IMG/VR virus record: IMGVR_UViG_3300012940_000042
Location: 1 to 45,732 of that record
Origin: a virus
Lineage: Duplodnaviria > Caudoviricetes
Length of the DNA stretch: 45,732 nt
Direction: 5' to 3' (one strand)
In this document: piece after piece, positions 1 to 45,732 of the stretch
Layout of the letters: each line of letters begins with the position of its first letter
Position numbering within the stretch: position 1 is the first letter of the stretch
Notes under the pieces: generated by a model
Database searches by the model: none
What the model saw: the letters and a program-made list of their open reading frames with translations, nothing else
Told to the model about the DNA's origin: nothing
Position numbers and translations under genes: made by a program

Positions 1-27
1 CAGAAAATAATAATGATTATAATTTAT

Positions 28-525
28 TTAAAATTAAGAATCAGAAAATTAAGAATCAGACTAGTCTGAAAATTAAGATTTAGAATTGTCTGAATATTTA
101 AATTTAGACTTGTTTGAATATTAAGAATCTGAATATTAAGAAATTGAATTTTTAGAATCTTATTATTATGAATTGTCTGAATATTCTTGAGATTAGAATT
201 GAAAGACTAGTCAGAATATTATGAATTAGAAGAAAGATTAGAATAGAAGAAATTTTCTATATATTTTAAAGAATCTCATTGATTAGATAAATGAAATTTT
301 TCAATAATTTTTAATTTTCTAAATATTATTTATTTTCAGATTTGTCTTTCAGAATATAAATTTTCATTCGATTTTCAAAATTCTGATTCGTCAGATAATG
401 CATTATGATTTCTTATAATAATGATATTATAAGAAATAATTAGATAATTATAAGAAATAATTTATCAGACGATTCAGAATAATCTGATAATGAATGATTC
501 TCGAAGATTTTCTGAATATTCTGAC
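28..525. repeat. Non-coding degenerate repeat region built on TCAGA/TCTGA(ATATT) units
   Basis: Tandem AAATTAAGAATCAGA x2 (31-60), palindrome TCAGACTAGTCTGA (56-69), 16 TCAGA/TCTGA pentamers counted in 41-524, direct repeat ATTATAAGAAATAATT (426-441, 447-462); no ORF >=60 aa. Confidence 0.7.
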
Positions 526-870
526 AGTCCGTGTCATTATTAAAAAATTTTTTTTCTTCCGAGCGGACCATCTCCTCGCATATAATTTCTAATTTTCAAA
601 TTCAATTAACACGTCATAATCTTTTAAATAATCTAATAATTTCATCTTTCTCAGCGCGTAGGAATCAAGAAAAAAATCAAAAATGACTGAATATCTCTAT
701 ATTATCCCCAAGTTGAAAGGTTGTACCTATCTCTTTATATCATTTAATATGTCATTTTTCTAATATATTTATAGAAATATATCTCATAATCATTAAATAT
801 GAATGCATAACAACTTATAACAAGGAACATTTATTTTTGCTATTCCAATAATACATGGACATACAGAATA

Positions 871-981
871 TTATTTATTTTTAATAGTATTTATTATCCA
901 CAAAATATTAGATAAGGACACTAATGCTCCAAATATAGACATAATCACTGAGCATATAACTACAATTTGTTTATTACTCAC
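871..981 (-). CDS. Small single-pass membrane peptide (36 aa, MSNKQIVVICSVIMSIFGALVSLSNILWIINTIKNK)
   Basis: Translated by hand; GTG start preceded by strong SD AGGAGGTG; hydrophobic core; below the ORF-track cut-off. Confidence 0.65.
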   Translation of the reverse strand: MSNKQIVVICSVIMSIFGALVSLSNILWIINTIKNK

Positions 982-1017
982 TTTTAATCACCTCCTAATT
1001 TTAGAATTTCCTTTGTA

Positions 1018-1054
1018 TAAAAAAAATATTCCGACACAGTAATTTGCATCGGAA
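1018..1054 (-). terminator. Intrinsic terminator
   Basis: Minus strand TTCCGATGCA-loop-TGTGTCGGAA (with G-U pairs) followed by TATTTTTTTT. Confidence 0.6.
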
Positions 1055-1085
1055 AGTCGAATTTTAAATTTTTTATTTTGCAATT

Positions 1086-1247
1086 TCAAAGTTTGATTAA
1101 CATTATTATTGCTAGAATTAGTAATAGGGATAAAAATATTAATATAACAATACCTACAAAGTCAATATAAGTATGAGCATCATAAATAAACATTCCTATT
1201 GTTAAAGTAACTATTGCTGCTATTACTAATATAATAATGAATAGCAT
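1086..1247 (-). CDS. Small two-TM membrane protein (53 aa, MLFIIILVIAAIVTLTIGMFIYD...)
   Basis: Translated by hand; ATG abuts the upstream stop, SD AAGGTGAT; almost entirely hydrophobic. Confidence 0.65.
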   Translation of the reverse strand: MLFIIILVIAAIVTLTIGMFIYDAHTYIDFVGIVILIFLSLLLILAIIMLIKL

Positions 1248-1484
1248 TTATATCACCTTAATTGCCATTACTACATAATCATCTTTTTGTTCATAGCTAG
1301 TAATATAAGTTACTTTACATTTAATAAATCTCCCTGTATATTGTTTTAATCCAGGAATATATTCATTTAAATATAAAATATCTCCGTTCTTAAAATTTCT
1401 GTCATTTTTTCGTATTTCAAATGTTTTATTTCCATTTAGAATTTCATCAAAATAAACTTGAAGGATTTTTAGATGATGTATCAT
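1248..1484 (-). CDS. ASCH/PUA-like domain protein (DUF3850 type)
   Basis: HHLKI..YFDEILNGNKTFEIRKNDRNFKNGD.LYLNEY...YTGR motif. Confidence 0.85.
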   Translation of the reverse strand: MIHHLKILQVYFDEILNGNKTFEIRKNDRNFKNGDILYLNEYIPGLKQYTGRFIKCKVTYITSYEQKDDYVVMAIKVI

Positions 1485-1538
1485 AATATTATCCTTTCTA
1501 TCTATCTTTTATCAAAGCATTCATCCATTTAATAGCTT

Positions 1539-1736
1539 CTATAACTCCCCATTTAAGTCTATTTCTATAATATGGTCTATATTATAAATATGTGTAATAT
1601 TATTTATAGTATATTTTGTTCCAAAAACATTAATATTATCAAATAATTTGGGCATTGGCTCAATTTCACCTTTAAAACTTATGAGATTATATCCGTTGAT
1701 AGTAAATTTAGTTATCATAGACATCATCTTCCTCAT
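1539..1736 (-). CDS. Hypothetical protein (true start probably 1724 or 1718)
   Basis: ORF track; overlaps the upstream gene in operon fashion. Confidence 0.5.
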   Translation of the reverse strand: MRKMMSMITKFTINGYNLISFKGEIEPMPKLFDNINVFGTKYTINNITHIYNIDHIIEIDLNGEL

Positions 1737-1890
1737 TGTCCCAAAAATTATAAGTTTTATCTAATAATTTAACTTTTTTACATCCACAATCTTTACAGTA
1801 AATTTTACCTTCAATCATATAAACTTTTTCATCTGCAAATATTCTAACCTGACATTCCTCATTACTACAAAAGTTAATTCCTACTTTCAT
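1708..1890 (-). CDS. Small putative zinc-binding protein
   Basis: CxxxxC...YCxxC; SD GGAGG upstream. Confidence 0.6.
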   Translation of the reverse strand: MKVGINFCSNEECQVRIFADEKVYMIEGKIYCKDCGCKKVKLLDKTYNFWDNEEDDVYDN

Positions 1891-1994
1891 TTATTTCCTC
1901 CACAATTTTGTATTTTTCTTTTCTTAATGATAAATTCATCTAATCATCATTTTAAATAAACTTATATGTCCATTAAATTACAATAAATCAATAC

Positions 1995-2171
1995 CTAATT
2001 GAATATTAATTTATATAAATATTTAATCTCTAATCCAATATTTACTACTGAAAAAATTATTATAATAATATAAAACATTTTAAATCCTTTAGCATTTCTT
2101 AAATCAGATAGAAAAAAGGTGAATATTAGAAAATTAACTAATAATCCACCTAAAATGTCTAAGATTTGCAT
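1995..2171 (-). CDS. Small two-TM membrane protein (58 aa, MQILDILGGLLVNFLIFTFFLSD...)
   Basis: Translated by hand; SD GGTGA; starts 4 nt after the FMN reductase stop. Confidence 0.6.
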   Translation of the reverse strand: MQILDILGGLLVNFLIFTFFLSDLRNAKGFKMFYIIIIIFSVVNIGLEIKYLYKLIFN

Positions 2172-2175
2172 TATT

Positions 2176-2787
2176 TCACCATTCGTCTTTTAAAATTTTT
2201 AATTTATTATTTATTTCTTGATATATTTCTTTATTATGTTCACTTAATTTATCCATATGTTCCAACATTTCATCACAAAGAATATTTAATCTATGATTTA
2301 TCTCTTTATTATCAATTATTCCTTCTTGGTTTATATAAGATTCTTCTATATAAACATATTTTTGGATAAGTATAGCTCCCATATAATCAAGAATAGGCTT
2401 TAATTGATATTCTGGAACTAAATAATGTTTGGAAGAGCCAGCTATTGCCACTATTCCAATAAGTTTATCTTTAAATGCATCTTTAGGTAATATATCAAAC
2501 AAATTCTTTAATGTACCTGGAATGGACGCCTGATAAATTGGTGTTACAATAATAATCCCATTAGCATATTCAATTGTTTGTATTGCATACCTAGTTGTCG
2601 GACTATAATCTTTAATATCCCTACCGTCACTAAAATCAACTACATTTTTTAAATCTAAATTATAAACATAATGATTTAAATGTGGATTTAAATGTTTATC
2701 TTTATTTCGTAATATAGATGTAATAGATGTATTAACACTTTTTACTTTTTCACCGGATACTGCACCTGATAATGTTATAATTTTCAT
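2176..2787 (-). CDS. NAD(P)H-dependent FMN reductase (flavodoxin-like, SsuE/MsuE family)
   Basis: MKIITLSG start, IVTPIYQASIPGTLKNLFD, KLIGIVAIAGSSKHYL..EYQLKPIL motifs. Confidence 0.9.
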   Translation of the reverse strand: MKIITLSGAVSGEKVKSVNTSITSILRNKDKHLNPHLNHYVYNLDLKNVVDFSDGRDIKDYSPTTRYAIQTIEYANGIIIVTPIYQASIPGTLKNLFDILPKDAFKDKLIGIVAIAGSSKHYLVPEYQLKPILDYMGAILIQKYVYIEESYINQEGIIDNKEINHRLNILCDEMLEHMDKLSEHNKEIYQEINNKLKILKDEW

Positions 2788-2789
2788 GA

Positions 2790-2963
2790 TTAATTATCCT
2801 CATTTCTATGTCTTGCCAAAATAATAATCCATTCTTTTTTAGATTGCGGGTCTAACAATTCAGCATTTATTGTTTTAATATAAAACCAGCCAAGATGAAG
2901 ATATGGATACAATACTTTATTATAATCAAATTTATTAACATATAATGTTTTAAATTCAATCAT
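2790..2963 (-). CDS. Hypothetical protein (57 aa, MIEFKTLYVNKFDYNKVL...)
   Basis: Translated by hand; ATGA overlap with the upstream ORF; fills the gap to the FMN reductase. Confidence 0.55.
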   Translation of the reverse strand: MIEFKTLYVNKFDYNKVLYPYLHLGWFYIKTINAELLDPQSKKEWIIILARHRNEDN

Positions 2964-3139
2964 CCTATTTTATACTGATCCGCTAGAATTTGACTAATTT
3001 GTTTCTTCAAATCCTCAGCTTGCCTTTCTAATTTAATTATTTCTACATTCAATTGTTCTTGTTCCTTATATTTTGCATCTAATTGCGTATTTAAATCTGC
3101 TAATTGGTCTAATAATTCTTGCACTGTAGGACCCTCCAT
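2960..3139 (-). CDS. Small coiled-coil protein (59 aa, MEGPTVQELLDQLADLNTQLD...)
   Basis: Translated by hand; TAATG overlap, upstream GGAGG, heptad periodicity. Confidence 0.65.
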   Translation of the reverse strand: MEGPTVQELLDQLADLNTQLDAKYKEQEQLNVEIIKLERQAEDLKKQISQILADQYKIG

Positions 3140-3372
3140 TATTTACCTTCCTCCTTTTTTAAAATGGCCTGCAATTCAACTAATGCATCAGCGTCCACTT
3201 TAATATCAGTAGGGGTAAAAGTAATTTGACATTGATTAATACAATCTTTGTCTAAGTTTAGTGTTAACGAATGTACAGTATTTATAACTACTCCATCTAA
3301 AGTTATAATTAAATCATATGAAGTAATAGCAAACTTTGAATTATTTTTCTTTTTAATTTCTAATTTTGCCAT
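3139..3372 (-). CDS. Hypothetical protein
   Basis: ORF track; SD GAGGG upstream. Confidence 0.7.
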   Translation of the reverse strand: MAKLEIKKKNNSKFAITSYDLIITLDGVVINTVHSLTLNLDKDCINQCQITFTPTDIKVDADALVELQAILKKEEGK

Positions 3373-3396
3373 ATTATCCCTCGATTTTAAAATTTA

Positions 3397-3648
3397 TTAT
3401 CTTAAATCATTATATAAATTGGTAATATTATCTATTTGTTTGTTAATACGACTTTCAATTTCTTGTAACGATATTGATGAAATATCATATGTTATTTGTT
3501 CTAATTTTGACTCTACAACTAATAATGATGAACGTAATATTTCTATATCATCATGTATACTTTGTAATTCTTCTGCCATTTTAACAGTTATAAATTCTTT
3601 CTTATCCAATAATTCTTGGATTCTGCTATTAATATAATAATTTACCAA
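3397..3648 (-). CDS. Hypothetical coiled-coil protein
   Basis: ORF 3397..3681 re-started at TTG 3648 after GGAGGA. Confidence 0.65.
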   Translation of the reverse strand: MVNYYINSRIQELLDKKEFITVKMAEELQSIHDDIEILRSSLLVVESKLEQITYDISSISLQEIESRINKQIDNITNLYNDLR

Positions 3649-3747
3649 TTTAAATCCTCCAAATAAGATGAATAAATTCATCTAATCAATTTTAAAATAT
3701 CCAGAGAGGTCCCCTATGGAGACCAGAATTGATACATAATTCATCTT

Positions 3748-3963
3748 TCATTTAGATTTATTAAAAACCAATTTAGTAGCAAATTTTAATATTTCAATAA
3801 GTATAAACTCTATCACAATGCTTATTAAAGCTATAATAATATTTGTTATTATCAGTATATGCAATGGTGGTACTTTACTAACATTTTCATGTATTAAACT
3901 AATTAATATAAAATTAATCATATCATAAGCAAATGCTAATTTTAAATCTTTGACAATTTGCAT
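3748..3963 (-). CDS. Small membrane protein
   Basis: Hydrophobic; start moved to ATG 3963 after AAGGGAG. Confidence 0.55.
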   Translation of the reverse strand: MQIVKDLKLAFAYDMINFILISLIHENVSKVPPLHILIITNIIIALISIVIEFILIEILKFATKLVFNKSK

Positions 3964-3977
3964 TAACATTTCTCCCT

Positions 3978-4181
3978 TCATAGCCAAAAGAATTTAAAAA
4001 TTTCATATGCAGCCTTTAATCCAGTTATATCACTAATTAACATAATAAATAAAAAAACAAATCCAATATAATAAGATTTCTTACAAAAATTAATAAACAA
4101 TATTATAATAAAAATTGTTATTATAATATTAATTAACATTGGAAATAATGCGGCTATTTTTGCAATAGTTATAAAATTCAT
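3978..4181 (-). CDS. Small two-TM membrane protein
   Basis: Hydrophobic; start moved to ATG 4181 after AGGGGCGGTG. Confidence 0.6.
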   Translation of the reverse strand: MNFITIAKIAALFPMLINIIITIFIIILFINFCKKSYYIGFVFLFIMLISDITGLKAAYEIFKFFWL

Positions 4182-4186
4182 TATAT

Positions 4187-4477
4187 TTACACCGCCCCTA
4201 AAGATTTCCATAATGCATAGTCTTCTGTAAGTTCCATAAACCATTCTTTATCTTTTAACAACAAAGAAATATCAATAATAGATTCAAAGAAAGCATCATC
4301 CATTATAATATCATTGTACATATTAAATGGATAATCCATATCAACTTTTAAATCTTTTTTTCTTTTATATGGTTTTGTTGCACATATTGTAAAATAATCC
4401 CACTTTATTGTTGTTATAAAGCCAACAAGTTCTCCTTCACTAAATAAGCCTAAACTAACCCAATCGCCTTCTTTCAT
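4187..4477 (-). CDS. IDEAL-domain protein
   Basis: C-terminal IIDISLLLKDKEWFMELT matches the IDEAL motif pattern common in Bacillus phages. Confidence 0.75.
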   Translation of the reverse strand: MKEGDWVSLGLFSEGELVGFITTIKWDYFTICATKPYKRKKDLKVDMDYPFNMYNDIIMDDAFFESIIDISLLLKDKEWFMELTEDYALWKSLGAV

Positions 4478-4491
4478 AATTTTCACCAACC

Positions 4492-5661
4492 TTATTTTTT
4501 AATGAATTTTAATTCCATATTCAATTCTACATCTACTTCTAAACCTTGTGTTTGTTCAATCATATTAACATAATTAAGTAAAAATATTAAAGCTGTATCT
4601 TTACCTGTTACATTTATTCTATTAGTAGAAATAATAGTATTTTCTTTGATTTTAATATTTTTATCTTTAATTTTTTTATAGGTTTCAAATATAGATTCTT
4701 CTTTTGTAGGCTTAGAATTATAAGTTGTCGGTTCATTTATAACACTATTTTTATCATTTTCTTTTGGAATAGAAGTATTATTTTCTTCTGATTTTTGATA
4801 AATTGCTTCTATTGGTGCAAAAACTGAATCTGGTACATTTTGTTTTAACTTTATAATATTATTTATTACTTTTTCAGATGGTACTTTTTCTTGTAATAAA
4901 CCATTTTTTAATTTTTCTTTATAAGAAGTTTTATATTTACTAACAGTAGCTTCATGAATATTAAAAACTTTTGCTACATCACTATTTTTCATTTCTGGAT
5001 AATGATTAAATACATAAAATAATTCTTTTTCCTCAATTTTTGAACCTTTCATTTTAGTTCCTCCTTCAATAAAACCAGTTTTAATAGAGTTATTTTGTAA
5101 TTCTTTAATAATTTTTTTAATTAATCTTGAGATATAAGATTGTGCTATATTAAATTTATTTGCAATATCTTGTTGTTTCATTCTTTCAAAAAAATACATT
5201 TTAAAAATTTTTCTATCTCTTTCAGATAATTGCTTTAATGTCATATCCAAAATTGCTTTTAACCCATCATAATCCTCAAAATGTGTATCTTTTATTTCTG
5301 CTGGTAAAACATCAATCAAAGTTAATTCAGAGCCATCAAAATCTACAGTTAAAACACTATCTAAAGAAACATTATTTTTATGCCTTCTCATTTTCCTATT
5401 ATGCATTAAAATTTCATTATGTATAAGCTTAGATGCATAAGTTACAAATTTAATACCTTTATCTAAATCAAAATTTTTATAAGCTTTAATTAATCCAATT
5501 TTAGCAATAGATACTAAATCTTCTATATCATCAACATTTTTAAATCTATTAGCGATATGATAACATAATCTTTCATTGATTTTTAAAAGTTTTTCATAGG
5601 CTGCATAATCACCTCCTTTAGCAGCTCTGATTAACTTATCATTTTCAGCAGAATAATTCAT
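4492..5661 (-). CDS. Sporulation-type (SigE/SigK-like) sigma-70 factor with a C-terminal HTH-containing extension
   Basis: NERLCYHIANRF, EDLVSIAKIGLIKAYKNFD..KGIKFVTYASK.IHNEILM, region 4 QQDIANKFNIAQSYISRL; ~186 extra residues. Confidence 0.9.
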   Translation of the reverse strand: MNYSAENDKLIRAAKGGDYAAYEKLLKINERLCYHIANRFKNVDDIEDLVSIAKIGLIKAYKNFDLDKGIKFVTYASKLIHNEILMHNRKMRRHKNNVSLDSVLTVDFDGSELTLIDVLPAEIKDTHFEDYDGLKAILDMTLKQLSERDRKIFKMYFFERMKQQDIANKFNIAQSYISRLIKKIIKELQNNSIKTGFIEGGTKMKGSKIEEKELFYVFNHYPEMKNSDVAKVFNIHEATVSKYKTSYKEKLKNGLLQEKVPSEKVINNIIKLKQNVPDSVFAPIEAIYQKSEENNTSIPKENDKNSVINEPTTYNSKPTKEESIFETYKKIKDKNIKIKENTIISTNRINVTGKDTALIFLLNYVNMIEQTQGLEVDVELNMELKFIKK

Positions 5662-5676
5662 TAGTTCACCTCATTT

Positions 5677-6273
5677 TTAATCTATGAAGCCAATCTTAGA
5701 TGCATTTTTTTTTAGAAGTTTTTTAATTTTCATAATCAAACGACTAACTTGTGGTTGAGATAAATTAAATTTTTCAGCAATTTCTATTTGACTCTTATTT
5801 TCAAAAAAATACATTTTAAATATTTCTTTATCCCTATCCTTAATTGAATCTAATGTTAATTTTAAAACTGAATCTAAACCTTTATAATCTTCATAGCTAA
5901 TATCCTTTTCTGGAGTAGGAATGATATCTAATAACGTCATTTCTTTTTCACCATCTTCTCCAAAATTTGCATCCAACGAAATAAACTTAAAATTTTTCAT
6001 TTTACGTTCTTTTCTAAAATTTACTAATATTTCATTTTTCATAATTGTCATAGCATAAGTTGCAAATTGGATATTTTTATTTAAATCAAATGTTTTAATT
6101 GATTTAATTAATCCAATTTTAGCTATAGATGCAATATCATCAATACTATCTAAGTTTTTAAATCTCTGCGCAATATAATAACATAATCCTTGATTTTCTA
6201 TTAGAAATTTATCAAAAGCTTCTTTATCACCATTTTTGGCAGCTTTAATTAAATCTAAATTATCTATATTCAT
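5677..6273 (-). CDS. Sporulation-type (SigE/SigK-like) sigma-70 factor
   Basis: DDIASIAKIGLIKSIKTFD..KNIQFATYA..IMKNEIL and SQIEIAEKFNLSQPQVSRL; tandem paralogue of 4492..5661. Confidence 0.9.
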   Translation of the reverse strand: MNIDNLDLIKAAKNGDKEAFDKFLIENQGLCYYIAQRFKNLDSIDDIASIAKIGLIKSIKTFDLNKNIQFATYAMTIMKNEILVNFRKERKMKNFKFISLDANFGEDGEKEMTLLDIIPTPEKDISYEDYKGLDSVLKLTLDSIKDRDKEIFKMYFFENKSQIEIAEKFNLSQPQVSRLIMKIKKLLKKNASKIGFID

Positions 6274-6394
6274 AGATTAGCTCCCAAATTAAATTTATTG
6301 TATTTGCTATAAAGAATCCAACAAACATTGGAAGAGTATGGTAAATTAATCTTTCTCTTTCATTCATGTGAAATATATTGGATAATTTTTTCAT
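6260..6394 (-). CDS. Small membrane peptide (44 aa, MKKLSNIFHMNERERLIYHTLPMFVGFFIANTINLIW...)
   Basis: Translated by hand; ATGA overlap with the 3D gene, SD AGGTGGGG. Confidence 0.55.
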   Translation of the reverse strand: MKKLSNIFHMNERERLIYHTLPMFVGFFIANTINLIWELIYEYR

Positions 6395-6945
6395 TTCTTG
6401 CCCCACCTTATAACTTCAATTTTCAAATGTTTTACACCAAATTCAACTGCATCTTGTCTATATTTGAATAACAAATCAAAGTGTCTACCTTTGATACCTC
6501 CTCCTGTATCTAAAGCTATTGCTTTAATAATTTTACCATTATAATCTATATTTACAATAGAATATAGTGGAATTATATTAGGGTCAACAGCAATTATTCT
6601 CATACCATTATAATAAATAGTATTTTTGACATTATAACCTGTTTTTGTTATTCCTATACAACCTTCTTTACAAAATGGTACGTATCCTGTTATCATAAAA
6701 TCCTGTTTATTATTTTCTTTATTATTTTCTTCTTTTTTCTCAAGGCTTTCCACAAAATTTCTTTGTTTAACTTTTACTAATTTGCTTTTTATATTATTGT
6801 GTGCCTTATATTCTGTTAAATGTTCATTATATGTGTTTAATTGTTGTATTGGTGTATCAGGATTAACAGAATGATAAAAAGGATTATATACAAAAAGTAA
6901 ACTAGTAAAACTAAATAAATGGAATTTGTTTAGGTACTTGATAAT
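6391..6945 (-). CDS. 3D-domain (MltA-like lytic transglycosylase) cell-wall protein, probably with non-canonical ATT/ATC start
   Basis: IIAVDPNIIPLYS...AIALDTGGGIKGRHFDLL (three Asp); frame stays open 5' of GTG 6753 up to SD AAAGGA. Confidence 0.85.
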   Translation of the reverse strand: MIKYLNKFHLFSFTSLLFVYNPFYHSVNPDTPIQQLNTYNEHLTEYKAHNNIKSKLVKVKQRNFVESLEKKEENNKENNKQDFMITGYVPFCKEGCIGITKTGYNVKNTIYYNGMRIIAVDPNIIPLYSIVNIDYNGKIIKAIALDTGGGIKGRHFDLLFKYRQDAVEFGVKHLKIEVIRWGKK

Positions 6946-7010
6946 TATCTTCCTTTCTTAAATCAAATTATATAACAATAAGTAATTTAATTTTTAAAAG
7001 TTTCAAATAG

Positions 7011-7043
7011 AAAACAAAAAAAGGACAGTATCTGCCCTTTTTC
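7011..7043 (-). terminator. Intrinsic terminator after the rok-like gene
   Basis: AAAAAGGGCAG-ATA-CTGTCCTTTTTTT on the minus strand. Confidence 0.7.
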
Positions 7044-7643
7044 TTATCCAATATATTGATAATAGCCTCTAGTTGCTTTTTGAATTTTATTATTATACTT
7101 TAATACTCTATTTATAGTATTTGTAAAGTTATTCCAATGCCAACCATATTCTTTATTTAATATTTCTTCTAATTTAGAAGATTTAAGTGGTTGCCCAGCT
7201 TCTTTTAAAATAAAAGCAATTTTATCTGCTACTATTTTAATATCTTTATAATTTTTACCAATATTACCAGTTAATTTAACTTTTTCTTTATCTTTAAGTT
7301 CATTAATTTCAGTCTTGTCAAATTTTTCTTCTATTATATTATCTTTTTTATCTTCAAACTTTTCATTAAACTTTTGAATAACATTTTCAACAGGAACTTG
7401 AGGAATCAATTTTGAAAGATTATCAACAACATTTGTCAATTTAATTAATGTATTTTCGTAATCAATTGTGTCCTTTATGTAGTCTTTATTTTCTTTATCT
7501 AATTGTGCAAGTCGAATTTTTATGTCATAAAATTCTTTTTCAATCCTTTCGGATTCTTCTCTGTAAAGTTGCTTAAGCTCCCTTTTTTCATCTAACAACA
7601 TTTTAACTCTTTCTCTCAAATAATCTCTTTCAAAATAGCTCAT
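7044..7643 (-). CDS. Rok-like nucleoid protein / repressor (coiled coil plus winged helix)
   Basis: N-terminal FERDYLRERV..L and C-terminal ILKEAGQPLKSSKL..IL...YGW..NNFTNTI..V...N.KIQKATRGYYQY resemble B. subtilis Rok as recalled. Confidence 0.7.
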   Translation of the reverse strand: MSYFERDYLRERVKMLLDEKRELKQLYREESERIEKEFYDIKIRLAQLDKENKDYIKDTIDYENTLIKLTNVVDNLSKLIPQVPVENVIQKFNEKFEDKKDNIIEEKFDKTEINELKDKEKVKLTGNIGKNYKDIKIVADKIAFILKEAGQPLKSSKLEEILNKEYGWHWNNFTNTINRVLKYNNKIQKATRGYYQYIG

Positions 7644-7865
7644 ACATAATCTCCTTTTTTCTATTAAATTATAGATTCTATCAAAATCTATTATTATTAT
7701 ATTACCTTTTAATAGAAAAAGATATATATTTTTAATAAAAAAATATTATTTTATTAAAATATTTTAATATTATTACACTTTTTTTTGAAACTCTTATGAA
7801 AAAATATAGAAAATGTTATATTATATAAAATATAAAAAATATTGAAGAAAGGTTGTAATAAAGAA

Positions 7866-8087
7866 ATGAAAAAGGTAGTTTTTAGTGGTCATGCAATAAT
7901 GAGAATGAAAGAAAAACGTCAATATGGTATTACAAAAGACGACGTTATTAATTGGGCACAAAAGCTTCCTGGAAGAATAACACATTTAAGTTTCAAGTGT
8001 TTTGCGGAAAGTGGACGGTGTTTTGAAATTGTTGTAAGTGATAAAGATGATATTAGAACAATAATAACAATTATTGGAATAGAATAA
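7866..8087 (+). CDS. Small protein with FSxHAxxRMxER-like motif (DUF4258/RelE-BrnT-like fold)
   Basis: VVFSGHAIMRMKEKRQYGITKDDV...IITII; start uncertain (7842 TTG or 7866 ATG). Confidence 0.55.
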   Translation: MKKVVFSGHAIMRMKEKRQYGITKDDVINWAQKLPGRITHLSFKCFAESGRCFEIVVSDKDDIRTIITIIGIE

Positions 8088-8157
8088 TGAAACTTCAATT
8101 TTCTAATTCTCAAATTTCTATATAATATAGAAAGAAATTTTATAAGGGGATATAAAA

Positions 8158-8862
8158 GTGGATAAAATTGAAGATTATATGCATCTAGTTGATGTTACTA
8201 TAAAAAGACAACATCATGATGGGCGATTATTTATTAAAAACTTAAAATTAGAAAAAGATGACGTAAGACAAATAGGAATGATTGGCTTAGTAAAAGGCTT
8301 TAAAAGTTTTAATAAAAAAATAGGTAAGGATATTAAAACACATTTAATTGCCAGTATTAATTATGAATTAAAAAACTTTTATAGAAATAATAATTATTTA
8401 ATTAACTTTTCCAGAAAAGCTAAAGAGATTGGGCGTAAAATTTATCAATTAAATATTGACTCCATAGATGAAATTAAAAAAATGTTTAATTGTAGTAAAT
8501 TATTGGCAGAACAAGCCTTAAATTATAAAAAGTATTTGGAAGAAGATGTTATAAGCTTAGATAGTAAAATAAATAATGATGGGAGGGAAATAATAGAACA
8601 ATTAAATTATTCACATTTTAATTTAGAAAATTATGTAATAAGAAAAATTGAAGCTGAACATCGCTTATCTTATTTAAGTGAAAGACAAAAATTAATTCTA
8701 TTTTATACAATTAAAGGAAAATATCAGCGAGATATTGGCAAGATTTTAAATATATCACAAAAAACAGTAAGTAAAGAAATGAATAAAGCAATAGAAATAT
8801 TAAATAATTTAAATGAGGAGGAAGAAGATATTGTTAACGTTGGAACAAGAAGAATTGTTTAA
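8158..8862 (+). CDS. Divergent SigF/SigG/SigB-type sigma factor
   Basis: DDVRQIGMIGLVKGFKSFN, INFSRKAKEI, ISLDSKI, LSERQK...QRDIGKILNISQKTVSK; region 2.3-2.4 degenerate. Confidence 0.8.
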   Translation: MDKIEDYMHLVDVTIKRQHHDGRLFIKNLKLEKDDVRQIGMIGLVKGFKSFNKKIGKDIKTHLIASINYELKNFYRNNNYLINFSRKAKEIGRKIYQLNIDSIDEIKKMFNCSKLLAEQALNYKKYLEEDVISLDSKINNDGREIIEQLNYSHFNLENYVIRKIEAEHRLSYLSERQKLILFYTIKGKYQRDIGKILNISQKTVSKEMNKAIEILNNLNEEEEDIVNVGTRRIV

Positions 8863-9685
8863 TGATAATATTAATTTAGTTGGATTTACACTTAAAAAAT
8901 TTAAAGTTATTAGAAATATTGGTAATTATATAGATACAGATGATTTTTACCAAGTAGGTTGCATTGGTTTAGCTAAGGCTGTAAAATATTTTAATCCTGA
9001 ATTAGGCTTTGAATTTTCAACCTATGCTGTAACTATGATTTATGGTGAAATAAGACGAGCAATAAGGGATGCTAATATTAGTGTTAAATTTTCTAGGAGA
9101 ACTAAAGAAATTGCAAATAAAATTAAAAAAGAACAATTAAATTTAAAAACTCCTGAGGAAATTATGGAAAAATTTAAAATAGGTTTTGGTGCAGCAATGG
9201 ATATTATAGATTATCTTAAACAAAAGCATGTGTCATTGGAAACAAAAATAGAAGATAGTGATAAACTAACATTAAAAGATATGCTTAGCAAAAATGAAAA
9301 TATGGAAGATAATATAATAAATAAAATAGACTTAGAAAGATACTTAGAAAATTTAACAGATATACAGAGAAAAGTAATTAAATTATATTTAAAAGGTTAT
9401 ACTCAAATAGAAATAAGTAATAAAATTGGTGTTAGTCAAGTTCATGTATCTAGGACTATTAAAAAATCTATAAAAAGAATTGAAAATATGAGAAATAATA
9501 TAGCTGAAGAATTACCTAAGAAAGGAGGAAAAGTTAGGCGAGAATTTAGAATTAATAATGGTAAATCTAAGAAAGAAATGTTTATTGAACTCATAAATAA
9601 TAATACACCTAAAGAAGAAATAATTAAAAAATTAGAAATTAATCCAGATTCTTTTAATAAATATTTAAAGCTATATGTTAGCTAA
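8831..9685 (+). CDS. SigF/SigG/SigB-type sigma factor with a short C-terminal HTH-like tail
   Basis: DDFYQVGCIGLAKAVKYFNPELGFEFSTYAVTMIYGEIRRAIRD, TQIEISNKIGVSQVHVSR; TTG start after GAGGAGG. Confidence 0.9.
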   Translation: MLTLEQEELFNDNINLVGFTLKKFKVIRNIGNYIDTDDFYQVGCIGLAKAVKYFNPELGFEFSTYAVTMIYGEIRRAIRDANISVKFSRRTKEIANKIKKEQLNLKTPEEIMEKFKIGFGAAMDIIDYLKQKHVSLETKIEDSDKLTLKDMLSKNENMEDNIINKIDLERYLENLTDIQRKVIKLYLKGYTQIEISNKIGVSQVHVSRTIKKSIKRIENMRNNIAEELPKKGGKVRREFRINNGKSKKEMFIELINNNTPKEEIIKKLEINPDSFNKYLKLYVS

Positions 9686-9696
9686 AGGGGTTTTCT

Positions 9697-9945
9697 ATGA
9701 AAATAAGTTATGATTTTATTAAGCAATTAAAGGAAACAAATTGCATGAAAATTATCCAAATAATAAAAAATCATAATATATATGAATTTTCAATAGATAC
9801 ATTACCTGAAGGAAGAGTAATTGGTACAATATTATTAGAAGATGAAGTAATTGATGAATTAGGTAATCTTATTGGTTATTTTGGAATAGACTTCCATTAT
9901 AATATATTAGTTTATAATCTATTTAGAAAAGAGGAAAAGTTATGA
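9697..9945 (+). CDS. Hypothetical protein
   Basis: ORF track; SD AAGGGG; ATGA-coupled to spoIIID. Confidence 0.65.
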   Translation: MKISYDFIKQLKETNCMKIIQIIKNHNIYEFSIDTLPEGRVIGTILLEDEVIDELGNLIGYFGIDFHYNILVYNLFRKEEKL

Positions 9946-10193
9946 AAAGCCATATTAAAGAAAGAGTAATTTTGCATGCTAATTTAATGATTTCTAATGA
10001 CAACACTATTAGAAGTGTTGCAAGAATGACAGGTTGGTCAAAATCTACAGTATTAGTTGACCTAAAAAAAAGATTACCTATAATTAATCCAGAATTATAT
10101 CAAAAGGTGAAAAATAAAGTTAAATATAATACTGCTATTAGACATATAAGGGGCGGGCAGGCAACTAAATTAAAATATAGTGAGGAAGATTAA
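9942..10193 (+). CDS. spoIIID: SpoIIID-family sporulation transcription factor
   Basis: HIKERV...TIRSVA...GWSKSTV..DL..RLP.INPEL...V......AIRHIRGGQATKLKY matches SpoIIID along its length. Confidence 0.92.
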   Translation: MKSHIKERVILHANLMISNDNTIRSVARMTGWSKSTVLVDLKKRLPIINPELYQKVKNKVKYNTAIRHIRGGQATKLKYSEED

Positions 10194-10610
10194 ATGTCTA
10201 CTCCAATAAGAATATTTACTGATGGAGCATGTTCTCCAAATCCTGGTAATATGGGTATAGGTGTTGTAGTTGAATGGCAAGGAAAAACTCCTCCAACAAT
10301 TATATCTGAATATGCTGGGAAAGGAACTAATAATATTGCTGAATATACAGCTTTAAATGAAGCTTTATTATATATTTATCAGCAAACTATTAAAAATTGT
10401 GTTATCCATAGTGATTCTAAATTAATGGTTAATCAAGTAAATGGTAATTGGAAATGTAAAGATTCAACATTATTACCATTATGTATTAAAGCTCAAGAAA
10501 GAATTAAATGGTTAAGGAAAAATCTTTTTAATGTAGAATTAGTTTATATTAAAAGAGACTTAAATTTAGCTGATGAACCAGCCAAACAAGGCTCAAAAAA
10601 ATTTCAATAA
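10194..10610 (+). CDS. rnhA: Ribonuclease HI (YpdQ/archaeal-like subtype)
   Basis: IFTDGACSPNPG, TNNIAEYTAL, IHSDSKLMVNQVNG.WK, IKRDLN.AD: catalytic D-E-D-D present. Confidence 0.92.
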   Translation: MSTPIRIFTDGACSPNPGNMGIGVVVEWQGKTPPTIISEYAGKGTNNIAEYTALNEALLYIYQQTIKNCVIHSDSKLMVNQVNGNWKCKDSTLLPLCIKAQERIKWLRKNLFNVELVYIKRDLNLADEPAKQGSKKFQ

Positions 10611-10618
10611 TTATATAT

Positions 10619-10648
10619 AAAAGACATTATATAAATATAATGTCTTTT
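10619..10648. terminator. Perfect inverted repeat, probable (bidirectional) terminator
   Basis: AAAAGACATTATAT-AA-ATATAATGTCTTTT just after the RNase H stop. Confidence 0.65.
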
Positions 10649-10740
10649 ATTAATTAATATTATATTAATTAATTAATTATATTAATATATTAATTAATTA
10701 TTTTCTATATAATATTATAATTATTTTTTTATTAATATAT
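10649..10740. other. Near-pure A/T tract with TTAATTAA repeats (possible unwinding element)
   Basis: One C in about 90 nt. Confidence 0.5.
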
Positions 10741-10754
10741 GTAAACACAGTAAT

Positions 10755-11062
10755 CATTCCCCTATATAGGAATTATGAGAAAAATCGAACTTTTCAGTTC
10801 ACCGTGTGGGACCATCTATCTCCTTCTCATGGAGCACGGCGTATTTCAACAATTTATCTCATAACCTCTTGGAAGAGTGGTCGGGTTTCAAATAAGAGAG
10901 TACTACTTTTATTTCCTCTCTATCCTAAATTGTGTAAAATATGTATTTTTACACACCTATATTCGTCCTCTCTAACAGGCAACAATCCGTCGTTTAAGGT
11001 TTAATTGAGAATCCACGACCGAGAGGTGCTTTTATATAGCGGATACACCTTCTAACCACTTA
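10755..11062. ncRNA. Putative structured non-coding RNA of unknown family (strand uncertain; GNRA loop favours minus)
   Basis: GC-elevated intergenic island with at least seven nested helices identified by eye. Confidence 0.55.
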
Positions 11063-11073
11063 ATCTTCATTAT

Positions 11074-11319
11074 TTAGTTATTTTCTTCTTTATAATTCAT
11101 TATATTTAAAAATTCCTCTAATTTATCTTTAGGAATAACTATACCTTTTGGAGAAGGTAAAAAATTATTTGAAAATTCATTTTTCCTATCTCTATAAAAA
11201 TTTCTTATGTCAATACCTTCAGTATTTTTTTTCTTAACATAAGCAATTTTTATAATTTTGTCTTTATGGATACTTATTTCACCAATAGGGCTATAAATAT
11301 CCCAAAAATTATTTTTCAT
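11074..11319 (-). CDS. PC4/YdbC-like ssDNA-binding protein
   Basis: IDIRNFY.......FLPSPKGIVIPKDKLEEF pattern. Confidence 0.8.
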   Translation of the reverse strand: MKNNFWDIYSPIGEISIHKDKIIKIAYVKKKNTEGIDIRNFYRDRKNEFSNNFLPSPKGIVIPKDKLEEFLNIMNYKEENN

Positions 11320-11429
11320 TATAAATCACCTATTTCCATTATATACATAATTTATTAATGTATTCAATTTTCTGAAAATAATTTTTACAATGAATATAAA
11401 AACATTTTAGTTTAATATTATAAATAGAA

Positions 11430-11463
11430 AAACCTTACATAATTGTAAGGTTTATTTTATTTT
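11430..11463 (+). terminator. Terminator-like hairpin in the phoH leader
   Basis: AAACCTTACA-TAAT-TGTAAGGTTT then ATTTTATTTT immediately before SD AGGGGG. Confidence 0.5.
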
Positions 11464-11478
11464 AGGGGGATATAAAAA

Positions 11479-12786
11479 TTGAAGGACATATATATACTAG
11501 ATACAAACCCGATATTAGATAACCCTAACATTATTTATGAATTTCCTAATTCTTTAATAATAATTCCCTTAATAGTATTATCAGAGTTAGATAAATTCAA
11601 AAATGAGTTTAGTGAAAGAGGTGTTAATGCTAGAAACTTTTCCAGAATTTTAGACAAATTATATGAAAATGGTTATAAAATAGATGAAACAAACTCACAA
11701 GTAAAAATATTAGCAGAAGAAGAATTTGATAAAGAACTAATTACTAATTTAGGCGGAATGGAAAATGATAATCTTATTATACATTTAGCTGATTCTATAA
11801 GACATCAGCATCCAGACTCAAATGTTCAATTAGTATCTAGTGATATTCTTTTCAAGACTAAAGCTAGAGGGATAGGTCTGAGTGTCCATAGTCTTACAGA
11901 TATGGAGAATAAAAATATTTCTGATGAAATCTATAATGGTTATTTAGAACATTATGTAAGTGATGATTTAATTGATACTCTATATAAAAATAAAATAATT
12001 GATATAAATGATATTAAAGATATTATAGTTTATCCACATATGTTTATTATATTGAAGAGCTTTGATTCAAATAAATCAGCAATAGCTAAAGTTGATAGAC
12101 TATGTAGAGTAATTGAATTAGTCAACACATTTAATGAGGGCATTTGGGGATTTAAACCAAAAAATGTACAACAAGTAATGGCATTTAATCTATTATTAGA
12201 TGCTGATATTCCATTAGTTACATTAGCTGGTCCTGCGGGTTCAGGTAAAACATTCTTACCATTACTTATTGGATTATATTTAACTCAAGATGAAAGTTTA
12301 TATAATAAAGTTGTTATAACTAAACCTAAGTCTGATATGGAAGAAGACCCTGGAGCACTTCCTGGTGATTTAATAGAAAAATTAGGGCCACAGATGCAAT
12401 CTTTCTATGATAATTTAGAAGTTATTTATAAATGTGATGAAAATGATACAGAATTATATCAAATTTTGCCAGATTTAAAATTAGATATTACATCAGTTAA
12501 TTTCTTTAGAGGTAGAACATTACGTAAAAGGTTTATTATTGGAGATGAAATACAAAATCTTAATAGACTCCAAGGTAAAACACTTGTTACAAGAGCAGGA
12601 TTAGGCTCTAAGTTAATATTATGTGGTGATATTGAACAAATTGATAATCCTAAAGTAAGTTATTATACAAATGCTTTATCTCATATTATAAATACATTTA
12701 AAACAGATGATTTAGCTGGTCATGTAATGTTACCTGATGGAAAAGCACGCTCTCCTTTAGCAGATAGAGCTGGTAAAATTTTATAG
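11479..12786 (+). CDS. phoH: PIN-PhoH (PhoH2/YlaK-type) ATPase/RNase
   Basis: N-terminal PIN YILDTN, VLSELDKFK, NDNLII, LVSSD; Walker A GPAGSGKT; GALPGD, FFRGRTL, DEIQN, TRAG.GSK..LCGD.EQID. Confidence 0.92.
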   Translation: MKDIYILDTNPILDNPNIIYEFPNSLIIIPLIVLSELDKFKNEFSERGVNARNFSRILDKLYENGYKIDETNSQVKILAEEEFDKELITNLGGMENDNLIIHLADSIRHQHPDSNVQLVSSDILFKTKARGIGLSVHSLTDMENKNISDEIYNGYLEHYVSDDLIDTLYKNKIIDINDIKDIIVYPHMFIILKSFDSNKSAIAKVDRLCRVIELVNTFNEGIWGFKPKNVQQVMAFNLLLDADIPLVTLAGPAGSGKTFLPLLIGLYLTQDESLYNKVVITKPKSDMEEDPGALPGDLIEKLGPQMQSFYDNLEVIYKCDENDTELYQILPDLKLDITSVNFFRGRTLRKRFIIGDEIQNLNRLQGKTLVTRAGLGSKLILCGDIEQIDNPKVSYYTNALSHIINTFKTDDLAGHVMLPDGKARSPLADRAGKIL

Positions 12787-12796
12787 GAGGTATATT

Positions 12797-13084
12797 ATGA
12801 AAAAGAAAACTGTAGTCATAGTTTTTGAAACTTATGATAGAGGAAAATATTATTTTGAAGATTATATATTGCCTCTTATTGGAGAAGTAGATACTATAAC
12901 TCGTTATCAATATGAAAATGAAAATATAAAAGTTTTTATTAAAAGTTTAAAACAACCAAATAATTTAATAGGTTTATATGCTGATTTTGTTATATTAGAA
13001 AACAATAATAATATTGATTTTTTTGAAAATATAATTATGCCAATAGTAAAATATGATAGAAGTAAAATAAATGTTGTTTTATAG
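12797..13084 (+). CDS. Hypothetical protein
   Basis: ORF track; strong SD AGGAGGT. Confidence 0.7.
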   Translation: MKKKTVVIVFETYDRGKYYFEDYILPLIGEVDTITRYQYENENIKVFIKSLKQPNNLIGLYADFVILENNNNIDFFENIIMPIVKYDRSKINVVL

Positions 13085-13095
13085 GTTGTGATACA

Positions 13096-13641
13096 ATGGC
13101 TAAAGATATTAGTAAGAATAAAGTTTTTGCTAGCCCTTATAAAGATGAAATTGAAAAAAGATTGGCTATGGGACAATCTCCTAGAGCTATTAGTAAATGG
13201 TTAGAAACAAGAGGTGAATCAATATCATATGCTACTATAAATGAGTATAAAAAAAATTTCTTTAACATTGATGCTGAAGTTGGTAAAATCATTAACCAAA
13301 AACAAAAAGAACTTGAAGTAGCTCCGTCACCTGAAGAAAAAAATAAGATGATGGATACAGAAATTAATAAAAAACTTGGTACAATGTTAGCTGTCAATCA
13401 CATCAACGTATTATATGAAAATATTAATCACATGTTAGCATATATTGCTAAATTAGAGCAATATGAACCAGTAGTTGCTGCTCATGCTGCAAGAGGACTT
13501 TTCCAAGAAATAAGAGCAACAATAGAAACGTTAGAAAAAATTAAAGATAAAGACAACGAAAGTGATGGTTCTAGCGTTGCAAAAGTTATTAGTGCTCTTA
13601 ATAAGGCTGCTAGGGAGGCGAATAAAGATGGACAAAAATAA
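13096..13641 (+). CDS. Probable terminase small subunit
   Basis: N-terminal HTH (GQSPRAISKWL...ISYATINEYKK), helical C-terminus, upstream of TerL. Confidence 0.6.
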   Translation: MAKDISKNKVFASPYKDEIEKRLAMGQSPRAISKWLETRGESISYATINEYKKNFFNIDAEVGKIINQKQKELEVAPSPEEKNKMMDTEINKKLGTMLAVNHINVLYENINHMLAYIAKLEQYEPVVAAHAARGLFQEIRATIETLEKIKDKDNESDGSSVAKVISALNKAAREANKDGQK

Positions 13642-13939
13642 TGAAGATTTTAATTATGAAGAAATTATGAAAGAAGTTGAAACAAAATTATGGAATAAAG
13701 ATTTTATGTCTTTGTCCAATAAAGAAATTCAATCCCTATTACAAAATTTAATGTGGCAACTATTTTTAGTTAAAACATATAATATTAATGTAAATATTAG
13801 GAATACAGCTGGAAATTTGCCTCATATATCAATTGTAATTGATGGTTATGCATATAGAGATGGATTAAATATGAGCCAAGATGAAATGATGGATTATGAG
13901 GATGAAGAAATTGACGAAGATGAATTTTATGATGATTAA
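13628..13939 (+). CDS. Hypothetical protein with acidic C-terminal tail
   Basis: ORF 13562..13939 re-started at ATG 13628 after AGGGAGG. Confidence 0.7.
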   Translation: MDKNNEDFNYEEIMKEVETKLWNKDFMSLSNKEIQSLLQNLMWQLFLVKTYNINVNIRNTAGNLPHISIVIDGYAYRDGLNMSQDEMMDYEDEEIDEDEFYDD

Positions 13940-13964
13940 GAGGAGATTTTATCTCCTCTTTTTT
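13938..13964 (+). terminator. Terminator-like hairpin directly before the terL SD
   Basis: AAGAGGAGAT-TTT-ATCTCCTCTT followed by TTTT. Confidence 0.6.
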
Positions 13965-13977
13965 GGAGTGGATAGTA

Positions 13978-15693
13978 ATGGCATTTATTTATAAAGATAA
14001 ATATTATGAAAATGCACATGATTTAATTGTTAAAGAACCTGAAGCTGCAGCGGATTCTGTTGTATTTACAGAAGCATTTTTAACTGTTCCAGATGGAGAG
14101 GACGGAATATCTCCATTTAAATTTAATAAACCTGAAAAAAATGAATATAGAAATTACCTGTTTGAAATTTATAGAGATAAACATCCAAGAATTGTAGTTG
14201 TTACTGGAAGGCAAGTTGAAAAATCAACAATGGCAAGAAATAAAATTATTGCTGATATGCATACTAATGAAGGCTTAACAGCTTTATATACTGCGCCACG
14301 TTCTGAACAAGTTTCTCGTTTTTCTAGTGAAAGAATTAGAATTGCTATGAGAGATTCACAAGAAGGTGCATTAAAAGATTCTATTTTAAGGAAAGGTAAA
14401 GATACAGCGTCATTTATTCAATTTGATTCTAAATGTAACTTATATTTATATTCTTGTTGGGCAGATGGTGATGCTATTCGTGGTATTGCAGCTCAAAGAG
14501 TTTATGCGGATGAAGTTCAAGATATGACATCAGCAGCAAGAGAAACTGTAGAAGAATGTCTTGGACACGCGCCCGGTGGAGGTCAAATGTACCATTTTGG
14601 TACGCCTAAAAACAGTGGTTCTGAATTTCATAAATTATGGGAATTATCAGACAGAAAAGAATGGTATATTGAATGTGTTAATCCTAGATGTAAACATCAA
14701 CAAAAAATTACAGTAAATAATATTTTTAAACCTGATGAAAATAAACCAGCTTATTTTGGTTGTTCTAAATGTAAAAAGGAATTAGATAGGTCTAAAGGTA
14801 GATGGATTTCTGAAAATCCTAATGGAGCATCATATTCTGGCTATCATATAACTCAACTTATGTGTTCATGGATTTCAGCTGACCAAATACTTTATAAAAA
14901 ATTAACATATTCTGAACAAAAATTTAATAATGAAGTTTTGGGAGAATTTCATAATGTATTTGGTAAAACTCTTGATTTACAAGATATTATGGATTGTACA
15001 GATGCTAATCTAAAATTTCCTATAAAAGGTCATAAAGGACCTAACTTTATGGGAGTTGACTGGGGTTCTGGTAATAATTCATTTTCAGTAATAACTATTA
15101 TTGGACCAGAAGAATTTGAAGTAAATGGTAAAAAGGAAACAAAATTAGTTTATAGATATGTTAAAAAATATAATAAATCTGGTTATGGAAAAGTAATGAA
15201 AGATATGCATAAGTTAATTGAAGCATTTAATGTTGAAAATATAGTAATAGATATTGGTGATGCTAGACGGCAATTTGAAGAACTATTAGTTGAATATCCA
15301 AATAAAGTTTCAGCATGTCAATATGTTTTAGCATTGAAAAATCCATATAAATGGGATAAAAAAACAAGGATTCATACTTGTGATAGAAGTTATCATATTG
15401 AAAAAGTTATAGATTTATTTCATAAAAATAAAATAGTTATTCCTTATGATAAATTAACTATTCAAAAAACTGATGAATTAGGATGGCTTTTTCAACATTT
15501 AACTTCATTAGAGGCAGAATGGGTTGAGCCTTCTTCTGGTAATACAGGTTATACAAGATATTTGCATAGTGACCCTGATGATGGATTCCAAAGTCTTGTA
15601 TATGCATATTTAGCTTATGAAAGACGTAAAGCTAAAGTTAAAAGCAATATTCGAGTTAAAACTTTAGATTACAGTGTATTATTTAATGACTAA
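13978..15693 (+). CDS. terL: Terminase large subunit (lambda gpA-like, with zinc ribbon)
   Basis: Walker A-like GRQVEKST, IRG, Walker B VYADEVQD, GTP coupling motif, CxxxxC...CxxC, nuclease MGVDWG, DPDDGFQS. Confidence 0.9.
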   Translation: MAFIYKDKYYENAHDLIVKEPEAAADSVVFTEAFLTVPDGEDGISPFKFNKPEKNEYRNYLFEIYRDKHPRIVVVTGRQVEKSTMARNKIIADMHTNEGLTALYTAPRSEQVSRFSSERIRIAMRDSQEGALKDSILRKGKDTASFIQFDSKCNLYLYSCWADGDAIRGIAAQRVYADEVQDMTSAARETVEECLGHAPGGGQMYHFGTPKNSGSEFHKLWELSDRKEWYIECVNPRCKHQQKITVNNIFKPDENKPAYFGCSKCKKELDRSKGRWISENPNGASYSGYHITQLMCSWISADQILYKKLTYSEQKFNNEVLGEFHNVFGKTLDLQDIMDCTDANLKFPIKGHKGPNFMGVDWGSGNNSFSVITIIGPEEFEVNGKKETKLVYRYVKKYNKSGYGKVMKDMHKLIEAFNVENIVIDIGDARRQFEELLVEYPNKVSACQYVLALKNPYKWDKKTRIHTCDRSYHIEKVIDLFHKNKIVIPYDKLTIQKTDELGWLFQHLTSLEAEWVEPSSGNTGYTRYLHSDPDDGFQSLVYAYLAYERRKAKVKSNIRVKTLDYSVLFND

Positions 15694-15740
15694 TTGCATA
15701 ATTGATGAATAATTATTAGTAAATTATAAATTATTAAATT

Positions 15741-15836
15741 AGGGTATTTAATATCCTTATCGAGGTATTTACTCATTTCTTGTTCCTCCTCTATAACTTT
15801 ATGGGCTCAACAAAATATTGTTGGGCCTATTTTTTA
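15741..15836 (+). ncRNA. Putative small RNA antisense to the tail assembly chaperone translation initiation region
   Basis: Short 5' hairpins, anti-SD TTCCTCCTCT, intrinsic terminator GGGCTCAACAA-AATA-TTGTTGGGCCT-ATTTTTT; 30 bases complementary to 24301-24336. Confidence 0.65.
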
Positions 15837-15853
15837 AAGGAGTAGATTTTCAA

Positions 15854-17233
15854 ATGGCAAGCTCAATGCAGAAAATAGGAAATTTTTTCAAAAATATATT
15901 TTCTAGTGAAAATAATAGCACTAGAAAAGGTAGAGTTTACCCTAACAGGATGAACTATCTATATGAAAAAATGCGTGTTGAAAATGATAGACTTAAAGCA
16001 TATAATGAATGTTGGGTTATGTATGTTGAAGACCCTAGGATTTCTGCTGCCATTGATACTACTGCTGGCTCTGCAACTAATGGTAGCTTTACAATACATT
16101 TTAATAAAGCTAAAACTAAAGTGGAAAAGGTATTAAATGATGCAGATGAAATTATCAATGGTATAAAGAAACGTTGTCAAATAGATTTAAAAATTCTAGG
16201 AATAGCTAAAGAATTGCTTATTCTAGGAGACGCTTTCCTAGAAGTTATTGTAGATTTTAGTACAAATGAAATTATTAATTTAAAAAAATTACCTGCTAGA
16301 AGTATTTTTAGAATTGAAGATGAATTTGGTACATTAGTTGGCTTTGAACAAAAAAATGAGCTTAATGAAGTTATTGCTGAATTTGAACCATGGCAAATTC
16401 TCCATATGAGATGGAATCATTTCTCTGGTCAACTTTATGGTACATCTATGATTCGTTCTGTAAGAAGTGTATATAAGAAATTAAAAATGACTGAAGAAGA
16501 TTTAGTTGTAAGAAGAAGAACAAGAGCAGGTCTTAAATTACATCATTATGGAGCAGACCCACAAGAACCATTAGAACCAGATGAAGTAGATGAATATATT
16601 GAACAAAATTCATCTTCTCCACTAAATGTTAGGACGGATTTTTATTCTAATGGTAAGTGGAAAATTGATGTATTAAAATCAGATGATGGTGTAAATCAAA
16701 TTGAAGATATTAAACATTTAGAAGATGCATTATTTATTGGGCTTAGAACTCCAAAAGGTTTACTTGGAATAGGCGAAGACCCAAATAGAGCAACTTTAGA
16801 AAGACAAGAAGTTGCATATATTCGTTTATTAAATGAAGTTACTAATGTTATTAGTGACCAAATCAGACAAGTATTTGATTTAGGATTAACTCTTAAAGGT
16901 CTTAATCCTGAAAATATTGAATATGAACTTATTTGGGATGAAAAGACAGTTGAAGATATAAACCAAAAAGCTGAAAGATTAGTGCTTCTTACTAATGTCG
17001 GTTTCATTTCTAAAGAAACAGCAACAGGTGAGTTGGGATATAATTTTGACGATGAACAGTATAAAATTAAGCAAGAAATTAAAAATAATCAAGATATAGA
17101 TTATACTCAATTAAATACAACAAAATTTATTGACCCTAATTCTATAATTCAAAGTTCTAGGGAAAAATTAAAACATCAAGGTCGTTCAGATAATGGAGAT
17201 GGGCAAAATCAAAATCCTAATCCTCAAAATTAG
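15854..17233 (+). CDS. Portal protein
   Basis: Follows terL; LGDAFLEV, WQILHMRW...LYGTSMI, FISKETA..ELG; ATG 15854 after AAAGGAG. Confidence 0.88.
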   Translation: MASSMQKIGNFFKNIFSSENNSTRKGRVYPNRMNYLYEKMRVENDRLKAYNECWVMYVEDPRISAAIDTTAGSATNGSFTIHFNKAKTKVEKVLNDADEIINGIKKRCQIDLKILGIAKELLILGDAFLEVIVDFSTNEIINLKKLPARSIFRIEDEFGTLVGFEQKNELNEVIAEFEPWQILHMRWNHFSGQLYGTSMIRSVRSVYKKLKMTEEDLVVRRRTRAGLKLHHYGADPQEPLEPDEVDEYIEQNSSSPLNVRTDFYSNGKWKIDVLKSDDGVNQIEDIKHLEDALFIGLRTPKGLLGIGEDPNRATLERQEVAYIRLLNEVTNVISDQIRQVFDLGLTLKGLNPENIEYELIWDEKTVEDINQKAERLVLLTNVGFISKETATGELGYNFDDEQYKIKQEIKNNQDIDYTQLNTTKFIDPNSIIQSSREKLKHQGRSDNGDGQNQNPNPQN

Positions 17234-17249
17234 AAAAGAGGTTTTTTAA

Positions 17250-18098
17250 ATGAATTTGGTTGAAAAACTTCAAAAAGAAGCAGAAGATTTTATGGCAAAA
17301 AGACTTAAAACAGAAAAGAATATTACAAAAGATTTCTTAAAAATTATAGATGATTTAGAAGATGAAATTGCTACTGAATTATCAAAACAAGGTAATATCA
17401 ATTTGAATTATGTTACTATTATAGTTCAACAAGTTTTAATGCCAGTTATACAAAAATATGCTTCTAAACAATTAGATTATTTAAATAATGTTATTGATAA
17501 TACATTTAATGCTGGAATAAATCAAGCACAGCAATTATTAAGTCTTACTCCATTAGATATTCCACCTTTAGAAAAAGATAAGATGGAAAGACAAAATGAT
17601 TATCAAGATACATTAAGTGCTTTATTACTTTATTCAAATCAATTAATAACTGGATTAAACAATGATTTAAATAATAAACTTAATAGTGACATTACAAGCA
17701 TGTATATAATGTCAAAAAATCAAAATAATCCTTCTATAAATAAATCTGAAAGAGATACAGAAAAAGATTCAATTTTTAATACAGTTTTATCTGGTACAGT
17801 TATAGCTAAGTATATAAAATCTAGTTTCAATAATATTAGAAATAGAGCTGACATTATTTCACAGACAGAGGTAATTAGGGCTCTTAATAGTGGTATCTTA
17901 TTAAGATATATAAATGAAGTCAAATATGTTAAATGGATAGCAATTCAAGATAATAGAGTATGCAGGAATTGCTTAAGTATGTCAATTAATGACGATGGAA
18001 TTTATCCGGTAGGTTCTATAAGTCCTCCACCATTGCATCCTAGATGCCGTTGCGTATTAATTCCATATGATGAAAAATGGTTATCTATTGCATACTAA
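17250..18098 (+). CDS. Minor head morphogenesis protein (SPP1 gp7 / MuF family)
   Basis: RADIISQTEV.RA.N.G, WIAIQDNRVCRNC, PPLHPRCRC. Confidence 0.88.
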   Translation: MNLVEKLQKEAEDFMAKRLKTEKNITKDFLKIIDDLEDEIATELSKQGNINLNYVTIIVQQVLMPVIQKYASKQLDYLNNVIDNTFNAGINQAQQLLSLTPLDIPPLEKDKMERQNDYQDTLSALLLYSNQLITGLNNDLNNKLNSDITSMYIMSKNQNNPSINKSERDTEKDSIFNTVLSGTVIAKYIKSSFNNIRNRADIISQTEVIRALNSGILLRYINEVKYVKWIAIQDNRVCRNCLSMSINDDGIYPVGSISPPPLHPRCRCVLIPYDEKWLSIAY

Positions 18099-18115
18099 TT
18101 TAGGAGGTGAAAGTT

Positions 18116-19231
18116 TTGTTTGATATTTTGGAACAGGAAGCAAATAAACCTTTTAAAATTAAAGGTATTGCAATGATTAAAAATAGTCTATCCAAAAATG
18201 GCAGATATTATTCTGATAAATTAGTTGAATCAGTTGTAAATAAAGTAAAGAGTGTTATTGAAGCAAACGGTTCTTATCCATTAACTATGATGGCGGACCA
18301 TCCTAATCCTTTTACATCAAATAAAACCTTAAGTACAGTTGGTAAAATTACTGATATGTATTTAGAAGGTGATAATGCTGTTATTGAAGCTGTTATAGCA
18401 AATACCTCTGTTGGAAAAGATGTCCAAGAATTAATAAAAGGTCAATTTGTAGAAGGGCTTTCTATTAGGGCATCCAAAGGAAAAATGAAAAAGAGGAATA
18501 TTAACGGCAAAATGGTAAATGATGTTATGGAGATGGAGTTAAATGGCGTTGATTTAGTAGTAAACCCTGGTGTTGATGGAGCTAAGGTTACAGACGTCAT
18601 TGAAAGTTCCGAAGATGGAGTATTTATTTCTATTGAAGAAGAAATACAAGATATTGATATAAATGAAGGCCAGGAGGTTAAAACCGTGGATTTGATGGAA
18701 GCTAAACTTGCTGATTTAAGAGAAAAACGACCAGATTTGGTTGAGTCCCTTAAACAAGAATTTAAACCAGTTTTTGAAAGTGAATTTAAACTTGATGAAC
18801 TTCAAGAATCAATTAATACATTAAATAAAGAAAAAACTGAATTAGAAGGTAAACTTCAAGAATCTGAAAAATCGCTTAAAGAAGTTCAAGAATCCGAAAA
18901 AGACCTTAAAACTAAACTTGAAGAATCTGAAAATAAATTGAAAACTATTGAAGAATCAGAAAAACGTGCTAAACTTGATGCTCATATTGCTGAAAAAATA
19001 GGTGAATTGAAATTTGCTGATTCTGTAAAAGATAAGATTAAAGAAAAATTGAGCGTTCTTGAATCTGAGGAAGAAATTGATAAAGTCCTTGAAGAAGAAG
19101 TTCAATACTTGGAAGCAGTTATTAAAGAATCAACTGGTGTTGGTATTTCTGGTAAAGGTAAACGCGGTGAAAATATAAATGAAAATATTGACGACGATGA
19201 TGAATTTGTTAAACTCGTCGAAAGTATGTAA
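18116..19231 (+). CDS. Prohead protease fused to scaffold
   Basis: SKNGRYYS, MADHP, GLSIRA, DLVVNPG protease motifs; acidic coiled-coil C-half; TTG 18116 after AGGAGGTG. Confidence 0.85.
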   Translation: MFDILEQEANKPFKIKGIAMIKNSLSKNGRYYSDKLVESVVNKVKSVIEANGSYPLTMMADHPNPFTSNKTLSTVGKITDMYLEGDNAVIEAVIANTSVGKDVQELIKGQFVEGLSIRASKGKMKKRNINGKMVNDVMEMELNGVDLVVNPGVDGAKVTDVIESSEDGVFISIEEEIQDIDINEGQEVKTVDLMEAKLADLREKRPDLVESLKQEFKPVFESEFKLDELQESINTLNKEKTELEGKLQESEKSLKEVQESEKDLKTKLEESENKLKTIEESEKRAKLDAHIAEKIGELKFADSVKDKIKEKLSVLESEEEIDKVLEEEVQYLEAVIKESTGVGISGKGKRGENINENIDDDDEFVKLVESM

Positions 19232-19251
19232 TAGGGGGTTAAGATAATATT

Positions 19252-20181
19252 ATGACTGCATTTTATAAAAAAGTATTGGAACATTTTGATACTCTTAAAT
19301 CTACTGGAGCTCTTACAGAAGCAGTAGAACAAACAACTGATGATACTCTTGCTATTCAACAACCTAAATTTAGTAAAGCTTTAATTACTAAAGCATATAA
19401 TGAAATGATTGCTCTTGAATTATTTGAAACTGGTACAATGACTGGTCCAGTTGAAAAAACTCCAGTTGAAACTTACGCACGTGATGGCGCAGTAACAACA
19501 ACTGAAGTTAAAGAAGGCGGCCAAATTGGTACTGCTAAAACTGAATATAGCTCAGTTCTTTTGGAAGCTGTAGGTTACAAATTACAATCAAAACTTTCTG
19601 CTGAAGCTATTGAAGATGCTCAAAATGCTGGTAATATTAATTTAATTGCTAGGGCAATTGCTAATATGGGTAGAGATATTGCTGAAGAAATTGATGGTAA
19701 ATTAATGAACCTTATGGTTACTTCTGCAGCAGCTGGTAATACTGATGTTGCAAAAGCTGATAAAACTGCTAAAGAAGTTTCTGCTGCTATTGTTGAAGGT
19801 ATTGTAGATGCAATGCAAAATGTTAAAAAGAAAAATTACCGTCCAGATTTCGTAGTTGTAGACCCTAATATCTTCGGCTATCTTGCTAAAAATGATGAAT
19901 TTGTTCATGCTGATAAATATGGAGATACTAAGCTTCAACAAACTGGTTTCATGGGTAAAATTCGTGGCCTAGAAGTATTTGAATCTAATAACATGCCTGC
20001 TGATACAGCTGTTATTGGTAAACGTAGAACATTTGGTGTATATAAAGTTTATATTCCTACAATGTTACGTGGTCCAGTTTATGACCCTGATACTGATAAA
20101 GAAGTTTATGTTGTTCGTCAACGTTCTGCAATGAAGGTAACTGTTGGTGAAGCATTGTCAACTCTTCATGTAGTAGCGTAA
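19252..20181 (+). CDS. Major capsid protein (HK97 fold)
   Basis: LSAEAIEDAQ, DIAEEIDGKL, PDFVVVDP, GKIRGLEVFESNNMP; position after scaffold. Confidence 0.88.
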   Translation: MTAFYKKVLEHFDTLKSTGALTEAVEQTTDDTLAIQQPKFSKALITKAYNEMIALELFETGTMTGPVEKTPVETYARDGAVTTTEVKEGGQIGTAKTEYSSVLLEAVGYKLQSKLSAEAIEDAQNAGNINLIARAIANMGRDIAEEIDGKLMNLMVTSAAAGNTDVAKADKTAKEVSAAIVEGIVDAMQNVKKKNYRPDFVVVDPNIFGYLAKNDEFVHADKYGDTKLQQTGFMGKIRGLEVFESNNMPADTAVIGKRRTFGVYKVYIPTMLRGPVYDPDTDKEVYVVRQRSAMKVTVGEALSTLHVVA

Positions 20182-20196
20182 TTAAATAATAAAACA

Positions 20197-20235
20197 AAAT
20201 AAAGGGTAATATTTATTATTATCCTTTATTTTTTT
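20197..20235 (+). terminator. Intrinsic terminator after the capsid gene
   Basis: AAATAAAGGGTAATA...TATTATCCTTTATTT followed by T-run. Confidence 0.65.
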
Positions 20236-20272
20236 ATTCTTGGATTATTTATTGGAGGAGGTTAATAAAAAA

Positions 20273-20596
20273 TTGGAATATATTCAATTAAAAAAGGGCG
20301 ATAAAGTTACCTATAATGGTGACATGCCGTATAAATTAGGTAATGGTCAACAAGTTAATAAGGTAGGTGACGAATTAGTGATTAAAAGCGATGTTAAAGT
20401 ACAAAGTAGATTATTTAAATTACAAGATTCAAATGAAAATGGCGAATCAAAAGATAATAAAGAAGATAAAATTGATTTAGAATCTATGGATAAAGAACAG
20501 CTATTAAAATTTGCAGAAGAAAAAGGTATTGATGTTGATAATAGAAAAGGTGAAAAAAAATTAAGAGAAGAATTACAAAGCAAATTGGCTGAATAA
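20273..20596 (+). CDS. Head-associated protein with C-terminal Rho-N/HeH-like motif
   Basis: DLESMDKEQLLKFAEEKGIDV...KGEKKLREEL; TTG start after GGAGGAGG. Confidence 0.6.
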   Translation: MEYIQLKKGDKVTYNGDMPYKLGNGQQVNKVGDELVIKSDVKVQSRLFKLQDSNENGESKDNKEDKIDLESMDKEQLLKFAEEKGIDVDNRKGEKKLREELQSKLAE

Positions 20597-20608
20597 ACTT
20601 TTCCAAAG

Positions 20609-20666
20609 AATAAAGTATAGTATTCTGTATATTATAAATATGCAGATATTATACTTTATTTTTTTT
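20609..20666 (+). terminator. Long terminator-like hairpin before the head-tail adaptor SD
   Basis: AATAAAGTATAGTAT.CTGTATATT / AATATGCAGATATTATACTTTATT then T-run. Confidence 0.5.
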
Positions 20667-20678
20667 GGAGGTGTAAAT

Positions 20679-21305
20679 ATGGAAATTAATGAGTTAATAG
20701 ATAGATTAAGACATCAAATAGGTGATATAGATTTAGAAAATCCTAATATTACTGATGAAGAATTAGAACGTATATTAGAAGATTCTGCTGCTGAATATAG
20801 CAGATTAAAAGCATACATTAAATTTGATGAAACTCAAACTTATGACCCAAATAATAATGTTTATAATGCACCAGAAGATTCAATTAAGATTAAAAATGTT
20901 GTTTTGAAAAGTAATCCAAATTACAGTTTTGATTTTATTGATAATCTCGACCAAATTATATTGAATAATCAATTTAATGTAGACTCGGACCAACTTAAAA
21001 TAACATATATTCGATTCTTTAAACCAAGTGATATAGATTTAAGGGAAATAGACTTATATCTCATGTATGCAGAGGCTCTATGCTATAAACTTATGGCATC
21101 AAAAACAGCAGAACTTATTAAGTTTTCTACTGGTGAAAAAATGTTTGATGAAAGTTTAGTTTCTGATAAATTTAGAAAATTATATGAGGATGCTGTAAAA
21201 CAATTTAAAAAAGTAGCAATTAAATCATATGGTAAAAGAGCAAATTATGTTAACTTTAATTTTGATTATAATTTGCCATACCCACCAAAAGGTGAAGAGC
21301 TATGA
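20679..21305 (+). CDS. Putative head-tail adaptor
   Basis: IDRLRHQIGD.D.....TDEELE pattern; synteny. Confidence 0.6.
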   Translation: MEINELIDRLRHQIGDIDLENPNITDEELERILEDSAAEYSRLKAYIKFDETQTYDPNNNVYNAPEDSIKIKNVVLKSNPNYSFDFIDNLDQIILNNQFNVDSDQLKITYIRFFKPSDIDLREIDLYLMYAEALCYKLMASKTAELIKFSTGEKMFDESLVSDKFRKLYEDAVKQFKKVAIKSYGKRANYVNFNFDYNLPYPPKGEEL

Positions 21306-21721
21306 ATAAAAAAATGTATAATAGGATGTTAGATAAAATACATGAATTAAATGAAAGTGTTTTATCTACTCCTATTTTAATTAAAAAATTATTACCAAAA
21401 GAACAACAACCATCTTATAATAGACTGCTTAAAGAATATTCAGATACAAATAATAAATTATATGAAATTATTGCAGATACTTCAGGTATTTTTGCTTCAT
21501 ATAAAGAAAGTGAAGATTGGCGTGAAAATGGTATGTTAGGTATACATGATTATTCCTGTTCCATAAATGATAATTTACCTAATATAAAAGAAGATGAATT
21601 AAATTTATATATGGTTGAAAGAAAAGAAGATGGAAAACAATATGAAATTATTTTTTATAGAGAATATATTGGTGAAGTATTATTAGGTCTAAGACCGGTG
21701 ATAACTAATGGGACTATTTAA
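21302..21721 (+). CDS. Putative head closure protein
   Basis: Synteny and size. Confidence 0.45.
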   Translation: MNKKMYNRMLDKIHELNESVLSTPILIKKLLPKEQQPSYNRLLKEYSDTNNKLYEIIADTSGIFASYKESEDWRENGMLGIHDYSCSINDNLPNIKEDELNLYMVERKEDGKQYEIIFYREYIGEVLLGLRPVITNGTI

Positions 21722-22241
21722 AGTTAAAGTTGAAGGAGTAGAAAGCTTAAGGTATTATTTAAGAAATATTAAAGTTGCTAATCAAAGAGAATTAAATAAA
21801 TCTTTAAATGAAATAGGCTCTTATTTGGAAGGGAAAGTAAAAGATAAATTTGGTGTTTATCAACATGGATGGCCAAAATTAAAAACTGCTACTGTATTAG
21901 CAAAACAAAGGAGAAGGTCATCATTAAGAAGCTATAAAAAAGCATCATTTACTAAATTTATTAAAAAATTTAATAAAGCTATTGGAGGAGACGACCCATT
22001 AGTATTATTTGGTAAATTACATCAAAGTATTAAACATCAACTAAGAGGAACAAAAATGGATAAAGAAGCTGTTGTCTATTCTGATAATGAATATTCTGCA
22101 GTTCATGAATATGGTTATGCTCCTAAAAATATTCCAGCTCGTAGTTATATGAGAACTACATTATTAGATGAAGAAGATTATATAGTACAAATTATTAGTA
22201 ATAGAATAGGTAATATTGTAAGGAGGAAGGTTTCATCATGA
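21708..22241 (+). CDS. Neck/tail-completion protein (virion morphogenesis family)
   Basis: WPKLKTAT, PL...GKLHQSI, YSAVHEYG, IPARSYM. Confidence 0.75.
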   Translation: MGLFKVKVEGVESLRYYLRNIKVANQRELNKSLNEIGSYLEGKVKDKFGVYQHGWPKLKTATVLAKQRRRSSLRSYKKASFTKFIKKFNKAIGGDDPLVLFGKLHQSIKHQLRGTKMDKEAVVYSDNEYSAVHEYGYAPKNIPARSYMRTTLLDEEDYIVQIISNRIGNIVRRKVSS

Positions 22242-22822
22242 TACCTAAAATAGAATTTTTAGAGTATAATTTTTTATTATCACTTATTGATTATTTTCAA
22301 AAAGCATTAGATGGTAAAGTTGTAAATAATCAAAGCATTATTGTAATTCAATCTTTTTCTGATAAAAGTAATCCTTATACATCACCTTCTATTTCGATTG
22401 AAATATTGCATAGAAAAAATAGAAGTATAGGTTTTCAGGATTATTTTGGTGATATTGATAATAATACAGATATAGAGGAAATTGAAGGTACAAAATTGGA
22501 GTATACTGTCCAAATAAATGTATACTCTAATACAAGAGGTAGTATTCATAAATGGTCATCTTTATTGGATAATCAATTAAAAATAGCATCTAAAGAAAGT
22601 ATACCTCTAAATATTTATGATGATAATGGTAACATAATTAAATCAAGTGAAAGATTTATTGATTTTGATTATTCCAAAGATGTTACTAATAAAAATATGG
22701 AGCCAAATGTAATGACATATGATTTTCATACTATTTATGAAATTAAAATGTCAGTATTACAATTATTTGGTGAAGCTAATGAAATTATTGAGAAAAACAA
22801 TATTAATTCTGAGGTGAAATAA
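22238..22822 (+). CDS. Putative tail terminator
   Basis: PSISIE, YTVQINVYS; immediately before sheath. Confidence 0.5.
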   Translation: MIPKIEFLEYNFLLSLIDYFQKALDGKVVNNQSIIVIQSFSDKSNPYTSPSISIEILHRKNRSIGFQDYFGDIDNNTDIEEIEGTKLEYTVQINVYSNTRGSIHKWSSLLDNQLKIASKESIPLNIYDDNGNIIKSSERFIDFDYSKDVTNKNMEPNVMTYDFHTIYEIKMSVLQLFGEANEIIEKNNINSEVK

Positions 22823-22825
22823 TAA

Positions 22826-23899
22826 ATGGCTGAATATAATATTCCTGGTGTTTATAGTCAAGTTGATGCTAGTGCTGCTGTAAATACTACAGGTGCCAGT
22901 GATAATGTTATTGGAATAGTAGCCCAAGCAGATAATGGCACTGATAATCAACCCTATGCGCCATTATCTTATAATGATGCAGTAACTAGATATGGTGAAA
23001 ATTCCAATTTAGTAAAATTAATGAAAACTGCAATGGAAAATGGTGGAAATAAATTTATTCTTGTTAAAGTTAAAAAATCTGATGATTATTCATTAGATTA
23101 TGAATCTGCATTTAGTGCATTAGACTTAGAAGAAGCAGTAAATATTGTTATTACTGATGCTACCGATCCACTTATTCATGCATCATTAAAAACACATGTT
23201 TATAATGCATCTGACAATAGTAAAGAAAGAATTGCAATTGTTGGATTTGCACCTAATACTGACCAAAATACTGTTCAAACTAGTGCAGCAACATTAAATG
23301 GTGGAAGAATTTATACTTCTTATCCAAATCCATTAGATAGTACAGGTGCTGAATTAGATGGCATTTATAGTGCTGCAGCAATTGCTGGTCAAATTGCAGC
23401 TGAAACTGACCCATCTATGCCAATGACAAATGTTCAATTAAAAGGCTTTTATGGTCTTGCTAAAAAATTAACTATTTCTGAAATGGATTCATTGATTGAA
23501 AATGGTGTTATTCCTTTACAAGTTAGAAATGGTTCAATTACTATTGTTAGAGCTATTTCAACTTATACAAAAAATGATGCTGGCAAAGATGATACTACAT
23601 GGCAGGAATTAACAACTCAAAGAACTAGTGATGCCATTATGAAGGATTTAAGAGACGACCTTGCTAGTAAATTTGCAAGAGCTAAACAAAATGCTAGAAC
23701 AAGGGAAGCTATTAAAACAGAAGTTGTTAATAAACTTTTAAGTTATCAGGATTTGGAATGGATTGAAAATGTTGACCCAGAAAATGATGTTTCAATAGAA
23801 GTTAATCCAACTAATCCTTTAAGAAATGATTTAGACTTCAAATTTGACATTACTGGTCCTTTGAATGTTATTAATATTATTGGACATCTTGTTATATAA
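22826..23899 (+). CDS. Contractile tail sheath protein
   Basis: PGVYSQ start, AAAIAGQIA, LIENGVIPL, IVRAISTY, WQELTT.RT.D. Confidence 0.88.
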   Translation: MAEYNIPGVYSQVDASAAVNTTGASDNVIGIVAQADNGTDNQPYAPLSYNDAVTRYGENSNLVKLMKTAMENGGNKFILVKVKKSDDYSLDYESAFSALDLEEAVNIVITDATDPLIHASLKTHVYNASDNSKERIAIVGFAPNTDQNTVQTSAATLNGGRIYTSYPNPLDSTGAELDGIYSAAAIAGQIAAETDPSMPMTNVQLKGFYGLAKKLTISEMDSLIENGVIPLQVRNGSITIVRAISTYTKNDAGKDDTTWQELTTQRTSDAIMKDLRDDLASKFARAKQNARTREAIKTEVVNKLLSYQDLEWIENVDPENDVSIEVNPTNPLRNDLDFKFDITGPLNVINIIGHLVI

Positions 23900-23913
23900 G
23901 GGGGTAAGATTAG

Positions 23914-24297
23914 ATGGCAGAATTTCCTACTAGTAAAGATATATACTTTGAAGTTGATGGTAAAAAAGTTGCAGTAGTTCAGAATTATAGTGCATCTTTT
24001 AGTAAAGATGATAAAGAAATAGATGCATTTGGAGAAGAACTACCTGTTGGTTTTGCTCCTGGTAAAAAAACTTATACTATCAAAATTACTAAAGCATATA
24101 TCCATGATAATGCATTAAAAGATGGCATTGATTTCTATAATATCAATAATTTCAACTTTGTCATTGTAAAACCTGATAGAAGAGTAGTTTATACTGGATG
24201 TTCTATTACAGGTATTGATGAAGATGGTTCGTTAAATGATACTATTGCTGAAAATATTAATATTCGTGCTACTGTAAGACGTGAAGATAAAAGGTAA
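23914..24297 (+). CDS. Tail tube protein
   Basis: After sheath; YFEVDGKKVAVVQ, YTGCSIT, IAENI. Confidence 0.8.
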   Translation: MAEFPTSKDIYFEVDGKKVAVVQNYSASFSKDDKEIDAFGEELPVGFAPGKKTYTIKITKAYIHDNALKDGIDFYNINNFNFVIVKPDRRVVYTGCSITGIDEDGSLNDTIAENINIRATVRREDKR

Positions 24298-24319
24298 TAA
24301 ATAGAGGAGGAATTAAGAA

Positions 24320-24781
24320 ATGAGCTTACTCGATAAAATTAAAAATGGTAAGAAAAATTATAAAGTAATTCAATTTCCAAATACAGAGGAGAAAGTTGCA
24401 ATTGTTCTTTTATCATCCGAAGATTTTATTGATGCTAAAGTAAAAACAGAACAATACTGTAATGAGAAAGGAATTACAGATGATACTTATATAGAAATTG
24501 AGCATCAAATACAAATTGTTTATAAAGCATTAAGAGATAAAGATGATATTAGTAAAAAATTAGCAGATTCTATTGATGAAATTAGGTCATTAAGAGTAGA
24601 TGAAATTAGTTATATAATGACTGAATATAATCAATTCCAAATGGAAGTTAGTCCTCTCTTAAATGCTATTAATGAAGAACAATTTGAGGAACTAAAAAAA
24701 ACATTAGGGAAAATGAGTTGGAAAGATTTAAATGGAGAGTCCTTACTCGCTTTAAGAAATTTCCTAATGAGCCTTGTGTAA
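24320..24781 (+). CDS. Tail assembly chaperone (G-type)
   Basis: Between tube and tape measure; strong SD GAGGAGG; slippery A8 run. Confidence 0.8.
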   Translation: MSLLDKIKNGKKNYKVIQFPNTEEKVAIVLLSSEDFIDAKVKTEQYCNEKGITDDTYIEIEHQIQIVYKALRDKDDISKKLADSIDEIRSLRVDEISYIMTEYNQFQMEVSPLLNAINEEQFEELKKTLGKMSWKDLNGESLLALRNFLMSLV

Positions 24782-24987
24782 AGGATTTAACGGACGGAGA
24801 ATGGCTCTATCTTTTAGCCAATCAAGAAATAGATAATGAAGAATATGAAGCGCAATTATGTAATTATTGTAAAGAACAAATGGAAATTAAAAAATGTGTA
24901 AGTTGTGGAAGAGAAATAAAAGAAGAAAGTGGTAATGAATCGTTTGATATGGAAAAATTTAATAAATTAAAGGAAAATGCAAAATAG
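24700..24987 (+). CDS. -1 frameshift extension of the tail assembly chaperone (GT-type), with CxxC..CxxC
   Basis: A AAA AAA at 24694-24700; the -1 frame opens just after TGA at 24685 and runs to 24987. Confidence 0.75.
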   Translation, partial: NIRENELERFKWRVLTRFKKFPNEPCVKDLTDGEWLYLLANQEIDNEEYEAQLCNYCKEQMEIKKCVSCGREIKEESGNESFDMEKFNKLKENAK

Positions 24988-25000
24988 GTGGTGAATCTTT

Positions 25001-27829
25001 ATGGCTAATGAACATAAAGTTGAGATAGTCGTAGGTATTAAAGATTTAGCCACCCGTTCAATAGATAATTTGATTAATAAAGTTAGTCAATTATCTAAGC
25101 TTTCCTCTTCAAATATAGGCACTGGTTTCAGTGCCTTTAATCGTAATTTGGATTCTACGATTAGTAAGATGGATAAGCTCGCCAATTCTTTATATAAATT
25201 TAAAATGTATACTTCAGATATTTCAAGAAATTTAAGAAATATTACCAGTCTTGGCGTTGTTATGGGTGGAGCTTTAGCTATTGATAGTGCAAATGCTGCT
25301 ATTGATTATCAATATAAAATGGCAACAGCACAATCAAGAATGGAAGTTAGTAATAATGTAAAACAACAAGTTAGTGATTATATTTTAAATAATTTAAATA
25401 ATCAAGTTGCTGCTGGACCTTCTAAATTAGCAGATTTAGCTATTACATTAGGTCAAGGTGGCATTAGTAATGCAAATGATATGAAATCCTTACTTAAAAC
25501 TGTTTCTTATTTTTCAGAAGCAGTTGATGCTGTACCTGACCAAGCTGCTGAAATGGTTATTTCTGCTGCAAAAGGTTTTAATATTCCTATGCAAAAATCT
25601 TCTGATATTACAGATAAATTAACTGTAGCACTTAATAAATCATTATTACAAGTAGATGAAATGCCTCATGCTATTGGTGAACTTTCTGGTCGTGCTAAAA
25701 TGTATGGACAATCACTTGATTCTTCATTAGTTGCATTAATGACAGGCAGAAACCAGGGTATGTCAGCAGCTCAAATGTCACAGGACTTTTTAAATGGCTT
25801 AAGGTCTATTTCTCTTGTTGGTAATGATATGGTTTTATATCCACAAAGAAGGAAATATTATGAATCTTTAGGTGTAGATACAAGTTTCTTTGATACTAAT
25901 ACTAAAAAATTAAAAGAATATCCGGAAATTATAGCATCTTTGGAAAAAACTTTAGTTAATAATGGTTTTACTAATAAAAAATATGGTGTAGAAAATATTG
26001 ATGATTTCCATAAACTTATCCAAAAATACAATGGTCAACTTCCTGAAGATTTCTGGAACTCTATGAAAGCTATGCCTCTTATTTCAAGAGTATTTGGCGC
26101 AGCTGGTATGGCTCCAATAATGATGGGCTTACAATCAACATATCAAGAAACTGACCCTAAAACAGGTAAAGCAACAGGACCTGTATATTATGGTTCTGAA
26201 GCATTGAAAAAAATGGAATATGATGTTCAACATTCAAAAGGTGCTGTAAATGATACTCATGATATTGTTGCAAATACAGCTAAATTCCAATTAGATGTAT
26301 TAAAGGGTGTTTGGGAAAGTGGACAAATTAAACTTATGGATAACTTTTTGCCACTTATTCAAACTACTTCTGATTTATTAGGTGATTGGATTGGAGGAAA
26401 AAATTCTAAACCTAAAAAACCTAATGGTCAACCTCAAACTGTCGATGAATTATTAACTGGTTCAAGTAAGTTCCAATTATCAGTTGATGATACAGCAGAA
26501 AATTTAAAGAAAAGTGGACATCCAATTTTAGCTAGTCTTGTAAAAACCACTGGAAATGGAATTACTAATGCAGTAAATATGAGTCCAATTGTTAATCCAT
26601 TAAGTAAAGATATAACTGGTGCATTTTCTGATTTAACTAAAGCAGATTGGGGTAATTCATTATTAACATTCCCAGCTCATGCAGTTAAAAATATTACTAA
26701 ATTTATTCTTGATATTGCTAATGGTAGTAAAGACTTAGATGATGCTATAAGTAAATTACCAGAAAATTTACAAGACCCAGCAAAGCTAATTACTAAATTA
26801 GTTCAAGGTGGATTAATTTTACTTGCTACTAATTCAATGGTTAAAATTTTAGAATTAACTATTAGAGGTGCTAGTACTGCTCTTAAAACATATAAAATAG
26901 GTAAAGATATAACAACAGCTATTGCTGATTTTATAGTAAAATTAGTTAAAGGTGGAACTAAAGGTGATGGTAAAGGAAAAGGCTTATTAGATACAGTATT
27001 AAAAGATGCAGTTAAAACTATGAATGTTGAAGCAGCAGTTGTAAATGTATATGGAGGTAAAAAACCAGATGGGACACCACAAATAGGCGATGGAAAAAAT
27101 GGAAAATCTCCTAATAATTCAGGTAAAGTAAGTCCACCTAAAATAAATGCAATGAGTGTTTTAAAAGGTGGAGCATTAGCATTTGGTGCATATGCAGGTT
27201 ATGAATTAACTCAACAACCTTGGCAAAAATGGCAAGATGACCCTAATAATAAATATAAAGCTATTCTTGGAAAAGTACCAGCAAATTATAAAAATTATAC
27301 TAATGACAAAGAAGAGAAAAAACAAATTGCAGAAGAAGCAGCAAAAGAGGCAAATAAGGTAACTAATAATTATACTCAAAAAGAACTTCAAGGAATAAAA
27401 AAATATGTTCAAGATATTAAAAAATCAACTCCTACTGAAACAGCAGAAAAAACATCAGCATCTGTAAAGAAAACTGTAATACAACAATTGCCTAAATCTT
27501 TACAAGATAAACAATCAGCTCTTCATGATAAACAAATGTATAATATGCTTTATAATAATGTCGATACTAAAACTAATAATATTCAAAGTTCTATTGTTAG
27601 TGGATTTAATCAAGCTAATAAAAAATTGCAAAATGTTAAATTAAATAATAATGTTAATGTTAATGTTTCTCCTCCACAAGTAAGTATTACAGGTGATATT
27701 GGGAAATATCTTACTGTTTCATCTAAAGGTTCTACTAAATCCACTTCAAGTAATAAAGTAGAACGTTATAGTCAAGAGTATTTTGATAATCTTCATAATT
27801 CATTACTTCAAAGAAGATTAAGTTGGTAA
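25001..27829 (+). CDS. Tail tape measure protein
   Basis: 942 aa, helical and Ala/Gly-rich, TP901-like core (LGQGG, DKLTVALNKS); synteny. Confidence 0.88.
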   Translation: MANEHKVEIVVGIKDLATRSIDNLINKVSQLSKLSSSNIGTGFSAFNRNLDSTISKMDKLANSLYKFKMYTSDISRNLRNITSLGVVMGGALAIDSANAAIDYQYKMATAQSRMEVSNNVKQQVSDYILNNLNNQVAAGPSKLADLAITLGQGGISNANDMKSLLKTVSYFSEAVDAVPDQAAEMVISAAKGFNIPMQKSSDITDKLTVALNKSLLQVDEMPHAIGELSGRAKMYGQSLDSSLVALMTGRNQGMSAAQMSQDFLNGLRSISLVGNDMVLYPQRRKYYESLGVDTSFFDTNTKKLKEYPEIIASLEKTLVNNGFTNKKYGVENIDDFHKLIQKYNGQLPEDFWNSMKAMPLISRVFGAAGMAPIMMGLQSTYQETDPKTGKATGPVYYGSEALKKMEYDVQHSKGAVNDTHDIVANTAKFQLDVLKGVWESGQIKLMDNFLPLIQTTSDLLGDWIGGKNSKPKKPNGQPQTVDELLTGSSKFQLSVDDTAENLKKSGHPILASLVKTTGNGITNAVNMSPIVNPLSKDITGAFSDLTKADWGNSLLTFPAHAVKNITKFILDIANGSKDLDDAISKLPENLQDPAKLITKLVQGGLILLATNSMVKILELTIRGASTALKTYKIGKDITTAIADFIVKLVKGGTKGDGKGKGLLDTVLKDAVKTMNVEAAVVNVYGGKKPDGTPQIGDGKNGKSPNNSGKVSPPKINAMSVLKGGALAFGAYAGYELTQQPWQKWQDDPNNKYKAILGKVPANYKNYTNDKEEKKQIAEEAAKEANKVTNNYTQKELQGIKKYVQDIKKSTPTETAEKTSASVKKTVIQQLPKSLQDKQSALHDKQMYNMLYNNVDTKTNNIQSSIVSGFNQANKKLQNVKLNNNVNVNVSPPQVSITGDIGKYLTVSSKGSTKSTSSNKVERYSQEYFDNLHNSLLQRRLSW

Positions 27830-27846
27830 TATGGAGGTGAATAAAA

Positions 27847-28437
27847 TTGGCTAATTTAAAAAAGATGAAATATAAGAATTATACTTGGCCTTATAATCCA
27901 GGAACTTTTAGTTTAAGTAGTGAAAGAACAATTATACAACATAAATATCCTGATGTTAGTGGCGCAGAATTAGAAGATATGGGAGACGGAGCTAGAATAT
28001 TTTCTGGAGAAGGCGAATTTTTTGGTTCTTCAGCATATAGTGAATTTAATAAATTAAAAAAAGTTTATGATGAAGGTGGAGTTGGAAAATTAGTTCATCC
28101 TACATGGGGTACTTTTAATTGTGTATTTTCTAAACTTTCATTAAATCAACAACCTTTACCAAATTATGTATCATATTCATTTGAGTTTGTAGAAAGTAAA
28201 TCAGTAACAGTTTATAAAAAATTACCAAAAGTTAATGTTTCCAAAGTTTCAACTTCAAGTAGTAGTTCAAGTTATTTTACCTATACTATTAAAAAAGGAG
28301 ATACATTGTGGGATTTAGCCAAAAAATATCTTGGAAGTGGTACAAAATATAAAGAAATTGCTAATTTAAATAAAAGTGTTATAAAAGACCCACATTGGAT
28401 TTATCCTGGACAAAAAATAAAAATTCCTAAAAAATAA
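27847..28437 (+). CDS. LysM-domain baseplate / tube-initiator protein
   Basis: [10 protein letters not shown]-domain; Lys[19 protein letters not shown]...[10 protein letters not shown]. Confidence 0.88.
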
Positions 28438-28448
28438 GGGTGTAATAT

Positions 28449-29474
28449 ATGTCTGTTAAAATTGATATTACAAATCATGAAACTGGAAATAGATATGAAA
28501 TTACTAATTTTATTTCATATGATATTTCACAAAGTTTATTTATTCCAGCTGATGCATTTAATTTTTATTTTAGTAATATAAATGGTGAAATATCCAATAT
28601 AATTACTTCAGGTGATGAAGTAAAATGTTATATAGATGGAAATTTAGTTTTAGATGGAATAATTGATGATATGAATGTTAGTTTATCTTCTGATTCAAGT
28701 GAGATTTATATAAATGGTAGAGATAAAGTTGGAATTTTAATGGACAATCAATTAGAACCTAAAACTTATTCAAAGATTGGATTAAAAGATTTCATTAATA
28801 AAATGGTATCTCCATATGGATTCTCCAAAATAAGTGTTTCATCTAATCCAAAAATAGATAAAATACAAATTAATGCTGGGGATTCCGTATGGGACCCAAT
28901 CTATAATTATTGTAAAGACCATAATTTATATGCTAGATATGATATAGATACAATTGTTGCATCATATTTAAAATCTACTACTGATTATGATTATGTATTT
29001 TCAAATGTAGTAAAAGAAGGAATTAAATTCCAATCTATTGATATTTTATTAAGCACGGCTAGCGTTAAAAATAAAATGATTGTTTATAGTGATAGTTATG
29101 ATTCAAAAAATAATATAAAATCATCTGCAACAGATTCTAGTTTAAAAATTAAAAGACAGGCAGTACAAAATGAACCTGATATTGAATCAGAATCTCAAGC
29201 AGCAACTAAAGCTAAACAGGCATTAAACGAAGCTAATAGAGAATCTTTTAAAATAACATTAAGAATGTATACAAAAAATTCAATTAAGATAAATAAAATT
29301 GGTAGAGTTTATGTCCCTAGAATTGGTTTAGATGCAATAATGTTAGTAGAAGAAGTTAACTATCAAAAATCTGTTGATTCAGGTAGTATTACTACAGTTA
29401 AATTAGGATTAGTTGAAGGTGTACCAGTTAAATGGGGCATTCATGATATTCCAACATTATTTTATCTAAGGTAG
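28449..29474 (+). CDS. Baseplate hub (Mu gp44 / XkdQ-like)
   Basis: PADAFNF, VLDGIID, INGRDK..ILMD; synteny. Confidence 0.8.
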   Translation: MSVKIDITNHETGNRYEITNFISYDISQSLFIPADAFNFYFSNINGEISNIITSGDEVKCYIDGNLVLDGIIDDMNVSLSSDSSEIYINGRDKVGILMDNQLEPKTYSKIGLKDFINKMVSPYGFSKISVSSNPKIDKIQINAGDSVWDPIYNYCKDHNLYARYDIDTIVASYLKSTTDYDYVFSNVVKEGIKFQSIDILLSTASVKNKMIVYSDSYDSKNNIKSSATDSSLKIKRQAVQNEPDIESESQAATKAKQALNEANRESFKITLRMYTKNSIKINKIGRVYVPRIGLDAIMLVEEVNYQKSVDSGSITTVKLGLVEGVPVKWGIHDIPTLFYLR

Positions 29475-29484
29475 GTTAAATAAT

Positions 29485-29865
29485 ATGGATGTTTTAAATA
29501 TAGTTAGAGCGGAATTAGCTAAAAAATTTAAGAATTTAAAGACTGCATTATTTGGTACTATAAACTCTGTAATTAAAAATGATAACAGTGTTTATGTAGG
29601 AATTTCACCAGATGAAGAACTTAGGGATGTTAGCATAGTATCCCCATATGGAATTTATTCACTCCCTAGCGTGGGCTCAATGGGTCAAGTCATTTTCAAT
29701 AATAGCACTAAGAAAGCAGTATTAATTGGAGTTGTAGATTCTAATAAAAAACCTGTTGAAATTGATATTGGAGAAGTAATGCTATATAATTCTAATGCTG
29801 GAACTTATATTCTTTTATCTAATGATGGAAAAATAAGATATAAAGGAGAAATGGAGAGTGTATAG
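29485..29865 (+). CDS. Baseplate spike (Mu gp45-like), short
   Basis: PYGIYSLP..G, IDIGEVMLYN. Confidence 0.7.
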   Translation: MDVLNIVRAELAKKFKNLKTALFGTINSVIKNDNSVYVGISPDEELRDVSIVSPYGIYSLPSVGSMGQVIFNNSTKKAVLIGVVDSNKKPVEIDIGEVMLYNSNAGTYILLSNDGKIRYKGEMESV

Positions 29866-30223
29866 AACATTAAAATTAGTTGATGGTGATATATCCTTTA
29901 GTAATTTAGGAAAATTAGAATGGATAGAAGATATAGATTCGCTAAAACAAACAATATATATTAAATTAAATACATTAAAAAATGAATTATTTTATAATGA
30001 AAATTTTGGAATAGAAGATTTAACTACATTAAAAAATCTTCCAAATTATTATGATTTTATTGGTTATAGTATACAAGAAGCATTAATTGATTATGAAAAA
30101 ATAGTTGATGTCAATATTATAAATATAATAAATACGTCTACTTCTGGTATTAGTAAAGTTGATATAGAAATTGAAGTTATATTATCAGATGATACAAAAT
30201 TATATATTGCTTATTCTATTTAA
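29858..30223 (+). CDS. Baseplate wedge gp25-like protein (XkdS/DUF2634-type)
   Basis: DGDI, SLKQ.I..KL.T..NELFY..NFG. Confidence 0.75.
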   Translation: MYRTLKLVDGDISFSNLGKLEWIEDIDSLKQTIYIKLNTLKNELFYNENFGIEDLTTLKNLPNYYDFIGYSIQEALIDYEKIVDVNIINIINTSTSGISKVDIEIEVILSDDTKLYIAYSI

Positions 30224-30237
30224 AGGGAGTGAAATAA

Positions 30238-31314
30238 TTGCCTGAATTTAAAGATAAGGAAACATTAGTTAATGAAGTTATTGAAAATTTATCTACATCA
30301 TTACCTGATACAGTTGATTTTTCAGATGGTGAGCCATTAAGAACTATAATTGAAGCGCTAATGGCTGAACTAGATTTTCAATATTTTCAATTAGAACAAG
30401 TTTATGATAATGGATTTATTGATACTGCTTATGGCGAAGATTTAGATAAACTTGTAGCTTTATTAGGTGTTAAAAGAATACAAGCTACTTATGCAACAGG
30501 TATTGTTACATTTTCAAGAAGTACTCCTGCTCCACAAAATTTTGTTATACCATTGGGTACATTAATAGAAACAATGCCAAATTTAGAAGGTGTATCAATT
30601 CAATTTCAAACTACTCAAGATGCAGTTTTATTAGAAGGTACAACTTCTGTTGATGTTCCAATTCAAGCATTACTCCCTGGTAGTCAAGGAAATGTTGTTG
30701 CTAATAAAATTATTGTTATAAATGAACCACCTACTGGAATTGAGTCTATTAATAATAATGAACAAACTAATAATGGCGCAGATACTGAAACTGATGATGA
30801 ATTAAAAGAAAGAGCAAGGCATGTATTAGATTCTTCTGGTTTAGGAACGGTTAAGGCTTTAGAATATTCAATAAAAGAAATAGCTGGTGTAAAGTCTGTT
30901 GAAGTTAATAATATGGCTAGGGGTATTGGAACAGTTGATGTCTTAGTTTTGGGAGATATAATTCCATTATCTAATGAAATTAAAACTGAAATATTAAATA
31001 CAATAGATAACACAAAACCTCTTGGAGTAGATGTTCAGTTATTGGAACCATCTGTTGTATATCAAAATATAGATGTAACATTATATATATCAGAAGGTTA
31101 TACTATTGATGATGTAAAAGATGAAGTAGAAAATGCTATTTTATCTTATGTAGATTCATTAACAATTGGTCAAACATTAATTTTTAATCAATTAAGTAAA
31201 AGTATTTTAAATTCAAGTTCAATTATTATTGATTTAGATTTAAATAATCCAATTGATAATGTTACTACTGATTCAAATAAAATAATAAGAGCAGGTAAAA
31301 TTACTATTCATTAA
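30238..31314 (+). CDS. Baseplate J/gp47 family protein
   Basis: DTAYGEDLD, ATGIVTF, PGSQGNV, NGADTETDDELKER, GTVDV. Confidence 0.92.
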   Translation: MPEFKDKETLVNEVIENLSTSLPDTVDFSDGEPLRTIIEALMAELDFQYFQLEQVYDNGFIDTAYGEDLDKLVALLGVKRIQATYATGIVTFSRSTPAPQNFVIPLGTLIETMPNLEGVSIQFQTTQDAVLLEGTTSVDVPIQALLPGSQGNVVANKIIVINEPPTGIESINNNEQTNNGADTETDDELKERARHVLDSSGLGTVKALEYSIKEIAGVKSVEVNNMARGIGTVDVLVLGDIIPLSNEIKTEILNTIDNTKPLGVDVQLLEPSVVYQNIDVTLYISEGYTIDDVKDEVENAILSYVDSLTIGQTLIFNQLSKSILNSSSIIIDLDLNNPIDNVTTDSNKIIRAGKITIH

Positions 31315-31327
31315 GGAGGTGAATATA

Positions 31328-32821
31328 ATGGCAAAAATAGATTTTATATTAGATAATTTCCCTAATCATTATAATAAAAGCAAATCTAGTAATTTATATA
31401 AATTATTATCAGCTCTTGGTAGTGAATTAGATGATTTTTTATTAAATTTAGAAAGTGTTAGAACATCAAGATATGTAGATGATGCAAATGGTATTGAATT
31501 AGATAAAGTTGCTAGTATTTTGAATTTAAAAAGATTTTTTAATGAAAATGATGATTTATTTAGGGGTAGAATTAAAACAAAAATTCAATCATTTATTGGT
31601 GGTGGTACAGTAAATGCTATTAAACAAGTTGTTGAAACATATTTAGGTGTAACACCAATAATTGTTGAACATTATCAAGAAGGAGAAAACCACCCTTACT
31701 TTGATAATGGTGTTTTTAATGGCTTAGATTATGATTCAACAGTTAAAAATATTACAAGTGATTTCAATGGTAAAGTAGCTGGAAGTACTGTAGAAAATCC
31801 TAATATAGCAAAACGATGGGCATATACTACATTGTTATCTCCAAGTGATTTTAATGCAAGCGATGCAGAAGCTGCTATAAATTATTCATATATTTCAAAA
31901 ATAGATACATCAGTACAGAGTAATAATAATAAAAATAATGGATATATTATTCAGCAACTTTTTTCTTTTAATTTAATTCGTCTTGTTGAAGATAAATATG
32001 GACCAATTCAAGCTACAGATAAAGTACAATGGTTGAAGGATAATATATTTAGAATAACATGTAACTGGTGGGGAAATGGCAGTGGGCCTAATGGAAATAA
32101 AGCTACTCTTGTTAGATATAAAACAGACACAAATTCTTATTATACAGATTATCAAGTTAGTCATACATCTAGTGCTATCAGTAGATTACAAATTGGAACA
32201 ACTAGTCCAACAACTTCTATTGATTCTAATGGCTTTGTTCATTTCCTAGCTTATGCTGACCCATCAGATGGAATAACAGCAAGCACAATTAATACAGATT
32301 ATATTAACTTAGAAATTATGGTAAATATTGGTGAAGATACTGATAAATTAAAATTATCAATTGAAAATGGTATTTCATATATAGAAGGAAATAAAATTAC
32401 ATCAGTAAAGACAGATTTAACTTTATCTAGTAATACTACTTCTTATATAATTTTAAATAATAGTGGCATAATTACATCAAGTAGTTCACCTGCTGGAACT
32501 AATCAAATTCCTCTTTATACTGTTACAACAACATCAGGTATTTCATCAATAACAGATAATAGAAGAATATTAGACCCTTTTCATGATTTTATAACTAATT
32601 CAAATAGTATTACAGTTCAAGTACCATATGATTTTACTGAAGGTTTTTTAACAATTGAAGATACAATAAATATTTTAAAAGATACAGTTGCAGCAGGTAT
32701 GGCATTATTAATTCAAGTAATTGGTACCTATGATGAAACATTAACAATAAAAGAAGAAATTGAATCATATTTTATGGTTGGGTTTAGTGGAATGGGTTCA
32801 TCCAACTTAATTGGAGGATAA
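31328..32821 (+). CDS. Baseplate wedge (gpI/gp48-like) protein with inserted domain
   Basis: ANGIELDKVASILNLKR..NENDDLFRGRI....GGTVNAIK; C-terminal VAAGM. Confidence 0.75.
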   Translation: MAKIDFILDNFPNHYNKSKSSNLYKLLSALGSELDDFLLNLESVRTSRYVDDANGIELDKVASILNLKRFFNENDDLFRGRIKTKIQSFIGGGTVNAIKQVVETYLGVTPIIVEHYQEGENHPYFDNGVFNGLDYDSTVKNITSDFNGKVAGSTVENPNIAKRWAYTTLLSPSDFNASDAEAAINYSYISKIDTSVQSNNNKNNGYIIQQLFSFNLIRLVEDKYGPIQATDKVQWLKDNIFRITCNWWGNGSGPNGNKATLVRYKTDTNSYYTDYQVSHTSSAISRLQIGTTSPTTSIDSNGFVHFLAYADPSDGITASTINTDYINLEIMVNIGEDTDKLKLSIENGISYIEGNKITSVKTDLTLSSNTTSYIILNNSGIITSSSSPAGTNQIPLYTVTTTSGISSITDNRRILDPFHDFITNSNSITVQVPYDFTEGFLTIEDTINILKDTVAAGMALLIQVIGTYDETLTIKEEIESYFMVGFSGMGSSNLIGG

Positions 32822-32823
32822 AA

Positions 32824-33273
32824 ATGGAAAATATATTAAGAATAAAAGGTGAAATAGAAATTTGGAGATATGAAAAAGGTAAAATTGATGGTTATTGGAA
32901 ATATGAGAACTTAATTACTAATGCTGGCTTTGATTATTTAAGAAAGCTTATTGGAAATGATAAAACTGGTGGTATTAATAGAATTGCATTAGGTGATAAT
33001 GGTACTGCAGTATCAGTTACTGATACAGCTCTAAAAAATGAAATTATAAGAGTTGGCTTTAATAATAGAGATTATAGTATTGATAAAAAAGTTAAGTTTT
33101 TGGCAATTATCCCTGAAAATTCTTTTGAAACTTCTGTATATTATAGAGAAGGTGGACTTTATTATGATACTAACAATGAAAAAATATTAGTTACTAGATT
33201 AGTATTTCCTGACCCTATATACCAAAAAACAACAAATTCATTAAGCATTTCTTATAATTTAAAACTATCATAA
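32824..33273 (+). CDS. Tail-collar/fibre attachment-like protein
   Basis: NLITNAG...L, IALGD.GT...TDTAL.NE, REGGLY. Confidence 0.65.
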   Translation: MENILRIKGEIEIWRYEKGKIDGYWKYENLITNAGFDYLRKLIGNDKTGGINRIALGDNGTAVSVTDTALKNEIIRVGFNNRDYSIDKKVKFLAIIPENSFETSVYYREGGLYYDTNNEKILVTRLVFPDPIYQKTTNSLSISYNLKLS

Positions 33274-33288
33274 TTTGAGGTGTTAATT

Positions 33289-35796
33289 TTGAATAAGAAA
33301 ATATTTTTAAGAAACAAACCATTTGACCCAAATGATGCAAAAGAAATGCAAGATTGGATTGAATCTTCCTTACAAAATTTATCAAAATCTATATATTTAA
33401 ATGGCGTTGTGTCTGGTTTAGCAGTTACAGTTAGTTCTGGGATGACTTTAAGCATATCTCCAGGTTTAGCATATGATTCAAATTATAAATTATTAAATAT
33501 TGATACAGCTAAAACAGTTTCACTTAGTAATGGTGATTCTTCTCCAAGATATGATTTAATTGTTATAAGATATAAATCTACAACTACAAATAATGCTGAT
33601 ACAAATAATATTTATGGTCAAGGAACATCGTATATTTATTCACAAAATCAAACAGAAAGCTATGAAATTGTTGTATATAAAGGAGTGCCAGCAACAACTC
33701 CTGTAAAACCTAACATTCCTTCTGGAGAAGTTGCATTAGCTTATGTGTATATTGCAGCAAATGCTACATCAGTTACTTCTACTAATATTGAAGATATAAG
33801 AAGTTTTGTTGACTTATATACAGATTTTACTGTAGACCCAACAATGGCTCCAACTAATTCTAATACTGGTAAAATTAAACAATTAATAAGTTGGGTTGTT
33901 AATAGAATTAAAGCTATTACAGGTGAATCCGATTGGAAAACTAGCCCAGCCGTAGATTTAAAAACAACTAAATCACATATTGATGCTACAACTAATGTAC
34001 ATGGAGCAACAAGTTCAGCTACTGCTAATAAAATTATTATTAGAGATTCAAGTGGCAGAGCTAAAGTTGCAGCTCCTTCAGCTAGTGATGATATAGCAAG
34101 AAAAGATACAGTTGATGCTGTACAAACAAATTTAAATAATCATGTGGGAGATACTAATAATCCACATGGAGTAACTAAAACCCAAATTGGATTAGGAAAT
34201 GTAGATAATATTCAACAAGCATCAAAAACTGAATTTAATACTCACTTAAATGATAAAAATAACCCACATAGTGTTACAGCTTCCCAAGTTGGAGCTTACA
34301 CTAAAACAGAAACTGATAATATAACTCAGGGAAAGGCAAATGCTGCTCAGACAGCTGCTATAAACTTTGCTAAAAGTTTTGGATTGGGTGACGTTGCGAA
34401 AGATATAAGTAATACAGATGTAAATAATTTAGATGTTACAGGATTTTACAAAGGTACTGCATTAACAAATGCTCCAGAAACAGATACAAGCATTGTATGG
34501 AATATTATTAATATAAAAGTGTCAAGCACTGGCGCTATACAGTTAGCAATTAAAGTAACTGGTAATGGAGAAGTGTATACAAGAAGAAAATCAGCTGGTG
34601 TATTGGGAAATTGGACTCAATTAGAAACAACTTCAGGCGCGCAATCAAAAGCAGACACTATACAAGCAAATTTGAACAGTCATACAGGAAATAAAAATAA
34701 CCCACATAGCGTAACTGCAGCACAGGTAGGGGCGTACACAAAATCTGAAGCGGACAGTATGGCTCAGAGTAAGGCAGATAGTGCCTTAAGTTCAAGTCTA
34801 GAATTTGTAAGGGAGAATGCCATAGTTGGGGATACAACACCACTACCAAATAATACAGACTTTAATACTGTAGTTACCCCAGGCGTCTATAGGATACCCC
34901 TTCTATATAACAGTGGCGGCAGTAATATTATAGGAACTTATGTGAATAGCCCTAGAAACCCACTGTCTGGCCTACTCATTGTAGGCATATCCGATATGGA
35001 TAGCAGCGATGGAAAGCCTTCTTTATTCCAAATGGTTATTAGTACAGACAGCAGATTTTACTTTAGGCCGCACTACTTTCTTGATGGGTCTTCGGGCTGG
35101 GGATCCTGGCGCGAGACTTTAACAACAGCTGGCGGTACTATGTCGGGGGCTTTAGATATGACAGCCTTTGGCTTAAAGTTTAACCTAACATTAGCGGCTA
35201 ATACGTTACCTGCGTCTATACCTGCAGGCTTTACGTGCAGCATAATGAATGACGGACCAGCCGGAAAAGGGCTTGTTTTATCATATTCCACGGGCGATCC
35301 TTCCGTAGGTGTATGGCAGCTATATTTTTGTCAAGGTACCGCAACGCCAAGCTTAGTATTCTATAGGGGATCAAACATTATCGAAAATAGCGAGGGTATA
35401 TACACCTGGACTAGCTGGAGAAGACTACTAACTTTCGAAGAAAATAATAGTGTAACATGGTTTGATTTAGACTTAATGAATGGTGTACAGGCCTATGACA
35501 GCTCCACACCTCCACAATATACAAAAGTTGGTAACATAGTTTTTATACGGGGAGCTGTAAGAAATATACTGTCAAGTAATACAGTTATTGCTAACTTACC
35601 CCAAGGTTATAGACCATCTATATCTATGCACGCTGCCTTGCCATCGAGTATAGATGGAAATAATGCGGCTAGCTTCGCAAGATGGCTATATAACACTAAC
35701 GGCGACATTAAACTAGAAAATCTATCAACAAACGGAAAATATGGCTCCGCCTATTGGTATCCGTTTGATACTAGCTTTTTAGTAGAACCTTTATAG
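33289..35796 (+). CDS. Tail fibre / receptor-binding protein
   Basis: GVVSGLAV N-domain, three H....NNPH.VT..Q.G repeats, knob-like domains, C-terminal VFIRG...IANLP.GYRP. Confidence 0.88.
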   Translation: MNKKIFLRNKPFDPNDAKEMQDWIESSLQNLSKSIYLNGVVSGLAVTVSSGMTLSISPGLAYDSNYKLLNIDTAKTVSLSNGDSSPRYDLIVIRYKSTTTNNADTNNIYGQGTSYIYSQNQTESYEIVVYKGVPATTPVKPNIPSGEVALAYVYIAANATSVTSTNIEDIRSFVDLYTDFTVDPTMAPTNSNTGKIKQLISWVVNRIKAITGESDWKTSPAVDLKTTKSHIDATTNVHGATSSATANKIIIRDSSGRAKVAAPSASDDIARKDTVDAVQTNLNNHVGDTNNPHGVTKTQIGLGNVDNIQQASKTEFNTHLNDKNNPHSVTASQVGAYTKTETDNITQGKANAAQTAAINFAKSFGLGDVAKDISNTDVNNLDVTGFYKGTALTNAPETDTSIVWNIINIKVSSTGAIQLAIKVTGNGEVYTRRKSAGVLGNWTQLETTSGAQSKADTIQANLNSHTGNKNNPHSVTAAQVGAYTKSEADSMAQSKADSALSSSLEFVRENAIVGDTTPLPNNTDFNTVVTPGVYRIPLLYNSGGSNIIGTYVNSPRNPLSGLLIVGISDMDSSDGKPSLFQMVISTDSRFYFRPHYFLDGSSGWGSWRETLTTAGGTMSGALDMTAFGLKFNLTLAANTLPASIPAGFTCSIMNDGPAGKGLVLSYSTGDPSVGVWQLYFCQGTATPSLVFYRGSNIIENSEGIYTWTSWRRLLTFEENNSVTWFDLDLMNGVQAYDSSTPPQYTKVGNIVFIRGAVRNILSSNTVIANLPQGYRPSISMHAALPSSIDGNNAASFARWLYNTNGDIKLENLSTNGKYGSAYWYPFDTSFLVEPL

Positions 35797-35807
35797 GGGT
35801 GATATGA

Positions 35808-36089
35808 ATGATAAAAGTTTATCGTATTGACGAAAACGGTTACTATATAGAAACGGTCCTAATCGAAGACGACGCACAAGTACCCGAAGACTGTATAAAG
35901 GAACCGTTTCCTATGGGAACCTGGAAACCACGCTACATCAACGGCGCCTGGCAAAACGGGATGTCTCAAGCAGAAATTGAAGCTATAATGAGCGCACCAA
36001 AACCTAAATCACTGGAAGATGAAGTGGCAGACATCAAGAAGCAAAATGTCGACTTATTGTATCAGCTAATGATGGCGGGGGTGCTTTGA
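35808..36089 (+). CDS. Tail fibre assembly chaperone
   Basis: YRIDENGYYI, KPRY.NG.W; directly after the fibre. Confidence 0.7.
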   Translation: MIKVYRIDENGYYIETVLIEDDAQVPEDCIKEPFPMGTWKPRYINGAWQNGMSQAEIEAIMSAPKPKSLEDEVADIKKQNVDLLYQLMMAGVL

Positions 36090-36091
36090 GG

Positions 36092-36214
36092 ATGGACTGG
36101 TTTAATATAGCAACTAATGATTGGTTAATTTATCGTGATAAAGATAGGCTTAAAAACTATGTTTTAAAAGGTAAAATAACTGAAGATGAATATAAATCAA
36201 TAGTAGGAGAGTAA
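36092..36214 (+). CDS. XkdX-family protein (40 aa, MDWFNIATND...YVLKGKITEDEYKSIVGE)
   Basis: Translated by hand; V..GKIT.DEY..I.G motif. Confidence 0.8.
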   Translation: MDWFNIATNDWLIYRDKDRLKNYVLKGKITEDEYKSIVGE

Positions 36215-36286
36215 TTATAGTTTCTATTAATTATTTACAAAAAAAATGAAGAATTAGAAAAATAAATTAAAGTATTAATTGAAAGT

Positions 36287-36317
36287 GAGTCCTAATTTTT
36301 AGGGCTCCATTTTTTTT
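36287..36317 (+). terminator. Intrinsic terminator at the end of the tail module
   Basis: GAGTCCTAA-TTT-TTAGGGCTC then CATTTTTTTT. Confidence 0.7.
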
Positions 36318-36396
36318 ATAATTTTTATTAGTAGAATTTAAAGGTATAAATTGTAAATATTATCTTATGAAACCATAAAAAAAGAGGGGTGAAAAC

Positions 36397-36837
36397 GTGT
36401 TTAAGGTATTTATGATTTCAAAAGAACAAACCTTATTGGGAAGCCTTTTAACACTTTTAGCCTATATATATAATTTAGTTAGTACACCTATATTCTGGAT
36501 ACTAATTATTTTATCTATTATAGAATTTTTATTAGGTGTATATAGTTCTCTAAAAAATAAAGAATTAAATAGAAATAAATTTATGGAGATGGTAATAAGT
36601 ACATTGTTTATTGGTGTTTTAGTTGTAATATCAGCTATGATTGATTACTTATTAAATAATTATGGTATAAAAACACATGGTGTCTTTCATAATTATATGA
36701 TGGGTATTTTAATAGCTTATGAACTAGGCTGTATTCAATCTAATGCTGATAAAGCTAATTTATGGACACCTAAAATTATTAAAACCATAAGAATTAAAAT
36801 TGAGGCTTTTATAAATTCCAATATTGATAAGAAATAA
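36397..36837 (+). CDS. Holin (phage holin family 4-like)
   Basis: Three hydrophobic segments, IEFLLGV, YELGCI..N....L.TPK; precedes endolysin. Confidence 0.7.
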   Translation: MFKVFMISKEQTLLGSLLTLLAYIYNLVSTPIFWILIILSIIEFLLGVYSSLKNKELNRNKFMEMVISTLFIGVLVVISAMIDYLLNNYGIKTHGVFHNYMMGILIAYELGCIQSNADKANLWTPKIIKTIRIKIEAFINSNIDKK

Positions 36838-36850
36838 GGAGGTTTAAATA

Positions 36851-37924
36851 TTGGGAACTTTAAAAGGTATTGATGTTTCTGCTCATAATGGTAAAATTAA
36901 TTGGGATAAAGTTAAAGCAGATGGTATACAATTTGCTATGATTCGCATGGGTTTTGGTGGTGATTTAACATCACAGGATGACACACAATTTGAATATAAT
37001 GTTAAAGAAGCTGAAAGAGTTGGTATTCCATGGGGAACTTATCTTTACAGTTATGCATTAAATGTTGAAAATGCTAAAAGTGAAGTTAAACATGCTCTTA
37101 GATTACTTAAAGGTAAAAAGCCTGCTCTTCCAATAGCTTTTGATATGGAGGATGCTGACCATTATAAAGAAAAACATGGTATGCCATCAGATGCTGTATT
37201 AGTAGACATTTGTGATACTTTTCTTTCTGAAATTCAAGCTGCTGGTTATGATGTATTATTATATGCAAATAAAAGTTGGTTAACTAATCAGTTAAATAGT
37301 TCAAAACTAGATAAATATAATAAATGGGTTGCTCAATGGGGAGATAAATGTACGTATAATAAACCATTTACTATATGGCAATTTGATAACTCAGGAACTG
37401 TAAAAGGTATTAATACGAGAGTAGATATGAATTATGCGTATAATTTAACTTTAGATAAACCAATTAATAATAAAACAAATCAGCCTAAAAAAGAATCTAA
37501 TTCCTTATTAAAATTAGGTAGTAAAGGTGATAAAGTAAAAAGTTTACAAAATAAATTAATTAAAATCGGTGAAGATTTATCAAAATTCGGAGCTGATGGC
37601 GATTTTGGAGAAGAAACAGATAAAGCAGTTAAAAAATTCCAATCCCAAGTCGGAATTGCAGTAGATGGTATTGTTGGACCAGAAACTGAAAAAGCTATGG
37701 ATAAAGTTTTAAAATTCCCTGGTAAAAATTTTGAATTGAAAAATCCTTATATGAAAGATGGCTCAAAACAAATTAGTATTTGGATGATTCAAAGAAAAGT
37801 AAAAGTTAATGCTGATAGTATTTTTGGACCTGATACTAAAAAAGCTGTTATTAAATTCCAAAAAAATAACAAATTATCTCAAGATGGTATTGTAGGACCT
37901 AAAACTTGGGATAAAATGTTCTAG
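36851..37924 (+). CDS. Endolysin: GH25 muramidase with PG-binding domains
   Basis: KGIDVSAHNGKINW, AFDMED, WQF.NSG.V.GI...VDMN; LKLGSKG..V..LQ, DGIVGP.T repeats. Confidence 0.93.
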   Translation: MGTLKGIDVSAHNGKINWDKVKADGIQFAMIRMGFGGDLTSQDDTQFEYNVKEAERVGIPWGTYLYSYALNVENAKSEVKHALRLLKGKKPALPIAFDMEDADHYKEKHGMPSDAVLVDICDTFLSEIQAAGYDVLLYANKSWLTNQLNSSKLDKYNKWVAQWGDKCTYNKPFTIWQFDNSGTVKGINTRVDMNYAYNLTLDKPINNKTNQPKKESNSLLKLGSKGDKVKSLQNKLIKIGEDLSKFGADGDFGEETDKAVKKFQSQVGIAVDGIVGPETEKAMDKVLKFPGKNFELKNPYMKDGSKQISIWMIQRKVKVNADSIFGPDTKKAVIKFQKNNKLSQDGIVGPKTWDKMF

Positions 37925-37936
37925 GAGGAAAATAAA

Positions 37937-38191
37937 GTGGAAGCTTTGTTAATTTTGATTTCAGTTTTAACTCCAATTATTACTGCTTTAACAGAAGTAT
38001 TAAAAAAGGTAGTTAATATTGGTAAATTTCAAGCATTAGTTCCTTTAGTATTTGGAATAATTCTTGGACCATTATCATTTATTTTTGCTAAAGATTTAAG
38101 TTTTGTACAATTAATTTGGGCAGGACTTTTATCTGGTTTAACTTCAGGAGGATTTTACTCAGTACAAAATATTAGAAATAAACGCTCATAA
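37937..38191 (+). CDS. Second holin-like membrane protein
   Basis: PIITALTEVLK, PLVFGIILG, WAGLLSGL.SGGFY. Confidence 0.75.
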   Translation: MEALLILISVLTPIITALTEVLKKVVNIGKFQALVPLVFGIILGPLSFIFAKDLSFVQLIWAGLLSGLTSGGFYSVQNIRNKRS

Positions 38192-38242
38192 TAATATTGC
38201 CCTTTGGGGTTGCACCCAAGTGCGGCCAAAAAAATAAAAGAT

Positions 38243-38269
38243 AGAGTATCCATAGGATACTCTTTTTTT
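38243..38269 (+). terminator. Intrinsic terminator after the lysis module
   Basis: AGAGTATCC-ATA-GGATACTCT-TTTTTT. Confidence 0.8.
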
Positions 38270-38386
38270 ATGGAATAAATTGGAAATATATTTAGTCTTA
38301 ATTTTTTATTATAATGAATATAGATAGATATAAAATTATTATATAATATATTCATTATGAATATTATATAGAAAGGTGGTGATAAT

Positions 38387-38566
38387 ATGATTCCTCATTT
38401 GTTATTTATAGAGGAAAAAAAAGAAAATGATAAAATAAAATTTACTAAAAAACCTTATTTAGATTTAATTAAAGCTATAAATAAAACAAAAAATGTTAAA
38501 AATAATGAAAAAAATTATAATTTTAGTTTAGATGATTTTGATGATGAAGGAAATATAAAAAAATGA
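38387..38566 (+). CDS. Hypothetical protein (59 aa, MIPHLLFIEEKKEND...)
   Basis: Translated by hand; strong SD AAAGGTGGTG. Confidence 0.6.
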   Translation: MIPHLLFIEEKKENDKIKFTKKPYLDLIKAINKTKNVKNNEKNYNFSLDDFDDEGNIKK

Positions 38567-38585
38567 GAGAGCTAATAGCCCTCCC
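38555..38585 (-). terminator. Terminator downstream of nrdJ
   Basis: Minus GAGGGCTA-T-TAGCTCTC then TCATTTTTTT. Confidence 0.5.
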
Positions 38586-38677
38586 ATATCATCTTGAGTA
38601 ATTAATAATGGACATATAAATTGATTTAAATATTCATCATGATAAATTCATCATAAAGAATTATTTTATTTATAATG

Positions 38678-41158
38678 TTATAGGCCGCATTTTAATTGAG
38701 CACTACAATTATCACAAGTATTACATCCACCAGATTCTATAACTGTGCCAATTCTACAAATTGGGCAAGTATTTCCTGCCTCTACTCCATAAACTTTATC
38801 ATCTTTACTAGGAGATAAATCACTCATATACTGAACTTTTTCTTCGGAAAAATTATCCTCAAACTTATTTTCTTCATTTGTTAATGATAATACTTGAGCA
38901 TCACGGCTACCATCAACATAAACTGTACCACCTTTAGCTCCACCTTTATATAGTCTTTCATATATTTTTTGGACTTGAGAAACTGAATAACCTTTAGGAG
39001 CATTAACTGTTTTACTAATTGAAGAATCTACCCATCTTTGAATTACACATTGCGTATCAGCATGTTCTTCCGGTGATAATTCCATTGCAGAGACAAAATA
39101 ATCAGGTAATTCTTCATTTGGATGAGCATCTAACCAATCTTGAGCAATTTCAGCATTTACTTCAATAAATTTACCAAGACGTCCACTTCTATAATATTTA
39201 AATGAGAAATATGGTTCAAGACCTGTGGATACTCCAACCATTGTCCCTGTAGAACCAGTAGGAGCAACTGTTAATAAATGAGAATTACGAATACCATGTA
39301 ATAATACAGCATCTCTGATTTCTTGTGGCATCTCTTTCATATAACCGCTATTTATAAATTTTTCTCTTACATTATAATCTTCTTGCATAAATGGAAATGA
39401 ACCTTTTTCTTTTGCTATTTCAATTGAAGTTTTATAAGAAGTAGTTGCAATAGTTTCAAAAACTTTATCAACAACTTTATTTGCTTCTGGAGAACCATAT
39501 CTTAATCTACATTTAATTAATAAATCATGCAATCCCATAACACCCATACCAATTCTACGTTCACCTAAAGCTTGCTTTTTATTCTCTTCCAAGAAATAAG
39601 GTGTAGCATCAATAACATTATCTTGCATTCTTGTACCAATTTGAACTGTTTCAATTAATTTATCATAATCTACTTGACCATCTTTAACATGTTCAGCAAG
39701 ATTTATTGCTGCTAAATTACAAACTGAATAAGGTGCTAATGGCTGTTCACCACATGGATTAGTAGCAACAACTTTTTGACCATAAGCTTTTGCATTAGTT
39801 TTATCATTAGCACTATCAATAAAGAAAATACCAGGTTCAGCAGAATAAGTAGCACAAATGTTAATTAATTTCCATAATTCACTAGCTTTAATTTTTCGAT
39901 AAGTTCTTATAGATAAAGGCCACTCTCTAACATCTCCAACTTTATGCCAATTTTCATTATAATAATTCATTTCATCTTTACTATAATTTTCTACATCAGG
40001 GAAACATAATTCATAATCAGAATCATTTTCAATAGCATTCATAAATTCTTTAGTAATACATACTGAAATATTAGCACCAGTTAAAAATTCAGGATTATTA
40101 ACTTCCCATATTCCACCATCATTTAATTTTTGTTTTGCTAATTCATAAGATTTACTATCAGTGGCTCCTAATTTATTATAAATATTTACATAATCTTCTA
40201 ATAAATCTTTCTCTTGTTGTGATAATGGAATAAACTTCAATTTATCTTTTGCTAATTGTTTAATTTGTTCATCTTCTGTTGTTTCAATAATAAATTGGAG
40301 TATTTTTGGATTTTGCATTTTAGAAATAATAAATTCAAGAATATCCGGATGCCAATCTGCCAGCATAATCATTTGTGCGCCACGTCTTGAACCGCCTTGT
40401 TCAACTAAATGAGTAAGTTTTGCAATATCATCTAGCCAAGAAACAGAGCCAGAAGATTTACCGTTTACACCTCTTGCTAAGGCATTTTTAGGTCTTAAAG
40501 TAGAACCATTAGTACCAACTCCACCACCACGGCTCATAATTTCCATTACAATACCTCTATGTTCTGATAAACCTTCTCTGCTGTCTTTTGGAAAAGGCAT
40601 AACATAACAATTAAAATATGTTACTTTACTATCAGAGCCAGCACCATATAATACACGGCCTGCAGGTACAAAACGAAGTTCTGATAAAATCTTATTAAAT
40701 TTCTGAAAATATTCATTACGTTTATTTAAGTCATTTTCAACATCAGATAAACCTTTAGCATTTCTTAATGCAATTTGTTCATAAAATAATTCTAATGGTT
40801 TATCAATAGAATCAATATTTCTAATTACTAAACCATTTTTTTGTTCTTCTGTAGTTTCTAATAAATGTCTATATTCCTTATTTATTTCTATTCCACAAGT
40901 TCTTGATTCCCAATCAATAGATGTAATTAAACCATAACCTCTTGCTGGAAATTTAGTATCATGTTTTATAGTTAAAATAACAAAATCTCCAACTTTTAAA
41001 GTTTGCTTTGCTGTATCTTTAAAAGAATAACGGTCAATCATTACTAATCGTTGTACACCATCAAACTCTAATTTCATATCATCTGTAATAGGAAATACTT
41101 GTGGAAATAATTTAATATCTTCATTTAAGTTATTAATAAGTTCTTTAGAATAAAACAA
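38678..41158 (-). CDS. nrdJ: Class II (adenosylcobalamin-dependent) ribonucleotide reductase
   Basis: PAGRVL, YFNCYV, GGGVG, QGGSRRGAQM, TNPCGEQPL, CNL, VAPTGS, C-terminal CPIC...GGCNTCDNC; no R2 gene in the window. Confidence 0.9.
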   Translation of the reverse strand: MFYSKELINNLNEDIKLFPQVFPITDDMKLEFDGVQRLVMIDRYSFKDTAKQTLKVGDFVILTIKHDTKFPARGYGLITSIDWESRTCGIEINKEYRHLLETTEEQKNGLVIRNIDSIDKPLELFYEQIALRNAKGLSDVENDLNKRNEYFQKFNKILSELRFVPAGRVLYGAGSDSKVTYFNCYVMPFPKDSREGLSEHRGIVMEIMSRGGGVGTNGSTLRPKNALARGVNGKSSGSVSWLDDIAKLTHLVEQGGSRRGAQMIMLADWHPDILEFIISKMQNPKILQFIIETTEDEQIKQLAKDKLKFIPLSQQEKDLLEDYVNIYNKLGATDSKSYELAKQKLNDGGIWEVNNPEFLTGANISVCITKEFMNAIENDSDYELCFPDVENYSKDEMNYYNENWHKVGDVREWPLSIRTYRKIKASELWKLINICATYSAEPGIFFIDSANDKTNAKAYGQKVVATNPCGEQPLAPYSVCNLAAINLAEHVKDGQVDYDKLIETVQIGTRMQDNVIDATPYFLEENKKQALGERRIGMGVMGLHDLLIKCRLRYGSPEANKVVDKVFETIATTSYKTSIEIAKEKGSFPFMQEDYNVREKFINSGYMKEMPQEIRDAVLLHGIRNSHLLTVAPTGSTGTMVGVSTGLEPYFSFKYYRSGRLGKFIEVNAEIAQDWLDAHPNEELPDYFVSAMELSPEEHADTQCVIQRWVDSSISKTVNAPKGYSVSQVQKIYERLYKGGAKGGTVYVDGSRDAQVLSLTNEENKFEDNFSEEKVQYMSDLSPSKDDKVYGVEAGNTCPICRIGTVIESGGCNTCDNCSAQLKCGL

Positions 41159-41183
41159 TTTTTAGAAACCTCCTATATGATAG

Positions 41184-41215
41184 AAAATACCCTCATAAAT
41201 TACTGAGGGTATCTT
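41184..41215 (-). terminator. Terminator-like hairpin after the tRNA cluster, before the nrdJ SD
   Basis: ATACCCTCA-N8-TGAGGGTAT followed by TTT. Confidence 0.65.
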
Positions 41216-41255
41216 TAATATTTTTTTTATAAATTATAGATAATTCCATTAACAA

Positions 41256-41327
41256 TATGCCTACTAGGAATCGAACCTAGAATAAGAGATTAGAAATCTC
41301 TTGTTATATCCATTTAACTATAGGCAT
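41256..41327 (-). tRNA. tRNA-Arg(TCT), no encoded CCA
   Basis: Cloverleaf: acceptor ATGCCTA/TAGGCAT, anticodon arm AGAGA-TT TCT AA-TCTCT, T arm CTAGG-TTCGATT-CCTAG. Confidence 0.92.
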
Positions 41328-41328
41328 A

Positions 41329-41406
41329 TGGCAAAGTGGGTGGGAATCGAACCCACGTACCATGGCTTTGGAGACCAGGCGATTATCCAGTTATCTTTAC
41401 CACCTT
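41329..41406 (-). tRNA. tRNA-Trp(CCA), atypical D arm
   Basis: Acceptor AAGGTGG/CCACTTT, loop CT CCA AA, T arm GTGGG-TTCGATT-CCCAC, 3' GCCA. Confidence 0.82.
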
Positions 41407-41407
41407 A

Positions 41408-41483
41408 TGGCTGAGAAGATAGGACTCGAACCTATAACTACCTGATTAACAGTCAGGTGCTCTACCGATTGAGCTACTTCCCA
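41408..41483 (-). tRNA. tRNA-Asn(GTT)
   Basis: Canonical 76-nt cloverleaf; CCTGA-CT GTT AA-TCAGG; 3' GCCA. Confidence 0.95.
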
Positions 41484-41489
41484 ATAATA

Positions 41490-41578
41490 CCAAGTTGTTA
41501 AGGTACAACTTGGAAAACCAGCCGATTCAAATTATGAGAGGGAGAGTTTGTACTAAAGAATTTTATCTCTTTAGTATC
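41490..41578 (-). ncRNA. Putative sRNA / structured tRNA-operon leader with C-rich anti-SD segment
   Basis: Hairpin TACTAAAGA/TCTTTAGTA, single-stranded AACTCTCCCTCTC, hairpin CCAAGTTGT/ACAACTTGG. Confidence 0.45.
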
Positions 41579-41581
41579 TTT

Positions 41582-41590
41582 ATTATATCA
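41582..41590 (-). promoter_or_regulatory. Extended -10 promoter (TGaTATAAT) for the tRNA cluster
   Basis: Perfect TGnTATAAT on the minus strand just upstream of the leader hairpin; -35 poor. Confidence 0.55.
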
Positions 41591-41620
41591 AACTAAAATA
41601 ATTTAATTCCTAATGTTTCA

Positions 41621-42700
41621 TCATTTTTTTATTTTTGTTCTATAAAAATATTTTTTAAGCCATTCTTCAACAGGTATACGATTTTCATATAAACTTAACA
41701 TATAATCTTTAGTAAGTTCAGCAGGGTCCATTTCATCTTCTATTTCTGGAACAGTTATTTTATATTCTGGATAACATAACTTAACAACTGACTTAACCAT
41801 TTTATAACCTGCTTTATCACCATCAGCAAATATGATTATTTCATCATCTATCATTGAGTCAATTAATAATTTCTGTTCTTTTGACATTGAAGAACCATAT
41901 AAACATGTTACATAATTTAGACCTGCTTCAAATATTGCCATTTGGTCTTTTTTACCTTCACATAAAATAACTTTATTTTCCTTTTCAATGTATTCTTTGA
42001 CAATATCTAAACGACCTAAAAGTTTATTTTTTAATAAACCTTTTCTCTTTTTCCATTTATCTTTTTTTGTATTAGTTATATCTCTTCCATCAAAACCTAA
42101 TAAAATTCCATCTGGTGACCTTTGAGGTAATAACCATCTCTTATCTTCGGAATCATATCCGGATTCAAATAATGTAAGAGTAGCCTCACTGAAGCCTTGA
42201 CTATCAATATAACCCTCTTCATCTTTCTGACCGATAAATTTTTGAGCTACATCCTCAGGAATAGGATTTACACCATAAGGAAATTCTTCATCTTCAATAA
42301 TGATTTCATTATTATTATCTTCCAATAATAATGAGTTAAGTGTATTATCTAATTGATTTAATAACCATTCTTCATTATTATCTTCAATAGTTTTTATATC
42401 TATTCCAGAAATATCACATATAAATTTAATGGCGTCGTCAAATGTACATTTATTAGAACATTCAACTAATTTAATTATATCTCCATCTTTTTCATCATCT
42501 ATACATTCACCATAACAACAATATAATTTTGTATCAGGATTTAATACAAATACAGTAGTACCATTAGATTTATGAATAGGACATGAACTTCTAAATCCAT
42601 TAGAATCTTTTCTAATTCCTCTAGCGCCTAATGATTCTAATATACTGAAAATATGTTCTTCTTGGAGTAGTGATTTTAAAGCATAACTATTATAAGCCAT
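41621..42700 (-). CDS. DnaG-like DNA primase (CHC2 zinc finger plus TOPRIM)
   Basis: CPIH...YCCYGEC, GFDGR, ILCEGKKD, FADGDKAG, DPAE. Confidence 0.9.
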   Translation of the reverse strand: MAYNSYALKSLLQEEHIFSILESLGARGIRKDSNGFRSSCPIHKSNGTTVFVLNPDTKLYCCYGECIDDEKDGDIIKLVECSNKCTFDDAIKFICDISGIDIKTIEDNNEEWLLNQLDNTLNSLLLEDNNNEIIIEDEEFPYGVNPIPEDVAQKFIGQKDEEGYIDSQGFSEATLTLFESGYDSEDKRWLLPQRSPDGILLGFDGRDITNTKKDKWKKRKGLLKNKLLGRLDIVKEYIEKENKVILCEGKKDQMAIFEAGLNYVTCLYGSSMSKEQKLLIDSMIDDEIIIFADGDKAGYKMVKSVVKLCYPEYKITVPEIEDEMDPAELTKDYMLSLYENRIPVEEWLKKYFYRTKIKK

Positions 42701-42875
42701 TATTTCCACTCTCATTATAACCAACTATTTGAACACCCATATACACTTTCTCCCATTTAAGATATTTTTTTTGCCATTTTTTTATAATTCTTTTTTTCTT
42801 TGGTAATTTTTTTCTAGGAAAATCATATACTTTAGCATATAAATTAAATGATGAAATGTCAAATTCATTTTGCAT
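42690..42875 (-). CDS. Small basic hypothetical protein
   Basis: KKKRIIKKWQKKY; TAATG overlap with the helicase. Confidence 0.55.
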   Translation of the reverse strand: MQNEFDISSFNLYAKVYDFPRKKLPKKKRIIKKWQKKYLKWEKVYMGVQIVGYNESGNNGL

Positions 42876-44263
42876 TAATCTATTCTACCTCCGCCACCAA
42901 TATATTCTAAACTTTTATCAATAAGAACCATTGGGTCTGCATTATTTAAAGTAGCTTTTGAACCATTAAAATGTAATAATACTTTTCTTAATTCACCTTC
43001 ACGAACTTTTAATGCCCCAATTTCTAAATGATTAGGTACTTCTGATTTTGACCTAAAATAAAATTCATCCCTATATACATAAAATATATTATGGGCATCT
43101 TGTTCTGCTTTACCAGTATTTCTAATATCAGCAAGTGTAGGTCTTTTATCATCCCTTTTTTCACAATTTCTATTTGCTTGGGATAATGCTATAACAGCTA
43201 CATCAAATTCAGATGCCATATTTCTTAAATCCTCAGATATTTCTGCAAAGTCTTGTTCATCAGTTGGAATAGTACCATTTCTTTTTCTGATAAGTTGGAA
43301 ATAATCAAACCATACAATTTCTATTCCATATTTTGATTTTAAATATGCTAATGTTGTATAAGCTTCTCCAATATTAACTTTAGCAGCATCAATAACATAT
43401 AATGGAATAGATTTAACATGTTCTATTGCTTCATCTAATCTAACCCATTCTTCTTGAGTTAAAGTTTTAGGATTTTTTAATTTACTCATATCAATTTTTG
43501 CTACTCTTGATAATATTCTTCTATAAACAGCTGGTGCTTTCATTTCATGAGAAAATATAGCATTTGGAATACCAGATTCTGCTGAATTATAAGCACAATT
43601 TAAAGCTAGACCAGTTTTATAATTTGAAGGTCTACCAACAATATAAGTCAATGTATCTTTTGCAATTTGGTCTTTAATCATTATATCTAAATCTCTAAAT
43701 TTAAAATAATATGAAAATTCTTTATCACTAATAAGCTGTTCTTGCATTTCTTCTTTTATATTTTGAAACCCTGAATAAATACTAATTTCTTTAACTTGAC
43801 CATCATTTATTTCTATATTCATTAAATCTTTAGTAATATTAGAAATAAATTGTCTAGCAGGTATTTCAATTTTATCTAATCCATTTTTAATAACATGAAT
43901 AGCTTTTCTTTTAATATTTAAATCTCTTAATTGATTGATATTATCCTCAATAATATATTTATATTGTGTATCATCTACTATCTCTCGTTGAATCATTTTT
44001 TTATATCTATTGAGTTTTAAATGAACATCTTTTTTCTTTTTTTCCTCAATATCTAATTTATTTATAATATAATTTATTGTAGGAATAAATTCAGAATCTG
44101 CTATACACTTTTCCAAAATAATATTAATAACCTTTTTATTAAAATCATTAACAATTTCATTGGAATTGAAATTCATTTCAATAGCACAATCAATAGATTC
44201 TCTATTTAATAAAAATAAACCAATAATTTCTTTTTCTTTTTGTATATCTGATATTTTACCCAT
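42875..44263 (-). CDS. DnaB-like replicative helicase
   Basis: GRPSNYKT, FSHEM, FDYFQLI, ALSQANR..EKRDDKRP.LADIRNTG.AEQDA, YRDEFY, KVREG. Confidence 0.9.
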   Translation of the reverse strand: MGKISDIQKEKEIIGLFLLNRESIDCAIEMNFNSNEIVNDFNKKVINIILEKCIADSEFIPTINYIINKLDIEEKKKKDVHLKLNRYKKMIQREIVDDTQYKYIIEDNINQLRDLNIKRKAIHVIKNGLDKIEIPARQFISNITKDLMNIEINDGQVKEISIYSGFQNIKEEMQEQLISDKEFSYYFKFRDLDIMIKDQIAKDTLTYIVGRPSNYKTGLALNCAYNSAESGIPNAIFSHEMKAPAVYRRILSRVAKIDMSKLKNPKTLTQEEWVRLDEAIEHVKSIPLYVIDAAKVNIGEAYTTLAYLKSKYGIEIVWFDYFQLIRKRNGTIPTDEQDFAEISEDLRNMASEFDVAVIALSQANRNCEKRDDKRPTLADIRNTGKAEQDAHNIFYVYRDEFYFRSKSEVPNHLEIGALKVREGELRKVLLHFNGSKATLNNADPMVLIDKSLEYIGGGGRID

Positions 44264-45052
44264 TTATTCATCACCTTTTAATTCATCTAAATTGTAGTAA
44301 TTGGGTATTTTTGCATTTTTAATTCTATAATCATCTTGACTAACAATACTAATAATTAAAGACCTCTCATAGAAAAGTGAAATAATTCTTTGAGCATATT
44401 GAGCTTTTAACTTTTCCAATGTAGAGTTTGTTGTAATTAATGTTGGTTTCTTTTTATAATATCTATGCCTAAATAGAGAATCAAGTTCTGTTAGTGTCCA
44501 ATCAGTCTTGTGTAATTCTACACCTAAATCATCAAAAACTAAAAAATCACAATTGTAAATATAATTAAGTAAATCTTTATCATTTTCCTCATTCCAAGAT
44601 GATTTTATTATATCTAAAAAGTTTTTTACTGTAGTAAAATAACATTTATATCCTTTATCTACAAGATTCATAATAATTTTCATTGAAGTTAATGATTTAC
44701 CTCTACCAGTTGGGCCATTTATAATAAAACCAATACCATTTTTTAGATTATTTTGAGCATTATTAATAAACTGTTTAATAAATGGATTTATTTTAATTCT
44801 TATTTTATCATCACCATCTTTAAGATAAGCAACAATTTCTTCCTCAATTATTGGAAGAGAAGCATAATCATAATCAATATTAGCGTTTTTATATTTACGT
44901 TTTTTAATTTCTAATTTTAAACACTCACACATTTTTCCATCTTCTAAATAACCCGCTTCACATTTTTCACATCCAATAAATGTAGTTTTTTCTGTTTCTT
45001 TTAAATCTTCTTTTTTTAGTATTTCGCTTAATTTAGGATTGTATTCTTCCAT
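44264..45052 (-). CDS. DnaC/IstB-like helicase loader ATPase
   Basis: CxxC...CxC zinc motif, GPTGRGKS, LVFDDLG.E, RY..KKPTLITTN, DYR. Confidence 0.9.
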   Translation of the reverse strand: MEEYNPKLSEILKKEDLKETEKTTFIGCEKCEAGYLEDGKMCECLKLEIKKRKYKNANIDYDYASLPIIEEEIVAYLKDGDDKIRIKINPFIKQFINNAQNNLKNGIGFIINGPTGRGKSLTSMKIIMNLVDKGYKCYFTTVKNFLDIIKSSWNEENDKDLLNYIYNCDFLVFDDLGVELHKTDWTLTELDSLFRHRYYKKKPTLITTNSTLEKLKAQYAQRIISLFYERSLIISIVSQDDYRIKNAKIPNYYNLDELKGDE

Positions 45053-45066
45053 ATAAATCACCCCAA

Positions 45067-45100
45067 TAAAAATAGAGAACCAAATATTTGACTCTCTATT
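45067..45100 (-). terminator. Terminator-like hairpin before the loader SD
   Basis: AATAGAGAGTCAAA-TA-TTTGGTTCTCTATT then TTT, directly after a TATAAT. Confidence 0.55.
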
Positions 45101-45189
45101 ATTATAGAATACATCTATTTTTTTATAATCAAAGTTTCAGACTATTATATCCTTGCTACACTTTAGTAAAAATACTTTAACTATTATAT

Positions 45190-45471
45190 TTATAACCAAT
45201 CATCTGGATTAATACTATCACTAATTGAATTTTTATAAGTATTATTATTTTTCTTTTTAAAGAAATAATTGTAAAATTGATTCCATATAGGTACTCTACA
45301 CATAGGTTGAGATTCTATACAATGTTTTATATCTTCATATTTTTTATTATGTTTATTAGCATATAAAGAAATAGTATCCCATGCTTTAACTTTGTAACCT
45401 ATTCCTTTATTCATATTTGGATTATGTTTAAAATATAACATTACAAGTTCTTTGATTTTATCATTATCCAT
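45190..45471 (-). CDS. Hypothetical protein upstream of the replication genes
   Basis: ORF track; SD GGTGA. Confidence 0.65.
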   Translation of the reverse strand: MDNDKIKELVMLYFKHNPNMNKGIGYKVKAWDTISLYANKHNKKYEDIKHCIESQPMCRVPIWNQFYNYFFKKKNNNTYKNSISDSINPDDWL

Positions 45472-45499
45472 GTTATCATCACCAAGGTTTAATTTTTCT

Positions 45500-45732
45500 T
45501 GATTTTCTAATATTTATTAAATATGATAATATTTAATAAATATAAATATCTTTTAAATCTTTTAATTAATTATTATTAATATATTTATTAATTTAATTAA
45601 TTAATTATTAATATTTATTAATTTATAAATAATAATGTATAAATATATTATAATACTTAATTATATACTTAAAGATATAGTTGCAAAATGTTATTAGTAG
45701 TTTAATGTAATAATAAGTTAACTTAAGTTTAA
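45500..45732. other. AT-rich tract with inverted repeats, candidate origin/promoter region
   Basis: TTTATTAAATAT-GATA-ATATTTAATAAA (45513-45540) and TTAATTAA runs upstream of the replication operon. Confidence 0.4.

Follow-up and report, generated by a model that had tools for sequence, protein, structure and literature searches.

A candidate small RNA between the terminase and portal genes of a contractile-tailed phage, with predicted pairing to the tail assembly chaperone start

In tailed phages, heads and tails are viewed as products of independent assembly lines, with gene order, terminators and ribosome-binding-site strength setting the balance between them. A short gap between the terminase and portal genes of the phage analysed here raises the question of whether the head locus may also encode an RNA directed at tail assembly. 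The window, by which we mean the whole analysed stretch of 45,732 nucleotides, is an entire virus record (IMGVR_UViG_3300012940_000042), linear, approximately 42% complete and belonging to a contractile-tailed phage, with genes for terminase, portal, head, sheath, tape measure and lysis. A previous sequence-only reading had proposed that this gap encodes a trans-acting small RNA (sRNA) covering the SD and start codon of the tail assembly chaperone gene. The features relevant to this proposal are the following:

13963..15693 (+), terminase large subunit gene, upstream neighbour of the gap (phrog_675, E 3e-93)
15702..15730 (+), alternative, weak SigA-like site (TTGATG, 17 nt, TATAAA), read from the sequence and without the conserved last T
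15707..15735 (+), promoter-like site of the SigF/SigG class (GAATA, 17 nt, AATTATT), predicted RNA start at ~15740-15741
15741..15836 (+), candidate sRNA of ~96-100 nt, comprising a 5' hairpin (15741-15757), a largely open pairing region and the terminator
15757..15794 (+), pairing region of the candidate sRNA, with three blocks plus an unpaired loop
15757-64 (+), anti-codon-3-6 block of the pairing region
15772-81 (+), anti-AUG block of the pairing region
15783-94 (+), anti-SD block of the pairing region
15801..15836 (+), intrinsic-terminator-like hairpin (15801-15830, 13 pairs) with T-run
15854..17233 (+), portal gene, downstream neighbour of the gap (phrog_9232, E 6e-17)
24301..24336 (+), target site, read from the sequence: SD, ATG 24320 and codons 2-6 of the chaperone gene
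24320..24781 (+), tail assembly chaperone G, 153 aa (fold match, position and slippery site)
24694-24700 (+), A AAA AAA, predicted as a -1 slippery site; the GT form extends in the -1 frame to 24987

Assembly of the tube on the tape measure requires G/GT chaperones, as established for lambda and HK97, and the proposal depends on the target being one of them. Searches of the 24320 product against Pfam and PHROGs returned no match. Its structure model (pLDDT 89) has the HK97 TAC 2ob9 as top match among 48,161 chains (Z 9.9, rmsd 3.7, 96 aligned), with unrelated rows of the comparison at Z 5 or less, and its Atlas lead is Phage_TAC_5 (0.90). The gene lies between the tape measure gene and that for the tube, itself assigned by position and a weak PHROGs match. 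In 4/4 genomes (the window and the three relatives introduced below), it contains CTA AAA AAA AC, behind which a conserved -1 frame stays open. The modelled fold, the position between tube and tape measure and the slippery site, all shared with the lambda and HK97 G-GT chaperones, identify the gene as a G/GT tail assembly chaperone with a predicted -1 shift, as the sequence-only reading had held. For the lambda and HK97 chaperones, no RNA regulator of initiation was found in the literature searched.

The six blocks of complementarity proposed for the two sites all read as described, and the predicted duplex between the element and the chaperone start comprises 31 pairs, namely the 30 Watson-Crick pairs claimed across the SD, ATG 24320 and first codons, plus U24314-G15782, with an RNAduplex energy of -43.0 kcal/mol. 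When the element was compared with 6,090 windows of 60 nt from both strands (mean -10.9, sd 4.4), its top non-self site was the chaperone start, the next unrelated site reaching -32.0. None of 2,000 dinucleotide shuffles attained -43.0, nor did any of 2,000 shuffles in which the anti-SD part was held fixed (mean -27.5), and the pairing therefore exceeds a generic anti-SD match, in agreement with the initial claim. When all intergenic regions of the window were aligned without bias to all gene starts, the element-chaperone pair ranked 1st out of 1,910. The 98-nt unit folds with a z of -4.4, and most of the pairing region is unpaired in the predicted fold of the RNA. The loop GTATTTA within the pairing region is left unpaired in the window and is common to the seeds of the relatives. 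As a separate observation, GGTATTTA is present twice in the window RNA (15763-15771 and 15743-15750); the second copy, looped out of the RNA's own duplex, has a match in the seed of the relatives and pairs with the chaperone starts of those genomes.

The second-best site of the RNA, at -32.0 and with 10 perfect pairs across the ATG, is the start of a 44 aa open reading frame (6260-6394, minus strand) located between a 3D-domain gene and a SigE/K-like sigma gene; this frame has no homologue in the relatives. Rfam covariance models returned no family for the element at gathering score, with only tRNAs detected in the window and no family in loci L016 or L018; the sub-threshold scores, for VrrA (E 0.48) and suhB (E 0.61), were half their thresholds. 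The two tRNA genes (41256-41327 and 41411-41483, minus strand) lie between the ribonucleotide reductase and primase genes. The plus strand of the window element contains merely a 21-codon TTG frame, and no open reading frame is conserved on either strand.

The sequence-only reading had put forward conservation of the complementarity in related phages as a check on its proposal. Three relatives carry both sites, G001 (locus L002), G002 (L004) and G003 (L005), and are compared here with the window (G000), to which their capsid proteins are 68-72% and their chaperones 52-53% identical. All three encode a predicted RNA of 57-59 nt between terminase and portal as well, at a distance of 8.3 kb from the target. 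In these gaps, GTAAGGTATT precedes an anti-SD, behind which lies a different terminator hairpin, and the relatives' chaperone genes begin with ATG AAT ACC TTA CA (MNTLQ), versus ATG AGC TTA CTC GAT (MSLLD) in the window. In each relative, the element pairs with its own chaperone gene across the SD and codons 1 to 5, so that the complementarity is kept in 3/3 relatives with both partners changed with respect to the window, and the proposed check does not refute the sRNA proposal. Across the four genomes, the element is thus encoded away from its target (8.3-8.5 kb) and pairs imperfectly over the ribosome-binding site, with 20-31 pairs over SD and AUG. This pattern indicates pairing kept with compensatory change between the window and the three-relative clade, and it counts as one independent covariation contrast, because seed and target are nearly the same in all three relatives (93% alike). 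The seed is 93% identical among the relatives, versus 69-76% for the upstream gap.

The element and the chaperone start are reciprocal best partners in 4/4 genomes. With accessibility counted, the chaperone start ranks first for the RNA among the 59, 168, 32 and 56 called starts of the window, G001, G002 and G003, respectively. Conversely, the chaperone start finds its best partner in the gap, out of 9,090, 20,386, 4,786 and 9,062 45-nt windows. Within 15 orthologous late genes, the chaperone is the best target in every genome (-34.3, -22.9, -27.0 and -23.4 kcal/mol), ahead by 13 kcal/mol or more of the next gene, which reaches -15.0 or weaker. Shuffles with the anti-SD fixed reached the observed energy in 0, 2, 1 and 6 of 2,000 cases. 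The RNAs of the relatives reach -20 to -22 on the window's start and -26 to -29 on their own, and the window's RNA -43 on its own. Several results temper this picture. Among the three relatives there is no preference for the cognate target, and some best-partner margins are thin, at 0.2 and 1.8 kcal/mol for two comparisons in G001 and 0.6 in G003. In unbiased letter alignments, the relatives' pair ranks 5th of 689 in G002 and falls outside the top 8 of 18,357 in G001 and of 1,782 in G003, meaning that a blind letter-match screen would not have picked them. The first six codons of the portal gene are also invariant, and invariant first codons are hence not special to the chaperone. The second-best start for the G001 RNA, at -20.6 versus -22.9, is that of a tyrosine recombinase gene (G001:C1 85742, plus strand), probably a match by chance.

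Viral sequence scans returned the same three contigs with both sites each time, scans of genome contigs found no relative, and the metagenome scan yielded the window's own record and two 1.2 kb pieces. Of ten seed-pattern matches, seven were attributable to chance and lacked phage structural genes nearby. Loci L001, L003, L006 and L035, which have the chaperone but not the gap, were excluded from the counts, and the terminase-portal region is missing from two human-gut phage records that have a related tube. Capsid and chaperone homologues also occur on longer contigs of 70-110 kb, where MS[LI]L starts predominate. The wider chaperone family, with 288 representatives, gave an alignment too diverse for a locus scan. 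The element is not general, since the Tepidibacter plasmid-phage and Brevibacillus phage Emery, with terminase-portal gaps of 25 and 12 nt, show no outstanding partner for the gene behind the tube.

Complementarity of this kind could also operate at the DNA level. The direction of the G-U pairs did not discriminate as an RNA-versus-DNA test, given that the strand-swapped duplexes are nearly equal (plus/plus -43.0, minus/minus -42.7 kcal/mol), and the pairing alone consequently does not show RNA-level action. The plus orientation proposed for the element rests on its predicted terminator and the promoter-like site, and not on the duplex G-U pairs, which do not fix it. Formally, the two sites are inverted repeats with equally stable strand-swapped duplexes, and with a tyrosine recombinase encoded in G001 they might flip the portal-to-tube block by DNA inversion. 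We regard this as highly improbable: the perfect arms span only 10-12 bp and are broken by unequal gaps, the orientation is the same in 4/4 genomes (although contigs cannot show absence of the other), no resolvase-family gene is present in the five records, which are fragments, and the match falls exactly on SD and AUG, bracketed by promoter- and terminator-like sites. The contigs of X1, possibly the sample of origin, contain no strand-switch joint at the two sites, with the same proviso that contigs cannot show its absence.

An explanation devoid of any RNA function is that the complementarity is a by-product, with the opposite strand of the element being either the beginning of a small gene, SD included (28 aa, 15776-15690), or a fossil inverted copy of the chaperone start. 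The minus strand of the window does have a strong SD and an ATG, with MSKYLDK in register with MSLLDK, and a 30-codon TTG frame occupies that position in G001. In G002, however, the frame is cut off after 8 codons, and in G003 it differs; the 28 aa frame has no Pfam match, a fossil would not track two different chaperone starts, and the seed is more conserved than the surrounding gap, all of which make a by-product decidedly improbable. A cis-antisense RNA or type I toxin-antitoxin arrangement was likewise rejected, the opposite-strand 28 aa frame of the window not being conserved.

The intrinsic terminator attributed to the element agrees with prediction: the window has the 13-pair hairpin and T-run on the plus strand only, and 3/3 relatives have, at the corresponding position, another hairpin of different sequence that also ends in a T-run. 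The distance from the end of the T-run to the portal ATG is 17 nt in the window and 17-19 nt across 4/4 genomes. On the origin of the RNA, its own promoter or release from the terL 3' UTR had both been contemplated. Its own promoter is favoured by the SigF/SigG-class site found in the gap in 4/4 genomes, with that of the window matching at only 10/12 positions. Against the SigG consensus, the gap sites score 10/12 in the window and 12/12, 12/12 and 11/12 in the relatives, where the site takes the form GTATA-17-CATTAT(A/T) ~5 nt ahead of the RNA. Sites at 12/12 occur in 1 of 300 random 200-nt windows per genome; the 11/12 level is reached by 22-33 of 300, and the window's 10/12 site is weaker still. 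The overlapping SigA-like site of the window appears, by eye, to have a similar counterpart in L005, and not in L002 or L004.

A second site of this class is located ahead of the operon that contains the terminase gene:

11392-11420 (+), promoter-like site GAATA-17-AATATTA, 83-88 nt upstream of phoH

Sites of the form GAATA-17-AAT(T/A)(A/T)TA lie 83-88 nt upstream of phoH in 4/4 genomes, and the GAATA-17-AATTATT of the window's gap nearly equals them. Because the same class precedes the phoH-terminase operon, it looks like the late promoter of the phage, and these sites, from which the class motif was itself drawn post hoc, are suggestive of a late promoter plausibly read by the phage's own SigF/G-like factor. 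The layout of the gap promoter resembles by eye those of the SigG-dependent Clostridioides difficile promoters CD2375 and sspA listed in Table S5 of PMC7438776, a source that also stresses the overlap between SigF and SigG. A third site of the class (17810-17838, plus strand) sits inside the head morphogenesis gene, ~300 nt ahead of the protease gene, in 4/4 genomes; it is conserved but overlaps conserved residues.

Portal expression from the gap promoter would need read-through of the terminator, which makes the element the 5' leader of any read-through portal transcript. The leader might then act in cis, pairing over 8.4 kb of one such transcript, or be titrated by chaperone mRNA, which could also free the portal SD. 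In the predicted folds of read-through RNAs from the window, G001 and G003, some of the leader is paired with sequence around the portal SD, yet this pairing is weak, varies between genomes and is absent in G002. The duplex also ends short of the terminator stem and cannot antiterminate by overlap, and a single unbroken transcript of 8.4 kb is less likely given the conserved terminator-like hairpins that follow the capsid gene, so that we give action in cis or on the leader only a slim chance. These hairpins lie at ~20197-20235 (plus strand) after the capsid gene in 4/4 genomes and at 20615-20660 (plus strand) after the next gene in 3/4, suggesting stepped-down expression of the tail genes.

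Candidate readers of the promoter are encoded in the window itself:

8158..9685 (+), two SigB/F/G-like sigma factor genes (TIGR02980, E 4e-21 and 3e-43, under the curated cut-off)

A SigF/G-like sigma homologue is present in 3/3 relatives. Four sporulation-like sigma genes and a SpoIIID gene are packed into 6 kb of the window (4492-6273, minus strand; 8158-9685 and 9942-10193, plus strand), the sigmas being two SigE/K-like and two SigB/F/G-like, and G001 carries a SASP gene and a DUF444 gene. From the sporulation-like sigma and SpoIIID genes, the host is likely a spore-forming member of the Bacillota. Elsewhere in the window we noted five degenerate AT-rich repeat copies with 24-nt spacing at the contig start (44-184), possibly origin or binding-site repeats; a protein with a Rok-type winged-helix domain (7044-7643, minus strand), a possible xenogeneic-silencer-like repressor; and a GC-richer non-coding stretch between the RNase H and PC4-like genes (10760-11070), with no Rfam match and no similar DNA in the relatives.

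These genes bear on the possibility that the RNA acts during dormancy, with host SigG or SigF firing the promoter in the forespore to silence tail assembly, the phage genome becoming entrapped in the spore. In two relatives the SigG consensus is matched more closely by the gap promoter (12/12) than by that of phoH (11/12), SpoIIID and the four sporulation-like sigma factors are encoded in the window, G001 adds a SASP, and both virospores and phage sporulation sigmas are documented in the literature (PMC12991052; 10.1101/2021.11.12.468384). The presence of the same promoter class ahead of the phoH-terminase operon nevertheless points to a general late promoter, the window's site is the weakest of the four, and lysis and head filling would go on with a single tail gene blocked. 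We consider such a spore lock unlikely; were it true, it would constitute an active, phage-encoded, post-transcriptional route to spore entrapment during dormancy.

The idle loop of the window RNA raises a different alternative, in which the RNA of a resident genome, carrier or prophage, acts on incoming relatives as an RNA counterpart of the tail assembly blocker Tab. The GGUAUU of this loop, unused in the RNA's own duplex, pairs with the AAUACC codons of the relatives at -26.4 to -29.9, G001 has a tyrosine recombinase, and STnc6030 shows that an RNA directed at structural genes can exclude (10.1101/787010). The best pairing is nonetheless with the phage's own chaperone (-43), so that an escape mechanism would be needed; the promoter looks late rather than constitutive, the loop may simply be ancestral, and the window, 42% complete, contains no integrase. 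Exclusion seems to us improbable.

What the analysis itself establishes is that the two sites are complementary and stay so while their sequences change, that a terminator-like hairpin follows, and what the target is. The element is thus a real, clade-restricted, conserved antisense element against the tail chaperone start, and most likely a trans-acting phage sRNA. The reading that we place first, and to which we would give about an even chance, is that of an early-terminated late-leader RNA that represses chaperone translation in trans, delaying or damping tail assembly. The predicted SigF/SigG-class promoter in the gap would fire in the late phase, a timing suggested by the same class preceding the phoH-terminase operon, probably through the phage's own SigF/G-like factor. 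Most transcripts would stop at the hairpin, yielding an RNA of 57-100 nt, while read-through would produce portal mRNA in a lambda pR'-tR' or StxS layout. The RNA would cover the chaperone ribosome-binding site in trans, lowering G and frameshifted GT, and tail output would become threshold-gated relative to heads, as tube assembly on the tape measure requires these chaperones, in what would amount to an incoherent feed-forward loop. Counting against this reading, a repressor of an essential gene made alongside its target is not obviously useful. Late repression, the spore lock and exclusion share a common physical step, and it is quite probable that this step takes place under one or another of the three.

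If the head locus does encode a conserved RNA against the tail chaperone, the two assembly lines would be directly linked at a catalytic bottleneck. The 60-nt element and 40-nt target can be put to a reporter test in Bacillus subtilis without phage culture, and, should the promoter prove forespore-driven, whether phages actively hold back maturation for spore entrapment would become directly testable. Late-leader terminators could likewise be screened against chaperone starts in other phage genomes.

The initial reading had known of no described equivalent, a statement that is too strong in kind, with partial precedents in StxS, STnc6030 and CisR, and that stands insofar as no trans-encoded phage RNA aimed at a tail chaperone was found in the literature covered. 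Lambda PreS/LPR1 is described as targeting host genes (10.1101/2024.10.31.621285), and the sole direct tail-gene target noted in the passages considered from a phage sRNA review (PMC12197685) is that of STnc6030. STnc6030, from Salmonella prophage BTP1, is likewise a phage RNA complementary to the mRNA of structural genes and blocks phage; it is cis-encoded, exceeds 700 nt and is fully complementary to its target through overlapping it (10.1101/787010), whereas the candidate sRNA is trans-encoded and short, with imperfect pairing on the ribosome-binding site. CisR of Vibrio cholerae is also a trans base-pairing sRNA, repressing the phage mRNA cep and lowering phage output, but it is reported as host-encoded, 3' UTR-derived, Hfq-assisted and directed at a filamentous phage (PMC13250501). 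Tab shares with the candidate a phage-encoded block at the tail assembly step, exerted not by RNA but by a protein that acts on the tape measure of invading phages and is accompanied by an anti-Tab (PMC10884400).

The closest likeness is to StxS of Shiga-toxin phages, which arises by early termination just behind the late promoter and represses by base-pairing a gene of the downstream late transcript (PMC7547250). As described there, StxS is Hfq-bound and processed, targets stx1AB and host rpoS in Escherichia coli, and is not required for phage propagation. Unlike StxS, the candidate would act through 20-31 pairs on an essential virion assembly factor 8.4 kb downstream, and the phage, likely one of Bacillota, encodes sigma factors itself. 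The StxS-type layout of promoter, terminator and structural operon, with no room for a new promoter, is found in 4/4 genomes, the late timing being inferred, and in both cases a short, early-terminated late leader is or would be the molecule that base-pairs to a gene of the downstream late transcript.
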